From positions 1 to 64,000 of the forward strand of contig JBEULP010000039.1 in the NCBI GenBank assembly GCA_041287245.1: a stretch of DNA of 64,000 nucleotides. The letters run 5' to 3'. The position numbers and the translations under genes were made by a program. This document shows positions 1-64,000 of the stretch, piece after piece. Under the pieces are notes generated by a model that had not been told where the DNA came from, did not search any database, and worked only from the letters and a program-made list of their open reading frames with translations. Origin of the DNA: Infirmifilum sp. (GTDB lineage: Archaea; Thermoproteota; Thermoprotei; Thermofilales; Thermofilaceae). Each line of letters starts with the position of its first letter. Position 1 is the first letter of the stretch.

Positions 1-36
1 TGCGAGGGCGACATCCTCCCGCTAGACGACCGGCCC
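1..36 (-). tRNA. tRNA-Ala(CGC), 5' part only (truncated by window edge)
   Basis: Reverse strand reads GGGCCGG-TC-GTCTAGCGGGAGGAT-G-TCGCC-CT-CGC-A: acceptor 5' strand, D arm and anticodon arm. A BRE/TATA-like AAAAAGTTTAAG lies ~30 nt upstream. Confidence 0.8.
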
Positions 37-223
37 TCTTCGTTAGTTTTTCAACATGTCGCGCGCTTAAACTTTTTGTTGTATGCATGCAGAGGGATTA
101 TTTTTCAAGGGTTCTGGGCTATGCGTGCCCGCTACACATAGCCCTTGGGGTTCGTTAGCCTTCTCCTCTTTCAGGGTGAGCCCCTTCAAGCCTTCATCAG
201 CTTGTCAAAGAGCCCCGGGATTG

Positions 224-325
224 GTGAAAGCCCTTCAATCGCGCGCCCACACCACAAAAGAGGAACATAGGGACAGGCTCTACAAGCTTATAACAGAGCT
301 ACATCTCCTAACAGCCAAACCATAA
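224..325 (+). CDS. Putative ~33-aa helical micro-protein (3' part of ORF 83..325), paralog of 47108..47215
   Basis: KEEHRDRLYKLITELHLLTAKP aligns with the peptide at 47108..47215. Start is uncertain (TTG 221 or GTG 224). Confidence 0.4.
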   Translation: MKALQSRAHTTKEEHRDRLYKLITELHLLTAKP

Positions 326-460
326 CGATAAATTAAATTTATTTTTTCTCTCACTCGATTTTTTACACTCGACGCGCACGCAAGGCGGCCTGCGCCACAA
401 GCGAAAGTGGAGCAAAAGATTTTTCTACGGCAGGAGGTGTGTAGATTGCTGGCGGTTGCT

Positions 461-718
461 ATGGCAAGCGTACGCACGTTTGAAATTACAGGTGAGATGA
501 AGTTAAGGCTGGGTATGCGCCAAAAATTTCGGGTCTATGTTAGAGGTCTTGCGGAAAGGGACGCTTTAGAGTCTCTTTACAGTATACTGGGAAGCAGGCA
601 TAAGATTACCCGGAATCATATAAAAGTTCATGCGATCAGGGAGGTTAAACCGGAGGATATAGACGACACGTATATTAGAAGCTTGGCGCAGACCGACAAG
701 ATTGTAGTTTATCGTTAG
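461..718 (+). CDS. rpl18a: 50S ribosomal protein L18Ae/LX (eL20)
   Basis: ALESLYSILGSRHKITRNHIKV motif; usual position before prefoldin alpha and ftsY; start moved to ATG 461. Confidence 0.9.
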   Translation: MASVRTFEITGEMKLRLGMRQKFRVYVRGLAERDALESLYSILGSRHKITRNHIKVHAIREVKPEDIDDTYIRSLAQTDKIVVYR

Positions 719-789
719 CTCGGAGTGCGGCAGCTCATTTTCGCGCGCGGAGACATAGAATATTTATGGTGGTGTTCGTTTTAGCCTTG

Positions 790-1185
790 ATGTCATCACA
801 AGTTTCCAAGGAGAGAATTGCTGAGGAATATGGTGTTCTTAGCCAGCTAGCGGAGGAGCTTCAGAAGGAGATAACTTTAGCGCAGAATCTATTGGAGGAG
901 GTTGAGTCTACGGTTGTCACTTTGAAGAATATAAGTAGTCTCGGCGAGGCTAAGGAAATACTTATCCCTATATCCTCGGGGGTTTATGCTAAGGCGCTCA
1001 TAAACAAGCAGGACAAGTTTCTCGTAGCGATAGGGTCTAATATTCTCGTAGAGAAGGATTTGAACGAGGCTATCGATTTTCTGGGCCAGAGAAGGGAGGA
1101 GCTGCAGAAACTTATTGAGAGGAGGATTGACGAGTTGAACAAGGTTTTACAGAGGATTCAACAGCTTCAGGCGGCTCTAAGGTAG
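790..1185 (+). CDS. pfdA: Prefoldin subunit alpha
   Basis: Coiled coils flanking EILIPISSGVYAKA...FLVAIGSNILVEK beta hairpins. Confidence 0.92.
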   Translation: MSSQVSKERIAEEYGVLSQLAEELQKEITLAQNLLEEVESTVVTLKNISSLGEAKEILIPISSGVYAKALINKQDKFLVAIGSNILVEKDLNEAIDFLGQRREELQKLIERRIDELNKVLQRIQQLQAALR

Positions 1186-1190
1186 CTCTA

Positions 1191-2102
1191 ATGGCTGCGC
1201 GTAGGCTTTCAAGGGTCTTTAAGGAGTTCGTCGACACTTTAGCGTATAAGGAGTTTACCGAGGAGAGGTTTGAAGAGGCTGCCTCGAGGCTCTTCATTGA
1301 GCTTGTTGAAAACGATGTTGCTGTGGAGGTGGCCGAGGGGATTGTGAATGATCTTAGGATGAGGGTGGTGGGTCAGAGGGTACAGCGCGGCAGGGATACT
1401 AGGGAGTTTTTGAAGAGTGAGCTTAGGAAGGTCTTGCTCGAGATCTTCGAGAAGGCTGGAAGTGTCGACTTCGAGGGGCTCGTAGTTGAGAGTATTAAAA
1501 AGCGAGGGATTTTTAAGGTAGTTTTTTTGGGGCCGAATGGACATGGAAAGACTACCACGATTGGGAAGCTAGCTTACCGCTTGAGGGCAAAGGGGTTGAA
1601 AGTTTTGGTGGGCGCGGCGGACACTTTTAGAGCTGGAGCTATTGAGCAGCTTTCTCAGATAGCTGCCCAGGCTGGCGTCGGTGTTGTTAACCTGGGGTAT
1701 GGTGCGGATCCTGCAGCTGTGGCTTATGAGGCTGTGGAAAGAGCTAAGCGTAACGCCTATGATGTTGTTCTTATAGACACAGCAGGTAGGCTTCACACGA
1801 AGAAGAACCTTATGGAAGAGATGAAGAAGATTATTAGGGTGGCGGAGCCCGATTTTAGAGTGTTTGTTGGGGATGCCTTAACAGGTAATGATGTTGTGGA
1901 GATGGGACGTACTTTTTACTCTGAGGTAGGCTTTGACGGGAGTATAGTCACCAAGTTTGATGCGGATGTGAAGGGTGGTTCGGTTGTCTCGCTGGTCTAC
2001 ATTACAGGGAAGCCGGTATTATACGTGGGCACGGGACAGCGAATTGTGGATTTAGAGCCCTTCGAGTATAAGAGCTTTGTCGAGTCTCTTCTAGTAGATT
2101 AA
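1191..2102 (+). CDS. ftsY: Signal recognition particle-docking protein FtsY
   Basis: GPNGHGKTTT, DTFRAGAIEQL, DTAGR, TKFDADVKGG SRP-GTPase motifs; no M domain. Confidence 0.95.
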   Translation: MAARRLSRVFKEFVDTLAYKEFTEERFEEAASRLFIELVENDVAVEVAEGIVNDLRMRVVGQRVQRGRDTREFLKSELRKVLLEIFEKAGSVDFEGLVVESIKKRGIFKVVFLGPNGHGKTTTIGKLAYRLRAKGLKVLVGAADTFRAGAIEQLSQIAAQAGVGVVNLGYGADPAAVAYEAVERAKRNAYDVVLIDTAGRLHTKKNLMEEMKKIIRVAEPDFRVFVGDALTGNDVVEMGRTFYSEVGFDGSIVTKFDADVKGGSVVSLVYITGKPVLYVGTGQRIVDLEPFEYKSFVESLLVD

Positions 2103-2160
2103 GTCTCTCCCGGCTGTCGTTTTCCCAAAGGTTTAAATCGATTTTCAGAGGCTAAAACCT

Positions 2161-3102
2161 GTGAAGAAGAAAGACTTTCTAACTCTTAGGGATTACTCGC
2201 CGGAGGAGATCAGCAGCCTAATTGATGATGCGATTCTGCTGAAAAAGCTGAGGCAGAGAGGTAGGACTGTCCTCCCCTACCTTTCAGGCTTGAATGTAGC
2301 AATGATTTTTGAGAAGCCTTCTACGCGGACACGGGCATCTTTCTCCGTAGCTGTGGCAGAGCTAGGTGCGACTCCGATATCCTATTCTGCTCAAGAGCTT
2401 CAGCTCTCACGGGGCGAGCCGGTCAAGGATGTGGCAAGGGTTTTGTCACGTTATCATCACGCTTTGGCTGCTAGGGTTTTCAGGCATAGCGACCTGGTAG
2501 AGCTGGCAACCTTTGCAAGCGTGCCCGTGATAAACCTTCTGAGCGACCTGTACCACCCTCTCCAAGCCCTAGCCGACTACATGACTATACGGGAGAAGAA
2601 GGGCCGCATCAAGGGTGTAAAGATAGCCTTCGTCGGTGACGGGCGAGATAACGTTTTCAACTCGCTCGCCATAGCAGGTGTCAAGCTTGGAGCAAGGGTG
2701 AGGGTTGCGAGTCCTAAGGAGTTTGCTCCAGACGAGTCACTTCTCGGAGAAGACGTGGCGGCGAAGATTGAGGTTTTTGATGATCCTGCTGAGGCGGTGA
2801 GGGATGTTGACGTTGTATACACTGATGTCTTCGTGAGCATGGGGCAGGAGAAGGAGCGCGAGGAGAGGATGAGGGTGTTCCTACCTAGGTATCAGGTCAA
2901 TAAGGAGCTTCTAAAGAATGTGGGGAGAGACGATTACATAGTCATGCATTGTCTCCCAGCGCATAGAGGCGAGGAGATAACTGACGATGTTATTGAAAGT
3001 CCTCAAAGTGTTGTCTTCGACGAGGCTGAGAATCGGCTCCACACGTCTAAGGCGGTTCTGCTCTATCTCCTCAACCCGTTGTGGAGCAAGAATCTTGAGT
3101 GA
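2161..3102 (+). CDS. argF: Ornithine carbamoyltransferase
   Basis: [31 protein letters not shown] motifs. Confidence 0.95.
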
Positions 3103-3697
3103 TTGTTTTTCTCTTCGTGAATACTTCAACGTAGAAGTTTCCGAAGGCTTGGAGCGCCACTCTGCCCTCTAGCTCATAGAGAAGGGTGCACTTTCCGAGA
3201 AGTGACGCGTTTAGGCGAGAATCTGGGTAGAGCTTGCGTATCTCATGGATTGTAGTAGTGTAGAGTGGGTAAGCTATGCGTGCCTCAGCCTCAAGGGCTA
3301 AGCCTTGAAGATTGCTGTTGATGAGTTCCTCTAGGAAATAACATGCTAGGTCGTCCGCAGTGAATGGAAGAACGTAGAGAGCTCCTTCAGGGTAGAGGTA
3401 TAGCCTCTTCAATACCTCTAGTTTAACTTGGGTATAATTCGCGGGCTTTACCCCACCAATACTTTGAGAGATGACATATGGGGCACTCTCGAGCCTCTGT
3501 TTAATTTCCTCAGGGATTGTCTCCCCGAGATGGAGGTGGTGCACCTGGACTTCGTATTCTCGTTCGACGTCTAAGAGTAGATCGACAAGAAGAAGAGACT
3601 GCAGGTTATCTAAGGTTACGAGAATGAAGGTATCCTTTACTCTTGGGTTGAAGTTTCTTATAGAGCGCGTAAACCTTTTCTTTAACATTGTGTACAT
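3071..3697 (-). CDS. Hypothetical protein; degenerate TtcA/Ncs6 (PP-loop) family-like
   Basis: Motif order resembles Ncs6/TtcA ([11 protein letters not shown] ~ HNxDD; IAYPLY...EI ~ KPL...EI), but SGGKDS is replaced by TLDNLQS. Confidence 0.55.
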
Positions 3698-3720
3698 ATC
3701 AGGGCTCTCTGAGTTAGTGG

Positions 3721-4107
3721 ATGCTCATGGTTAAAAAAGCAGTTATCGAGGTTGAGGGGTGTGACCAGGAGGCGATTGAGAAGGCAATAAGCACGCTAGA
3801 GGGATTTAGTGAGAGCATCCACGTGGAGACCCCCCAGGGACTGTCTAAAGTTGCCGTCCGTGTCAAGAAGGTGGAGAGAACCGAGGAGTACTGGGTCGTA
3901 AAAGTAGGTCTTTCAAAAAAGGATGGGTGGTTCTGGGGGGAAACCTTTCTAGTCCAGCTGGACGGCAGGGAGCGGGTTGTCCGTATAAGTGTTGTGAGAA
4001 GTAGGGGTGTCGGGCGTATCCACGCAGACGTCCTCGGCTTGTGGATAGTAGAGTGGCTGAAGAACTGGTGTGTCAATGCCTTTCCCGTGATCGTGGAGCG
4101 CTTCTAG
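3721..4107 (+). CDS. Hypothetical protein
   Basis: 128-aa ORF filling the gap between neighbouring genes, with normal codon usage and no recognised motif. Confidence 0.65.
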   Translation: MLMVKKAVIEVEGCDQEAIEKAISTLEGFSESIHVETPQGLSKVAVRVKKVERTEEYWVVKVGLSKKDGWFWGETFLVQLDGRERVVRISVVRSRGVGRIHADVLGLWIVEWLKNWCVNAFPVIVERF

Positions 4108-4114
4108 CTGGACG

Positions 4115-5425
4115 CTAGCTAGGAATCTTCGCACGCTTGAAGAGCCATTCCGGCTTTGAGAGTGGTCTAGTAGCGTCAATCCCAAGCTTGGAGGTTAAGA
4201 GAGTCTTCTGGTCGGCGGAGGGGTCAAGGCTACTACCCCGAACCCCTTTTATCACGAGTATGTCTTCATCCGGCTGCATTCTTGTAGTGATAGCCCACTC
4301 AACCTCTCTCGGGTTATCAGGGTCGACGTCGCCGTCGACGATAACAGCTATTTTCAACGAGGGGTGGGCGGCAAATGCTGCTAGTATAGCGTTCTTCGCA
4401 TCACCCTCCGTCGTCTTATCAATGCTGATTACAGCGTAGAGCCATCCGCCCCCGGAAACGGGTAGCCTAACCCTGTGGACCCTTGGCACAACCTTGCTTA
4501 CCGACTCCCATATTGAGACTTCCCGTGGAAAACCCATCAATAAGATGTGCTCGCTGCCGGAGGGCAGGATGGAATAAAAGAGCGGGTTTGGACGTGCAAG
4601 AACCTCCTGCACCTCGAAGACAGGTTCTTCACGTATTTCGTCATATGTACCGAGGATGTCTACAAAGGGCCCCTCGCTGGCCCTCTTACCCGGGATAAAC
4701 TCTCCGAGAATTATGTACTCACTTGGAATGGGTAGTGGCACGTTTTCCAGCAGGTCGACAGTCGCTGCAAGGCCACCGTCAACCAGCGCGTTGGCTACCT
4801 CAGCCTCATAGACGCCGTAGGGCGGGCTTGCGGCGGCAGAAACATACATCACGGGCGGGGCTCCTACAAGTATAGCTGCCTGCAGGGGCCGTCCGCTCTT
4901 CTCAGCCTTGGTGAACATGTGGTATAAGTGGCGGGGTACAAGCCTAACCGCGAAGTGTCTCTCATCCAGCAGGAGCGCCCGATGTATACTAGCATTAATC
5001 GCGGCCCCGTCGTGCTCTCTCGCGATGAAAATCCCTGCTGTAACGTAGTACCCCCCGTCTTTCTCGAAGAACTTCGGGATTGGAAGCTTATAGAGGTCGT
5101 CGCCCAGCGAGGACACCGAAGAGGCTTCTATACGTGTTAGCTTCCGAGGCGAAAGCAAAGCCCTCGACATACGCGTATATGCTTCAAGGTCGCTGGAGAC
5201 GCCTATTGCGCGGTAAAGCGACTCCCGGGTGGCCAGAATGTTTGAGACTACTAGCCCCTTTTCAGTTTGGATGAGCACGGGGCTAGGCTGGTTGTCAAGT
5301 ATAAACCTTGCAACTTGGAAGTCTAGACTCAAAGGCTTTTCAGGTGAAGCGAGCCTCCCTTTCGATGAAAGCTCTTCAAAGAAAAACCTGAAGTCGAGAC
5401 GTGGGTCCCTACCTGTCTGCATCAC
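4115..5425 (-). CDS. UbiD family (prFMN-dependent) decarboxylase
   Basis: PIPKFFEKDGGYY, NASIHR, EGPFVDILGTY, VDGDVDP..VEWAI, SSLDPSA, KLGIDAT motifs. Confidence 0.93.
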   Translation of the reverse strand: MMQTGRDPRLDFRFFFEELSSKGRLASPEKPLSLDFQVARFILDNQPSPVLIQTEKGLVVSNILATRESLYRAIGVSSDLEAYTRMSRALLSPRKLTRIEASSVSSLGDDLYKLPIPKFFEKDGGYYVTAGIFIAREHDGAAINASIHRALLLDERHFAVRLVPRHLYHMFTKAEKSGRPLQAAILVGAPPVMYVSAAASPPYGVYEAEVANALVDGGLAATVDLLENVPLPIPSEYIILGEFIPGKRASEGPFVDILGTYDEIREEPVFEVQEVLARPNPLFYSILPSGSEHILLMGFPREVSIWESVSKVVPRVHRVRLPVSGGGWLYAVISIDKTTEGDAKNAILAAFAAHPSLKIAVIVDGDVDPDNPREVEWAITTRMQPDEDILVIKGVRGSSLDPSADQKTLLTSKLGIDATRPLSKPEWLFKRAKIPS

Positions 5426-5427
5426 TT

Positions 5428-5910
5428 CTACGCCTCGCTCCTCATCACCACTTTAATGTCGTCCGCGTTGATGGTTACGGGCAGGACGTACACCGCCTCG
5501 GCGAGCTCAACCTTTACCTCGTTCCTGGTCGGATCGACGCTTACAATCTTACCCCTCATCCCCGCGAAGGGTCCCCGGATAATTTCAACTACATCTCCAA
5601 CTCTAACGCTCTCAACAACAGGCTTGGGCCTGATGAACCCTTCCATCTCCTGGTAGCTTATCGCCCCTCGCACAGCCCCGCGCACGTGCTTCATCCCCAT
5701 TACCAGCCGCTGCGCCTCGTATAGAGCGTCACATTCGATGAACACTAACCCCCTCACGCCGGGCACGACAACAATAGAGTTAACTCGAAACCCCCCACTC
5801 CGCGCTCTGTTGTAGAGAAGGTGGGCAACGTTATACTCCTGTCCAACCGTTACACGAAAAGCATAAAACCGCGGGCCCTTGCCAGCAGCTCCCTCCCCCA
5901 CAATATACAC
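5428..5910 (-). CDS. spt5: Transcription elongation factor Spt5 (NusG)
   Basis: NGN domain (VTVGQEYNVA...GLVFIE) plus KOW (GDVVEIIRGPFAG). Confidence 0.95.
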   Translation of the reverse strand: MYIVGEGAAGKGPRFYAFRVTVGQEYNVAHLLYNRARSGGFRVNSIVVVPGVRGLVFIECDALYEAQRLVMGMKHVRGAVRGAISYQEMEGFIRPKPVVESVRVGDVVEIIRGPFAGMRGKIVSVDPTRNEVKVELAEAVYVLPVTINADDIKVVMRSEA

Positions 5911-5911
5911 C

Positions 5912-6184
5912 TTATAGTTTACTCCTGTTTCTCAGGTAAACCGCGACGAACACGATAACAACACCAACCAGTATACCCCCGACTAGAGCATACTCCCTAG
6001 AAACAGACCCTATGCTCGCGAACTCAAGCATCGAGCCCACAAGTTGAAATACAAAGCCTATACCTCCCAACAACCCGAGCCCGAGCACCACGATCTTCAA
6101 CGTCAACATATACTCCTCTCTTGTAGGCTTAGTGGCAAGCCTCAGCACCTTCAACCAGTCGCTGAAAACATCAGACAACCCCAC
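5912..6184 (-). CDS. secE: Protein translocase subunit SecE (Sec61 gamma) with extra C-terminal hydrophobic segment
   Basis: VLRLATKPTREEY motif followed by GLGLLGGIGF TM helix; adjacent to spt5; start uncertain. Confidence 0.88.
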   Translation of the reverse strand: MGLSDVFSDWLKVLRLATKPTREEYMLTLKIVVLGLGLLGGIGFVFQLVGSMLEFASIGSVSREYALVGGILVGVVIVFVAVYLRNRSKL

Positions 6185-6291
6185 AACTCCACACCCAGTA
6201 ACCTGAAAAAAGCCAGTCATAAAAAGATTCCGCGTACTCCTAAAACTCGAACCCCTGCCTTAAGAAGTATCCCCCCATGAACACCTTCCTC

Positions 6292-6308
6292 AAAGTAATA
6301 TTTATATA
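6292..6308 (+). promoter_or_regulatory. BRE/TATA of rRNA operon
   Basis: AAAGTAATA-TTTATATA ~25 nt before the GC-rich structured leader. Confidence 0.7.
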
Positions 6309-6531
6309 GTCCCCCCTAACAAAACTAAATTGCGGCCGTGGACACCGGCGGCTCGCCTGGATCACGGGGGAAGTAACTTCCCCCAATGAAAAGGCGGCCT
6401 CCGTTCACGGCTACACAGTGCTTCCCCGAGAAAACTGGGGACCCACGTGGACCCCTGCACTCTCGGGGAAAAGAAAGTGAGGCGTGGTGCGCAGGTTCAT
6501 TAATCAGCGTGCTCACCCCGCACGCGGCCAG

Positions 6532-8031
<1,500 letters not shown>

Positions 8032-8165
8032 TTTTGATCCGGTCGGAAAACCTGCGCACCGCGCCTCACAATCAAAGTAGGTAGATGCAACCCCGGAGGC
8101 ACGTCCTCCCGGGTGAAGGGCGTAAGCCCCCATGCGCCGACATGGGGGATGATGAGCGCCGTGTA

Positions 8166-11298
<3,133 letters not shown>

Positions 11299-11389
11299 TA
11301 CGCGGCGCGATTACTCCTTGTTTTTCGACTTTTGTTTAATTTTTTGTAGGCAAGAAATAGATTTTAACCCCTTATGCGCAATAGTTTCG

Positions 11390-12292
11390 ATGAAGGTTTT
11401 AGAGGCAAGGATTGGACGTTACCCTCCGGCTCTTTACTTGTCTTCTGAAGCCTCGCTAATGGATGTTTTGAAGGGTATGGCGTCAAAGGGTGTGAGGCAT
11501 TGCCCGCTTGTGGATGGTGATGGTAGGCTTGTGGGTATGGTCTCCGTTAGAGATTTAGTCGATTTTATGGGTGGCAGGAGGTATGAGGAGATAGTACGTA
11601 GGGTTTTCCACGGGGATGTTGTGGGGGCTTTGCGGTCTACACATGCCATGGAGCTTAGCTATAAACCGCCTTTCGTATACTTGGATTCCGATCTTAGAGA
11701 GGTTGTCGAGACGATTATTGAGAGAGGTGTGGGCGCCTTAGCCGTCGTAGACAGTGATGGTAGGCTTGTGGGCCTTATCTCTGAGAGGCACATCACATCC
11801 CTGTTCGCAGATATTGAGACTCATGTCAAGGTCAAGGAGTTGATGACTGAGAACTTCGTAAGCCTGGCTCCAAGCGATACTGTTGGAAGTGCTCTTCGCG
11901 TAATGTCTGAGCGTAGGGTGCGCCGTGTACCATTGGTCTCAAGCGGTGTCTTGTCAGGTATCGTCACCGTTAAGGATGTTATCCGATTTCTAAGCTCTGA
12001 AGAGCAGCTTAAGGCCCTTGGCTCCGGCAAGCTCGAGGCTGTTTATGGTACACCTCTTTCATATATCGCCAGCAAGCCCGTCGTTACCGTCGACCCCGAG
12101 GAGGATGTGGGTAAAGCGATTTTGAGGATGAAGACACATAACATTGGAGCACTCATGGTTACGATCGGCCAGAAGCCCATCGGTATTCTAACCGAGCGGG
12201 ATGTTATGACAAGACTGCCTAAGGCAAAGGGTGTAGAGACATTTGTAGACGAGCTGCGCCAAACCATCTACGCTTCCCGTGTGGCATTCTAG
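11390..12292 (+). CDS. CBS domain-containing protein (4 CBS repeats)
   Basis: Four repeats of (H/A/R)xPxVD..G.LVG.(IS/VT).RD. Confidence 0.9.
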   Translation: MKVLEARIGRYPPALYLSSEASLMDVLKGMASKGVRHCPLVDGDGRLVGMVSVRDLVDFMGGRRYEEIVRRVFHGDVVGALRSTHAMELSYKPPFVYLDSDLREVVETIIERGVGALAVVDSDGRLVGLISERHITSLFADIETHVKVKELMTENFVSLAPSDTVGSALRVMSERRVRRVPLVSSGVLSGIVTVKDVIRFLSSEEQLKALGSGKLEAVYGTPLSYIASKPVVTVDPEEDVGKAILRMKTHNIGALMVTIGQKPIGILTERDVMTRLPKAKGVETFVDELRQTIYASRVAF

Positions 12293-12455
12293 ATGACACC
12301 ACTTACCCTCGCCGCATACCTGAAATGTATAACCCTGTAACCTTCCGAGTAAGTAGGCCAAGAGGCCTCCCCACAGGGCAGCGAAAATTACAGGCTTGCT
12401 CTTGCAGCAATTAGAGAAACGCTTATATACTTCTCCTAGGAAATAGAGGAACAGA

Positions 12456-12591
12456 GCCGGGGTAACTTAGCCTGGCTAGAGTGCCGGACTCATAATCTCT
12501 TGAGCCAGGATAAGATATCCGGTTTGCGGGGGCTCCCCCGCCCGGGGCGCAATGCGCGAAACCCCGGGTTCAAATCCCGGCCCCGGCACCA
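12456..12591 (+). tRNA. tRNA-Met(CAT), elongator type; intron at 37/38 (12495-12516) plus further intron sequence in the variable region; CCA encoded
   Basis: GCCGGGG/CCCCGGC acceptor, CCGGA-CT-CAT-A|A-TCCGG anticodon arm, CCGGG-TTCAAAT-CCCGG T arm; the variable region is 41 nt (12523-12563). Confidence 0.88.
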
Positions 12592-12699
12592 CTCCTTTTA
12601 TCTATCTAGAGCGTGTAGGGCCTCTGTGCCCGCTCGCTTAGAAAAACTTAAAAAATCAAAGAGCAGTAACATTACTGAGATCGACTCTCTCGCAGACGT

Positions 12700-12794
12700 G
12701 CGGCCGTAGTCTAGTCTGGTAGGATGGCGGCCTCCCAAGCCGCAGAGCCCTGTCGACGGCGCGGAGAACCCGGGTTCAAATCCCGGCGGCCGCA
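12700..12794 (+). tRNA. tRNA-Gly(CCC) with 21-nt intron at 45/46 (12746-12766)
   Basis: Full cloverleaf; BHB CCGC-ag^a-GCC...GGC-GCGG-ag^a; removal restores the 5-nt variable loop AGAAC. Confidence 0.95.
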
Positions 12795-12934
12795 TTTTTT
12801 CCAGGTGTATTCTATACGAGTGCTACATCTTTCCCGGTGGGGTCTTGAAGGCCTGTGCTTGTTAAGGTTTCTAAGCGCCGTTATAGCTCGCGAGCGAAAA
12901 CATATCGTCTCTCTCTTTATAGGATAATGTTTTT

Positions 12935-13285
12935 ATGCGTTTAATGAAAGGTTTTTCGGTGAATCTATTGAGCCTAACAGGTGTCGAGCGTTTCGTGTTG
13001 GCGTACATCTACTATGAATACGGTGGGAAGCTGTATTTCCAGTCTACAGGGTCCCCCGAGGAGTATCTAGCGGAGTTTATAACCGAGGAGTTCCTACCAA
13101 GGAAGAACCCGAACTACTCCAGGGTGGTCAGCGGCTTTGCCGAAGCTATAAAGGGTTTACGGGAGAAAGGCTATGTTTCGATGACGGGATATGAGGTTAA
13201 CCTAACGGACGAGGGTAAGAGGGAAGCGCAGAAGGTACCGCAGGAAGAGTATAGAGAGCTCAAGAAACGTTTCACCAAAGTCTAA
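12935..13285 (+). CDS. Hypothetical winged-helix protein
   Basis: C-terminal AIKGLREKGYV...VNLTDEGK wing signature; start uncertain. Confidence 0.7.
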   Translation: MRLMKGFSVNLLSLTGVERFVLAYIYYEYGGKLYFQSTGSPEEYLAEFITEEFLPRKNPNYSRVVSGFAEAIKGLREKGYVSMTGYEVNLTDEGKREAQKVPQEEYRELKKRFTKV

Positions 13286-13291
13286 GCATCG

Positions 13292-13636
13292 CTACTTCGC
13301 GATCTTGAAGATGTATTCTTGTCTTTCAGGGTCAAAGCTTCTGTTAACGAGTCCTTTCTCGACAAGCGAGGTTAGAGCTTGGTAAAAAGTTGCAGCCTTT
13401 ATACCTTCTTTTTTACTCCACTCGTATAGTTGGTTTCTACTCAAACCCGAAGGCTCTGAGTTGAGCAGCTGTAAAATCCTTTCTTCCACCTCACTTGTTA
13501 GGTACGCCTTGCCTTTCGCTTCTTCTGCTTCTTGAGCCTCGCTTTTTACCGTTTTCTCAGGCTGCGGCGTCAAAAAAGCTGTTAAATCAACGTTAGAAGT
13601 CTGTTTTTCTTCTTTTTTACGCTTGGAAGGCATCAC
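13292..13636 (-). CDS. Hypothetical protein, low-complexity N-terminus plus C-terminal winged helix
   Basis: EERILQLL..EPSGLS...FYQALTSLVEKGLV..SFD wHTH pattern; PIP-like NVDLTAFL. Confidence 0.7.
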   Translation of the reverse strand: MMPSKRKKEEKQTSNVDLTAFLTPQPEKTVKSEAQEAEEAKGKAYLTSEVEERILQLLNSEPSGLSRNQLYEWSKKEGIKAATFYQALTSLVEKGLVNRSFDPERQEYIFKIAK

Positions 13637-13674
13637 AAGTTCCCCATTTAAATACGCGTTCTCATTTATTATCT

Positions 13675-14124
13675 TTATTGACGTTTTACTCGTGAGATCA
13701 ACTTGCGGTCAACGGCTAGTTGTTTTTTAAAAATATCCATTTGCGCTGGGGGGATTCGCCGTAGACTAGTCACGGAAACATAGACATAGCCGTACTCGCG
13801 TAGAACACCATAAGCTAGGGCTGGCGCGTTCTCGCCAAGCTCCTCGGTGCTTATACGCCTCTCGCTCTCACGCCAGACCCTAAGCAGAACCTCAGCACCG
13901 TCGAGTGAGAGGATATAGTCCCTAAATACCTTCCCATCACGTTGGCCAGTTATGATTCCCACGGTGCTAATACGCCGCGTCATTACGAGTAGATCATCTA
14001 CCCTGAGTTGGAGATAAACAGCGCCCGCTTCTCTAACAATGTTCTCTTCCTTTAACTCAGCTGGCAATACTCTCAAGTATCCGTCGATGACCAGCTTTTC
14101 TATTAAGCCCCCCGCTTCATACAC
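13675..14124 (-). CDS. Hypothetical protein, possible OB-fold (RPA32/Stn1-like)
   Basis: VGIITG...YILSLDG..VLLRVW...YGVLREY...VSVTSLRRI pattern; the fold call is inference. Confidence 0.6.
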   Translation of the reverse strand: MYEAGGLIEKLVIDGYLRVLPAELKEENIVREAGAVYLQLRVDDLLVMTRRISTVGIITGQRDGKVFRDYILSLDGAEVLLRVWRESERRISTEELGENAPALAYGVLREYGYVYVSVTSLRRIPPAQMDIFKKQLAVDRKLISRVKRQ

Positions 14125-14146
14125 GACGTTTAAGTTTTAAGCTTTA

Positions 14147-14185
14147 GCGTGAAGTTGGTTCTGGGCTATGCGCGCGTGAAGTTGG
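14147..14185. repeat. 12-bp perfect direct repeat GCGTGAAGTTGG (14147-14158, 14174-14185)
   Basis: Read directly; lies between divergent start codons 14124(-) and 14214(+). Confidence 0.85.
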
Positions 14186-14213
14186 CGGACTTTTAAAAGC
14201 TGAAGCTTTTCAA

Positions 14214-15191
14214 TTGATGCGGCAAGGAATTAGTGTGGGCTTGTCTCCTCTAGGCTTTTCCCGACTAAAAATCCCACAAGGTCACATTCTAATCATTGGT
14301 CCCACGGGGGCGGGGAAGACAAACACAGCTAAAGTACTAGTTGAAGAGTGCATTGAGAGAGGTCTAGATATTCTTGTTCTCGACTGGCACGGCGAGTATA
14401 GGGGCCTTGCCCGTTATATACCTGGAGAGAATCTGTCTATGAATCTGCTTGGAGGCACATCCCCCGTTAACGACGCTGAGTTCATAGTTGACCTTCTATC
14501 CCAGGTCTTCCAGCTCTCCGAGCCTCAATGGTACCTCCTGCAGAAAAGTTTTAGAGACGTGAAGGTTGAGACGTTAAAACTCTCGCAGCTTGTAGAAGCG
14601 GTGGAGGAACAGCCTGCGCGGGACTATAAGGAGTACGAGATAAAAGCAGCCCTGCTGCGTAGATTGTCGCTGCTTAACGATGGGCTTCTTGGACAAGTTC
14701 TAAACGGTGATACTTCGCCTTATTTTCTTTTCGAGAGAAGTGCTATTGTGGATCTCAGCCCGCTTCCGCTTAAGTACAGGGGCCTGCTGGCACTTGTGAT
14801 CCTGAAGCACCTTTATGATTATGCGGTTTTTAACCGGGGTATTACGGATGAAATGACGCACGCGACGCTTCTAGAGGAAGCGTGGAACATCATACCATAC
14901 CGGGCAAGGTGGGAACCGCCGACTATAGGAGAGAGGCTTTTCCTCGAGATCCGGAAGTTCGGAGAGATGCTAATAGGGGTTTCTCAGAGACTTGACGACC
15001 TCTCCGAACGTGTTATACGTAACGCCCAGCTTATTCTCCTTCACTCTCCGTCGTCTCAGGATCTTCAAAAAATAGGTGTGCCGAGGGAGTTCAATGATAG
15101 CGTAACGTTAAAAGCGAAGCGAGGGCTAGTGTACGCTGTATACCCTGACGGCATAAAAATAGTTAGGGTTCGCCGATCCAAATTTCTCTAA
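14214..15191 (+). CDS. HerA/VirB4-like (DUF87) ATPase lacking an N-terminal barrel
   Basis: HILIIGPTGAGKT, LVLDWHGEY, LLEEAW, EIRKFG, VSQR motifs. Confidence 0.85.
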   Translation: MMRQGISVGLSPLGFSRLKIPQGHILIIGPTGAGKTNTAKVLVEECIERGLDILVLDWHGEYRGLARYIPGENLSMNLLGGTSPVNDAEFIVDLLSQVFQLSEPQWYLLQKSFRDVKVETLKLSQLVEAVEEQPARDYKEYEIKAALLRRLSLLNDGLLGQVLNGDTSPYFLFERSAIVDLSPLPLKYRGLLALVILKHLYDYAVFNRGITDEMTHATLLEEAWNIIPYRARWEPPTIGERLFLEIRKFGEMLIGVSQRLDDLSERVIRNAQLILLHSPSSQDLQKIGVPREFNDSVTLKAKRGLVYAVYPDGIKIVRVRRSKFL

Positions 15192-15253
15192 AGCATGTAA
15201 AATTATCGCAAATAAGATATATTTATCTCCGTGTTTAATTCACGGTGTTGTAG

Positions 15254-15529
15254 ATGCAGAGGAAGGAAAAGAGGCTGAGGCTACGCAGAAAGGATGAAGT
15301 CCCTGAGGGCAAGGCATACATGAACCCCGTTACAATGTCAGAGCTAGGGATAACGTCTTCAATCGAAGTTGTTATAGCAGGTAAAAAGAAGCTGTATTTT
15401 ACAAGCCAGCCGCTCGATAACGTCCCACCTAATGAGGTATGGTGCAGCACCGACGAGCTTAAAACTCAGGGCGTGGCAGATAACACGATTGCAACAGTTA
15501 GAGCTTCACAGGTGACCGTGAATGTCTAA
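15254..15529 (+). CDS. Small protein, probable stand-alone double-psi beta-barrel (Cdc48 N-domain-like)
   Basis: Two-fold internal pattern VPEGKAYMNPVTMSELGI..IEV / VPPNEVWCSTDELKTQGV..IATV. Confidence 0.65.
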   Translation: MQRKEKRLRLRRKDEVPEGKAYMNPVTMSELGITSSIEVVIAGKKKLYFTSQPLDNVPPNEVWCSTDELKTQGVADNTIATVRASQVTVNV

Positions 15530-16175
15530 TGTATCGATCGCAGATGCTAAGCTAATACTCATACTTCGTAAAGAGCTTACTTTAGCTCAGGAAATCGTCG
15601 CCAATATAACGAGAGTTCTTAAGACCATTGACGATGTCTCCCAACGGGAGGAGCAGAAAAAATTACTTGATAATATTCACAAGATGAAGAACGAGACGAA
15701 AGATCTTCAGACCGAATACATTACCTATCTTTCAAAGATTTACCGCATGCTAGAACACAAAGAAGAATGGGTTCGCATAGGCTCACGCATAATGGAGGTT
15801 ATAGACAGGCTAAGCGGGATAACATACAGGTTAAGTTTTCTATTAGAGCGTAACTGGGTTGTTCCTACCAACATTAAAGACGGACTTGTCGAGATGTGCA
15901 CGGAGCTCGAGAAAACCCTTCAAACAATGGATGATCTTCTCAACAAGCTTCAGACGAGTCCCGCTCAAGCATTAGAGTCCATAAGGCAAATCTCAGACTT
16001 AGAGAATAAAATCGACTCCATCTATAGGAGCACGATCTTCAGCATACTAGACTCTAACGTTTCAAGCAGTACTTCCCTGCTACTGCTAAGCATAGCCGAA
16101 ATGCTTGAAGATAGCTCAGACACCCTCTACGACTTAACCACGAACGTTTACATTTTGCTCTTTTACCTCTTATAG
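15522..16175 (+). CDS. DUF47/PhoU-like helical protein
   Basis: ISDLENKIDSIYR...IAEMLEDSSD duplicated helical-bundle motif. Confidence 0.75.
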   Translation: MSNVSIADAKLILILRKELTLAQEIVANITRVLKTIDDVSQREEQKKLLDNIHKMKNETKDLQTEYITYLSKIYRMLEHKEEWVRIGSRIMEVIDRLSGITYRLSFLLERNWVVPTNIKDGLVEMCTELEKTLQTMDDLLNKLQTSPAQALESIRQISDLENKIDSIYRSTIFSILDSNVSSSTSLLLLSIAEMLEDSSDTLYDLTTNVYILLFYLL

Positions 16176-16246
16176 ACTTCGCCGGCCACTATCACAATTT
16201 CTCTCTAATTTTTACGCGCTTAGTGTTAGCTGGGCGTGCCCGCGCG

Positions 16247-18616
16247 TTATACAAAGTCGAAGAGAGAAGGCTGCTTTTTTCCTGTGGAGAAATGTTCCTC
16301 CTTTATTCCAAAGTACTCGAGGATTCGCAGTGCGGCAGGGATAATCTGGCGCTTAACATAATAATCTACGTCAACTTCCTCAATACTCTTAACCATGAAG
16401 AATGGCAAGGCCTTCTCGGACACCTTCTCACCGCCTTTGACGACAACATAGCCTACCTTTGAGCCCCTGCTCACCCGCCAGCCGTGGCTCATCATAAGCT
16501 TTGCTGCTCTCACGTGAGGCGCATCCACCTCATACTCATCAAGGTTTTTAGAGAGTGTTTTCCAAATCACCAGCTTTTGTAGTGAGATTTTGCCCTCCTC
16601 CAGCTCTTTTATAACATTCCTAACGTATTCCACAGCCTTCCAGGGATCACCCTCTTTTAAAATGATCTCAATAACCTTCTCCTGTATTTCCTTTGAAATC
16701 TCGGCCCAGTCCCCCCTAACAGCCTCTAAGCCTACAACGTCGATACGCCCGTCTCGCAATAACCCGCAATATCTCTTCTTCGCCTCTGTAAAGAAGACTT
16801 TAACGTAAACTTTATCGATTTTTATCTCAAAGCCAAGCTCTTTTTCAACAAACTCTACGAGCTTCTGGATTTTTTCAGGATCGTTTTTCACGAAAACGCT
16901 GTCAGTGTCACCGTAGATTACGCGCAAACCGATCTTGTTCGCGTAAGCTAGTGTATTCTTTATCAGCTCTCTGCCCCACGCGGTTGTCGACTCGGCAACC
17001 TCCCTCATATACCACCTTGCAGCCCCCCAACCACTATACCCGTAGGTAGCGTTAGCCACAACCTTTATGGCCTTTTGCCTCTCATCGAGAATCCTATATA
17101 AATCGCTCCTTGGTTCCAGTCTTCTCATCTGCTCTCGGATTCTTTGCCTAGCATCAATGAGATCCTCAAGAACCTTCGTATAAAAACCCTTAGGAGCCCT
17201 CCTAAACCGATGACCCACCCCCGGGGCAATGTAAACTTCTTCGACAGGCAGATCCACATTTGAAGGTACATAGGTATCCGGGGATATGTTGTATTTAATC
17301 ATGATATTCGGATACATAGAGGAGAAGTCAAGTACAGCAATATCACTATGAATTCCCGGCTCGGGTTTTAGGACGATCGCACCAGTATACGTCTCCTCCC
17401 TCCTCTCCTGGGAGTTAGGAGCGAGCTCGCCCCGCTTGAAGGCCTCGCGGAGCAGGAACCACTCCACCCTGTTACCTACGGATGCAGTTAATATTTGATC
17501 GAGAGGGAGCCCGACCAGGCTTGAAAGCTGAACTGCAAAGGGTAAGACCGCCTCCGCCAGCTTATACGTGCTTAAGGCGTCGTCGCGGTTATACTGCTTA
17601 AGTAGTTCTCTCTGCGCTTTATCGTCCCAGTATTGATATATAAGCATGGGATCAAGTAGCACTCTTTCCTCCTTTTTTACAAGCCCCAAATAGTCCACAA
17701 CGTTTTCAAGGGTTTTCACCTTAACCTCCGGAATCTCGCTTGCATAGTCATAGAGATCAACATTCGCACGCCCAACAATGCTGATGTGCCCATAGACGCT
17801 TTGGGCAGGCTCGCCTCTACCTCTAGCGACATCCAGCTTTAAGCCGTTTTTACGTGCTCGTGCAATCAGGTAAGGCCAGTCGAAACGGTTGTTGTTGTAC
17901 CCTACGATAACATCCGGGTCCTGCTCTATGACATCCTGTACAAATTCTTTAATAAGGCGTGAGTCGTCACGGTCATCAGCCTCAAAGGTCTCAGCACCAT
18001 CCCCTGTGACCCGACTAAGTAAAAGAATATTGTCCCTCTCCGGGTCAGGCTCGCCAAACTTATTGTAGCACTCTATATCGAACGCGTAGATCTTTAGAAG
18101 GGGGATTTTTTGTTCGTCCAGGGGCTTCGGCGGCTCTAATGCTCGAAAAACGCGGTCTACACGCCACCTGGAGCTGTTTTCAGTCTCTTCAACCTTAACG
18201 ACATGCCAAGAGCTAGGTCTTACGTCATTGTCGATCATGTAACGCATGTAGAATCTGATGTCAGCCTCGAGAACCTCCTTCACACCTTTAACCTTAGCAG
18301 CAACCTCTCGCGCCTTAGGCACGTCGCGAGGATCGGACAAATTAACCCTAACAGCCTCCACCGGCATACCAAAGTACTTCTTTTGCACTTTTTCCAGAGA
18401 AAGGACATGGAAACCTGAAAGGCTAGCACGCACAGCTTTTAAAAAGTTTTCATCGACGATGTTCTCACGGGGTAGCAGATAGAAATAGGGGCGGAAGCCC
18501 CGGTCAATAATGACGACCCGCTCTCCGTTCTCATTTATACCCCACATCCTAATCTCTGGAACACCGTTTACAACGTCATAGCTAATGTCCAGGAGCCAGA
18601 AGACCTCTTCCTTCAC
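16247..18616 (-). CDS. polB: Family B DNA polymerase (PolB3-like), no intein
   Basis: FDIE and FDWPY exonuclease motifs; DFSSMYPNI, KVVANATYGY, YGDTDS, KKRY; C-terminal PIP box QPSLFDFV. Confidence 0.96.
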   Translation of the reverse strand: MKEEVFWLLDISYDVVNGVPEIRMWGINENGERVVIIDRGFRPYFYLLPRENIVDENFLKAVRASLSGFHVLSLEKVQKKYFGMPVEAVRVNLSDPRDVPKAREVAAKVKGVKEVLEADIRFYMRYMIDNDVRPSSWHVVKVEETENSSRWRVDRVFRALEPPKPLDEQKIPLLKIYAFDIECYNKFGEPDPERDNILLLSRVTGDGAETFEADDRDDSRLIKEFVQDVIEQDPDVIVGYNNNRFDWPYLIARARKNGLKLDVARGRGEPAQSVYGHISIVGRANVDLYDYASEIPEVKVKTLENVVDYLGLVKKEERVLLDPMLIYQYWDDKAQRELLKQYNRDDALSTYKLAEAVLPFAVQLSSLVGLPLDQILTASVGNRVEWFLLREAFKRGELAPNSQERREETYTGAIVLKPEPGIHSDIAVLDFSSMYPNIMIKYNISPDTYVPSNVDLPVEEVYIAPGVGHRFRRAPKGFYTKVLEDLIDARQRIREQMRRLEPRSDLYRILDERQKAIKVVANATYGYSGWGAARWYMREVAESTTAWGRELIKNTLAYANKIGLRVIYGDTDSVFVKNDPEKIQKLVEFVEKELGFEIKIDKVYVKVFFTEAKKRYCGLLRDGRIDVVGLEAVRGDWAEISKEIQEKVIEIILKEGDPWKAVEYVRNVIKELEEGKISLQKLVIWKTLSKNLDEYEVDAPHVRAAKLMMSHGWRVSRGSKVGYVVVKGGEKVSEKALPFFMVKSIEEVDVDYYVKRQIIPAALRILEYFGIKEEHFSTGKKQPSLFDFV

Positions 18617-18664
18617 GACTCTCTAAGAATTAGTTAAAAACCAAGCCTAAAAAACTAGCGGGCT

Positions 18665-19276
18665 TTAGTGTTGTATAGGCCAGGTTAGGGTTTTCTCGCG
18701 GCTCCCCTGCTTCGTGATTGTCAGTACGTCGATTCCGTCGCCGCTAGCCGCGTCGCGCCTCATAGCCGCCTCGATGGCTTTTACAGCGAGATTCTCAGCG
18801 GCCTCTATGTCCATAGAGGGCGAGTAATTATTCTCGATAATGCTTATAGCAAGCTGGGTTCCTGAACCAAGAGCTATGTAATCATCCTCGATTATGGCCC
18901 CAATAGGATCCAGAGAGTACAAGTGTGATCCATTCTCGTCCAGTCCACCAATAACCATTTCTGCGAAATACGGGAATAATCGTCTTCCATAGAGAATATA
19001 TGAAAGTAGCTTAGCCGCTGTCCAAACACTAGGCGAAATCCCAGCGTCCAACTCATAAATACGCATTTCGAACTCAATAATCCTAGCTAGGGTTTGCATG
19101 TCAGCCATCAGACCCGCGCTTGCAAGTCCCATTCTATCGAGTATCCTATAGACCTTTTTCCCAGATTTACTCATAAGGTAAAGACCGTACGTTACTCTTT
19201 TTTCGGCAGCTAGGACAACGCCATCAGCGACTTTAATTCCAACAGTGGTTCCAGGAAGCTGCTCTATCTCTCCCAT
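18665..19276 (-). CDS. psmB: Proteasome subunit beta (probably non-catalytic type)
   Basis: TTVGIKVADGVVLAAEKR, GSG and RDAASG motifs; PGTTVG instead of G-TTTVG. Confidence 0.93.
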   Translation of the reverse strand: MGEIEQLPGTTVGIKVADGVVLAAEKRVTYGLYLMSKSGKKVYRILDRMGLASAGLMADMQTLARIIEFEMRIYELDAGISPSVWTAAKLLSYILYGRRLFPYFAEMVIGGLDENGSHLYSLDPIGAIIEDDYIALGSGTQLAISIIENNYSPSMDIEAAENLAVKAIEAAMRRDAASGDGIDVLTITKQGSREKTLTWPIQH

Positions 19277-19532
19277 ATTTATGCCCTAAATGAAAAAACA
19301 AGCTGAGCTATAAGCATTGCTAATGTGTCGCGCAAGAGCATGTTTACAGTGTTGTTTTCATCCCCGTTACGCGTCTACGGCGAGAGTAGGAATATTACAG
19401 AGAAGTTTCAAGACTTGACTTAGAGCTCTCACGGCTTTCTCTTGTCTGCCATATGCATAGCACAACGTTAGAAAAACTTAAAACCCTCGCCACGTAATAT
19501 TTTAAAGTAGCGCTGCTAATGTGGACTAAACT

Positions 19533-20465
19533 ATGGCTGAGAGAAAACCCAAGCATGAGCAGCATCTTTATGTTAAGCTTCCATCGAATGAGTACTGTAT
19601 TGACTCAATCTTAATATCACGCTCAGGACTTGTCATCACCAAAGAAACTGAGGATGCTACAAGAATCACGCCGAATGTAGCTAGTACCCTTAAAACTGTA
19701 GCAGACTTCCTCGATGCCTTACCTATAATTTTGTCAGACAAACTTTCAGACGAGAAGGTCGAGGAAAATATCATTTACTCTAGACATAATGTCCCTGTAG
19801 TCAACAAGGAAACCTTTCGGGAACTAATATCCGGTACAAAGTTACCACTTGTCTACTTTACCCACGGTGGAGTTTATGTAAAAGTAAACGGCTCGAAGCT
19901 TAAGGAGCTACGTGAGAAGGTCGGGTTAAGCAGGGGAGAGCTTGCCTGGCGTATCGGTGTTTCGAACAAAGCGATCGCTAATTATGAGGAGGGGGAGAGC
20001 GACGTAAGCCTTGAAGTTGCGTGGAAGCTGGAGGAAATCTTTGGAGATGAAATTTTCGAAGAATTGTCGATGAAGTCTTTGAAGGAGATTTTTAATGAGA
20101 AAATTAAGGCTTTAGAAATTGAGCCAAGAGATGTAGTGTTAAGGGCGCTATTTAGTGAACTGAGAGAATATGGATTTAGAAATTACGTTTTTTTAAAGGC
20201 GCCCTTCGATGCAGGCGTTAAGTTTGTCCAAGAGAAGATTAAAATAAAAATAGCCATTAAAAAGGAGCCCGCCTCGGAGGAAGTAGAGCTTGCCAGTGAA
20301 GTATCCGAGAAAACCCAAACACCACTTGTAGTCATTTCATCCAGTAAAGAGGACGTCGAGGGTCACGAAAACCTATTCTTCGTTCAAGGCAAAGATCCCC
20401 ACAAGATTCGAGATGTAATTCTCAGGATTTATCACCGCGAGGAACAAAGAAGTCTTAGTTCATAG
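19533..20465 (+). CDS. Archaeal HTH transcriptional regulator (COG1395-like)
   Basis: GGVYVKVNGSKLKELREKVGLSRGELAWRIGVS Cro/XRE HTH; KAPFDA. Confidence 0.85.
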   Translation: MAERKPKHEQHLYVKLPSNEYCIDSILISRSGLVITKETEDATRITPNVASTLKTVADFLDALPIILSDKLSDEKVEENIIYSRHNVPVVNKETFRELISGTKLPLVYFTHGGVYVKVNGSKLKELREKVGLSRGELAWRIGVSNKAIANYEEGESDVSLEVAWKLEEIFGDEIFEELSMKSLKEIFNEKIKALEIEPRDVVLRALFSELREYGFRNYVFLKAPFDAGVKFVQEKIKIKIAIKKEPASEEVELASEVSEKTQTPLVVISSSKEDVEGHENLFFVQGKDPHKIRDVILRIYHREEQRSLSS

Positions 20466-20474
20466 GCAAAAATT

Positions 20475-21656
20475 ATGGATCCATGCGTGCTTCGTGAAAC
20501 TAGGGAAGGCAAAGCCATTATTCAACACTGTGACCTGAAGGAACTAGCAGTTAAAGAAGGATATGTTGACCCAGCATGGGCTCCTGTTTTTTATAACCCC
20601 AGGATGCAATGCTCCCGGGATCTTTCCACCGTTATCGTCTCTGTATATGCAAAGTACACAGGCAGAAACGATTTGCACGTCGTAGACGTGATGTGCGGTA
20701 CGGGTGCGAGGGGTATAAGATACGCACTCGAGGTTCCAGGCGTCTCCAAGGTAACGTTGAATGACGCAAACCCTAAGGCAGCAGAACTCACCCGGCGAAA
20801 CGTTGCCCTAAACTCCGTGACGGATATGACTCAGGTTGAAAACCGGGAGGCGCACGGTGTCTTAGCAACGGTAAAGGCTGATGTAATAGATTTAGATCCT
20901 TTCGGGACGCCGGCGCCTTTCGTGCATCCCGCTTTAAAAGCTCTGAGGCATAAAGGCTTACTATGCGTGACTGCAACAGATCTGCCTCCTCTACTCGGAA
21001 TATATCCTAGAGCTTGCATGAGAAAATATTTCTCGCTAAGCTTTAAGTCAGAGTTTTCTAGGGAAATGGCCGTTAGAATACTGCTTTACTTTGTGGCACG
21101 CGAAGCGGCGAAGCTAGGGAGAAGGATAAGGCCTTTTTACTCGTATTATCTCGACCACCATGTTAGGATTTGCGTAATTGTAGAGAAAAGTCCTGAGAGC
21201 AGTTTTTTAGAGAGAAACATAGGATTTTTACTTTACAATCCTAGTACACTTGAGAGAACATTAGTTCGAATCCCCGATTTTCAGTCAGCTCTCTCTAAGG
21301 CGATTATTTCTCCACCATATCAGCTGGGGGGCCCATTATGGCTCGGTAAACTATGGGACGAAAGGACTGTTGTCGACGTTGAGAGTGAGTATGTTTCTCG
21401 TCTAGACAGTTACAGTTACTGTAAGAGAGGGGCAGGCATCGTAAGGAGGATAAGAGAAGAATTCATGTTGAACCCTTTCTACTATACTACGGAGAAAATA
21501 GCCTCAACCTTCCACCTACCTTTTGAGGCTCCGCCGCTCGAGGTAGTAAGAAAGCTCAGCTCAATGGGCTATCCTTCTTCGCTTACACATTTTGATCCTA
21601 AGGGGGTTCGGACAGAAGCACCAGTTAAAACTATACTCGAGATTTGGCACTCTTAA
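20475..21656 (+). CDS. trm1: tRNA (guanine26-N2)-dimethyltransferase
   Basis: VFYNPRM..SRD, GTGARGIRY, DLDPFGTP, VTATD, GPLWLG, THF..GVRT. Confidence 0.95.
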   Translation: MDPCVLRETREGKAIIQHCDLKELAVKEGYVDPAWAPVFYNPRMQCSRDLSTVIVSVYAKYTGRNDLHVVDVMCGTGARGIRYALEVPGVSKVTLNDANPKAAELTRRNVALNSVTDMTQVENREAHGVLATVKADVIDLDPFGTPAPFVHPALKALRHKGLLCVTATDLPPLLGIYPRACMRKYFSLSFKSEFSREMAVRILLYFVAREAAKLGRRIRPFYSYYLDHHVRICVIVEKSPESSFLERNIGFLLYNPSTLERTLVRIPDFQSALSKAIISPPYQLGGPLWLGKLWDERTVVDVESEYVSRLDSYSYCKRGAGIVRRIREEFMLNPFYYTTEKIASTFHLPFEAPPLEVVRKLSSMGYPSSLTHFDPKGVRTEAPVKTILEIWHS

Positions 21657-21703
21657 AGAAAGGTTTATGAACCACGATTCTAACCGCATGTAAGGTTAGA
21701 AAG

Positions 21704-22264
21704 ATGGGCTATCAAAAGTATCTTGCAAAGATATGGAAAAAGCCGTTAAGTGGTGAGCACGAAGCAGTTATGAAGGAAAGGTTTATCCTATGGAGGAAAG
21801 AGCCTACCGTAGTACGTGTCGAGAAGCCAACACGTATAGACCGCGCAAGAGCCTTTGGATATAAAGCAAAGCAGGGATACGTCATTGTTAGAGTTCGTAT
21901 AAGGAAGGGAGGGCTTAACAGGCCTAGGCCTAGCAGTGGTAGGAGGCCAAAGAGGATGGGTGTTGAAGGTTATAGTCCTCACAAAAGCGCTCGCTGGATC
22001 GCAGAGGAAAAAGCCGCGCGAAAGTTCCCCAATCTCGTCGTCCTGGGTTCCTACTGGGTTGGCGAGGACGGCGTATATAAGTGGTACGAGGTTGTAATGG
22101 CTGATCCTAACCATCCTTCGATAAAGAATGATCCGGAGAGAAGGTGGATAGCCGGTTTTACTACCAGAAAAGATTATGGTGTGACTCGCGAGAAGCTTCT
22201 TAAAATCCTAGAGAAAGCTAATGTTACCGAAGAATCAGAAACCAAGGAGAATTACGAACGATGA
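21704..22264 (+). CDS. rpl15e: 50S ribosomal protein L15e
   Basis: [32 protein letters not shown]. Confidence 0.97.
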
Positions 22265-22719
22265 AAAAGTCCCGAGTAGCTGTTTCGGTCGAGATCTCAA
22301 CCTCTGCACATGCAACCGAAGACGAGGAACGTGTTATTAAAGCTATGTTGAATATTCTTCCGGAGGAGCTCAGAAGCGAGGAGCTATCAAATCTAAGGAA
22401 AAACCTCAGCTATGGCTTTTATGGGAATCCTATAGTTCTTTTTAATCTTGAACTTTTAGAGGAAAAGGCCGATAAAGTTGTATTCTACGTTTTCTCAAGG
22501 ATGCACAGAGAGGATCTCGAGGAAGTCTTTAATGATTTTGAAAACAGGTTTGCGAAAGGAAGGCTTTATCTACGTTTCGACAAACAGGAAGCATATTACG
22601 GGGAGCTAAAGCTGAGTAGTGCAGACGAAATTATAAGATGCATTATAAAGTTCAAACCCCACATAAGAAAGCCGGAAGACATTAAAATAGCCTTAAAAGA
22701 ACAAGGAATCACCATTTAA
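22261..22719 (+). CDS. Predicted exosome-associated RNA-binding protein (COG1325/DUF54)
   Basis: [27 protein letters not shown]. Confidence 0.88.
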
Positions 22720-22861
22720 AATATATAAGCCCGGTCCTGCTCCAGAACCATCGTTCCCCTAGGAGCTTAAAAAACCTTGTTTTCAAGTATATATTATTTT
22801 TCACTACGCGTGTGTGCCCGACGCCCTAGTTTTTATATGCTGGCCGAGGGTGATGTGAAAC

Positions 22862-23620
22862 GTGGGTACGCGCTTTTATGACGTGTACTGTGGGCTACTC
22901 AAGAGTTTTACACTAGAAGAAGTTGACCGTTTTTACCAGAGTTCTCTCAAACGGGGGTTTTACGGCTGTGCCCCCTGCATTGAGGTGGTCGAGAACGAAG
23001 ACATTGGCATGTTGAGAGAAAAGCTTGAGACGGTACGCAGGGCATTCGACGACTTAAACGAGAAGGGCGAGAGGGTTTATCTGAGGTGTACTCTTAAGAT
23101 AGGCTCTCAAGGTAGGGTTAAACGCCTTCTCCCGCTTATCAGGAGGAAATGTGACCTTGTAGCCATAGAAGCCGCGTCGCGAGAAATTGCCGCTTTTGCA
23201 AGTCGAGATAGACGAATAGATATTATTACGCTTGTCCCTAACGTTTCACCTATTCTATTTAGAGGTGATATTTCTTACCTTTACGAGTATGGTAAGTTCA
23301 TTGAAGTAGTTTTTGCATCTATAATAGATGAAAATCCTCTACAGTTTGCAAGAAAGCTAGCTTATACGCGTAGCCTGCTACAAAGACCCTTAGCTAAAAA
23401 CCTTCCAGTCTTAATCTCAAGCGGCCCGACGGGCAGTGTTGATTCACGCGCCCTGCTTTCCTTCGCTGAAACAGTTCTAGGCATAAAATATCTGCATCTT
23501 AGGCAAGCCATGTCTACCCAAATAGAAAAGAAGCTTAGTGAAAACCAAGAAAAAAGACAAGGGATAATCCCCGTGGAGGGAGTTCGCCTCGAAACTGGTG
23601 GTCAAGATGAGGGAAGTTAA
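22862..23620 (+). CDS. rnp3: Ribonuclease P protein component 3 (Rpp30)
   Basis: PHP-like pattern (DLVAI...RRIDII...LISSG); exosome/RNase P superoperon context. Confidence 0.8.
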   Translation: MGTRFYDVYCGLLKSFTLEEVDRFYQSSLKRGFYGCAPCIEVVENEDIGMLREKLETVRRAFDDLNEKGERVYLRCTLKIGSQGRVKRLLPLIRRKCDLVAIEAASREIAAFASRDRRIDIITLVPNVSPILFRGDISYLYEYGKFIEVVFASIIDENPLQFARKLAYTRSLLQRPLAKNLPVLISSGPTGSVDSRALLSFAETVLGIKYLHLRQAMSTQIEKKLSENQEKRQGIIPVEGVRLETGGQDEGS

Positions 23621-23915
23621 GTACAGGTATGTTGTTATAGAGCTCTCAGATGGGGCCATAGACCCGCGCGAAGTAGAGGAGTACATAGCTAAGCTTATAC
23701 AGCAGCTCTTCGGCATCCAGGGGTTGTCTCAGACTCTCCCTAGGGTCGTTTTTCAACGTAAAAACATTTTCGTCGTACGAGTGAGACGGGAGGGGTTAAA
23801 AATCCTCAGGGCATCGCTCGCTCTCGACCTTGCCCCTCGTCTATTCGTGTTGAAAACAACCGGGACTATTCGTAAAGCCAGTAGGATCGCGTCAAGCTGG
23901 GGCAGACCTTCCTAA
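23598..23915 (+). CDS. rnp2: Ribonuclease P protein component 2 (Pop5/Rpp14)
   Basis: KYRYVVIE, LFGIQG, VVRV, TTGTIRKA. Confidence 0.85.
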   Translation: MVKMREVKYRYVVIELSDGAIDPREVEEYIAKLIQQLFGIQGLSQTLPRVVFQRKNIFVVRVRREGLKILRASLALDLAPRLFVLKTTGTIRKASRIASSWGRPS

Positions 23916-23976
23916 CTAAGCTAGCGCGCGAGCGGAAGCCTAATAAAATCCTATTCCGCGTGGATAATGAGACTGC

Positions 23977-24873
23977 ATGCGAGATTTAACGGTTGTTTCC
24001 GGCTCTGGATGTTCAGGGTTAGCTTTAGCGGTTTCTAGGCTTCTCAATGTAGTGTTCCAGCCAGTTATTGTGAGAGAGTTTCCAGATGGGGAGCTATATG
24101 TTAGAGTGCCTACCGACGTGAATGGGAGAAAAGTCGTCCTGGTTGAGTGTGCAGGTCGAAGGCCAAACTCGGCGTTCATGGAAACTATTTTCACGGTTAA
24201 GACCCTCATTAAGAAGGGGGCTAGAGAGGTAATCCTCGCTCTTCCCTACTTTCCTTATGCACGCCAGGATGCAGAGTTTAATCCAGGAGAGTCCGAAAGT
24301 CTCCGAATAATCGCAGACCTTCTTAGTGACCTTGGAGTGTCGTCTGTTGTAACAGTTGACATGCACCTGCACAGGTTTAAGAGCATGAATGAGATATTCC
24401 GCATTAAAACCGTTAACGTAACAGCTATGCGTGACCTAGCTCGATATGTTTCCCGAAACTACCCGGGGGTCTCCCTCGTTATAGGCCCGGATGAGGAGGC
24501 TGAGCAGTGGGCACGGCTCTTCGCCGAAGAGCTAGGCAGTCCCTACGCGGTTCTAGAGAAGGAGCGGAGAGGGGATGAAGAGGTAACGGTTTCAGGGGGC
24601 GTGGAAGCGAGGGGTCAGGTGGTCATTGTTGATGACATTATAAGCACGGGGGCTACTATAGCTACAACAGCCTCATCGCTGAAGTCCAAGGGCGTCACTG
24701 ATATAATTGTGGCTTGTACCCATGGCTTGCTTGTGGGTGGGGCGGAGTCGAAGATCTTCACTAGTGGTGTTAAGGATATTATAACCTCTGACACCATAAC
24801 GAATCCTTTCGCTAAGGTAAGCGTTGCACCTTCATTGGCAGATGGAATAGCTAGGGTGGTGCTCGATGGATAA
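23977..24873 (+). CDS. prs: Ribose-phosphate pyrophosphokinase
   Basis: FPDGELYVR, PYFPYARQD, GPDEEA, VDDIISTGAT, CTHG. Confidence 0.95.
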   Translation: MRDLTVVSGSGCSGLALAVSRLLNVVFQPVIVREFPDGELYVRVPTDVNGRKVVLVECAGRRPNSAFMETIFTVKTLIKKGAREVILALPYFPYARQDAEFNPGESESLRIIADLLSDLGVSSVVTVDMHLHRFKSMNEIFRIKTVNVTAMRDLARYVSRNYPGVSLVIGPDEEAEQWARLFAEELGSPYAVLEKERRGDEEVTVSGGVEARGQVVIVDDIISTGATIATTASSLKSKGVTDIIVACTHGLLVGGAESKIFTSGVKDIITSDTITNPFAKVSVAPSLADGIARVVLDG

Positions 24874-25831
24874 AGCCGAATACGTGGAGGCTATAAATAG
24901 GATTAGAACTGGAAAGATACACAGCTCTTCAGAAGTTGTGTTCTTCGCCCTCGATAAAATGCTCCAGGTTCTTGCTGAGGAGAAAAAGCTTAGCAAGTTC
25001 GCAGAGTTCACGCTTCAACTAGTAAAGTCCCGTCCAACAAGCGCGCTCTTAATAAATGTTGCCCGCGAGCTGTCTAGAGAAATAATTGACCACAAGGAGG
25101 AATCCATAGATGGTATCATAGAGCATGCCACCCGGAAAGTCGATGAGCTCAAGAAGCGTATTCAAACATCGGTTGAGCTCTCTGCAGGTATAGCTGAAAA
25201 AAGAATAGAGTCGGGAGACACCATTTTAACAGCCTCCTATAGTCTCTTCGTAAAGAAAACAATCGAAAATGCCCTTAGAAAAGGAAAAGAAATAAAAATT
25301 ATTGTCACAGAGTCCCGCCCAGGTAGTGAAGGTCTTAGGATGGCATCAGAACTCGTCTCGCTAGGTTGCGACGTCACCTTAATCGTGGACTCTGCTGTAA
25401 GATTTGTCATGAAAAATGTTGATAAGGTTCTCTTATCCTCGGAAAGCGTCACGGCTAATGGTGCCAATGTGAACAAGATAGGCTCAAGCCAGATTGCATT
25501 GGCAGCCCATGAGGCGCGGGTAAGGGTCTTCGTAGTAACCACAACTCTGAAGTTTAGCCCTGAAACAATCGTAGGTGAAATGATAGAGATACCTGAGGCT
25601 GACACTTCTGAGATTCGAGAACTCTTAGAGAAGAAGGGTCTAGATAAGGTTAAGGTTAAAGCCCCCCTATTTGACGTTACACCCCCCGAATACATCGACG
25701 CTATAATAACCGAGAAGGGGCTCGTAGCCCCATCCTTTGCAATTATGACGGTCAGAGACCTATACGGGTGGCCACCCCGTCCACTCCTTTTAGACGAAAG
25801 TCTAAGAGAGTTGCTAGGGGTTGATAAATGA
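24866..25831 (+). CDS. eIF2B alpha/beta/delta-family protein, predicted catalytically inactive
   Basis: SRPTS, VTESRP, NKIGS and FDVTP retained; IRGA, THC and GAD replaced by IHSS, TAS and SSE. Confidence 0.85.
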   Translation: MDKAEYVEAINRIRTGKIHSSSEVVFFALDKMLQVLAEEKKLSKFAEFTLQLVKSRPTSALLINVARELSREIIDHKEESIDGIIEHATRKVDELKKRIQTSVELSAGIAEKRIESGDTILTASYSLFVKKTIENALRKGKEIKIIVTESRPGSEGLRMASELVSLGCDVTLIVDSAVRFVMKNVDKVLLSSESVTANGANVNKIGSSQIALAAHEARVRVFVVTTTLKFSPETIVGEMIEIPEADTSEIRELLEKKGLDKVKVKAPLFDVTPPEYIDAIITEKGLVAPSFAIMTVRDLYGWPPRPLLLDESLRELLGVDK

Positions 25832-26811
25832 GTTTTAGTGTTCCCGAGGAGGTCTATAAAATAGCAAACGATATAAAGGAAATGAGGATTAGAGGGGCTG
25901 GGAGAATAGCTAGAGCGGCAGCTACCGCTATAATGATAGCTGTAGAAAAATATCAGGGAGAGGATTTAGAAGTTTTCAAGGATTATGTCAGATATGTCGC
26001 AGACTACCTCGTCAAGACACGCCCAACAGCCGTCTCCCTACCCAATGCAGTTAGCTTCGTGATAAAGCCTCTACAGGTGGGCCTCCACATCAAGGATGTG
26101 GAGGAGGCAAAGACGATCATAATAGATCGGGCTCAGTCTTTCATTAAATACTCGGAGGAAGCGCTCGCTAGAATAGCCGAGATTGGTAGCAGGGTAATAC
26201 AAGATGGCGACAACATCTTGACGCATTGTAATAGCCAAGCAGTAGCTTCGATAGTTCAAAAAGCTATCCAACAAGGGAAAAACATCCAGGTATTCGCCAC
26301 GGAAACCCGCCCGCTCTTCCAGGGACATATTACCGCCAAGATGCTCCTGGAGGTCGGAGCGGATGTAACATTGATTCCTGATTCAAGCGTCAGAACCATA
26401 ATCCGCAGGATAGACAAGGTGATAGTCGGCGCAGACACTGTAACGGCTAACGGCGCTGTAGTAAATAAGATCGGCACGAGCATGATTGCCCTAATTGCCC
26501 ACGAGCGTGGAACAGATTTCTACGTAGCCACTGAAACCTATAAGTTCAGCCCCTTAACCGTATGGGGGGAGCCAGTCATAATTGAAGAACGTCCTCCCAC
26601 CGAGGTTGTTTCCCAAGAATTTCTAAATCAAAACCCCCGTCTCAAAGTGCTCAATCCGTCTTTCGACGTTACCCCCTCTGCCTATATAAGAGGGATTATC
26701 ACGGAGATAGGTCTTATCCCACCGAATGCAGCGCTTCTTGTCCTAGAAGAGGTTTATGGGCGGGAAACTATGCACGAGACGCTTCACACAGTAGAGGAAG
26801 AAATATCCTAA
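25828..26811 (+). CDS. Ribose 1,5-bisphosphate isomerase
   Basis: MRIRGAG, TRPTAVSL, LTHCNS (catalytic Cys), VGAD (catalytic Asp), NKIGT, NPSFDVTP. Confidence 0.9.
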   Translation: MSFSVPEEVYKIANDIKEMRIRGAGRIARAAATAIMIAVEKYQGEDLEVFKDYVRYVADYLVKTRPTAVSLPNAVSFVIKPLQVGLHIKDVEEAKTIIIDRAQSFIKYSEEALARIAEIGSRVIQDGDNILTHCNSQAVASIVQKAIQQGKNIQVFATETRPLFQGHITAKMLLEVGADVTLIPDSSVRTIIRRIDKVIVGADTVTANGAVVNKIGTSMIALIAHERGTDFYVATETYKFSPLTVWGEPVIIEERPPTEVVSQEFLNQNPRLKVLNPSFDVTPSAYIRGIITEIGLIPPNAALLVLEEVYGRETMHETLHTVEEEIS

Positions 26812-26856
26812 GGAGGTAATCGATAAACCTAAGTGTCTGAGCTATAATAGTTATAT

Positions 26857-27471
26857 ATGGCTGGTAGTAGGCTGAAGATAGCTAATATTTCCTGGTCCGA
26901 GCTTTATAGGGATACTGTCGAGCTATCCAAGAAAATTTTGGTAAGTGGATTTATTCCTCAGAAGCTGGTCGTTATTGCTAGAGGAGGGCTAGTTCTCGGC
27001 AGGCTGTTATCCGACCTTTTAGGGGTTAAGGATATCACTATTATTCCTGTATCGTTCTACCAGGGCATCGGCTCTACTAATGAAAAACCCGTGATATTGA
27101 AAGAGATTGACGATAAAAACCTTGGAGGGAAAGTTGTCTTAATAGTAGACGACATAGTTGACACGGGTGAAACTCTTCAAGCAGTACTCGAGTATGTGCA
27201 AAGGTTTAATCCCAAGGAGCTCAGAAGTGCCGCTCTCTATGTGAAACCCTGGGCGAAAATTTTACCAGACTATTTCGTTAGGGTCGTAGATGTATGGGTG
27301 GTTTTTCCATATGAGTTACGAGAAACTCTTGAGAAACTACCGGAAGAGTATGTGGAGCTTCTAAGCCTAGATGCTGAAACAATAGAAGATATAAAAACTA
27401 TCGAAGAGTATACTAGAAACAAAGCACAGTACAATGAAGAAGTTGAAGGGAAGAGCAATGGATTACTCTAA
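26857..27471 (+). CDS. Purine phosphoribosyltransferase (type I PRTase)
   Basis: IARGG, VLIVDDIVDTGETL, WVVFPYE. Confidence 0.9.
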   Translation: MAGSRLKIANISWSELYRDTVELSKKILVSGFIPQKLVVIARGGLVLGRLLSDLLGVKDITIIPVSFYQGIGSTNEKPVILKEIDDKNLGGKVVLIVDDIVDTGETLQAVLEYVQRFNPKELRSAALYVKPWAKILPDYFVRVVDVWVVFPYELRETLEKLPEEYVELLSLDAETIEDIKTIEEYTRNKAQYNEEVEGKSNGLL

Positions 27472-28021
27472 CTTATTCGCAAAATTCTTGGATGAGCTTT
27501 TAAGTCGAGATTTGGAACCGTTAGAGAAAGACTTCTATGAGAAAATCGTAGAGGAGCTTCGGAAAGCGAAAAATGAAGATAAAATATCTAGAAGTGTTGC
27601 CGTTACGCTTAGGTTTCTCTTTATTCTAAGACTCATTAAAGAGCTGGAAATTCTCTACAGGGGCTCTACACTAAATCTTGAGGACCTTCCCTCCTTAGAG
27701 AGAGAAGTTTTATCTAAGGTTACAGAGGCACTACGCTCGCTAGTACCTCAATACCCTTCGAGAGAGTTGCAGGTGAAACCCTCTGAGGCTAAGGCAACCG
27801 AAGATAGGCATGAGCCCCAACCCCAAGATAAAAAAACAGAGGAGAAAACCCTTGTATTTTTCCTTCAGCCCTATCCTCGCATCATAGATCGCAATATTAT
27901 CCTCGGTCCCTTTAACAAGGGGGATATTGCCTTTATCCCTAAGCGTCTAGCGAAGGATCTCATAGCATCTGGTTACGTTGAAGAAATTGCTGAGGGCTCA
28001 GGAGAACAGCGAGAAGGCTAA
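27458..28021 (+). CDS. GINS subunit Gins15/Gins51-like
   Basis: LEPLEKDFYE A-domain and LGPFNKGDIAFIP..A..LI..G B-domain. Confidence 0.8.
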   Translation: MDYSNLFAKFLDELLSRDLEPLEKDFYEKIVEELRKAKNEDKISRSVAVTLRFLFILRLIKELEILYRGSTLNLEDLPSLEREVLSKVTEALRSLVPQYPSRELQVKPSEAKATEDRHEPQPQDKKTEEKTLVFFLQPYPRIIDRNIILGPFNKGDIAFIPKRLAKDLIASGYVEEIAEGSGEQREG

Positions 28022-28078
28022 TCGCGCATGGTAACCAAAACTAAATATAGTGGCTATGAGCTCTCGTATGAGAAAAGT

Positions 28079-28513
28079 ATGTCTAGCGTTGAAAACGAGT
28101 TTCCATCTTATGATGAGCTCCTCGAAAGGGCGTATAAGTTATTGCCAAAGCGTAGGCCAAAATCGACGGGGGAGAGGTTTACACTGCCACGTTTTGAAGT
28201 AACGGTAACCGGTAAAAGAGTATACATCACTAACTTTAAGGAGGTTGCTGAGATGCTAAATAGAGATCCCCATACGCTGCTCCGCTTTCTACTTAAAGAG
28301 ATAGCTCTTCCAGGTACCTATGAAGAAAACACCGCTGTTATTCAGGGAGAAGTCTCCCCCCAGCTCCTCAACAAGCTACTCGAGAGGTTCTTCAATGACT
28401 ATGTGAAGTGTCCTATCTGTGGAAGCCCTGACACGCTCCTTATAAAAGAGAAAAAGATAATGCAGATTAAGTGCATGGCTTGTGGAGCTGTTTCGCCGGT
28501 AAAACCATTTTAG
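28079..28513 (+). CDS. eif2b: Translation initiation factor 2 subunit beta
   Basis: YDELLERAY, ERF.LP, ITNF, YVKCPICGSPDT...CMACGA zinc ribbon. Confidence 0.95.
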   Translation: MSSVENEFPSYDELLERAYKLLPKRRPKSTGERFTLPRFEVTVTGKRVYITNFKEVAEMLNRDPHTLLRFLLKEIALPGTYEENTAVIQGEVSPQLLNKLLERFFNDYVKCPICGSPDTLLIKEKKIMQIKCMACGAVSPVKPF

Positions 28514-28521
28514 TCGTGCCG

Positions 28522-29568
28522 TTATCTTCGAGCTCCTTGCGGGCTGAATAATCCAATTCTTTCAATTTCATCTAACAACCTTTCCAAGTTTAGCTTTTTC
28601 TCCGCAGAGACGGGTATAAATTTCTCATCCTTAAAGATGAGTTCCAGTCTCTTCACGTGCTCGGGTCTCGTTACATCCATCTTGTTTGCAACTTTTATAA
28701 CCTTGAGGTTTGAGAAGCTTGACGATATTTCATCGAAGACAGCTTTCTGATACTCTAGTGGGAATCCACATGTCTCAGTGGGATCGACTACGAATATGAT
28801 GGCGTTGGCTATGAGACGTATTGCCAAGATAGCTTGGCGTTCAATCTTGTTTTTCTCGTTTAAAGGCGTGTCGAGCAGTCCGGGGGTATCTATCAGTTGT
28901 ATTCTGAAGTGCTTCCGGTCAAGTATACCTATATTAAGTTTGGTTGTTGTGAAAGGATAAGGACTCACCTTTGGCTTGGCGTTTGTCAGCGCTCTTAGAA
29001 GAGAGGATTTTCCCACATTCGGAGCCCCTGCGATGATTATGGTTAGAAGACTAGTATCAACCTCAGGGAGCTCAATGAAGTGTTCTTGAAACTCCCTTAT
29101 TTTTCCTAGACAATCATTAAGACTTTCTAATATTGAGAGAGTTCTTCCGAAGAATGCGCGGCGGACACTGTTTATCTCGCTTTCTTTCTCCGAAGCCACT
29201 ACCCTTTTCTTCGATTCCAAGTAAATTTTTCTAAGAATCTTTCTTACAGATCTCGTCTGTGCTAGACACTTTTTATATGTGTCAGGGTCAACGCTTAACG
29301 CCAGTAGTTCTCGGAAGAATGGATGGAGATCCTCAATAAATGGGCTTCTTTCGAGGACGCTACCCAGGTGCGTATCCACAGTCTTAAAAGCTCTTTCAAT
29401 ACAACGTAAGCTATCTATCTTTTTTGACTCCAGTTTGCCTCTACGCGGTGGCGGGGGTCTTTTTTTGCAGGCAGCTAAAGCTTTCTCGAAAATTTTCTCT
29501 CCGCTAGGATACGCCAGAATAATATTTCTTTTCTGTTCGCTTATGCTCAACTTAAACACTCTTCGCAC
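28522..29568 (-). CDS. NOG1-family GTPase
   Basis: LHPFF, GAPNVGKSS, YPFTT, DTPGLLD, NKMD, VSA. Confidence 0.93.
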   Translation of the reverse strand: MRRVFKLSISEQKRNIILAYPSGEKIFEKALAACKKRPPPPRRGKLESKKIDSLRCIERAFKTVDTHLGSVLERSPFIEDLHPFFRELLALSVDPDTYKKCLAQTRSVRKILRKIYLESKKRVVASEKESEINSVRRAFFGRTLSILESLNDCLGKIREFQEHFIELPEVDTSLLTIIIAGAPNVGKSSLLRALTNAKPKVSPYPFTTTKLNIGILDRKHFRIQLIDTPGLLDTPLNEKNKIERQAILAIRLIANAIIFVVDPTETCGFPLEYQKAVFDEISSSFSNLKVIKVANKMDVTRPEHVKRLELIFKDEKFIPVSAEKKLNLERLLDEIERIGLFSPQGARR

Positions 29569-29585
29569 AGTTAAGGGATAGAAGC

Positions 29586-30284
29586 TTACTTCCGCGCTAC
29601 TAGGAAGGCATGCGCCTCGTCATAGGGTTCAAGGTGTAATGATTCCTGCACTTTATATCCTCGTTGCTCAAGGTGATCCATCTCTCTCTTATAGGTTTCT
29701 GAGGGGGCTTTTGTGACGTCAATACTCATCGCCTTTATAGCCATCATTATCCATCCACCCTTTTTCAGGAACATATCCGCGTTGTCCGCTACGTACTTGC
29801 TTTGGAAGGGCTGTGCAATATCGGCGTAGACCACGTCAACTGCCTCTACAATGTGTGCGTATTTAGAGGGGAAGCGCGCGTCTGCTAAAAGTGGGATGAC
29901 GTTTGTCCTGTGATTTGCAACCTTTTCAATGAACTCTCTCATCACTCTAGGGGCGAACTCGACCCCATATAGTATGCCATTAGGGCCGATAATGTCAGAA
30001 ACATGGCTTGGAGTAGTCCCAGACGCTACACCGAGATACAACACCTTTGTTCCAGGTTGTATAGGGTTAATCTTCAATCCTTTCATTATAGCGCCTGCCA
30101 GCTTGCTTCTATAGGGATTCCATATCCTGTACTCCTTGCCCTCTATCGTAATCAGCTGCTCGCCATAAACCTTAATGCCAGGCGCTAGGTTTATTGTAGC
30201 CAGCCTTTCACTGCCATCTTCAAAGGATACAACGTAGACGCTTGGGAAACTGGGGTGTTCACGCACGCTCAAAGCTCTTATCAT
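29586..30284 (-). CDS. flpA: Fibrillarin-like rRNA/tRNA 2'-O-methyltransferase
   Basis: [33 protein letters not shown]. Confidence 0.97.
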
Positions 30285-31516
30285 CTCCTATCACCCTTCC
30301 AATGTTTTTTACCTTTTTTTACTTTTTCACGTGCGTGAGGCTTCTCTTTCTTAACAGGGGGCTTTTCGTATAGTTTCTTTATTTCCTCAACTCTCTTCTC
30401 AAGATCTTCGCGCAGCTCATCGGCGCGGTATTCACCCGAGAAAGCGTCAATTCGTGCAGCAATAGCAAGCTTAGCTGCCAACGCTCTGGCTATCTTGCCT
30501 CTCTGCCACCGTGGAGACTTGTGAATAAGCGGGTGTTGAAATATAACGCCATGCTTCGGAGGCTTAGCCCCATATCTGAGCGCTCTAAACAAAGCTTTTT
30601 CAGCGCCTAACACCTGGATAGTGCTTGCAGGAAGCTTAGCGAGTTTTTCAAGGCCTCCTGCTAGGGAGATGAGTCTAGCTCCTAGGAGAGAACCCACTAG
30701 GCCTCTGATGTTAGGAGCAACCTCATACATTGCTTCATCAATGTATTTCTCGAGGCTACGCCTGACATTGTATAAGCGTAGACCTGTGTCCGATATAAGT
30801 CTAATAGCTTCTAAGTCAAATTCTGTCAAATCTGCACCCATGCTTTGCCCGGCAGCTTTGACTATCTTCTTAGCAACCTCTTCCTTAAACCCTAGCTTTA
30901 ATAGCGCGTCCTCAGTTATTTTATCGCGATATCCAATATTACTGATAATTTTGAAATAATCTTCGTGTTCCTCAACCAGTGAGTCAAGCTCTGGAAAATG
31001 AAGGCTATACCACTCTCTAGCTCTAGAGGCGAAGAGGTTTATTGTTTTATTTACGTCGTCAAGAGCGTTAATTGCCTGGGCAACGAACAAGTCACGCTTT
31101 TCCGCTACCTCCTTAACCTTAATTCTCGCGAGAGAAAGTGTAATATCATGCAGGGTACTGTAATATTGGCTAGGCTTCAAACCCAGGGTGTTTTCGACAA
31201 GAACTGTAATGTTTTCCCGAACTTTCATAAACAGTTGGTTGTTTGAAGAGTGTTCAACCTTAAGACTAGGTAAATTCGATGAGAGAAAACGGGCTATGTC
31301 CTCGTCCTCTACAACAATCGTGTCACCAGCCTTCACGTTACCGGCGATGAACTTCAGGATTTCCTCCGGCAACTCTCCTCTTTCCAAGGCATTGAGAATC
31401 TGGGCTATCTTTTCGGGTGAGACACCCTCGGAGTACAGTCTGTAATAACTTATAGGCTCTCCTCTATCACTCAAAAGATATGTGGCTAGTGGTGAAGTAA
31501 AGAGATACATGATCAT
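30281..31516 (-). CDS. Box C/D RNP protein Nop5 (Nop56/58)
   Basis: [38 protein letters not shown]; Lys-rich tail. Confidence 0.95.
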
Positions 31517-31638
31517 GGCTACCAAGTAGAACACTATATGCACCTTAATATAAACATAGAGTATATGAAGCCTTCATGACGCGCGAACCGTGACGAAAAT
31601 CTTAAAGTATAGAAACTCTCATTTAAAGGGAAGTTTTG

Positions 31639-31923
31639 ATGAGGCCTTTAGGGAAAGTTAGGCTATATACGCGTAACAAAAATCTCTTGGTTGAAGCACA
31701 CGAGGCACCATCAATTGGTGTGCCCGTCTATGATGAGAGAATGGCACAAATCGGGTACGTCTATGATGTTATAGGTCCGGTAACGGCTCCTTTTGTCCTT
31801 GTTAAGGTGGATGAAAACCGGCATAAACCAGAAGCCTTTATCGGGAAGCTACTCTATTGGAGAGGGGCTCCTCAAAGACCTGCAAAGAACAAGAAGGGTG
31901 TTAGATCCCATGGTGGACATTGA
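31639..31923 (+). CDS. H/ACA RNP protein Gar1
   Basis: IGYVYDVIGPVTAPFVLVK. Confidence 0.88.
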   Translation: MRPLGKVRLYTRNKNLLVEAHEAPSIGVPVYDERMAQIGYVYDVIGPVTAPFVLVKVDENRHKPEAFIGKLLYWRGAPQRPAKNKKGVRSHGGH

Positions 31924-32788
31924 ATGTCCCAACTGCAAGACCCGTCGCCCTCCCCTGTTTAATCCTGATACCGGAGAGTATGTCTGCCCTGTCTGTGGAT
32001 TTGTATACGGGTCTACACTGGAGCCATATGTCCCAAGGTCTCGAGACGACTATCAACGGAAGGTTCATAGTGAAAAAATGCTTAAGAATCCTGATACCAC
32101 GCCCAGGTCTGTTTCTCAGCAGCACCCCTTTGCGAGTAGAATGCTAAAACAGGATATGAAGAAGAGTATAGCATATGACACGTATATTTCCAGCATTCAA
32201 AAGGAGTTTAATATTCCCGCTTATATCATGGAAGAGGTTCAAAGGCTGTTCTGGAAGCTTCACAGCGGGAAGATTCTGAGAGGGCGAAGCCATAAGCTTG
32301 TGATAGCCACCCTGTTATACACTGTGTCAAAGAAATACCCGAATGTTCATTTTACACGCGAGGCTTTAGAGAAAATAGCCTCAAGCGACATTAAGAAAAT
32401 TTACCGTTTCTACCGCTTTCTAATAAAAAACGGCTATATTGAACCCGTAAAGACATATATGCAGCAAGAGTTGAGCCAGCATTTACCGGTTATTCTTAGC
32501 AGGTTAGAGCATGAGTTGAAGAGGAACAGGCAGCAGAATAAAAATGTCGCTTTCTTCCAGAAGATCCCTAAGAATTTAATCGCGAAGACTGCAGAAAATT
32601 TCTCCTCGAATTTATATGGGGCAAAGCCAAATGGTATAGTAGCTGCTACAGTCTACTTCTACATGAGGTTATGTGGTGTGCGTGTTAACCAGGATATAGT
32701 GGCGAGTCTATCTGATGTTTCCCCGCTAACTATCCGTAGGATAATCAAACAAATTTTAGACAAGGCTGATATAACAATACACTTGTGA
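31910..32788 (+). CDS. Divergent transcription factor B (TFB/TFIIB) family protein
   Basis: CPNC...GEYVCPVCG zinc ribbon, LRGRS, two cyclin-like repeats, GAKPNGIVAA, QDIVA...VSPLTIR; start reassigned to ATG 31910. Confidence 0.8.
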   Translation: MVDIECPNCKTRRPPLFNPDTGEYVCPVCGFVYGSTLEPYVPRSRDDYQRKVHSEKMLKNPDTTPRSVSQQHPFASRMLKQDMKKSIAYDTYISSIQKEFNIPAYIMEEVQRLFWKLHSGKILRGRSHKLVIATLLYTVSKKYPNVHFTREALEKIASSDIKKIYRFYRFLIKNGYIEPVKTYMQQELSQHLPVILSRLEHELKRNRQQNKNVAFFQKIPKNLIAKTAENFSSNLYGAKPNGIVAATVYFYMRLCGVRVNQDIVASLSDVSPLTIRRIIKQILDKADITIHL

Positions 32789-32898
32789 GTCATTCTTTTC
32801 TCAGAGTAAAAGTTTTTAAATGTAAAGTTTATATTAAGAAGCAAGTAGTGCAAAATGCTCGTTGACAGCTACAAACTGTCAGTCTGCATGGTGACCAT

Positions 32899-33849
32899 AT
32901 GGCTCTAGTTAACGAAGACATTCAGGCTTTGAGGCAGCAATTCATCGAGTTGCGGCAAAAGCTGCAAGAGTTAAATGGAAGGATAAACGAGTTACGCACT
33001 AACAGGGATCTGGCGAATGCCGAGGTTAAGAAGCTCTCTGCAGAGATAAGGGATCTTAGAGAGCAGTTGTTAAAAATGCGAGAACAGGTTGCACAGCTCG
33101 CCGGTAAGAAAAAAGAGCTCTACGACAAGCTTGTTTCGATTCGTGAGGAAAGGAAAAAGTTAATAGAAGAGTTAAATAAGAGCCGGGAAGACCTTAAGAA
33201 GCTTAACACGGAGTATAAATCCTTACGGAGTTTCCTAGGATCACGAACGTACGATGAAGAGGAATTGAGAAGCCGCATCGAACAGCTCGAATGGCAATAC
33301 CAGACTGTAACGCTTCCCCCAGAGGTTGAAAAAATCCTGATGAATAAGATTAGAAGCTTAGAGTCTATCTATGTTAACGTAAAACACCTGAATGAGCTGC
33401 GGGCGCGGATAGATGAAATAAGACAGAACGTGCCGCAGCTTAAGCAAAGAATTAGCCAGCTCAGTGAAGAGCTGAAACGGGTTGTAGACGAGTATCTCAA
33501 GGTCAAGGAGGAAGTTCAAAAGATCAAGTCACAGCGAGACGAAATATTCAAGAAGATTACAGAATTACGCCAGCAAAGGGACGCTATCCGTGAGAAAGCG
33601 AACGCATACCACCAAGAGCTTGTGTCGCTTTTACAAGAGGAGAAAACTATACGAGAAGAGCTCGAAAGAGTATCAGTGCTCCTTAAAGCAAAAGAGTTGT
33701 CGCAGCACCTCGAGGAACGTAAGAAGCTCCTTTACGGCAAAGCCTTAGAGGCCTTTGAAAAATACCAGAAAGGCGAAGCTCTGTCGTTAGACGAGTTTAA
33801 ACTGCTAGTAGAGTTCAACATGCTTAACAAGGATCTACAGAAAAGCTAA
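32899..33849 (+). CDS. Archaeal coiled-coil protein (COG1340-like)
   Basis: Continuous heptads with IEQLEWQYQTVTLPPEVEK centre and KYQKGEALSLDEF end. Confidence 0.8.
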   Translation: MALVNEDIQALRQQFIELRQKLQELNGRINELRTNRDLANAEVKKLSAEIRDLREQLLKMREQVAQLAGKKKELYDKLVSIREERKKLIEELNKSREDLKKLNTEYKSLRSFLGSRTYDEEELRSRIEQLEWQYQTVTLPPEVEKILMNKIRSLESIYVNVKHLNELRARIDEIRQNVPQLKQRISQLSEELKRVVDEYLKVKEEVQKIKSQRDEIFKKITELRQQRDAIREKANAYHQELVSLLQEEKTIREELERVSVLLKAKELSQHLEERKKLLYGKALEAFEKYQKGEALSLDEFKLLVEFNMLNKDLQKS

Positions 33850-33955
33850 AGCCTGAGCTTGCGCATGCGGCTAACCTCAAAGTAGCCTTCTCTATCTCTC
33901 ATATATCTCCACGGATAACTTCCTTTTTAAAATTTAAATTTAGGCTTAGCATTTT

Positions 33956-34654
33956 GTGAACGTGAACCAGTATAAAGTCCAGATAGCTCTAGATGTTACT
34001 GAGGAGTCTGAAGCTCTGCGGATAGCCGGCATGGTTGACAATGCATGCCGTAGTGGCATTCTAGATCCTCAAAGGGTAATTTTAGAAGCTGGTACACCTC
34101 TTGTGAAGCTCTTTGGAATGTCAATATTGGGGAAGATAAAGCTCGCCTCACCAAATACACACCTAATGGCAGACCTGAAGACCGCTGACGTAGGACGCCT
34201 AGAGGCTAGCTTAGCATACAGCAACCTTGCTGACAGTGTTTCAGTTTTGGCTCTCGCTCCTCGCTCAACGGTGAAATCTGTACTTTTAACAGGAAAAGAG
34301 TTTAACAGGGGGGTTGTAGTAGACTTTATCGGTGTGTTTGATTTAAAAGCGAAAGCCGAAGAGGTTGTAAGGCTGGTGAAAGAAGTGGATTTTCCAGGCG
34401 AGAACATTGTCTTCGAGTTTCATAGAGGCATCGACGAGGAAAAAGGTAGAAGCGTGGAAGAATTTTTCAAGGAGGTTGTCGAGACGGTGCAGTATCTACG
34501 GCGTAGCTTCCCCGAGATCAAGATAGCAGTGGCTGGAGGAATAACACCTCAGTTAAAGCAGGGTCTCGAGCAGAGTGTCAAACCAGATATCTACGTCGTT
34601 GGCAGGTACATCACATCTAATCCTGTCATTGAAAGATTGCTTGATTTCTTTTAA
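33956..34654 (+). CDS. 3-hexulose-6-phosphate synthase-like (OMPDC/HUMPS family)
   Basis: QIALD, EAGTPL, ADLKTADVG..EA, HRGID, VAGGI, VVGR. Confidence 0.82.
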   Translation: MNVNQYKVQIALDVTEESEALRIAGMVDNACRSGILDPQRVILEAGTPLVKLFGMSILGKIKLASPNTHLMADLKTADVGRLEASLAYSNLADSVSVLALAPRSTVKSVLLTGKEFNRGVVVDFIGVFDLKAKAEEVVRLVKEVDFPGENIVFEFHRGIDEEKGRSVEEFFKEVVETVQYLRRSFPEIKIAVAGGITPQLKQGLEQSVKPDIYVVGRYITSNPVIERLLDFF

Positions 34655-34664
34655 AACTTAGAAT

Positions 34665-35447
34665 CTAGTCCGCGGTGGTGCGTTCGAAGTCTTCGCCGCC
34701 CGTATATATTTGCTGTAGATAATAATATACCTCTTCAAAGTTCTCGCTCTTCTTAGCAGAGACCATAACCACGGGGACTATGTCTAGGAACTCGTTTAAA
34801 ACTCTGATAACGCTTCGAGTGAATTGAGCATCATAGTCTCTAGGTATTCTTGCTATTTCATCTTCGAGAACCTCAGGATTGGAAAGCCACTCGGTTATTT
34901 TTTCTCTTTCCTTCTCTGATAATAAGTCAACCTTGTTAAGCAAAATAACTAAGGGTAGTTTAAACCTATAGAAGGCGGAGGCAGCCAGGAAAATCTGGGA
35001 AACGAGATTGTAGGGGTCTGTTGAAAGCGAAGCATCAAGCAGGAAAGCGACTGCGCAGAGTCTGTCTTCCACGCATAAGGATTTAACAATTATATTACCA
35101 CTCTGTCTAAAGGCAAACACCTCCATTTGACCAGGAGTATCTATAAGCACATAGCCTTCAGCTCCCTCGCTAATACTCTTACTCACCGAAGGCAAGTGTT
35201 CAAGAGAAATATCAGTGGCTGCTATGATAGCTCCATTGGGTCCCAGACCGTACTCCTCTAAAACCTCTCTAACGAAAACATACTCCCGTATATCTACATC
35301 TGGAACATACTCGAGGTTCTCCACAGCAGGATCAAGGTTAACTGTGACAACTGAGGCTTCCTGGCTCAGCAACCAGTCCCGAAAACTTGCAGTAAAAGTG
35401 GACTTTCCCGAGCCCGCAGGTCCAACAACGTAGACAAGCATCTGCAT
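34665..35447 (-). CDS. GPN-loop GTPase
   Basis: GPAGSGKST, NLDPA, LGPNG, DTPGQME, NKVD; start reassigned to 35447. Confidence 0.93.
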   Translation of the reverse strand: MQMLVYVVGPAGSGKSTFTASFRDWLLSQEASVVTVNLDPAVENLEYVPDVDIREYVFVREVLEEYGLGPNGAIIAATDISLEHLPSVSKSISEGAEGYVLIDTPGQMEVFAFRQSGNIIVKSLCVEDRLCAVAFLLDASLSTDPYNLVSQIFLAASAFYRFKLPLVILLNKVDLLSEKEREKITEWLSNPEVLEDEIARIPRDYDAQFTRSVIRVLNEFLDIVPVVMVSAKKSENFEEVYYYLQQIYTGGEDFERTTAD

Positions 35448-35644
35448 AGTGCATCGCACTATTCCTCGATCCGCAGCTTTAAGGGTTTTGTCTCCATGTG
35501 AGCGCGGCTCGTCAAGGCGGCTCAACAGGGCAAGCGCACGTAGGTTATAGGCGCGCGAAGGAACCCGGCGAGGTTAATGGAGGCTGTCCGAGGCAAGTAA
35601 TAAATTTAGGTTTAACATAAGTATGTGTTAGGGCGTTTTGTGAA

Positions 35645-36061
35645 ATGTCATCGAAGTCCAAGATCTCACTGGCTGAAGAAAACATTGAAAAGCTAGAAGA
35701 GTCTTCAGTGCAGTTTGAACTTCTCCTAAAAAAGGTTCTTGAAACTATAAAGAATGAGGGAGAATCAGGTATACTTCAGAAAGAGCTTTGGAAGAAGCTG
35801 GGACTTGATAGTAGAAAAGGGCTTAAAATACTCAGGAAGCTTGAGGATCAAGGCCTGATTGAAAAAGAACAAGTTATACAGAGAGGTAGAAAAACATACA
35901 TCATAAGAGCCGCCCATAAGGTAAAAAAGGAAATAGTACTACCGGAGTTTCTGGACTATATACCTTGCTTTTACTGCAAGAACCTCGCGCGTTGCGCGAG
36001 CGGAGAAGTTGATTTCTTGAGCTGTCCTCTTCTACGAAGGTGGCTCGATAGTGATGGCTGA
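35645..36061 (+). CDS. Transcription factor E beta subunit (RPC34-like wHTH + 4-Cys FeS domain)
   Basis: GILQKELWKKL wHTH and PCFYC..RC.....SCPLLRRWL. Confidence 0.85.
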   Translation: MSSKSKISLAEENIEKLEESSVQFELLLKKVLETIKNEGESGILQKELWKKLGLDSRKGLKILRKLEDQGLIEKEQVIQRGRKTYIIRAAHKVKKEIVLPEFLDYIPCFYCKNLARCASGEVDFLSCPLLRRWLDSDG

Positions 36062-36635
36062 GAGGGTTCTGAGGGTCTTCGTAGCGGTAAAGGTTGAAAA
36101 TGGATCTGTTCTGGAGCAAATAAAAAGATTACAGGACGAGTTAGAGAGAGCTGGTTTGAAGGCAAAGATGGTTGAGCTGGAAAACATGCACATTACGCTA
36201 CAATTTATAGGAGAAATACCTCGTGAGAAAGTACTCCTAATACAAAAAAATCTACAGGAGATTAAGACACCCCCATTTACAATTAGCTTAGAAGGAGTTG
36301 GCGCTTTCCCAAACCCACGTAACCCAAGGGTTATTTGGATAGGTATAAAGAAGGGGGCTGAGGAACTCACAAGCCTTGCGAAGAGGACGGCTCAGGCTAT
36401 AATGCAGGCTCGTGTTAAGATTGAGTCCGAAGATTTCACACCCCATCTGACAATTGCTAGGGTTAAGGCTCCGATAAACAGCGAGGTTAGGAGGATCTTG
36501 GATGCTAATACCTCGACGTTCTTTGGGGAACAGTTAGTTAGCAAGTTCAGCTTAATTAAAAGCACGTTAACCCCAAAGGGGCCTATTTATACTGATCTAG
36601 CAGAGTACAACTTGAAGGAAGCTGAAAATGAATAA
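36051..36635 (+). CDS. thpR: RNA 2',3'-cyclic phosphodiesterase (2H family)
   Basis: Two HxT motifs (HITL, HLTI); GAFP..RNPRVIW. Confidence 0.93.
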   Translation: MMAERVLRVFVAVKVENGSVLEQIKRLQDELERAGLKAKMVELENMHITLQFIGEIPREKVLLIQKNLQEIKTPPFTISLEGVGAFPNPRNPRVIWIGIKKGAEELTSLAKRTAQAIMQARVKIESEDFTPHLTIARVKAPINSEVRRILDANTSTFFGEQLVSKFSLIKSTLTPKGPIYTDLAEYNLKEAENE

Positions 36636-38037
36636 TACCTCATCTGAGCGAGTGCGACAAACAGAAAGTATTTTCAAGAACTGCCTTATACGCTATCTTT
36701 CAAAGCTAGAGCCATCTCCAGAACAACGGAAAAGGATAGCGGAGGCAGCTGAGGAAGTCCTCTCAGTACTCCACACTTTAGTTAAGAACGAGGGACTCGA
36801 AAATATAGTACACAACATCTCTGTCCACGGATCATTCGCACGCGATACCTGGCTACCCGAAAACACAGACATTGACATTTTCATACTATTCGACCTGAAC
36901 CTTACGTTTGATAAAATTCAAGCTATAACAGAGAGGCTCAGTGCTCAGACGGCACGCCTGCTGGGTGCTGTGTTAGAGACACGCTTTGCATCTCATCCAT
37001 ACTACATTGTTAAGTACAAGGGCGTCGAGATCGAAATAGTCCCGGCGTATAAGGTAGACAATCCTAGAGAGATAAAAACCGCTGTCGATAGGACCCCTTT
37101 CCATACGGACTACGTTGTTGCGCGTCTATCCTCCAAGCCAGAGTTAAAAAATGAGATACGTTTTTTTAAGGCTCTATTAAAGAGACTAGGGATTTACGGG
37201 GCAGAGCTCGAGGTCAGGGGTTTTTCAGGCTATCTCTCAGAGGTTCTGGTAATATTACATGGAGGTCTACTGCCTTTACTTTTCACTGCATCGAATTGGA
37301 AACCCTGGAGGGTGTTAATTCCACCTGAAGCCCCTCAAAAATGGCGTGGCGCAGCACCGCTGGTGGTATTAGATCCCGTAGATCCGCGAAGGAATATGGC
37401 TGCAGCTGTGGGTGTTGAACAGCTTTCCAAGCTGATAGCTTTCTCACGTGTCTTCATTCACCACCCGGAGATTTTATGTTGCATGATGGAGGATTGGGAG
37501 GAGAAGGTCGAGTACAAACTGGATAAAAACGTTATAATAATACGTGTGCTTTCACATCCTCCACTTGTCGAAGATGCTCTAGCTGGGAAGACAAGGAGAA
37601 TCCTTGATTCAACTGTCAATGCTCTAAGTAGGAACGGTTTTAATGTGCTGAGGAAGCTCCTGGTAAACATAGGGGGAGAGTTTTTCTTAGTTATACAGCT
37701 AGAACAAAGCGAGCTCCCTCCTCTTGAGAAGAGAGAAGGCCCTCCAGTATGGCATGAAAATTCGCTAAATTTCCTTAAGAAATGGGCCTTCAACACTCCT
37801 CCCCCCTTTATTGAGGGTGACAGATGGGTAGTAATCACTCAGAGGAGAACTAGGACTGCCGAGGAAATAATAAGAACTATCCTTCGCGCTTACGCGGGGT
37901 TCGAATGGGAAATATTTTCAGGAGATCAGATAACTGAGAAGCTTGAAGATAAATATTCCCGGGAAATAGCTTACTCATTAGCGGGGTTAGAGCCTTGGAT
38001 TACTTGTCTGCGGAGATATTTGAGTGGTCCAGGATAA
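36628..38037 (+). CDS. cca: CCA-adding enzyme (class I)
   Basis: GSFARDTWL..DIDIF, ASHPY, AVDRTPFH, GFSGY, DPVDPRRN. Confidence 0.95.
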   Translation: MNNTSSERVRQTESIFKNCLIRYLSKLEPSPEQRKRIAEAAEEVLSVLHTLVKNEGLENIVHNISVHGSFARDTWLPENTDIDIFILFDLNLTFDKIQAITERLSAQTARLLGAVLETRFASHPYYIVKYKGVEIEIVPAYKVDNPREIKTAVDRTPFHTDYVVARLSSKPELKNEIRFFKALLKRLGIYGAELEVRGFSGYLSEVLVILHGGLLPLLFTASNWKPWRVLIPPEAPQKWRGAAPLVVLDPVDPRRNMAAAVGVEQLSKLIAFSRVFIHHPEILCCMMEDWEEKVEYKLDKNVIIIRVLSHPPLVEDALAGKTRRILDSTVNALSRNGFNVLRKLLVNIGGEFFLVIQLEQSELPPLEKREGPPVWHENSLNFLKKWAFNTPPPFIEGDRWVVITQRRTRTAEEIIRTILRAYAGFEWEIFSGDQITEKLEDKYSREIAYSLAGLEPWITCLRRYLSGPG

Positions 38038-38732
38038 TCACCTATCCCTTCTATAGTTGGGAGGATTTTGTCAGCAGAGCAGTCGAGCTACAGCTTCTAG
38101 GCGTGAAACGCCTGTTCCAGGAAGGAAAGGTCGAGGTTTTTGGAAAAAGGGTCTTAGGGAAAGGAACAGTGGGAATAGTTGTGAAGGCCCAGTTCGTTGA
38201 TGGAACACTAGTTTCAGTTAAGATAAGGCGAAGCGACGCCTCGCGAAGCTCCCTTCTACACGAGGCACGTATACTTCTGAAGGTAAACTCAGTAGGTGTG
38301 GGTCCACGGCTTGTCGCCTATTCCAGGAACTATTTAATATGGCGGTTCGTCAACGGCGTCCCAATAGAGGCTTGGATCACCAAGTGTAGTTCTCAGGAGC
38401 TCCGCCAAACCTTAAAGCTTATTCTGGAGCAGCTTTGGATCCTTGATCAAATCGGGATTGCACATAATGAACTATCCAGGTTTAAGGAGCATGTCCTGGT
38501 GCAGAACGACGGTAAACCTGTAATTATAGACTTCGAGTCTTCTACCGAAAACAAGTATAGAACCAATATACCTCAGTTCCTTGGCTTTCTCCTCAACGAG
38601 AGATCTCTAACTAGTAAAATTACCCGAGAAAAACTATCTATAGAGGTCGCGCGTGATAAATTGATAACAATCCTACGGAGCTACAAGAGAGGGATAGCCA
38701 CAATTAAAGACATACTCACTTTGATTGAATAA
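37995..38732 (+). CDS. Ser/Thr protein kinase, archaeal RIO/Bud32-related
   Basis: LGKGTVG, VKIRR, HNELS, IIDFE. Confidence 0.85.
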   Translation: MDYLSAEIFEWSRIITYPFYSWEDFVSRAVELQLLGVKRLFQEGKVEVFGKRVLGKGTVGIVVKAQFVDGTLVSVKIRRSDASRSSLLHEARILLKVNSVGVGPRLVAYSRNYLIWRFVNGVPIEAWITKCSSQELRQTLKLILEQLWILDQIGIAHNELSRFKEHVLVQNDGKPVIIDFESSTENKYRTNIPQFLGFLLNERSLTSKITREKLSIEVARDKLITILRSYKRGIATIKDILTLIE

Positions 38733-38752
38733 CTCTCGCGCGCCGCGTATTG

Positions 38753-39217
38753 TCACTTTAACGTTTCAATCACTATGTATGTCCTCGTCTCTCTCACACC
38801 GTCGAGCATATTTATTTTGTTGAGAACCTCGTCTAGGAGATGCTGTGAAACCTGAATTACGACATCTATATCTCCCGTCACTCTATACATCCTTTCCAGT
38901 GGTAGCTCTCGTAGAACAGAATACAGGTTGAGACGTTTTTGAGGTTCCAACTTAAGTGTTATTAATGCAGTCCCACTTTGCCCCGAAAGTACTTGCTCGG
39001 CTTTCTCAGTTAAATCTATAAATCCTCTTCCCGTTCTTATTAGACCCAGCTCTCGTAGCCTTTTAAGGTGCATATTAAGTGCCTGTCTCGTAATTCCAAG
39101 TTCTTTGGCTATTTTATTCTGGGTCTCTTTGACTGTATACACATGTAAAGGTTGACTTTTTTTGAAAAGGTATGCAAGTAGTTCAAACTGTTTTTCTGTT
39201 AGTGTAATTGAACTCAT
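38753..39217 (-). CDS. Lrp/AsnC family regulator
   Basis: TQNKIAKELGITRQAL HTH; YRVTGDID RAM domain; start reassigned. Confidence 0.88.
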   Translation of the reverse strand: MSSITLTEKQFELLAYLFKKSQPLHVYTVKETQNKIAKELGITRQALNMHLKRLRELGLIRTGRGFIDLTEKAEQVLSGQSGTALITLKLEPQKRLNLYSVLRELPLERMYRVTGDIDVVIQVSQHLLDEVLNKINMLDGVRETRTYIVIETLK

Positions 39218-39334
39218 ACAAATTATATGACAATTGTCAAAATAAATTTTTCGCAGTTTAAAACTTACTAGCGCTGGAAGCATACTCCCGCGCGCGTAGA
39301 AAAAATATTAATTTTAGCCTACTAAGAGAACTGT

Positions 39335-39820
39335 ATGAGTATAACGGTTCCGTTCGTACCTAGCCCCCCTGAGCTAATAAAACGCGCTTTTGAAATAGCA
39401 GGTTTAAAACCAGGAGAACTAGTCCTCGACCCTGGCTGCGGAGATGGGAGATCTCTCATAATCGCGGCTAAGGAGTTCGGAGCTAGGGCCGTCGGGATTG
39501 AATTAAGGAAAGATCTCTTAGAGACTGCGATGAGGCGAATAAGTGAAGAGGGGGTAAGTGATAGAGTTCTCCTCATCCATGGAAGCTTCTATGATATTGC
39601 TTTTCCACCTGCTGATGTAGTTTTCCTGTATTTATTAACCTCTGTAAACGAGCGTCTCCGACCCAAGCTGGAGAGAGAACTAAAGCCGACTACACGTGTT
39701 GTTTCTCACGACTTTGAAGTTACAGGCTGGAAACCCGTTGAAGCCGTCACGGTGGAGGAGGGTGGTAGAACCCACAAAATCTATTTTTACATCGTCGGGG
39801 AGAGTATCAAGAGGTTGTAG
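39335..39820 (+). CDS. SAM-dependent methyltransferase (archaeal protein-lysine MTase aKMT-like)
   Basis: VPFVPSP, LDPGCGDGR, VFLYLL, VVSHDF. Confidence 0.85.
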   Translation: MSITVPFVPSPPELIKRAFEIAGLKPGELVLDPGCGDGRSLIIAAKEFGARAVGIELRKDLLETAMRRISEEGVSDRVLLIHGSFYDIAFPPADVVFLYLLTSVNERLRPKLERELKPTTRVVSHDFEVTGWKPVEAVTVEEGGRTHKIYFYIVGESIKRL

Positions 39821-39821
39821 T

Positions 39822-40109
39822 ATGGCTGAGGGAATAAACGTTGAAATAGAAAATATTTCAAAGGATAAACTGGAGATTAAGATCAAGGGGGAAGGTCATA
39901 CATTGCTCAACATGCTTGTCGACGAGCTAAACAAGAACCCTCACGTCACCGCCTCCTATAGGATTGATCATCCACTTCTGCCTGTAGCTTACTTGCAAAT
40001 TCAGACTGACGGTTCTTTACTCCCTATTGAGGCTCTCCGTGAAGCAACGACAAATCTGAAGGAAAAAATGAAGGCACTCCGTGAACAGTTACGAGAACAG
40101 ACGAGCTGA
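39822..40109 (+). CDS. rpoL: RNA polymerase subunit L (Rpo11)
   Basis: GEGHTLLN, YRIDHPL; start reassigned to ATG 39822. Confidence 0.93.
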   Translation: MAEGINVEIENISKDKLEIKIKGEGHTLLNMLVDELNKNPHVTASYRIDHPLLPVAYLQIQTDGSLLPIEALREATTNLKEKMKALREQLREQTS

Positions 40110-40453
40110 CACGAGTTCTAACGGATAAGGGTCTTGCAAAGCTTGGTGACGCGATAGTTAATTTTCTCGTCTCAGCCTCGCTATCACTAGCCTCGGGCAA
40201 GATGCAGGGCATTAAAGTCTCAGGAAAGCTTCTAGATAGGAGCTATCGCCTGTCAAAGTTATCCGGTATCCGCTTGCCATACGATACAGAGCCAGGTGAG
40301 GCGGTAGAAGCCTTTCTCGCCTTTTCATGGCTTAGGGGGTGTCTAGAGATGGAGAAGGGTGTTGAGAAGCTATACAACTCCCTAAAGAATCACAAAAGCG
40401 TTGAGGAAGCCCTGGCCTTACTAATTAACGAGCTGCTAAGCGTTTGCGCTTGA
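40106..40453 (+). CDS. Archaeal RNase III-related protein; inferred CTG start
   Basis: In-frame [14 protein letters not shown] upstream of ATG 40202; [13 protein letters not shown] downstream. Confidence 0.7.
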
Positions 40454-40591
40454 CTGTGCATGAAGAACTCTTCTCTTAAAGTTCCTAAAGTTTCTCCTAC
40501 GTGGTATCAAATTCTTCCTGGGCTTAGGAGGTATCTTTGGTGTTGCATTCCTCACTTTTCCAGCTTTTGTAAGGCTACCGTGTGAAGGCAT
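40436..40591 (-). CDS. rps30e: 30S ribosomal protein S30e (absent from the ORF track)
   Basis: Manual translation [23 protein letters not shown]... (51 aa). Confidence 0.95.
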
Positions 40592-40676
40592 AGCTTATCC
40601 GCATTATCCCCTTACGGTCAAAATATAAGTTTTTCTATAACGACCATATATGGTCGTTAAGATAAGAGGGGTTAGG

Positions 40677-42020
40677 ATGGAACGCTCGAAATATGGTAAC
40701 CGTTTAAACGAGACACTAGCCAGCTACGGCGTTAAAATCTTTGATCTAGTTTTGGTTCGGTTGAAAGACGGTTTGGAGTTAAAAGGTATGATTCTGCCGA
40801 GACCTTCTACAGGCGACCCTAACGCTCTAGTTTTAAAACTCGAGAACGGCTACAACATAGGTATCTCGCTTGAAAACATCAAGGAGATAAAAGTCCTGGA
40901 GAGCGCTCAACTTAGACAAGAAGCTCCTAAAAAAAGAACAATGAGAGAGCGGGCTGGGAATACTGTGTACTTTATAGGGACCGGTGGCACTATTGCTTCT
41001 CGTGTTGACTATGTGACAGGAGCAGTATACCCGTATTTCTCTGCCGAGGAACTCTATGAGATGATTCCGGAGCTGGAAGAGATAGCATTCATAAAAAGCG
41101 AGACTCTTTTCAGCATCTTCAGTGAGGACATGACCCCCAGGCACTGGGAAGGTATCGCGCGAAAAATCGGGGAGGTATTTGATAAGGAGTCGCCGTTGGG
41201 TATTGTCGTAGCCCATGGAACCGACACTATGCATTACTCAGCGTCTGCTATTGCCTTCGCAGTCCGGAAGGCGCCGGGTCCTGTTGTATTTACTGGTGCC
41301 CAGAGGTCCTCCGATCGCCCATCTAGCGACTCTGCTCTTAACGTTATAGGGGCTACGGTGACCGCATTAAAAGCACCGTTCGCCGAATCTGTCATAGTGA
41401 TGCATGGGACGGTTAGCGATGACATAATGCTTGTCCATAGGGGCGTGCGGGCCAGGAAAATGCATACAAGCAGGAGAGACGCCTTTATGAGTATAAACTC
41501 TTTGCCTCTGGGCCGGGTTGATCCTTATTCTAGAAAACTCGAGGTTCTTCAAGCAGAGTATAAAGCGAGAGAGGACGGCGTAGAGGTTTACCCCAAGTTT
41601 AGTGATAAGGTAGCGCTCGTAAAGTTCTTCCCAGGGATGGAGCCATCTATATTCGAGTTTTATCAAGAAAAAGGGTATCGTGGGCTTGTTATAGAAGGAA
41701 CCGGTCTCGGCCACGTTAACAGTTCTTTGATAAATGTGCTCGGGAAGCTTATCAAAGATGGTATGCTTATTGTAATGTCGTCTCAGTGTCTTTGGGGATC
41801 TGTGAACATGAATGTTTACCGCACAGGAGTCGAACTGTTAAAAGCGGGTGTGATCCCCGCTGGAAACATGATACCCGAGGTAGCGTACGTAAAGCTTAGC
41901 TGGGTTTTAGGGCAAACAGGGGGCGTCGAGGAGGCGCGTAGGCTCTTTACCTCTAATCTCGCTTTCGAGCTATCAGAGAGAAACGAGTATAGGTACTATC
42001 CTGGCGCATGGTGGTGGTAA
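40677..42020 (+). CDS. gatD: Glu-tRNA(Gln) amidotransferase subunit D
   Basis: KLENGYNIG, TGGTIASRVDY, HGTDT, GAQRSSDRPSSD, KMHTSRRDAF. Confidence 0.97.
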   Translation: MERSKYGNRLNETLASYGVKIFDLVLVRLKDGLELKGMILPRPSTGDPNALVLKLENGYNIGISLENIKEIKVLESAQLRQEAPKKRTMRERAGNTVYFIGTGGTIASRVDYVTGAVYPYFSAEELYEMIPELEEIAFIKSETLFSIFSEDMTPRHWEGIARKIGEVFDKESPLGIVVAHGTDTMHYSASAIAFAVRKAPGPVVFTGAQRSSDRPSSDSALNVIGATVTALKAPFAESVIVMHGTVSDDIMLVHRGVRARKMHTSRRDAFMSINSLPLGRVDPYSRKLEVLQAEYKAREDGVEVYPKFSDKVALVKFFPGMEPSIFEFYQEKGYRGLVIEGTGLGHVNSSLINVLGKLIKDGMLIVMSSQCLWGSVNMNVYRTGVELLKAGVIPAGNMIPEVAYVKLSWVLGQTGGVEEARRLFTSNLAFELSERNEYRYYPGAWWW

Positions 42021-43924
42021 TGGCGGAAAACCGGGTTAAAATAAAATGCGGGCTGGAGATTCACCAGATGCTTGATACTCAATCGAAGTTGTTCTGTTCC
42101 TGCCCAACCCAAATAAGAAAAGAACCTGGAGATTACAACTTCATACGCAGGCTAAGACTAGCCTCCAGCGAGATAGGAGAGATTGACCCAGCGGCTCTTT
42201 TTGAGTATGAGAAAGGCCTTCATTTCGTCTATGAGGGTTACCACGATAATGTTTGTTTAGTTGAAATGGACGAAGAGCCACCTCATCAGACGAATCCAGA
42301 GGCTCTGAATCTAGCGCTTAAATTCGCGCTTCTTGTAAATGCACATCTCGTGGACGAGGTTCACGTTATGAGGAAGATAGTAATAGACGGCTCCAACACC
42401 ACGGGTTTTCAACGTACAATGCTTATTGCTTTAGGCGGTATGGTGCAAGTTAATGGAAAGACTATACCCATCGAGAGCATTTGTCTAGAGGAGGACGCGG
42501 CAAGGAAGATAGAGGAGAACAAGGAAAAGAGATCCCTTACCTACAGGTTGGACAGGTTGGGAATTCCATTAATTGAGGTGGCAACCGCCCCAGTCATAGA
42601 GTCCCCCGAGGAGGCCCGTGAGGTTGCCCATTACATTGGTCTTCTACTAAGATCTCTTGGTAAAGTAAAGAGGGGGTTAGGGACAATTCGCCAGGACTTA
42701 AACGTGTCTATTGAAGGAGGGGCGAGGATTGAAATTAAAGGTGTACAATACTTGGATCTCATTCCGATTGTCGTGGAGAACGAGCTTAAAAGGCAGCTCA
42801 AGCTACTTGAGATACGGGAAGAATTAAAGAGGAGAGGTCTCTCTGCAAAAGACATAGTGTTTAAACCTGTAGACGTAACAGATGTATTTAGGAATACTAA
42901 GTCAAAGATAGCTAAAAACGCCATGGAAAAAGGTGGCTCAGCGCTCGCTCTGAAACTAAAAGGGTTTAAGGGTATTCTAGGACTTGAAATACAGCCTGGC
43001 AGGAGGTTCGGGACAGAACTAGCTGACCGTGCGCGTTACTGGGCCCAGGTCGGCGGTCTCTTCCATAGCGATGAGCTCCCTGCTTATGGTATTACAGCTG
43101 AGGAAGTAGAGCACCTGAAAAACAAGCTTGAAGCAGGCGAGAACGACGCTTTCGTCTTAGTTTTCGATGAGAAGGAGAAAGCAGAGAAGGCGCTTGAAGC
43201 AGTTTTCAAGAGGGTTTTGGAGGCATTTGAAGGGGTGCCGGAAGAAACCAGAGCGGCAAACCCCGACGGCACCACAAAGTTCATGAGACCAAGACCAGGA
43301 AAAGCGAGAATGTACCCTGAAACCGACATTCGCCCAATTACTATCACGAAAGAACTCGTTGAAAAACTCAGGGCCGAGCTTCCCGAGCCACCGGAAAAAA
43401 CCCTTGAAAGGCTGAAAAGGCAGTATGGCTTGTCAGATGACCTGGCTCAACAGCTTTTCAACTCAGAGTATCTGTTTTTCTTCGAGGAGCTAGTACAGGC
43501 AACGGGGGTTCAGCCTATAATTGCAGCTACACTGTTAACAAACACTCTGAAAAGCCTTAGGAGAGATGGGGTTAACGTTGACGCATTGGAAGAAGAGCAA
43601 ATTAAAGGTGTACTGAGGGCTGTGGCAGAAGGTAAATTAGCAAAGGAAGCAATACCTGATGTCATTAAAGCCTTGGCTGAGAATCCAGACGCGACGCTGG
43701 AGAGCATTATAGAAAAGCTTTCACTTAGAACCTTAACTGTTCAGGATCTTGAAAGGATAGTTGACCAAATAATCAACGAGAAGAGGCAGTTCATAGTAGA
43801 AAGAGGCGAGGGGTCGTTCAGCCCCATTATGGGGCTTGTCATGGATAAGGTTAGGGGGAGAATAGATGGAAAAATTGTCGCAGAGATTGTTCGGAGAAAG
43901 ATATTAGAGGTCATTTCTTCTTAG
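42020..43924 (+). CDS. gatE: Glu-tRNA(Gln) amidotransferase subunit E
   Basis: GLEIHQ, KLFC, DEEPPH, IDGSNTTGFQRT, RPRPGKARMYPETD. Confidence 0.97.
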   Translation: MAENRVKIKCGLEIHQMLDTQSKLFCSCPTQIRKEPGDYNFIRRLRLASSEIGEIDPAALFEYEKGLHFVYEGYHDNVCLVEMDEEPPHQTNPEALNLALKFALLVNAHLVDEVHVMRKIVIDGSNTTGFQRTMLIALGGMVQVNGKTIPIESICLEEDAARKIEENKEKRSLTYRLDRLGIPLIEVATAPVIESPEEAREVAHYIGLLLRSLGKVKRGLGTIRQDLNVSIEGGARIEIKGVQYLDLIPIVVENELKRQLKLLEIREELKRRGLSAKDIVFKPVDVTDVFRNTKSKIAKNAMEKGGSALALKLKGFKGILGLEIQPGRRFGTELADRARYWAQVGGLFHSDELPAYGITAEEVEHLKNKLEAGENDAFVLVFDEKEKAEKALEAVFKRVLEAFEGVPEETRAANPDGTTKFMRPRPGKARMYPETDIRPITITKELVEKLRAELPEPPEKTLERLKRQYGLSDDLAQQLFNSEYLFFFEELVQATGVQPIIAATLLTNTLKSLRRDGVNVDALEEEQIKGVLRAVAEGKLAKEAIPDVIKALAENPDATLESIIEKLSLRTLTVQDLERIVDQIINEKRQFIVERGEGSFSPIMGLVMDKVRGRIDGKIVAEIVRRKILEVISS

Positions 43925-44213
43925 AGCCAGCTCTAAGCTTCAACAGCTCAGCCGCTATTTTATTTATCATCACGCTCTTTTTCTCTCCGGAGTTTACAAT
44001 TAATCTTCCTTCATCTTCATACCAGAGCGCAGGGAATTTTTTCTCTTTTTCCACAAGTACCTCGCTGTACCCAGCTTTTTGCGCTGCTAGTAGTACTTCT
44101 TCTATTGTAGGCTTATTGATGGCTAGGTTGAGAGGTACGCGCCTACCCTTGTTTCTAGGCACGGAGGAATCAAAATAAACGGTCCAGATTATTCTTCCGT
44201 TTTTCCTCTTCAT
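43911..44213 (-). CDS. srp19: Signal recognition particle 19 kDa protein
   Basis: IIWTVYFDS...GRRVP.LA..P. Confidence 0.92.
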   Translation of the reverse strand: MKRKNGRIIWTVYFDSSVPRNKGRRVPLNLAINKPTIEEVLLAAQKAGYSEVLVEKEKKFPALWYEDEGRLIVNSGEKKSVMINKIAAELLKLRAGSKKK

Positions 44214-44602
44214 GAGGATTCAACAAGCACGGCATTCACAACTCCATCTTGCCCGGGACGCGATGTGACGATAGCCTTGCCCGCCTCGGTTTGTATAATA
44301 GCTCCTCTTGTGATAACTCCTCTCCGAGCGAGGTTTCTATTAGAAGGATTATCAAGCACTCGCAATATCTTTGCCTTGACCGTCTTTTTCTGGCTAGTGA
44401 TATATACGTTGGCTTCCGCGGCAGCCTTTACACGTATTTTCCTTGTTCCTCCACGTGCCCTAATGATCTTCCTTTCACTCTTCTCGGAAACAACAGGGTT
44501 TAGTGGATACCTACCTGAGAAGTATTTTCGCTTAACCTTAACGTGTCTGCCTTTGAGACCTCCAGAGATTTTCTTCAAATCGTTGCCGTGATATACTCCC
44601 AT
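44210..44602 (-). CDS. rps8e: 30S ribosomal protein S8e
   Basis: RARGG, NPSN, ITRGAII, VTSRPGQDGVVN. Confidence 0.97.
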   Translation of the reverse strand: MGVYHGNDLKKISGGLKGRHVKVKRKYFSGRYPLNPVVSEKSERKIIRARGGTRKIRVKAAAEANVYITSQKKTVKAKILRVLDNPSNRNLARRGVITRGAIIQTEAGKAIVTSRPGQDGVVNAVLVESS

Positions 44603-44708
44603 ATTACTAGCCCGCGTCTTTTACTTTTAGTCCCCTTTTTTAGCTTTTCGCAGCTTTGACCGCGCGAAATCGTTATTTAGTTGTTTAAAATATTGTCTCG
44701 GGGCATGT

Positions 44709-45446
44709 ATGCGGATAATCGAGAAGGGAAAGCTTAAAATCATCCTGAATGAGGATTTAAAAGCCCGCTATCTTATAACTGGTTTTCACGGCATTGGACA
44801 TGTTGGCTGGATATCCGTTAGACACTTGGTCGAGAAAAACAACGCAGCTAGGGTAGGTCATATCATATCTCCATACATGCAGCCGTTTGTCTCAATACGA
44901 AAAGGCGTGAAAACGCCTTACGAGTTATATAAGGCTGGGGAAACTCTGTTTTTCCTCTCTAACATACCACTCAGTGCTCGCGACACAGCACCCTTAACCC
45001 TAGAGTTGGCGGAATTGTCGCTTGAGGTTGGTGTGGAAGAAGCCATTCTCTTCGGCGGTCTCGATAATAGGTTTAAGGAAGACGACAGCGTCCGCTTAGC
45101 TCCAACTTCCCAATACTTCTCTAGACATCAAGACCTGTTTAATAACGGTAGGTTTAAGCTCATAGACGAGGGATTAGGGGTCGTTGGACCACTGGCAATG
45201 CTTCTCTCTGTCTACGAGGCGCGGGAGATCCCAGCCGTGGCAATTCTACCCTATGCGGCGCCTGATAGGCCGGATCCCAAGGCTGCAGCTGATGCTCTTA
45301 GAACGTTTAACGAAATCTACGGATTTAACATACCTGTCGACGAGCTGATCGAAGAGGGCACATTGCTGGAGAAGGAACTAGAGGAAGTAGAAAAGAAGAT
45401 GAAACAGATGATTAGAGAGAAGGAACCCCCGGTTTATCACGTGTGA
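44709..45446 (+). CDS. PAC2-family proteasome assembly chaperone
   Basis: TGFHGIGHVG, GGL, GPLA, PDPKAA, C-terminal YHV. Confidence 0.88.
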   Translation: MRIIEKGKLKIILNEDLKARYLITGFHGIGHVGWISVRHLVEKNNAARVGHIISPYMQPFVSIRKGVKTPYELYKAGETLFFLSNIPLSARDTAPLTLELAELSLEVGVEEAILFGGLDNRFKEDDSVRLAPTSQYFSRHQDLFNNGRFKLIDEGLGVVGPLAMLLSVYEAREIPAVAILPYAAPDRPDPKAAADALRTFNEIYGFNIPVDELIEEGTLLEKELEEVEKKMKQMIREKEPPVYHV

Positions 45447-47073
45447 TCAGATCACGCGCAAGGGATACCGCGAGCTCGATTTTCTCCGCAGTTGTGTTAT
45501 GGTCTTCTAAGGCTCTAGAGTAGCCTGGTAGTTTCACCGTGAGGAGCAGAATATTTTCTTCTCTTAACCTTTCCCCCAGCTTTCTAATAAACGACCCATC
45601 CAAGGAATAATACACTAATACTGTCACAAGGTAGTTTTTGTTAATTATAAACCAAGCTATATCCTCCTTTATTTGATCAGATGCCTCCTCCATGACTAGC
45701 CTACTAGCCTCGTACTGTGAAAGCGGGTAGAGGCCATCGAGTTCTATAGGGATTACTGAGAAGGCTGGTGATAGTATTGCCACATCACAGTGATTAATAA
45801 GGTCCGGTTTATCGGACAGAATCTCTTTCACCAACCCGAAACGTGTGAAGGGTTTTTGAGGGGGTTCTTCGAATAAAAGGAGAACGGAGCTTCGACTCTT
45901 ATACCTACTCTTAAGCCTGTTAATATGCCTTATAACCTCGGGCCTGTACCTGCTCAGCCCGCTATAGAAGAAAACCCCTTGAGGGATCCACCTTGTAACA
46001 GGATGTGACTTGGCGATAAACTCCCCATATCTTATAAACGTTCTAAGAGCATCTGTAAGCGCAGGATGCCCCCTAGTCTTCTCTTCTATTATATCCCAGA
46101 GCCTTCCTTCATGGATAGCTTGTCTAATCCTTTTTAACTCCTGTTTTATCACATATAGGTTGTGAATAGCAATAAGCTCGACCCGCTCCTGCTTGGGCAT
46201 CTCGCGGAGTTCTCTAGCGGTATACTTTGAGCATATAGGACATGTACACGGCAGCTCTTCAACTTCGCTTAACCTAAGAGTTCCACGCGGAGTGATAAGC
46301 CTATCATTCCTCGCATATAAAACATAGGAGGCAGAGTCAAACAAATCAACACCCATAGCAACCCCTAGAGGCAGGATCAATGGGTGGCCCGCTCCGAAAA
46401 GGTGTAGGGGAGCCCCCCACGGAAGGTTCAATCTAGCAGTCATAGCAAGTTTCACAACCTCGGGGTAGTTGTATTCTTCCATGAATTGCGTAGGGCCGCC
46501 CACAGCGTAAATATCGGCGGGGATCTGTGCAGCCTGATTAGCAGAATATGCTACAAGACTGGTGTGGACGCCTCCTTGAATAGGAGCTACAAGGAGCATT
46601 CCCTTACGATCTAGCTCAACCGCCTCTCGCAACCGCCTCAGAGTCTCCTCAACCTCTTCACGCGCCTCTTCATATGGCGTTTCACGCCGCGTTGGAATGT
46701 CAAGGATAACTCCGATGTCTGATCCAATCTCTACCTGATAGGTAAAAATTTCGCGTGGATTAACATCTACTTTTCCGTAGACGAGAAGTTGATACGCGCC
46801 TGAGTCAGTGTAGACTGGGCCGTCGAAACCTAGTATGCCATGGACTGTAAGCTCTTTGGCTAACTCGCCATAATTTCTCTTGATAATATATGAGTTTGTA
46901 ATCACCATTGGAAAGCCGATCTCTCTTATCTTGGAGGCAGGAACTACCTGTTTTCCAGGGTTAATAACAGGAGTCAACGTAGGAGTCTCAACAACCCCCC
47001 TTCTAGTGTATAATCTTCCAGTTCTACCCAACAGGTCTACTTCCTCTACTTCAAAATTCTCGAACCATACCAC
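45412..47073 (-). CDS. tgtA: tRNA-guanine(15) transglycosylase (archaeosine pathway)
   Basis: ETPTLTPV, TNSY, TDSGAYQ, HLFGAGHP, DLFDSASY, CTCPIC, HNL. Confidence 0.95.
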   Translation of the reverse strand: MVWFENFEVEEVDLLGRTGRLYTRRGVVETPTLTPVINPGKQVVPASKIREIGFPMVITNSYIIKRNYGELAKELTVHGILGFDGPVYTDSGAYQLLVYGKVDVNPREIFTYQVEIGSDIGVILDIPTRRETPYEEAREEVEETLRRLREAVELDRKGMLLVAPIQGGVHTSLVAYSANQAAQIPADIYAVGGPTQFMEEYNYPEVVKLAMTARLNLPWGAPLHLFGAGHPLILPLGVAMGVDLFDSASYVLYARNDRLITPRGTLRLSEVEELPCTCPICSKYTARELREMPKQERVELIAIHNLYVIKQELKRIRQAIHEGRLWDIIEEKTRGHPALTDALRTFIRYGEFIAKSHPVTRWIPQGVFFYSGLSRYRPEVIRHINRLKSRYKSRSSVLLLFEEPPQKPFTRFGLVKEILSDKPDLINHCDVAILSPAFSVIPIELDGLYPLSQYEASRLVMEEASDQIKEDIAWFIINKNYLVTVLVYYSLDGSFIRKLGERLREENILLLTVKLPGYSRALEDHNTTAEKIELAVSLARDLITRDKPGVPSL

Positions 47074-47107
47074 ATCTTTCGCGAGTTCGTAAGGGAAATA
47101 AATGTTT

Positions 47108-47215
47108 TTATTCTTTTAACTGTGCCATTAGGAGCTGCAGCTCCACTATCAACTGGTAGATCTTGCCTCTAAGCTCCTCCTCCCTAGCTGTGCCGGCCCA
47201 AGCGGCAAAAACCAC
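47108..47215 (-). CDS. Putative 35-aa helical micro-protein, paralog of 224..325
   Basis: GTG start; MVFAAWAGTAREEELRGKIYQLIVELQLLMAQLKE. Confidence 0.45.
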   Translation of the reverse strand: MVFAAWAGTAREEELRGKIYQLIVELQLLMAQLKE

Positions 47216-47260
47216 ATAAAACTTATTATAGCTCGCGGTAAAGAATGAGGCAGAGTATAA

Positions 47261-47614
47261 ATGAAGGGAAGAATCAAGGCTATGGAAGCACTATCATATG
47301 CTGATGTTACAAGATTTCGAATTGAATTAGAAGGGGGAGTCCTGGAAGTGGAGATTCCACTCAAGCTTCTCCAAGATGTAGGTGTAAACCCCGAGGTTGG
47401 AACTAAAGTGGAAGTTGAGCTGTCGGCTAAACCTGAAGAATTAGAACCTTGGCAAATCGTGTTGGCCGGGGAAGTCTACTTAAAACAAGAAGCCCAGGGA
47501 ACTCTCTATGCTTCAGCTGGGGGTCTACAGATAGTTATGCCAACTAAGATATTAACGGATAATATCGATGTAGGGGGCAAGGTTTACCTAAAGCTCAGGT
47601 TCGAACAGCACTAG
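47261..47614 (+). CDS. rpoG: RNA polymerase subunit G (Rpo8/Rpb8 homolog)
   Basis: All-beta OB pattern with GEVY...YASAGGL Rpb8-type signature. Confidence 0.7.
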   Translation: MKGRIKAMEALSYADVTRFRIELEGGVLEVEIPLKLLQDVGVNPEVGTKVEVELSAKPEELEPWQIVLAGEVYLKQEAQGTLYASAGGLQIVMPTKILTDNIDVGGKVYLKLRFEQH

Positions 47615-47658
47615 CGCTAGCTTTTTAGACTTTCATTAGCTATTTTATACGCAGATTT

Positions 47659-47943
47659 ATGGTCGACATGGGGATACTAGAGGAGATACTGGAGTGGACT
47701 CGAAGGAATAATGCTGTTATTGACATAAGCTTTAGGGACTGCAGCTACAGGCTGCGCATAGATAAGATGTTTCGAGCCATAGATCGTGGCGGGAATCTGG
47801 TTTCGTGGTCAAAAGCATTTGGCACCAAGAGACCCCCAGACCTATTCAATACATTTGTTTTAGAGAAAATAACCCTGCGCGTTGGGGATAAGGAAGAAAG
47901 CTTCCAGAGTCTCCAGGCCTTAACCCGGAAAATTAAAGGTTAG
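47659..47943 (+). CDS. Hypothetical protein
   Basis: 94-aa ORF between rpoG and the histone; no recognised motif. Confidence 0.6.
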   Translation: MVDMGILEEILEWTRRNNAVIDISFRDCSYRLRIDKMFRAIDRGGNLVSWSKAFGTKRPPDLFNTFVLEKITLRVGDKEESFQSLQALTRKIKG

Positions 47944-48193
47944 AGCTAAGTTGCGTGCAGATTATTCGTTGTAATCTACTTATAGCAAACTTGACGTCCT
48001 CCTCGCTAACCGTCTTTCTTGCAGCGTGTTTGGAGGCGTCTACCGCCTCACGTGCTATCTCCCTGGCAATTTTCTCTAAGAAATCTCGGAGTAATATGAC
48101 AGCGTCCTCGCTTACTCTCTCAGCCCCCTGCTGGTGAAGAATCCTGTCGATTGGTGCCAAAGGTATCTCGAATTCTTTTTTCTTTACAGGCAT
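47933..48193 (-). CDS. Archaeal histone
   Basis: IPLAPIDRIL...GAERVSEDA...HAARKTVSEEDV histone-fold signature. Confidence 0.95.
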   Translation of the reverse strand: MPVKKKEFEIPLAPIDRILHQQGAERVSEDAVILLRDFLEKIAREIAREAVDASKHAARKTVSEEDVKFAISRLQRIICTQLSSNL

Positions 48194-48344
48194 AATATAT
48201 TCCTAGCTGATATATTACAAACACGTATTAAAATCTTTTTTCTCTGTTGCGTTTCAAAGAGATTCTATACCTGTTTCGCATGTGTCCATTGGCTAGCAAA
48301 AATCTATTTAAGGCAGTTGTATACGAGGAAGCTGGGATTATAAC

Positions 48345-48614
48345 ATGGGGAATGTTAGAACGAAGCTGGTGAAGAGAACTGCAAAAATGCTTGCAGAAAA
48401 GTTTTCCGACTATTTCACAGCCGATTTCGACGTAAATAAGAAAAAAATAACTGAGCTCGCAGACGTTCCATCAAAACGCCTGCGCAACCAGATCGCAGGG
48501 TACGTTACACGCCAGATAAAACGCAAGAAAATGATTGAAGCCCAACTGAGCTTGAGACAAGAAATAACCACAACAGACGAGGAGGAATATATTCGGCAGA
48601 TCGAGGGAGTCTAA
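48345..48614 (+). CDS. rps17e: 30S ribosomal protein S17e
   Basis: MGNVRTKLVKR, SKRLRNQIAGYVT. Confidence 0.97.
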   Translation: MGNVRTKLVKRTAKMLAEKFSDYFTADFDVNKKKITELADVPSKRLRNQIAGYVTRQIKRKKMIEAQLSLRQEITTTDEEEYIRQIEGV

Positions 48615-48665
48615 TCTCAACGTGTGCGAAATATTTTATAAGGTTTCCCACACTTTTACATCTGA

Positions 48666-48768
48666 GCGGGGGTGCCCGAGCTAGGACAAAGGGGGCGGAC
48701 TTAGGATCTAATAAGGATAAGAGCTCCGCTGGCGTCGGCCTGCCCGGGTTCGAATCCCGGCCCCCGCA
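48666..48768 (+). tRNA. tRNA-Leu(TAG) with 18-nt intron at 37/38 (48706-48723)
   Basis: Class II cloverleaf; BHB CTTA-gg^a-TC...GA-TAAG-ag^c. Confidence 0.95.
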
Positions 48769-48940
48769 CTAACGTTGGAGGTCAACCATAGTTTAACCTA
48801 GAAGCTTTTTCACGTGATCTAGCTTCGCGCGCAGGAGCTTTCACTCCTTCATATAATCCCCATCATAAATTGTTGGGCGCGCGAAAATCCCGGGGAAATA
48901 TTTAAATTACCTTCCAGGTCTATCTCACTGGGTTGGTTGG

Positions 48941-49246
48941 ATGAGACACTCTCACGGGTATAGAAGCCGCGGTAGAAAAGTGTTTAGGAATCTGCCCAGG
49001 TTTCGAGGATACAGAGGATTAAGCAGGCTTATGCACGAGTACAAGGTAGGAGACCTTGTTATCATTGATGCTAACCCAACGTTTATTGAAACCGCGCCTC
49101 ACAGGAGATATCATGGAAGGGTTGGGAAGATAGTGGAGCAGAGGGGTAGGGCATACGTTATCGAGATACGAGTCGGAGGTAAAATCAAAAAGATTATCAC
49201 GACACCCGAGCACATAGTTCCTCACCAACAGATTTCACTGTCGTAG
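48941..49246 (+). CDS. rpl21e: 50S ribosomal protein L21e
   Basis: SHGYR, PHRRYHGRVG, RGRAY, PEH. Confidence 0.96.
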   Translation: MRHSHGYRSRGRKVFRNLPRFRGYRGLSRLMHEYKVGDLVIIDANPTFIETAPHRRYHGRVGKIVEQRGRAYVIEIRVGGKIKKIITTPEHIVPHQQISLS

Positions 49247-49266
49247 AAACCCGCCGGCGCGAAGTG

Positions 49267-50559
49267 CTAGTCGATGTCTAAGACATCCAGCTCTATTGTC
49301 TCAACGCTTTTTCCTAGGATGCTGGAGATGCTTGGATTTGTTCGGCCATTGTCTCCATGAATAAACTCCTTTATATAAAATCCGCCCTGTGCTTCAATTA
49401 TTAACTCAACTTCCCTCTCTGATACTCGCTTAGCCTCAACTCTATAAACAGTTTTATGTCTCAGTCTGTCAGCCCTACGGTGTAACACCCTTATAGGAGT
49501 CTTCTGCTCAACGGTGACACCTTTAAACGTGCTGTTTATCTTCTCGATGTCCTCATCCGAGATGGGTTGCGAGAAAACCACCCTAGCTTTATACGTTTTT
49601 CGCGCAATCTCAGCTAAACTTTTCAGGGTTTTTATGCTCTTACGGTCACAGTACTGAAGGTTTATAACTTCAACCAAGCCGGCTGCCCGCGTGTTGATTA
49701 TTTTCTCGAGCTCGTCTAGCACGATTTTACGCTTTTTTGGTCTTCTAAGCTCAAGTACGAACGGTCTACCCTTTCCGAGAGTTCTGACGTCGATGTCTTC
49801 GCGTCCTCCTGCGTGGAATTTCGCGTCATAGGCTTCGAACAGCTCAACAGCTGGCCTCGCGATAAGCTCTTCAATGGAAGTGCTATACTTTATTCTTTCA
49901 TCTGTGTAAGGCCAGGGGTTCTGGGGAAGACCCCTCACAAGCTTCCTATACCTCCCACAAATAAACACGGGCTGTGGAATAATCTCTATCCTATTGTTTT
50001 CGAGGTCAAGTATAACAAGCATATCAGGGTTGTCTGCTTTATACTCTTTTCCAGTAATCTTGGAGAATATCTTTCCAACCTCTCTGCTTATTTCATTCTT
50101 TAGGGACTCAGCATCCCTCAGCCCGAAGCGGCGCCACACTTCCTCCTCCTTTCTTAGTATTTCATAGGGTAGTCTAATCCCAAACTGGAAAGTGTTAAAC
50201 TCGTAACTTGATGCAAGCTGGGCAGAGCTAGACGCTAGCTCCGCGTATTTTGCGGTTAAACCTCCACATATATAGCAAGTCTCAGAGCTCGTCGTCGCCC
50301 TTCCAAGTCCTAGGAGGACAGTGCGGGCAGGCTCATACCCACTGGCACTTAAAGCTTGGAGAAGCTGCTCGTCGAACTCTCGGGGCGTACTTTTAAACGC
50401 TTCAAGGAAAAGTACTGTCTTAATAGCTTTCCCTCGCTCAGCATTGCTCAAACCGTATCCTCTTAAACCGAAGAGACGTCCTAGACACGCGTCACAAAGG
50501 ATGTAACCGCTCTCGAGAACCTCCTTTGAAAGCTCCACAATCATACTAACCAGCACCAA
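49267..50559 (-). CDS. pus10: tRNA pseudouridine(54/55) synthase Pus10
   Basis: LCDACLGR, GRYRK, FHAGGREDIDVR, QKTPIRV, GGFYIKE, GRTNPS. Confidence 0.95.
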   Translation of the reverse strand: MVLVSMIVELSKEVLESGYILCDACLGRLFGLRGYGLSNAERGKAIKTVLFLEAFKSTPREFDEQLLQALSASGYEPARTVLLGLGRATTSSETCYICGGLTAKYAELASSSAQLASSYEFNTFQFGIRLPYEILRKEEEVWRRFGLRDAESLKNEISREVGKIFSKITGKEYKADNPDMLVILDLENNRIEIIPQPVFICGRYRKLVRGLPQNPWPYTDERIKYSTSIEELIARPAVELFEAYDAKFHAGGREDIDVRTLGKGRPFVLELRRPKKRKIVLDELEKIINTRAAGLVEVINLQYCDRKSIKTLKSLAEIARKTYKARVVFSQPISDEDIEKINSTFKGVTVEQKTPIRVLHRRADRLRHKTVYRVEAKRVSEREVELIIEAQGGFYIKEFIHGDNGRTNPSISSILGKSVETIELDVLDID

Positions 50560-50573
50560 GTTTTCACGAGCTT

Positions 50574-51212
50574 TTAAAAACTCTGCCTAAACCTTTCTCT
50601 TCCTCTATCATAACCCGGTGAAAAACGCGGGGAGGGGCCGAACGGGGGGTTTACAAAGAGATAATGTATTTGTGGCTCGCTAAGCTCTTCCAGTATCCTG
50701 TTAACAATTAGCTCTACCGGCTTAATCCCCGTTCTCTTCTCTATCTCCTCGAAGGACTCGAAAGGCTTCTTACTCCTCTCTTCCAGGATTTTCCACAAGG
50801 TTTTCTTTCCAATACCTTTGAGGAGCTCTAGCTCGTGGGCTTTTTTAGATAAGGGCTGTGCCTTGTTAAAAAACTCTACGAATTTTTTCTCACGAGTTAC
50901 CACGATATTCGTAACAATGTCTCTCAAAATCGACTTTGCGTTCCCCGTTAAATCTTCGTACCTGATAACTCTTAGGAACTGTACAAGCCCCGACTCAACC
51001 CCCGCGGTCAAGTCTGTCTTCTCACCCACCAGAAACTGAGATAATACGTTTTCCTTAGGTCTCAACTCTAAGAGTAAGAGCTTCTCTTCTCCAATCCCCT
51101 GGATAAGAGGATGAGTAATGTGGCGAATAGGGTCACCGTAGGGAGACACATCCAACACATAGATAACCATCTCAGGAGGCTTAGAAAATCTACGGAAATC
51201 TCGCCTCGACAT
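50574..51212 (-). CDS. DUF655 nucleic-acid-binding protein
   Basis: QGIGE..LLLLE, FVEFFNKAQPL, LELLKGIGKK (HhH). Confidence 0.9.
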   Translation of the reverse strand: MSRRDFRRFSKPPEMVIYVLDVSPYGDPIRHITHPLIQGIGEEKLLLLELRPKENVLSQFLVGEKTDLTAGVESGLVQFLRVIRYEDLTGNAKSILRDIVTNIVVTREKKFVEFFNKAQPLSKKAHELELLKGIGKKTLWKILEERSKKPFESFEEIEKRTGIKPVELIVNRILEELSEPQIHYLFVNPPFGPSPRFSPGYDRGRERFRQSF

Positions 51213-51240
51213 TAATTAACACCAGTCAACCTACGAGAAA

Positions 51241-51582
51241 CTATTCACTGCTCACTACATCTATGATTTTTCTGTAATCCTCGTCAGAAAATACCTTGTT
51301 CAAGGGTAAGAGGATAAGGCGTACCTCCGCCGGATCCTGGGGCTTCACATTTACAAGTTGCACAGCAGTATCTTCAGGCAGATCAAACTCCTTCATAAGT
51401 CTCTCAACAATAGCTCTTGCGCGAGCCGGATCCTGGATCTTAGCAAACTTCCTCGCATATTCCAGCGTGTACCTCTCAATACCTGAAAGCTCCCTGCTTT
51501 TCTCAATCGTTTCCAGAGTCTCTCGAAGCTCCGCAATAGTTAAGCTTTTCTCACCGAGGATCTTTGGCAATGTTAATAGCAC
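51241..51582 (-). CDS. rpoF: RNA polymerase subunit F (Rpo4)
   Basis: TLEYARKFAK, AVQLVNVKP..AEVR; adjacent to DUF655. Confidence 0.9.
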   Translation of the reverse strand: MLLTLPKILGEKSLTIAELRETLETIEKSRELSGIERYTLEYARKFAKIQDPARARAIVERLMKEFDLPEDTAVQLVNVKPQDPAEVRLILLPLNKVFSDEDYRKIIDVVSSE

Positions 51583-51776
51583 CTATTTTTCTCTTTTTAA
51601 AACCAATTAATAACTTTTTGCCCCACCTCCCTCTAACTTTTCCCGCACAACCACGAACAAAACTTAGATATATCACTAGAAATCAACGAAGCTCATTAAT
51701 GCCTTATGGACAAATACGCCTTGAATCTCACTAAAGGTTTATAACCCCCAATCCTCTTTCTATTCACATTAACCGT

Positions 51777-51901
51777 GCCGGGGTAGCTCAGCCAGGTGGA
51801 GCGCCCGGCTGTTAACCGGGCACACGCCGCGTTCGCGCGGCGTGCTGGACGGTCCCGGGTTCGAATCGCGTAGTATACGCGCGAAAGTCCCGGCCCCGGC
51901 G
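51777..51901 (+). tRNA. tRNA-Asn(GTT) with two non-canonical introns (44/45: 51822-51850; 59/60: 51866-51887)
   Basis: BHB1 CCGG-gc^a-[9-bp hairpin]-CTGG-ac^g; BHB2 TTCG-aa^t-CGCGTA..TACGCG-CGAA-ag^t; removal gives a standard cloverleaf. Confidence 0.95.
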
Positions 51902-52032
51902 CTACTTTTACTTCTATGGATCACCCAGGGGCGGGGGTCTGTAGGTTTGATTTAATATCATCGTAATACCGTTGTCCTGTTTGCGATTGTATTTGAAGCT
52001 TAATTTTGTCTGCTTGTCAGAATGATAGATGA

Positions 52033-53940
52033 ATGTGCATGAGAAGGGTAGTTGTATCCATCATGGTAGTATTGTTGGTAGCTAGCCTATTAGCAACCCT
52101 CTACGCGGAACAATCAAGCGTAATATTTTTCGCTAGAGTGGACTATCTCCTCAGAACTGAGGAGAACGTCGAGCTGGACTTTGGGAGCAAGAGCGTTATA
52201 ACGCTTTCAAGTTATGCTGCTCCTCCAGGTTTTGTCCTCGACTCCTTTACGGTTGTATTTGATGGAAATGTACCTTCACAGCTTGTTCCTATCATGTACG
52301 ACAAGGTTAGCAAGAACATGGATGTTTTGACTTCAGTTACTTCGTATGGAGGGGAAATCTCGATTGGCAGTAACGGCTATAATGGAACTGTAAAGGCCAG
52401 AGTGATAACAGTTTTCCGGAAAACCGTCTGGGTTCCGCTCCAAGAGAATATCACTATAGACACAGGAGAGTTCAAGGATACAGGACTCAAACTCGTCGTT
52501 AGGGTCACGATAGACAATTATGCCCCATATGCTGTTAAGTCAGTAATCGATCCTTCGGGCAACGAGCTTACTAATGTGGACAACCAGGCAATACTGCCTC
52601 CAGGGGCTTTTAAGGTCGACCCCAAGCATGTAGAAATAGAGGCGTCGTCAATCGGCTTCGGAAAGTACACCATAAGCTTCGCGGTGGGAGACGAGCAAAA
52701 GCTTCCGAATAGCTTCCTTGTAGTGGAGGACCGCTACACGGAAATCACAATACCGGCAAAAACTACAAAGAACTTTATGCTTAAAAGCAAGGCTGGGTGG
52801 AATACCCTTGGCTTCATAGTTGTGCTTTACTCAGTGACTCCAGGTCCCCTCTCCAAGAACGTTAAGGTGCAGGGTGGACTTGTTGATCTTGCCTTCGAGA
52901 GGGCAGAACAGTTTGAGGTCAGAGGAGCCTCCCTCTTGATTCCTCCTCTCCTCATGAACTACTGGATAAAGGCATTCCTTGTATATGGGAGTACAGCCAC
53001 GGTAGTCAACGGTGAAGGCCACGATATTCAGGGAATTATAATTCCTGTATACTACAAGGAAATCGGTTCGTGGACTCCAAAAGGATTAATAGCGACAATA
53101 TCCAAGAAAGACGTTGCCGATGCATACGCAGCTTATCTAGTGGTTCAGGTACCCTCTATCGCTACGATAACTTCGATCACAGTTCCAGGCGGTGTTAAGC
53201 TTGAGGGTGTCGAGAACTACACTTCAAGCTGGCTTGGAACCTGGCGTAGCGCTGTCATTGAAAGGAATGAGGCAACTGTACAGGTAAAGAACGGTGACAG
53301 TATAGAAGAAGGGGACTATATCTTCGCTATATCATGGAAGCCGATAAACATAGTGTTTAACGACCCCAAGGGCAACCCAGTGCCGGGCGTCCAAGTATCA
53401 GTTACTGGACCCCAGAACATCGGGACGGTAAGCGGTGTAGATGGAAAGGCGGTCATCAATGTGTATACCCCCGGCGTATACACTGTAAAAGCTACCTTCA
53501 AGGGAGTAGTTGTTAGCGCCTTCACGATAGGAACATTACGGGATACAGACTTCAACGTCGAGTGCAAAGTGTACAAGCTGACCGTAAACGCCAAGACCGC
53601 GATAGGCTCTCCATTAGGTGGTGCCTCCGTCACTATTACTAATGGAAACTATACCCAGACCTTGGAAACAGACTCGACAGGCACTGCCGTGTTTACACAG
53701 CTACCTTCAGACACCTACACAGTTACCGTACAATACAAGAGGATATCCACATCCACTAAGGTTACCCTCGACGGTGACAAGAGCATAGACGTTAACACTG
53801 GGATATTGTTTGACCTTCCATTCATAGGTCCGGTAACTACTGTTGAGGTAGCGGCGGTCTCTGCGGCAGCTGCAGTTACTTCGGCACTGTTCTTCAGACC
53901 AAGGAAGGAGGAGGACGTGGCAGAGATAGAGATCAGCTGA
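52033..53940 (+). CDS. Secreted, C-terminally anchored beta-rich surface protein with two carboxypeptidase-regulatory-like (Ig-like) repeats
   Basis: Signal peptide; GNPVPGVQVSV..G.A...PGVYTV and GSPLGGASVTI..TDSTG.A...PSDTYTV repeats; hydrophobic anchor followed by RPRK; several NxT sequons. Confidence 0.85.
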   Translation: MCMRRVVVSIMVVLLVASLLATLYAEQSSVIFFARVDYLLRTEENVELDFGSKSVITLSSYAAPPGFVLDSFTVVFDGNVPSQLVPIMYDKVSKNMDVLTSVTSYGGEISIGSNGYNGTVKARVITVFRKTVWVPLQENITIDTGEFKDTGLKLVVRVTIDNYAPYAVKSVIDPSGNELTNVDNQAILPPGAFKVDPKHVEIEASSIGFGKYTISFAVGDEQKLPNSFLVVEDRYTEITIPAKTTKNFMLKSKAGWNTLGFIVVLYSVTPGPLSKNVKVQGGLVDLAFERAEQFEVRGASLLIPPLLMNYWIKAFLVYGSTATVVNGEGHDIQGIIIPVYYKEIGSWTPKGLIATISKKDVADAYAAYLVVQVPSIATITSITVPGGVKLEGVENYTSSWLGTWRSAVIERNEATVQVKNGDSIEEGDYIFAISWKPINIVFNDPKGNPVPGVQVSVTGPQNIGTVSGVDGKAVINVYTPGVYTVKATFKGVVVSAFTIGTLRDTDFNVECKVYKLTVNAKTAIGSPLGGASVTITNGNYTQTLETDSTGTAVFTQLPSDTYTVTVQYKRISTSTKVTLDGDKSIDVNTGILFDLPFIGPVTTVEVAAVSAAAAVTSALFFRPRKEEDVAEIEIS

Positions 53941-53955
53941 CGGCCGGAGAATAAA

Positions 53956-55218
53956 ATGAGAAACAATACAGGAAGATGTAAATTGTTTTTTCTTCCTTTG
54001 ATGTGTTTAAGCCCAAATTTTTCGTATAGGGATTTTCTATCATATCTAAAGCAAATGGGTTATGATCCTTTAGATATACATGGGGAAACAACTATAGTTT
54101 TTGAAGAAGGCAACAGGATTAGAATAGCCTATCTTGACGGAATCGTACAGGCTTGTTCCGATAGTGAGGAGCCTCTTGAAAAGATAAGGAAGAGAATAAT
54201 AACCTATTTTCTCGCCGAGTGCCGTGGAGACCCCGAGGTCGTATTGTTACTAACAGACGGCAAACAGCTGGAAGCCTATCCAGATGATAGCTTAGCATCA
54301 AAGCTTCACCAAAAGCTACGAGGAGCTTTTTCATTACTGATTGTTTTACTCTCTTTTATCGCTCCAATCCTATGGAGCTTATACAATCCAGGCTACTTGG
54401 TTTTCGCTTCACTGGCAAGTATCTTTTTACTATTCGCGTTTCTCCTATTCTCTCCCTTTTTTAAGTTAGCACCTAATTGTATCCGTATTCCCGATGATGC
54501 CCGAAGGGTCTTCCTAGTAAGGGTTGCAACCGAGGATCTCTCTGACAGTGATCTTATACTTTTCGGGGTGGTTAAACACCTAGTTATAAAAAACATTAGA
54601 GGACTAGATAATGATAAATTAAAAAATATCCTAGACGAGGTTGGCATTAAATATTCGAAAGTTTTGATAGAAGAACTCAATCTCCAGGATATTCTTAAAA
54701 GGTTAACGATGAGTTTCAAGGTAAAAACCAAGCTATGTCTTGTCCCCTCTCCTAAGAGGAACGCCTTTACAGTAGGTCTCGTTCCCCGGTGGTCTCGAAT
54801 ATACGTTACGGTGGGGCTTCTCCTTGACCTTAGCCAACAAGAGTTTGAAGCTGTTCTTGCTCACGAGTTTGCCCACATAAAGAGGCACGACCTTTTAAGA
54901 GTCTTTACAATGCTAGGAGCCGAGTACATCACTAGAACCTTCCTTTTGTCATTATTTTATATTCCGCTACCGCTCCTTCTCTCATATTTTCTAATTTATA
55001 CTTATGCCGTTGCCAATTTTTTACAGAGATTAGAGTATAATGCAGACAAAGAGGCATGTAAGAAAAAATACGACAGAAGTCTACTACGAGCACTCATAAA
55101 ACTGGAGTTTCCTGCTCTCATGAGAAGCGAAAAACTCAGTGAAAGACTAAAAGGAAGAGTTTTACCATCCTCTCATCCACCACCGTTCAATAGAATCATG
55201 GCTCTCCTGCAGGCCTGA
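53956..55218 (+). CDS. M48 (HtpX-like) membrane zinc metalloprotease
   Basis: NAF, VTVGLL, AVLAHEFAHIKRHD, EYNAD, SHPP..NR; start uncertain. Confidence 0.88.
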   Translation: MRNNTGRCKLFFLPLMCLSPNFSYRDFLSYLKQMGYDPLDIHGETTIVFEEGNRIRIAYLDGIVQACSDSEEPLEKIRKRIITYFLAECRGDPEVVLLLTDGKQLEAYPDDSLASKLHQKLRGAFSLLIVLLSFIAPILWSLYNPGYLVFASLASIFLLFAFLLFSPFFKLAPNCIRIPDDARRVFLVRVATEDLSDSDLILFGVVKHLVIKNIRGLDNDKLKNILDEVGIKYSKVLIEELNLQDILKRLTMSFKVKTKLCLVPSPKRNAFTVGLVPRWSRIYVTVGLLLDLSQQEFEAVLAHEFAHIKRHDLLRVFTMLGAEYITRTFLLSLFYIPLPLLLSYFLIYTYAVANFLQRLEYNADKEACKKKYDRSLLRALIKLEFPALMRSEKLSERLKGRVLPSSHPPPFNRIMALLQA

Positions 55219-55319
55219 GCTCTCTAGTAATTCGGCGGTACTACAAAAGTAAAAAGGTGAGTATTCGTTTTACGAGTATTGAAGGGGTATTTTTCCAGGG
55301 TTCGCTATTATCACGTTGT

Positions 55320-55655
55320 ATGCGTACCCAAGTTATGAAGGCTTTGGAAATAGTTGAAGACCTGCTGACTAGCGAGGATCTCGGGGAGGAACACAGGAAG
55401 GCACTTCTACAGGTTCAAAGACACCTCTTAGAGGCTTTAGACAATGTTGTAGAGGTTAAAAGCAAGGTACGAGACATTACATACACACTCCAAGAGCTTG
55501 CTGACACATTAGGCTTAGAGGTTAAGCTTTCCTCTCCAAGGCTGATCCTTGAAGAGGAGGATGTCCTTAAAACAATCAGTGAGAGCACCCTTGCAGACAT
55601 CGAGATTGAAGGGGAGAAGGCGATAGTCAGGAAATTGGTTGCAGCACAACATTAA
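55320..55655 (+). CDS. Hypothetical acidic helical protein
   Basis: ORF 55257..55655 with likely start at 55320 or 55335. Confidence 0.6.
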   Translation: MRTQVMKALEIVEDLLTSEDLGEEHRKALLQVQRHLLEALDNVVEVKSKVRDITYTLQELADTLGLEVKLSSPRLILEEEDVLKTISESTLADIEIEGEKAIVRKLVAAQH

Positions 55656-56319
55656 AAAACACGGCGACGTGGTAGACACAGTGGGATCCTTGTCGCATAG
55701 AAAAAAGCTTCCATCTCAGACGCACGGTGATCCTGTAGAGGCAGAGTTCCGGAGAAAGAAGAGAAATGCTTTTATCGTAGGCATAGTTTTATCTCTAGCA
55801 CCTGTACCCATGGCTATCATATCGTTATTTGTTCAAAATACTTCCCCAGTTATTGAGATACTGTCGATCTCGCTGGTTGGGGCAGGTTTAATTTACTTTA
55901 ACTACCAGCTACAAGAAGCGTATAGCTACAAACTCTTTCTACGTGTAAAAGCACTCTTAGAATCCAGGCTAGAAACGCAGCCGCCTCCTGCTACCCAGCA
56001 AATAGTTGCCGCTCCTACCGCGAGATCGCAAAGAGCCGCGAGACCACCTTCAGCTGTTGTTGCGCAACCGCCCCTAACCAGGCAGCAGCAAGCCTTTGTA
56101 CAACGGCCAGCAGCTACCCAACCTGTTATGCAGCCGCCACCCCGAGAAGAGCCACCATTACTCACGCCTGGAAGGGTCCAGTCCAGACCGTTTGAGGGAA
56201 ATATTAGGCCGCCACAGGCTCCCGGGAGTTCAGGAAAAGTCTGTCCTAACTGTGGACGTGAACTGCCTTATGGTGACCTTCATCTAATCTGCCCTTACTG
56301 TGGCGCGCCCCTTAAATAG
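55639..56319 (+). CDS. 2-TM membrane protein with Pro/Gln-rich linker and C-terminal zinc ribbon
   Basis: Two hydrophobic segments; CPNCG...CPYCGAPL; start uncertain. Confidence 0.75.
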   Translation: MQHNIKKHGDVVDTVGSLSHRKKLPSQTHGDPVEAEFRRKKRNAFIVGIVLSLAPVPMAIISLFVQNTSPVIEILSISLVGAGLIYFNYQLQEAYSYKLFLRVKALLESRLETQPPPATQQIVAAPTARSQRAARPPSAVVAQPPLTRQQQAFVQRPAATQPVMQPPPREEPPLLTPGRVQSRPFEGNIRPPQAPGSSGKVCPNCGRELPYGDLHLICPYCGAPLK

Positions 56320-57421
56320 ATCTTTCCTTGTTCACGATTAGAGCGCCAGCGACTATTAGAGCTACAACGAGTACAACAAGACTGGAATAATACTCTGTTG
56401 TCTCCCTGATTTCAACAGAAAAGCTTATTCTCTCAGCACCATTGGGACCGTAAATTGCTAGGAAGCTGTCGGGACTAGACTTAGTTATCCATCCAACTAG
56501 GATCACGTTGTCTAGCTGGTTTATCGCAGCCCCCTCCACGTAGTTACCGGCTGAACCTGTGGTGGCTGTTACATCTATAGGAAAGGTTGTACTAGAGGAG
56601 TTAACAACGGTGAATACGTGGGGCTCTACGTTTATCAGCGAGTAGGTCCATTTGTCGGCATTTTGGGTTATGTTCTCCTGAGGTTGGAAGACATAAGCAT
56701 ATGCTAGATATGCGTCCACTCCTTTTATTCGCAGTAAAAGTGTGAGTAACGAGTGAACGTCTGCACATGCACCTTCTTTTTCTGCAAATGTCTTGGCGGG
56801 GCACTGGACACCGCCGAGCATAGACAAATTGTACTTTATATTCGAGTGAACCCATTCTGCTGTCTTTAGTATGTATTCTCGAATATTAGCAGACCTGGCA
56901 TATATTTCATTGGAGAGTTTCACAATGCTTGTAAAGTTCGTGTCACGATACCTGCAGCCCCAAAAGGGAGACTTTGAAAGCTCATCAATGTTTACAGGTC
57001 GCTGCTCGAGATATTCAGGCATTCCTGCGATCTTGCGAAAAGGAGGTCTTGCCACTTCTACTACTTGCACTAGGGTTATGTTCAACATACCGGAAAAGGC
57101 TAGATCACCCGGATACACGAAGCGGTTACCGTCGTCGTCATTGAGGAGGGAAAACACAACAGGTTTAGAGTTAACGAGTAGGGTTATGTTTACAAGTCTC
57201 TGCCAACCCGCTATATCCGGTATAACTCTGAAGGATTTTGTGAAAACCTCTCGATCCACAGTGCCACTTCCATAAACCACCATTTTGTTTAGGATCGTGT
57301 AGCGGGAAGTATTGTATCCAAGTTCTACCCCAGCGAACACGAGACCGAGTAAGAGAACAGCAAGCTGTTTTAAAGGCATTAGGGGTCTAGAATAGAGAAC
57401 AGAGCGGTCGTTATTTATCAT
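56312..57421 (-). CDS. Secreted, membrane-anchored transglutaminase-like protein
   Basis: WVHSNIKY, GACAD (Cys), PHVF (His), PIDVT (Asp); signal peptide and C-terminal TM. Confidence 0.85.
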   Translation of the reverse strand: MINNDRSVLYSRPLMPLKQLAVLLLGLVFAGVELGYNTSRYTILNKMVVYGSGTVDREVFTKSFRVIPDIAGWQRLVNITLLVNSKPVVFSLLNDDDGNRFVYPGDLAFSGMLNITLVQVVEVARPPFRKIAGMPEYLEQRPVNIDELSKSPFWGCRYRDTNFTSIVKLSNEIYARSANIREYILKTAEWVHSNIKYNLSMLGGVQCPAKTFAEKEGACADVHSLLTLLLRIKGVDAYLAYAYVFQPQENITQNADKWTYSLINVEPHVFTVVNSSSTTFPIDVTATTGSAGNYVEGAAINQLDNVILVGWITKSSPDSFLAIYGPNGAERISFSVEIRETTEYYSSLVVLVVALIVAGALIVNKERSI

Positions 57422-57540
57422 TTATGGCGTGTGGATCCAGTAGAGGGGGTTAGTGATGCCTAGATTCCCCCGCTTAGGAGCCAGCCCTGGTGGAAAAAAA
57501 TTAATGTGTGTTATTTCCATTTTCACTGGCTTGAAAACTT

Positions 57541-59352
57541 ATGTTAGACTCTCGAAAAGGCTATATTACCAGGATCTCAGGCCCGGTGGTAATCGGGAAA
57601 GGCATCAGCGATGTGAAGCTAGGCGAAGTAGTATACGTTGGGGAGGAAGGGCTTTTAGGCGAGGTAGTTCGTATAGGTCCAGACTACTTCGCAACTCAGG
57701 TATATGAGGATACGAGCGGGCTAAGGCCTAAAGAGCCTATAATAGGAACAGGCAAACTCCTTGTTGCACAACTCGGGCCGGGACTGATGTCTAGTGTCTA
57801 CGACGGTGTTCAAAGGCCGCTTGAAAACATTAGGGATTTGGTAGGACCTTTTGTCAAGAGAGGCGTTAAGGTAAACCCCTTACCTAAAGACAAAAAATGG
57901 CATTTTAAACCGCTAGTTAAAAAGGATGCGAAGGTAGGACCGGGGGACATTCTGGGAACTGTCCAGGAAACACCCATCATTGAACACCGAGTTATGGTTC
58001 CTCTGAACATTGAGGGGCGTATTAAAGAGATTGTATCAGAGGGAGACTTTACTATAGAGGACCCCATAGCTGTTATTGAGCATGACGGTAAGTTGCTCGA
58101 GGTCTCCATGAAACAGGAATGGCCCGTGAGGCAGGCCAGGCCTTATAAGGAGAGGCTCACCAGCGAAGTGCCTCTCTTAATAGGTCAAAGGGTGATAGAC
58201 TCGTTTTTTCCAATTGCAAAGGGTGGTGCCGGAGCAATCCCTGGAGGCTTTGGTACAGGAAAAACCGTAACACTCCACAAAGTAGCTATGTACAGCGACT
58301 CACAAATCGTCATTTATATCGGATGCGGTGAGCGTGGAAACGAGATCGCGGAAATGCTTATGGAGTTTCCGGAGCTTGTCGATCCTAAGTCTGGCCGCCC
58401 TATTATTGACAGGAGCATTGTAATCGCAAATACTTCGAATATGCCCGTCTCGGCCAGAGAAGCCTCAATTTACATGGGAATAACGATAGCCGAATACTAT
58501 AGAGACCAAGGCTACGATGTGACCCTCATCGCAGACTCTACCAGCAGATGGGCCGAGGCACTCCGTGAGATTGCGGGAAGGCTAGGAGAACTCCCAGTGG
58601 AAAGAGGTTATCCAGCCTACCTACCTGATAAGATAGCTGAGTTTTACGAACGGGGAGGACGCGTTAAACCCCTCGGTTCTCCTGAGCGCAGCGGGTCTGT
58701 AACTGTTCTAGGCTCGGTATCGCCTCCAGGGGGCGACTACAACGAACCCGTCACGATCCATACACTAAGATTTGTGGGAGTTATGTGGGCCCTCGACACA
58801 GACCTAGCCTACAGGAGGCACTTCCCTGCAATTAACTGGCTTAGAAGTTTCAGCCAGTATGCGGACATTGTGGAGCGGTGGTGGGTTAAGAATGTCTCCC
58901 CAGAGTTTCCCCAGTACAGGAGGAGGGCTTTAAGGTTAATGACGGTTGCGAGTGAAATAGAGGCAATAGCATCCGTCGTTGGTGAAGGCGCTCTACCAGA
59001 TGACCAGCGCCTGATACTTTTAACTTCGGAGATAATAAAGGAGGGTTTCTTGAGGCAAACAGCTCTGAGCGGTGAGGATGTTTTCTGCAAACCCGAAAAG
59101 CAGTACTGGCTTCTCAAAATGATGATCGATTTCTTCGACAGGGCATACGACTTGATAAAGAAGAGGGTTTCCATCGAAGAGATCAACAGGTTGCCAGAGG
59201 TGTATGAGATGATGCGTGTAAAGGAGGATGAGCGCGGGCTAGAGGCCGTGAAGGAGCTTTATAACAGGGTAATGAGCAGGCTGGAGGAAATAGCGGAGAG
59301 GCACGGGGTGCAACCCTCTATTTCAGGTGGAGAGGTGGTTATGAATGCCTGA
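57541..59352 (+). CDS. atpA: A/V-type ATP synthase subunit A
   Basis: [39 protein letters not shown]; no intein. Confidence 0.97.
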
Positions 59353-60760
59353 AGAGGTCATTAGGAGTATTTTGGAGCGCTATCCTGGTAAGGTCTACCG
59401 CGGCGTCAAGGAGATACGCGGTAGCCTATTAATTGTAGATGGAGTAGAAGACGCGGCTTATGACGAGGTCGTGAGAATATACGGAAAGGATCGCTCCGAG
59501 AGATATGGCAGAGTTCTCGAGACAAGTATAGGTAACGCTGTAGTACAGGTTCTCGGAGACAGGGAGGGGCTTGAGACAGACACTTTGGTCAAGTTTACCG
59601 GCTCGACTTTCAAGATAAGGGTATCTGAGGACATACTTGGAAGAATATTCAACGGGCGTTTCGAACCTATAGACGGTTTACCCCCTCTCCTGACAGGCGA
59701 GCTACGCGAGATAACCGGAGAGCCTATAAATCCAGTTTCAAGGCAGTACCCCCATGACTTTGTTCAGACAGGTGTATCGGTGATAGACGGTCTCTTTAGC
59801 ATTGTAAGGGGACAAAAACTACCGATTTTCAGTGTTTCAGGTCTACCTCACAATTTGCTGGCAGCGCAGGTGGCCAGGCAAGCGACAGTCAGGGGGGAGG
59901 GTGAGAAGTTCGCAGTGGTTTTTGCAGGGCTCGGTTTAAGGAAAACAGAGGCGGAGTTCTTCATGGAACAGTTCCGGGAGACAGGGGCGATAGAAAAACT
60001 GGTTGCAATTCTGAACCTCGCCGACGACCCAGCCGTTGAAAGACTAATGACTCCGCGTATCGCCCTAACTGTCGCGGAATATCTTGCCTTCGACCTCGAG
60101 ATGCATGTCTTGGTGATAATGTCGGACATGACTAACTATTGTGAGGCTCTGCGCGAGGTGAGCTCTGCTAGGGGCGAGATCCCAGGTAGGATGGGTTATC
60201 CCGGCTACATGTACAGTGACCTTGCAACAATCTATGAAAGAGCGGGTATAATTAAGGGGAAAAAAGGAAGTATAACGTTGTTCCCCATACTTACAATGCC
60301 TGGCGGGGATCTCAGACACCCAATACCTGACCTGACCGGATATATCACCGAGGGGCAGATCTTCCTCAGCCAAGAGCTACATGCTCAAGGTATTTATCCC
60401 CCTGTAAACGTGCTTCCAAGCTTGAGCAGGCTCATGAAGGCTGGTATCGGCGAGGGTAAAACAAGGGAGGATCACAGATACCTCGCAGATCAGTTATATG
60501 ACGCCTACTCAAGGGGTGTGAGAGCGAGGGATCTAGCTAGAATAATCGGAGAGATGGGGCTTAGCGAGAGGATGAGAAAGTTCCTCAAATTTGCTGAGGA
60601 GTTCGAAAACACTTTTGTTAGCCAATCATTTTATGAGAATAGGAGTGTTGAAGAGACCCTGGATAGGGGGTGGAAAGTTCTAGCTGTTTTGCCAGAAGAA
60701 GAGCTCGTCAGGATACCTAGACGGTTAATTGAGAAGTACCACCCAGCGTATAGGAGTTAA
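59345..60760 (+). CDS. atpB: A/V-type ATP synthase subunit B
   Basis: [41 protein letters not shown]. Confidence 0.97.
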
Positions 60761-60763
60761 GCG

Positions 60764-61372
60764 GTGGGCTTAGTGTTAAGTGAGCTTGCCTTTCTACCCG
60801 CGTCCAGAGGTACGCTGCAGTTACTCCGAAGAAGATTAGAGCTCGTGAAGAGGGGTAAGGATGTTCTTCAGATGCGGAGGGACCAGCTTGCCAAAGAGCT
60901 TCTAGGTATAATGAATGAACTTCAAAAGAGGTCCCAAGCAGAACAGGAATTCATAGAAGCGGCTAGAAGGGCCGCGATGTTAAGGGTTGCTAGAGGCGAG
61001 TATGACTTCAGGTCGGCATCTTCCTTGGTAAAGCCCCCTAAGATTACAAGCGTTATAGTAAGCTATCAAGGCATCCCGGTGCCACAAGCCAGGATAACCG
61101 AGGATCCGGACTTCTCACAAATCAATGACCCCGATTATCGGGAAACAATAGAGCATTTATGGAACGCGGTGAAAACAATGATTGACGTGGCTAACAAGGA
61201 GGTTGCCGTTGAGAAGATTAGCGAGCAGCTCTTATATATAAACCGGGTTGTAAACAGCCTTGAAAAGAACCTGATCCCCGCATTAACGGACGTTTTAAGA
61301 CGGATTGAAGAGAGGGTAGTTGAAGAGGAACTGGAGGATTTCGTAAGGGTGAAAATACTAGGGGGTGGTTAG
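60764..61372 (+). CDS. atpD: A/V-type ATP synthase subunit D
   Basis: RG..VL..RRD.L and RVVNSLEKNLIP...EEELEDFVRVK. Confidence 0.9.
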   Translation: MGLVLSELAFLPASRGTLQLLRRRLELVKRGKDVLQMRRDQLAKELLGIMNELQKRSQAEQEFIEAARRAAMLRVARGEYDFRSASSLVKPPKITSVIVSYQGIPVPQARITEDPDFSQINDPDYRETIEHLWNAVKTMIDVANKEVAVEKISEQLLYINRVVNSLEKNLIPALTDVLRRIEERVVEEELEDFVRVKILGGG

Positions 61373-62270
61373 AACGGATACATACATTGTTGTGAGAGCA
61401 CATGGGCTTAAGTCACGACTTTTAACACTAGAGGACTACCAGGCATTGATTCATAATGAGAAGAAGCTCTCAGATTTCAGGGACTATATTTTTATAAAGG
61501 ATAATGATACCCTTGAGACAAAACTCGAGAAAATATATCGCGTATATGTTTCTCGAATTGAGACGCTAAGTAAGGCTGATAGGCAGATAGGCGCTTTTAT
61601 TCAAGCCCTTCTAGATAGACTTGAAATAGAGAATATCAAGATACACCTTCGCTACCTCCTAGGCGCAAAACGCCCCGTTATTTACTATCCTTATGGTCAC
61701 CACATAGGCCCTGCAAAACTATCCTCTATCAAGACAGAGGGGACACTTTGGGAAGAGATCTCAAGAACGGAGTACAGGGCTCCTCCTATTCCAGATTTCG
61801 TCACATCGCTAGAGGCTGAGAGAGAACTCCTCCTAGACATTTTATACTATAATTATTTATCTTTGACAATTCAAAGTATTAGTGTTTCGAAAGAAACTCA
61901 GGCAGAACTTTTACGTTGCATTGAAAAAGAGCTTGAGTTGAAAGGGATGCTTTGGTCCAGAACCCTTAGCCTTGAAATTATCACTCGCTTAGCCAGTAAA
62001 TATTCACCAAATCTCCGCTTCAAAATATCACCGCCACCAGAACAGTGGAAAGGTCTAAAGACGACCGAACTTATGCGCCAAATTGAAATTAGCCTGCTGG
62101 AAATGTTAAAGGAAAAAGTAGCAGTTAAATATTCACTTGAAATCCCATTTATTTACTACTACAACGCCCTGGCCCTTTTAGAGGCAAATAACCTTGAGAA
62201 AATACTTCTAGGAAAAGAGATAGGAATCCCAGAGGAGGTCATCCTCCGAACCATAATATCGCTTTCTTAG
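61365..62270 (+). CDS. atpC: A/V-type ATP synthase subunit C (divergent)
   Basis: YIVVRAHGLKSRLL, EIENIK, EANNL..I..GK..GIP.E.I. Confidence 0.75.
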   Translation: MVRTDTYIVVRAHGLKSRLLTLEDYQALIHNEKKLSDFRDYIFIKDNDTLETKLEKIYRVYVSRIETLSKADRQIGAFIQALLDRLEIENIKIHLRYLLGAKRPVIYYPYGHHIGPAKLSSIKTEGTLWEEISRTEYRAPPIPDFVTSLEAERELLLDILYYNYLSLTIQSISVSKETQAELLRCIEKELELKGMLWSRTLSLEIITRLASKYSPNLRFKISPPPEQWKGLKTTELMRQIEISLLEMLKEKVAVKYSLEIPFIYYYNALALLEANNLEKILLGKEIGIPEEVILRTIISLS

Positions 62271-62379
62271 CTTCACTCTCCGCGGCATCTGCGAATAATT
62301 TTTTAGAAGACAAGTTAAGCCTTCTAAAAATGACAAGCAAAAAATAAATATTTTTTTATATAGCAGACAATCATATCGG

Positions 62380-63879
62380 GTGACCAAATCTTTGGACGCT
62401 GCTCTACGACCATTTTTTGACCCCAAGGGGGTTGCTTTAATCGGCGCCTCGAGAGAAGAGGAAAAACCGGGACATGTTATTCTAAAACTTCTACTTGAAA
62501 ATAAGAAAAACGGCATTCTGCAAGCTCCTATTTACCCAGTAAATCCTAACGCCGATGTTATTCTAGGGCAAAAGGTATACAAAAGTATTAGCGACCTGCC
62601 AGGAGAAGTAGACCTCGCCATCATAGTTGTCCCCGCAAGGTTTGTCCCAAGTATAGTAAGCGAGTTGGGGGACAAGGGTGTAAAAGCTGTAGTTGTCATT
62701 TCCTCAGGGTTTAGCGAAATAGGAAGAACAGACCTAGAAGAGGCTTTAAAGATCGAAGCCAGGAAGAAGGGTATTAGAGTTCTAGGACCGAACTGTGTGG
62801 GGATATTCTCCCCATGGACCGGGGTTGACACGATCTTCCTGCCCTACACGAAGAGACTCTCAGATGGACGTGATGTTCTAAGCGCACCCAGGCCTCCTCG
62901 TGGCCACGTAGCGCTCATCTCACAGAGTGGTGCCGTGGGCACCGCAGCTCTAGACTACATGCATGGTGAGGGAATAGGCCTATCCTATTTCTTCAGCATA
63001 GGCAATAAGGCGGATGTCGATGAAGTCGAGCTTATACAGGCTCTTGGAGATGACGAGAAAACCCGCGTGATCCTACTATACCTAGAGAGCATAGCCCGTG
63101 GCCGAGCTTTTATAGAGGTTGCTTCTAAGGTCTCTGCTAAAAAGCCGATCATTGCAATGAAAACCGGTAGGACGCAAGCGGGGAGGCGTGCAGCTGCCTC
63201 ACACACGGCTTCCTTAGCCGGAACAGACGAGATATATGAAGCGGCCTTCAGGCGTAGCGGTGTAATACGTGCCCAGGATATTGAAGAGCTGTTTGACTTT
63301 GCAAAAGCCTTCGCAACACAACCTCCACCGCAAGGCCCCCGTATAGCTATTGTAACCGATGGAGGCGGTGCCGGTGTTATGGCCACGGATATGGCGGAGT
63401 TTCTAGGACTACAGGTTCCAGAGCTGAAGGGTGAAACGAGAGCTAAACTTGAGGATCTGAGGAGAGAAGGTAGAGTACCTGAGTTTGCCCAGCTCTCCAA
63501 TCCCGTCGACCTCACTGGCTCAGCTACAAGTGAAATGTTTGTAGATGCTACTAGAGTATTGTTGGAGAGTCCAGATGTAGACGCGGTGGCAATACTTGCT
63601 CTTCACCAGGTTCCAGGAATACCTGATCCCGTAGACCTTGCGAGAAAACTTTCCAGTCTTGCTAAGGGATACTCGAAACCAGTTGTAGCTGTGGATACAG
63701 GGTGGAGTGAGGCAGCCTTACTTGAACGTAAGGAGTTCGACAAGAATGGTATCCCAGCATACCCGACCCCCGAGAGGGCCATAAAGGCTTTATGGGCGCT
63801 GGAGAAGTATGGAGAGTGGCTTAGGCAAAGAGGCACCTTTAAGGAATATTTGAATACGTTTAGATCAATATCTATCTAA
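62380..63879 (+). CDS. Acetate/acyl-CoA ligase (ADP-forming) alpha subunit
   Basis: PKGVALIGAS, GPNCVG, SQSG, SHTASLAG (phospho-His), GGAGV..D, NPVDLTG. Confidence 0.93.
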   Translation: MTKSLDAALRPFFDPKGVALIGASREEEKPGHVILKLLLENKKNGILQAPIYPVNPNADVILGQKVYKSISDLPGEVDLAIIVVPARFVPSIVSELGDKGVKAVVVISSGFSEIGRTDLEEALKIEARKKGIRVLGPNCVGIFSPWTGVDTIFLPYTKRLSDGRDVLSAPRPPRGHVALISQSGAVGTAALDYMHGEGIGLSYFFSIGNKADVDEVELIQALGDDEKTRVILLYLESIARGRAFIEVASKVSAKKPIIAMKTGRTQAGRRAAASHTASLAGTDEIYEAAFRRSGVIRAQDIEELFDFAKAFATQPPPQGPRIAIVTDGGGAGVMATDMAEFLGLQVPELKGETRAKLEDLRREGRVPEFAQLSNPVDLTGSATSEMFVDATRVLLESPDVDAVAILALHQVPGIPDPVDLARKLSSLAKGYSKPVVAVDTGWSEAALLERKEFDKNGIPAYPTPERAIKALWALEKYGEWLRQRGTFKEYLNTFRSISI

Positions 63880-63970
63880 TTTTTAATATTTTTTATTAAA
63901 TATTACTTTGCTAGAAGATAAATAGTAAGTATTTATATTAAGCCAGTGAGAACAAAAAGAGGGGTTAAGT

Positions 63971-64000
63971 TTGATTACTCCAGAGCCACTAGAGAAATTT
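63971..64000 (+). CDS. Possible 5' end of next gene (MITPEPLEKF...), truncated
   Basis: TTG after GAGGGG and an upstream TTTATA; only 10 codons visible. Confidence 0.3.
   Translation, partial: MITPEPLEKF

Follow-up and report, generated by a model that had tools for sequence, protein, structure and literature searches.

An Old Tandem of Ribose-1,5-bisphosphate Isomerase and a Non-catalytic Paralog in Archaea, Candidate Subunits of a Mixed Hexamer

Results

Active and Non-catalytic R15Pi-Family Genes Overlap at One Locus

The window (the whole 64,000-nucleotide stretch of Infirmifilum sp. DNA that was analyzed) carries the following codirectional genes:

23977..24873, + strand: prs, ribose-phosphate diphosphokinase, overlapping the P0001 gene by 8 nt
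24866..25831, + strand: P0001, non-catalytic R15Pi paralog, 321 aa (alignment, profile scores, AlphaFold model)
25828..26811, + strand: P0002, ribose-1,5-bisphosphate isomerase (R15Pi), 327 aa (TIGR00511 score, alignment)
26857..27471, + strand: purine phosphoribosyltransferase-family gene (PRTase), 45 nt after P0002
27434..28021 (start 27434 or 27458), + strand: Gins51-like gene, a neighbor outside the module
28028..28513, + strand: aIF2-beta, a neighbor outside the conserved module

The reading-frame positions, this gene order, the ATGA overlap of P0001 and P0002 (25828-25831) and the motif states given below are all as described in an earlier sequence-only reading. A promoter and terminator scan of the locus gave no informative signal above chance level.

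In profile searches P0002 scores 381.8 bits on TIGR00511, above the cut-off of 314.1, whereas P0001 scores 236.5 bits, below it; the two share 41% identity over 255 aa. Both lie below the 279-bit cut-off for MtnA (TIGR00512; 113 and 213.9 bits), and an ESM Atlas search returned only IF-2B/R15Pi clusters. A third, MtnA-like gene of the same genome is located on contig C29. The closest known proteins to both genes in sequence and structure are T. kodakarensis TK0185 and P. horikoshii PH0208 (TIGR00511; PDB 3A11, 3VM6, 5YFJ), which share their fold; PH0208 was the alignment reference for both genes, and its numbering is used for R15Pi residues. P0002 (motifs IRGA, THCNS and GAD) has the catalytic Cys135 and Asp204 of these enzymes, together with Arg22, Arg65, Gln166, Lys215, Ser137 and Lys240 (catalytic and phosphate-contact residues as defined in PMC5789824), so that the side chains for binding both phosphates are intact in the alignment. 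P0002 is thus assigned as a ribose-1,5-bisphosphate isomerase, with predicted R15P to RuBP activity.

P0001 carries IHSS, TASYS and SSE, and retains VTESRP, NKIG and FDVTP. Both catalytic positions are lost, as the sequence-only reading had proposed (Cys135 to Ser, Asp204 to Glu); Arg22 is changed to His and Gln166 to Glu, the 1-phosphate site is remodelled, and Arg65, Ser137, Lys215 and Lys240 are retained. The AlphaFold model of P0001 (pLDDT 92, TM 0.87 to PH0208) includes C-terminal helices at 289-300 and 309-319.

The Tandem Is Old and Widespread

The proposed pairing of an active enzyme with a non-catalytic ("dead") paralog holds far beyond the window's genome. The tandem is present in 36/41 genomes of the order (in the other five, the dead copy lies at a contig end in two and no full match was found in three), in Desulfurococcales and in Bathyarchaeia, and a head-to-head pair occurs in 18/201 genomes of a phylum that is probably Asgard. 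In 82/82 non-redundant pairs the dead copy lies upstream on the same strand, and in 80 of them its stop codon precedes the IRGA motif of the partner by 37-89 nt. Neither gene was found in 70 genomes of the class (families f9, f12, f14 and f15), the pair is split apart in family f10, and in two genomes (94% and 92% complete) active R15Pi is absent and the dead clade is represented by a divergent member. No fused dead-active form was found among proteins of 595-2000 aa, itself weak evidence, and an apparent 674-aa fused frame in genome G017 proved to be two abutting genes. Since P0001 orthologues across the order are full-length open frames with invariant residues, both chance and a decaying pseudogene are rejected; an assembly artefact is likewise rejected, as the tandem is present in single-contig genomes. 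The active-plus-dead tandem is old.

The same genome also encodes the remaining pathway enzymes, AMP phosphorylase (NMP phosphorylase) and Rubisco. At long loci, prs lies within 300 nt of the pair in 14/83 and Rubisco in 6/83.

AMP-Site Residues Are Divided between the Paralogs

P0001 retains the entire set of residues of the R15Pi AMP site (PMC5789824), i.e. Arg124, Arg229, Asp290, Asn209, Arg190 and Lys194. P0002 lacks the chain-A face of the site (Arg124 to Val, Arg229 to Gly, Trp231 to Asp, Asp290 to Arg), retains Asn209 and Arg190, and has Arg for Lys194; a hexamer contact is also changed (Glu287 to Ala). Trp231 and Lys194 also vary in unpartnered enzymes, and a complete AMP site is not a universal R15Pi feature. 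Arg124, Arg229 and Asp290 are present in 80, 82 and 81 of the 82 dead copies and each in 24/24 unpartnered enzymes, but in only 51, 55 and 69 of the 82 partnered active enzymes, where "unpartnered" denotes a single match at E<=1e-60 or a single R15Pi-grade match, a definition that a divergent partner could escape.

At least one of these three residues is lost in 54/96 partnered versus 0/58 unpartnered active copies (partnered Thermoproteota 42/84, partnered Asgard-phylum 12/12; unpartnered sets 0/24, 0/4 and 0/30), the comparison including, as a non-Asgard, unpartnered set, record L208 (titled Hodarchaeaceae), which falls in one phylum with Hadesarchaea. The losses amount to 12 changes on the tree, and the contrast is given without a significance test because only two phylogenetically independent pairs fall on well-supported branches. 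In a scan of all positions, only Arg124, Arg229 and a borderline Ala were conserved in dead and unpartnered copies and relaxed in partnered ones. The remaining 42/84 partnered Thermoproteota enzymes retain all three residues, and so do not need the partner for the AMP face; distant R15Pi-like proteins, whose gene context is not known, also lack Arg124 and Arg229, and AMP-face loss may thus arise without a partner. The complementary loss of AMP-site residues fits a hetero-oligomer of dead and active copies.

The Pocket of the Dead Copy Is Conserved and Rebuilt

Among the 82 dead copies, Arg65 and Lys240 are invariant and Ser137 (81) and Lys215 (79) nearly so. New pocket residues are also conserved: a Tyr (84%), Glu at Gln166 (89%) and Glu at Asp204 (82%). 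These retained phosphate contacts and gained Tyr and Glu residues suggest ligand binding by the pocket. Mean identity in the dead copy is 53% in the C-terminal domain and 23% in the N-terminal domain, compared with 45-52% for the N-terminal domain of active copies.

Such conservation could also mean that the paralog acts on its own in a new role, as a homo-oligomeric sugar-phosphate/NMP binder or as an enzyme with a different substrate, and adjoins R15Pi only so that the two are co-regulated in nucleotide salvage. P0001 itself has every AMP-site and most hexamer-contact residues, and could form its own hexamer; the divergent dead-clade subgroup in two genomes without active R15Pi points the same way. 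Some copies may have their own chemistry, since the Asgard-phylum copies retain the Cys and 15/82 dead copies the Asp. However, an acid/base pair is not conserved in the Thermoproteota-type copies, in which Ser, Thr, Gly or Ala occupies the Cys position in 82/82, and C135S abolishes PH0208 catalysis (PMC5789824). Independence would, moreover, leave unexplained why the partner has lost exactly the AMP-face residues, and we regard it as unlikely.

Relationship to eIF2B and aIF2B

The regulatory core of eIF2B is thought to derive from homohexameric R15Pi by duplication, with catalysis lost and ligand binding kept (PMC4787765), yielding an alpha2(beta-delta)2 hexamer of non-catalytic subunits (PMC4787765, PMC8187479). 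The pocket of eIF2B-alpha, which binds sugar 5/6-phosphates (PMC4787765, PMC8187479), was mapped by homology, using human numbering, onto the dead copies. The proposed likeness extends to its Tyr130, Glu198 (Glu for the catalytic Asp), Asn208 and Lys234, all matched in P0001, but fails at Arg132 (Leu) and Gly196 (Ser); among the 82 dead copies the eIF2B-alpha states occur in 69 (Tyr130), 67 (Glu198), 53 (Asn208), 82 (Lys234), 11 (Arg132) and 58 (Gly196). Unlike the dead copy, eIF2B-alpha lacks the AMP-face arginines.

In the trees the dead copies form one clade within R15Pi, and eIF2B-alpha falls outside it in the best-supported tree and in two others. AU tests of a clade uniting dead copies and eIF2B-alpha disagree (p 0.002 with 44 rows versus p 0.666 with 85 rows). 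Among the eIF2B subunits only alpha was recovered and included in these trees; beta and delta are missing, as scanning viral contigs for the eIF2B-delta motif gave no match. Four long-branch IF-2B proteins (L095-L098, families f14/f15) grouped inside the dead copies in a FastTree run, a placement that is probably a long-branch artefact, and the IQ-TREE runs were made without them. The dead-copy profile scores eIF2B-alpha (152 bits versus 152/181 for active-enzyme profiles) and eIF2B-delta (166.5 versus 151.5/170) no better than the active-enzyme profiles do, and eIF2B-beta slightly higher (139 versus 127/125).

Archaeal aIF2B (PH0440/TK1047 type; NF006210; PDB 1VB5) resembles P0001 as an IF-2B-family protein without catalytic residues. 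It lacks, however, the C-terminal alpha-12 helix used for hexamers (PMC4787765), whereas the P0001 model has a C-terminal helix, and the aIF2B-like sequences sampled form a separate clade. On the aIF2B-alpha model NF006210 (cut-off 339 bits) P0001 scores 114.5 bits, below even the 181.3 bits of P0002, and its identification as a PH0440-type aIF2B is rejected.

The sequence-only reading had tentatively linked the pair to aIF2, and an archaeal eIF2B-like complex that senses pentose phosphates, binds aIF2 and tunes translation would accord with the eIF2B-alpha-like pocket residues (PMC8187479), the larger AU test, and aIF2-beta 1.2 kb downstream of the pair in the window. aIF2 subunits and Haloferax R15Pi were found to co-purify (PMC8576121), and aIF2-alpha is reported to be a binding partner of non-catalytic archaeal aIF2Bs (Dev et al., 2009, cited in PMC4787765). 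The linkage is not conserved, however: aIF2-beta adjoins the pair in 6/36 genomes of the order with both genes, all of the window's genus, lies 514 kb away in a seventh genome of that genus, and is near the pair in 3 of the 71 long loci that extend 2.5 kb or more downstream; aIF2-alpha and aIF2-gamma occur in none of loci L001-L313. The PRTase is the first gene of a separate unit, PRTase-GINS-aIF2-beta, that lies next to the pair in the window's genus only, and in a sister genus the GINS-aIF2-beta block is not accompanied by the pair. eIF2B subunits bind eIF2-alpha via their N-terminal domain (PMC5789824), and in the dead copy no other part is as poorly conserved. With the best-supported tree and the NF006210 scores also against it, translational control by the pair is very unlikely, and its aIF2 link is probably incidental.

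Discussion

We propose that R15Pi here is probably a mixed hexamer in which P0001 is the non-catalytic subunit and carries the AMP regulation. In known R15Pi enzymes, which are homohexamers, a single chain type bears every AMP-site residue, whereas here catalysis and the AMP face appear to be divided between two paralogs. The dead and active subunits would co-assemble via their C-terminal domains, as in the T. kodakarensis/P. horikoshii homohexamer, and P0001 would provide the AMP activator-site face that is missing from P0002. AMP would sit at three-subunit junctions with Arg113, Arg218 and Asp278 of P0001 on one side, making AMP activation, and probably hexamer stability, dependent on the dead subunit. 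The rebuilt P0001 pocket, in which 5-phosphate contacts are kept and 1-phosphate contacts are replaced by Glu and Tyr/Glu as in eIF2B-alpha, may provide a second allosteric input by binding NMP or a pentose 5-phosphate. Such a complex would likely serve to regulate the flow from AMP/NMP to 3-phosphoglycerate via R15P and Rubisco rather than translation. A purely structural dead subunit, fixed by neutral complementary decay to stabilize the hexamer while sensing nothing new, would suit the way in which partnered enzymes have lost interface residues, step by step and differently by lineage, and the description of AMP as a hexamer stabilizer in PH0208 (PMC5789824), but we give it little credence given the kept phosphate contacts and the conserved Tyr and Glu gained in the pocket.

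By analogy, R15Pi evolution in these archaea likely parallels the origin of eIF2B. The systems differ in that eIF2B's alpha, beta and delta are all catalytically dead and bind eIF2, whereas one subunit here is an intact enzyme and the archaeal pair has no conserved aIF2 link. It seems quite improbable that the duplication preceded the Thermoproteota/Asgard split and that the hexamer is a surviving intermediate ancestral to the eIF2B regulatory subunits, one still isomerizing R15P, already sensing AMP and a sugar 5-phosphate through its dead subunit, and perhaps touching aIF2.

In the literature searched we found no description of an active-plus-dead R15Pi pair or of a half-way state between the R15Pi homohexamer and the eIF2B core. 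Two adjacent isomerase-like genes beside a form I-alpha Rubisco are reported in a Bathyarchaeota MAG (bioRxiv 10.64898/2026.09.21.753380); the accessible part of that report treats both copies as isomerases and mentions neither lost catalytic residues, wide conservation nor a mixed complex.

Old, widespread and with a pocket partly like that of eIF2B-alpha, the active-plus-dead pair looks like a half-way state toward eIF2B, and its presence in cultured Thermofilum/Infirmifilum species and in the probably Asgard phylum makes the proposal testable by simple co-expression. If it is correct, R15Pi in these archaea would be a two-subunit enzyme whose AMP regulation may be missed by single-gene assays, and, with some dead copies scoring above the TIGR00511 cut-off, many genes labelled "eIF-2B" or "R15P isomerase" would be mis-assigned.

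Gene Order and Paralogs

P0001 and P0002 occupy the following locus:

23977-24873, prs, first in gene order, before P0001
24866-25831 (+), P0001, the non-catalytic R15Pi paralog ("dead copy"), between prs and P0002
25828-26811 (+), P0002, ribose-1,5-bisphosphate isomerase (R15Pi, "active copy"), followed by PRTase, Gins51-like and aIF2-beta genes
convergent, NOG1, beyond aIF2-beta

The order proposed in the sequence-only reading, from prs through the pair to PRTase, GINS and aIF2-beta, matches the annotation; the ATGA overlap of the pair is present in the sequence, as are all motifs claimed for both paralogs in their translations. P0002 scores above the cut-off of the R15Pi model TIGR00511 (381.8 versus 314.1 bits) and P0001 below it (236.5 bits), and both fall under the MtnA and aIF2B-alpha cut-offs. 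The closest named proteins are from Thermofilum/Infirmifilum (71-77% identical). The predicted structure of P0001 (pLDDT 92) best matches P. horikoshii PH0208 (TM 0.87), with eIF2B chains at TM 0.67-0.81. The host genome encodes a third, MtnA-like IF-2B-family member, together with Rubisco and AMP phosphorylase, which alongside R15Pi complete the NMP shunt.

Elsewhere in the window, a GC-rich stretch is the 16S-23S rRNA operon (6532-11274), two tRNA matches (133 and 95 nt, within 12456-12794) exceed the model in length, which makes introns probable, and an ORF with a zinc ribbon (31793-32788), labeled TFB-like by eye only, lies 3' of a Gar1-like gene.

Distribution of the Pair

The tandem, whose conservation across Thermoproteota had been proposed as a check, is kept in most of the order and recurs beyond it: a P0001 orthologue occurs in 38 of 41 genomes of the order (at a contig end in two), in tandem with R15Pi in 36, and the tandem recurs in titled records from Desulfurococcales and Bathyarchaeia. 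A full P0001 match is absent from 3 of the 41 genomes, which are 79-90% complete. Within the class, orthologues occur in families f10 (separated from R15Pi), f11 and f13, and neither dead copy nor R15Pi was found in 70 genomes of f9, f12, f14 and f15. The phylum sample gave a match at E<=1e-60 in 138/401 genomes, with at least two matches in 50. In a phylum that is probably Asgard (that of genome G458), intact and altered R15Pi genes lie head-to-head in 18/201 genomes. One Bathyarchaeia record (L199:5247-8214) has prs between the two copies. Loci L095-L098 (f14/f15) encode short (259-284 aa), highly divergent non-catalytic IF-2B proteins; the best model for L095 is the aIF2B-alpha family, far under cut-off.

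Searches of the open-access literature turned up no account of a catalytically inactive partner for R15Pi; the tree of Dev et al. 2009 could already include members of the dead-copy clade. The accessible text of a preprint (10.64898/2026.09.21.753380) reports two isomerase genes in tandem for a single Bathyarchaeota MAG and does not mention a dead copy, and that of PMC9700705 lists R15Pi for Thermofilum and Desulfurococcales without mentioning a second copy.

Residues of the Dead Copy

Residue numbering and roles follow PH0208 (PMC5789824, in part), with 145 pairs collapsed to 82 at 90% identity. Active copies were selected by His-Cys and Asp, so these columns are complete by construction. Dead copies never carry Cys135 (0/82); position 204 is Glu in 67 and Asp in 15, position 166 is Glu rather than Gln in 73, and Arg22 is retained in 9, while R65 (82/82), S137 (81/82), K215 (79/82) and K240 (82/82) persist. 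This resembles eIF2B-alpha, in which 5-phosphate contacts are likewise retained and 1-phosphate contacts lost (PMC5789824, in part). Within the human eIF2B-alpha F6P site, as far as described in the part of PMC8187479 consulted, Y130, E198, N208 and K234 have putative P0001 equivalents, whereas R132 and G196 appear to have none.

Unlike the Thermoproteota-type dead copies, altered copies of the probable Asgard phylum retain Cys. In the altered copies at the head-to-head loci (L270, L273, L275, L276, L278-L291) Glu replaces Asp204 and Gln166; at L278-L291 the residue preceding the catalytic Cys of the intact-looking partner is Tyr instead of His, and a proteasome-beta-like gene is close by. A near-identical early-branching dead copy (L163/L231 and L294; genomes G458 and G550 of the Asgard-phylum sample) keeps Gln166 and exceeds the TIGR00511 cut-off; its linkage and binning are uncertain because both genes lie at the end of a contig or on a short one. 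A separate R15Pi-like clade, frequent in the same sample (L121-L126, L292, L293, L296-L313), keeps Cys and Asp, mostly has Gln at Arg22 and mostly lacks AMP-face Arg229; it possibly differs in substrate or regulation.

Complementary Loss of the AMP Face

AMP activates R15Pi at a three-subunit junction to which one subunit contributes R124, R229, W231 and D290 (PMC5789824, in part). Dead copies retain R124 (80/82), R229 (82/82) and D290 (81/82), as do unpartnered enzymes (24/24 each), whereas partnered enzymes have them in 51/82, 55/82 and 69/82, respectively, and P0002 has lost all four residues. At least one of R124, R229 and D290 is gone in 42/84 partnered Thermoproteota and 12/12 Asgard-phylum enzymes, against 0/24, 0/4 and 0/30 in sets classed as unpartnered by score threshold. 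An all-column scan for positions conserved in dead and unpartnered copies and relaxed in partnered ones returned no more than three: R124, R229 and, as a borderline case, an Ala. The losses amount to 12 changes on the tree, but supported branches carry just two independent pairs, not enough to test the contrast statistically.

Against complementary loss, the AMP face is intact in half of the partnered Thermoproteota enzymes, and distant R15Pi-like proteins, which may or may not be partnered, also lack it. Two genomes (G330 and G196) carry a divergent dead-clade member with MtnA and no detected active R15Pi, which counts the same way and suggests a separate function for this subgroup. They favor the alternative that the dead copy is an independent protein with a new function, which we consider unlikely. 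The subgroup (L118, L120, L127, L474, L476) has its pocket rebuilt in another way.

Phylogeny and Relation to eIF2B

In a FastTree analysis (362 rows), Thermoproteota and Asgard-phylum dead copies form one clade (support 92). The trees contain eIF2B-alpha without -beta and -delta; its sequences came from 116 metagenome loci chosen by what we take to be the eIF2B-alpha motif, of which 12 long open frames were used, six of them in the small tree. A careful 44-row tree nests the dead clade (96/97) in an R15Pi-like group (99/94), with eIF2B-alpha outside. A quick 85-row tree on all columns makes the dead clade (90) sister (92) to eIF2B-alpha plus aIF2B-like rows (97), the latter scoring below the NF006210 cut-off and only putatively equated with PH0440. 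After removal of the active-site columns the dead clade has support 78. The IF-2B phylogeny suggested as a check recovers a single dead clade, and the placement of eIF2B-alpha differs between tests: constraining it to the dead clade was rejected with 44 rows (AU p 0.002) but not with 85 (AU p 0.666), where the constrained tree scored 15 log units better than the quick free tree. By profile score, dead copies are no closer than usual to eIF2B-alpha or -delta, with a slight excess for beta. We read the dead copies as a single old duplication, probably parallel to eIF2B and, much less probably, ancestral to it.

Linkage to aIF2

Gene neighborhood does not support the proposed link to aIF2. Although aIF2-beta is found in 39/41 genomes of the order, it adjoins the pair in 6 of the 36 having both, all of the window's genus, another genome of which has it 514 kb away. 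We compared 83 distinct long loci that hold the tandem. In 71 of them the downstream sequence reaches 2.5 kb or more, and 3 of the 71 contain aIF2-beta; neither aIF2-alpha nor aIF2-gamma is present in any, and prs, Rubisco and AMP phosphorylase lie within 300 nt in 14, 6 and 1, respectively. Genus g4 has GINS-aIF2-beta without the pair in 3/30 loci examined, including PRTase where the locus extends that far, and aIF2-beta is close to replication genes in other archaea (PMC2643942, in part). Binding to aIF2 is reported for archaeal family members (PMC4787765, citing Dev et al. 2009, and PMC8576121, both in part), and a review describes the function as unclear (PMC7531240, in part). Given these reports, a dead copy or pair regulating aIF2 is conceivable but very improbable, considering the one-genus adjacency and the weakly conserved N-terminal domain of the dead copy (23% mean identity versus 45-52% in active copies); its C-terminal, oligomer-forming domain is well conserved (53%).

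Proposed Role of the Dead Copy

A purely structural subunit also seems highly doubtful. From the residue states, gene linkage and pathway genes observed, we take as the most probable role, with moderate confidence, that the dead copy serves as one of two kinds of subunit in a mixed R15Pi hexamer. Co-assembled with active R15Pi, it would supply the chain-A face of the AMP site, on which activation would depend, and its putative monophosphate-binding pocket may sense a ligand; the mixed hexamer would thereby gate the NMP shunt.
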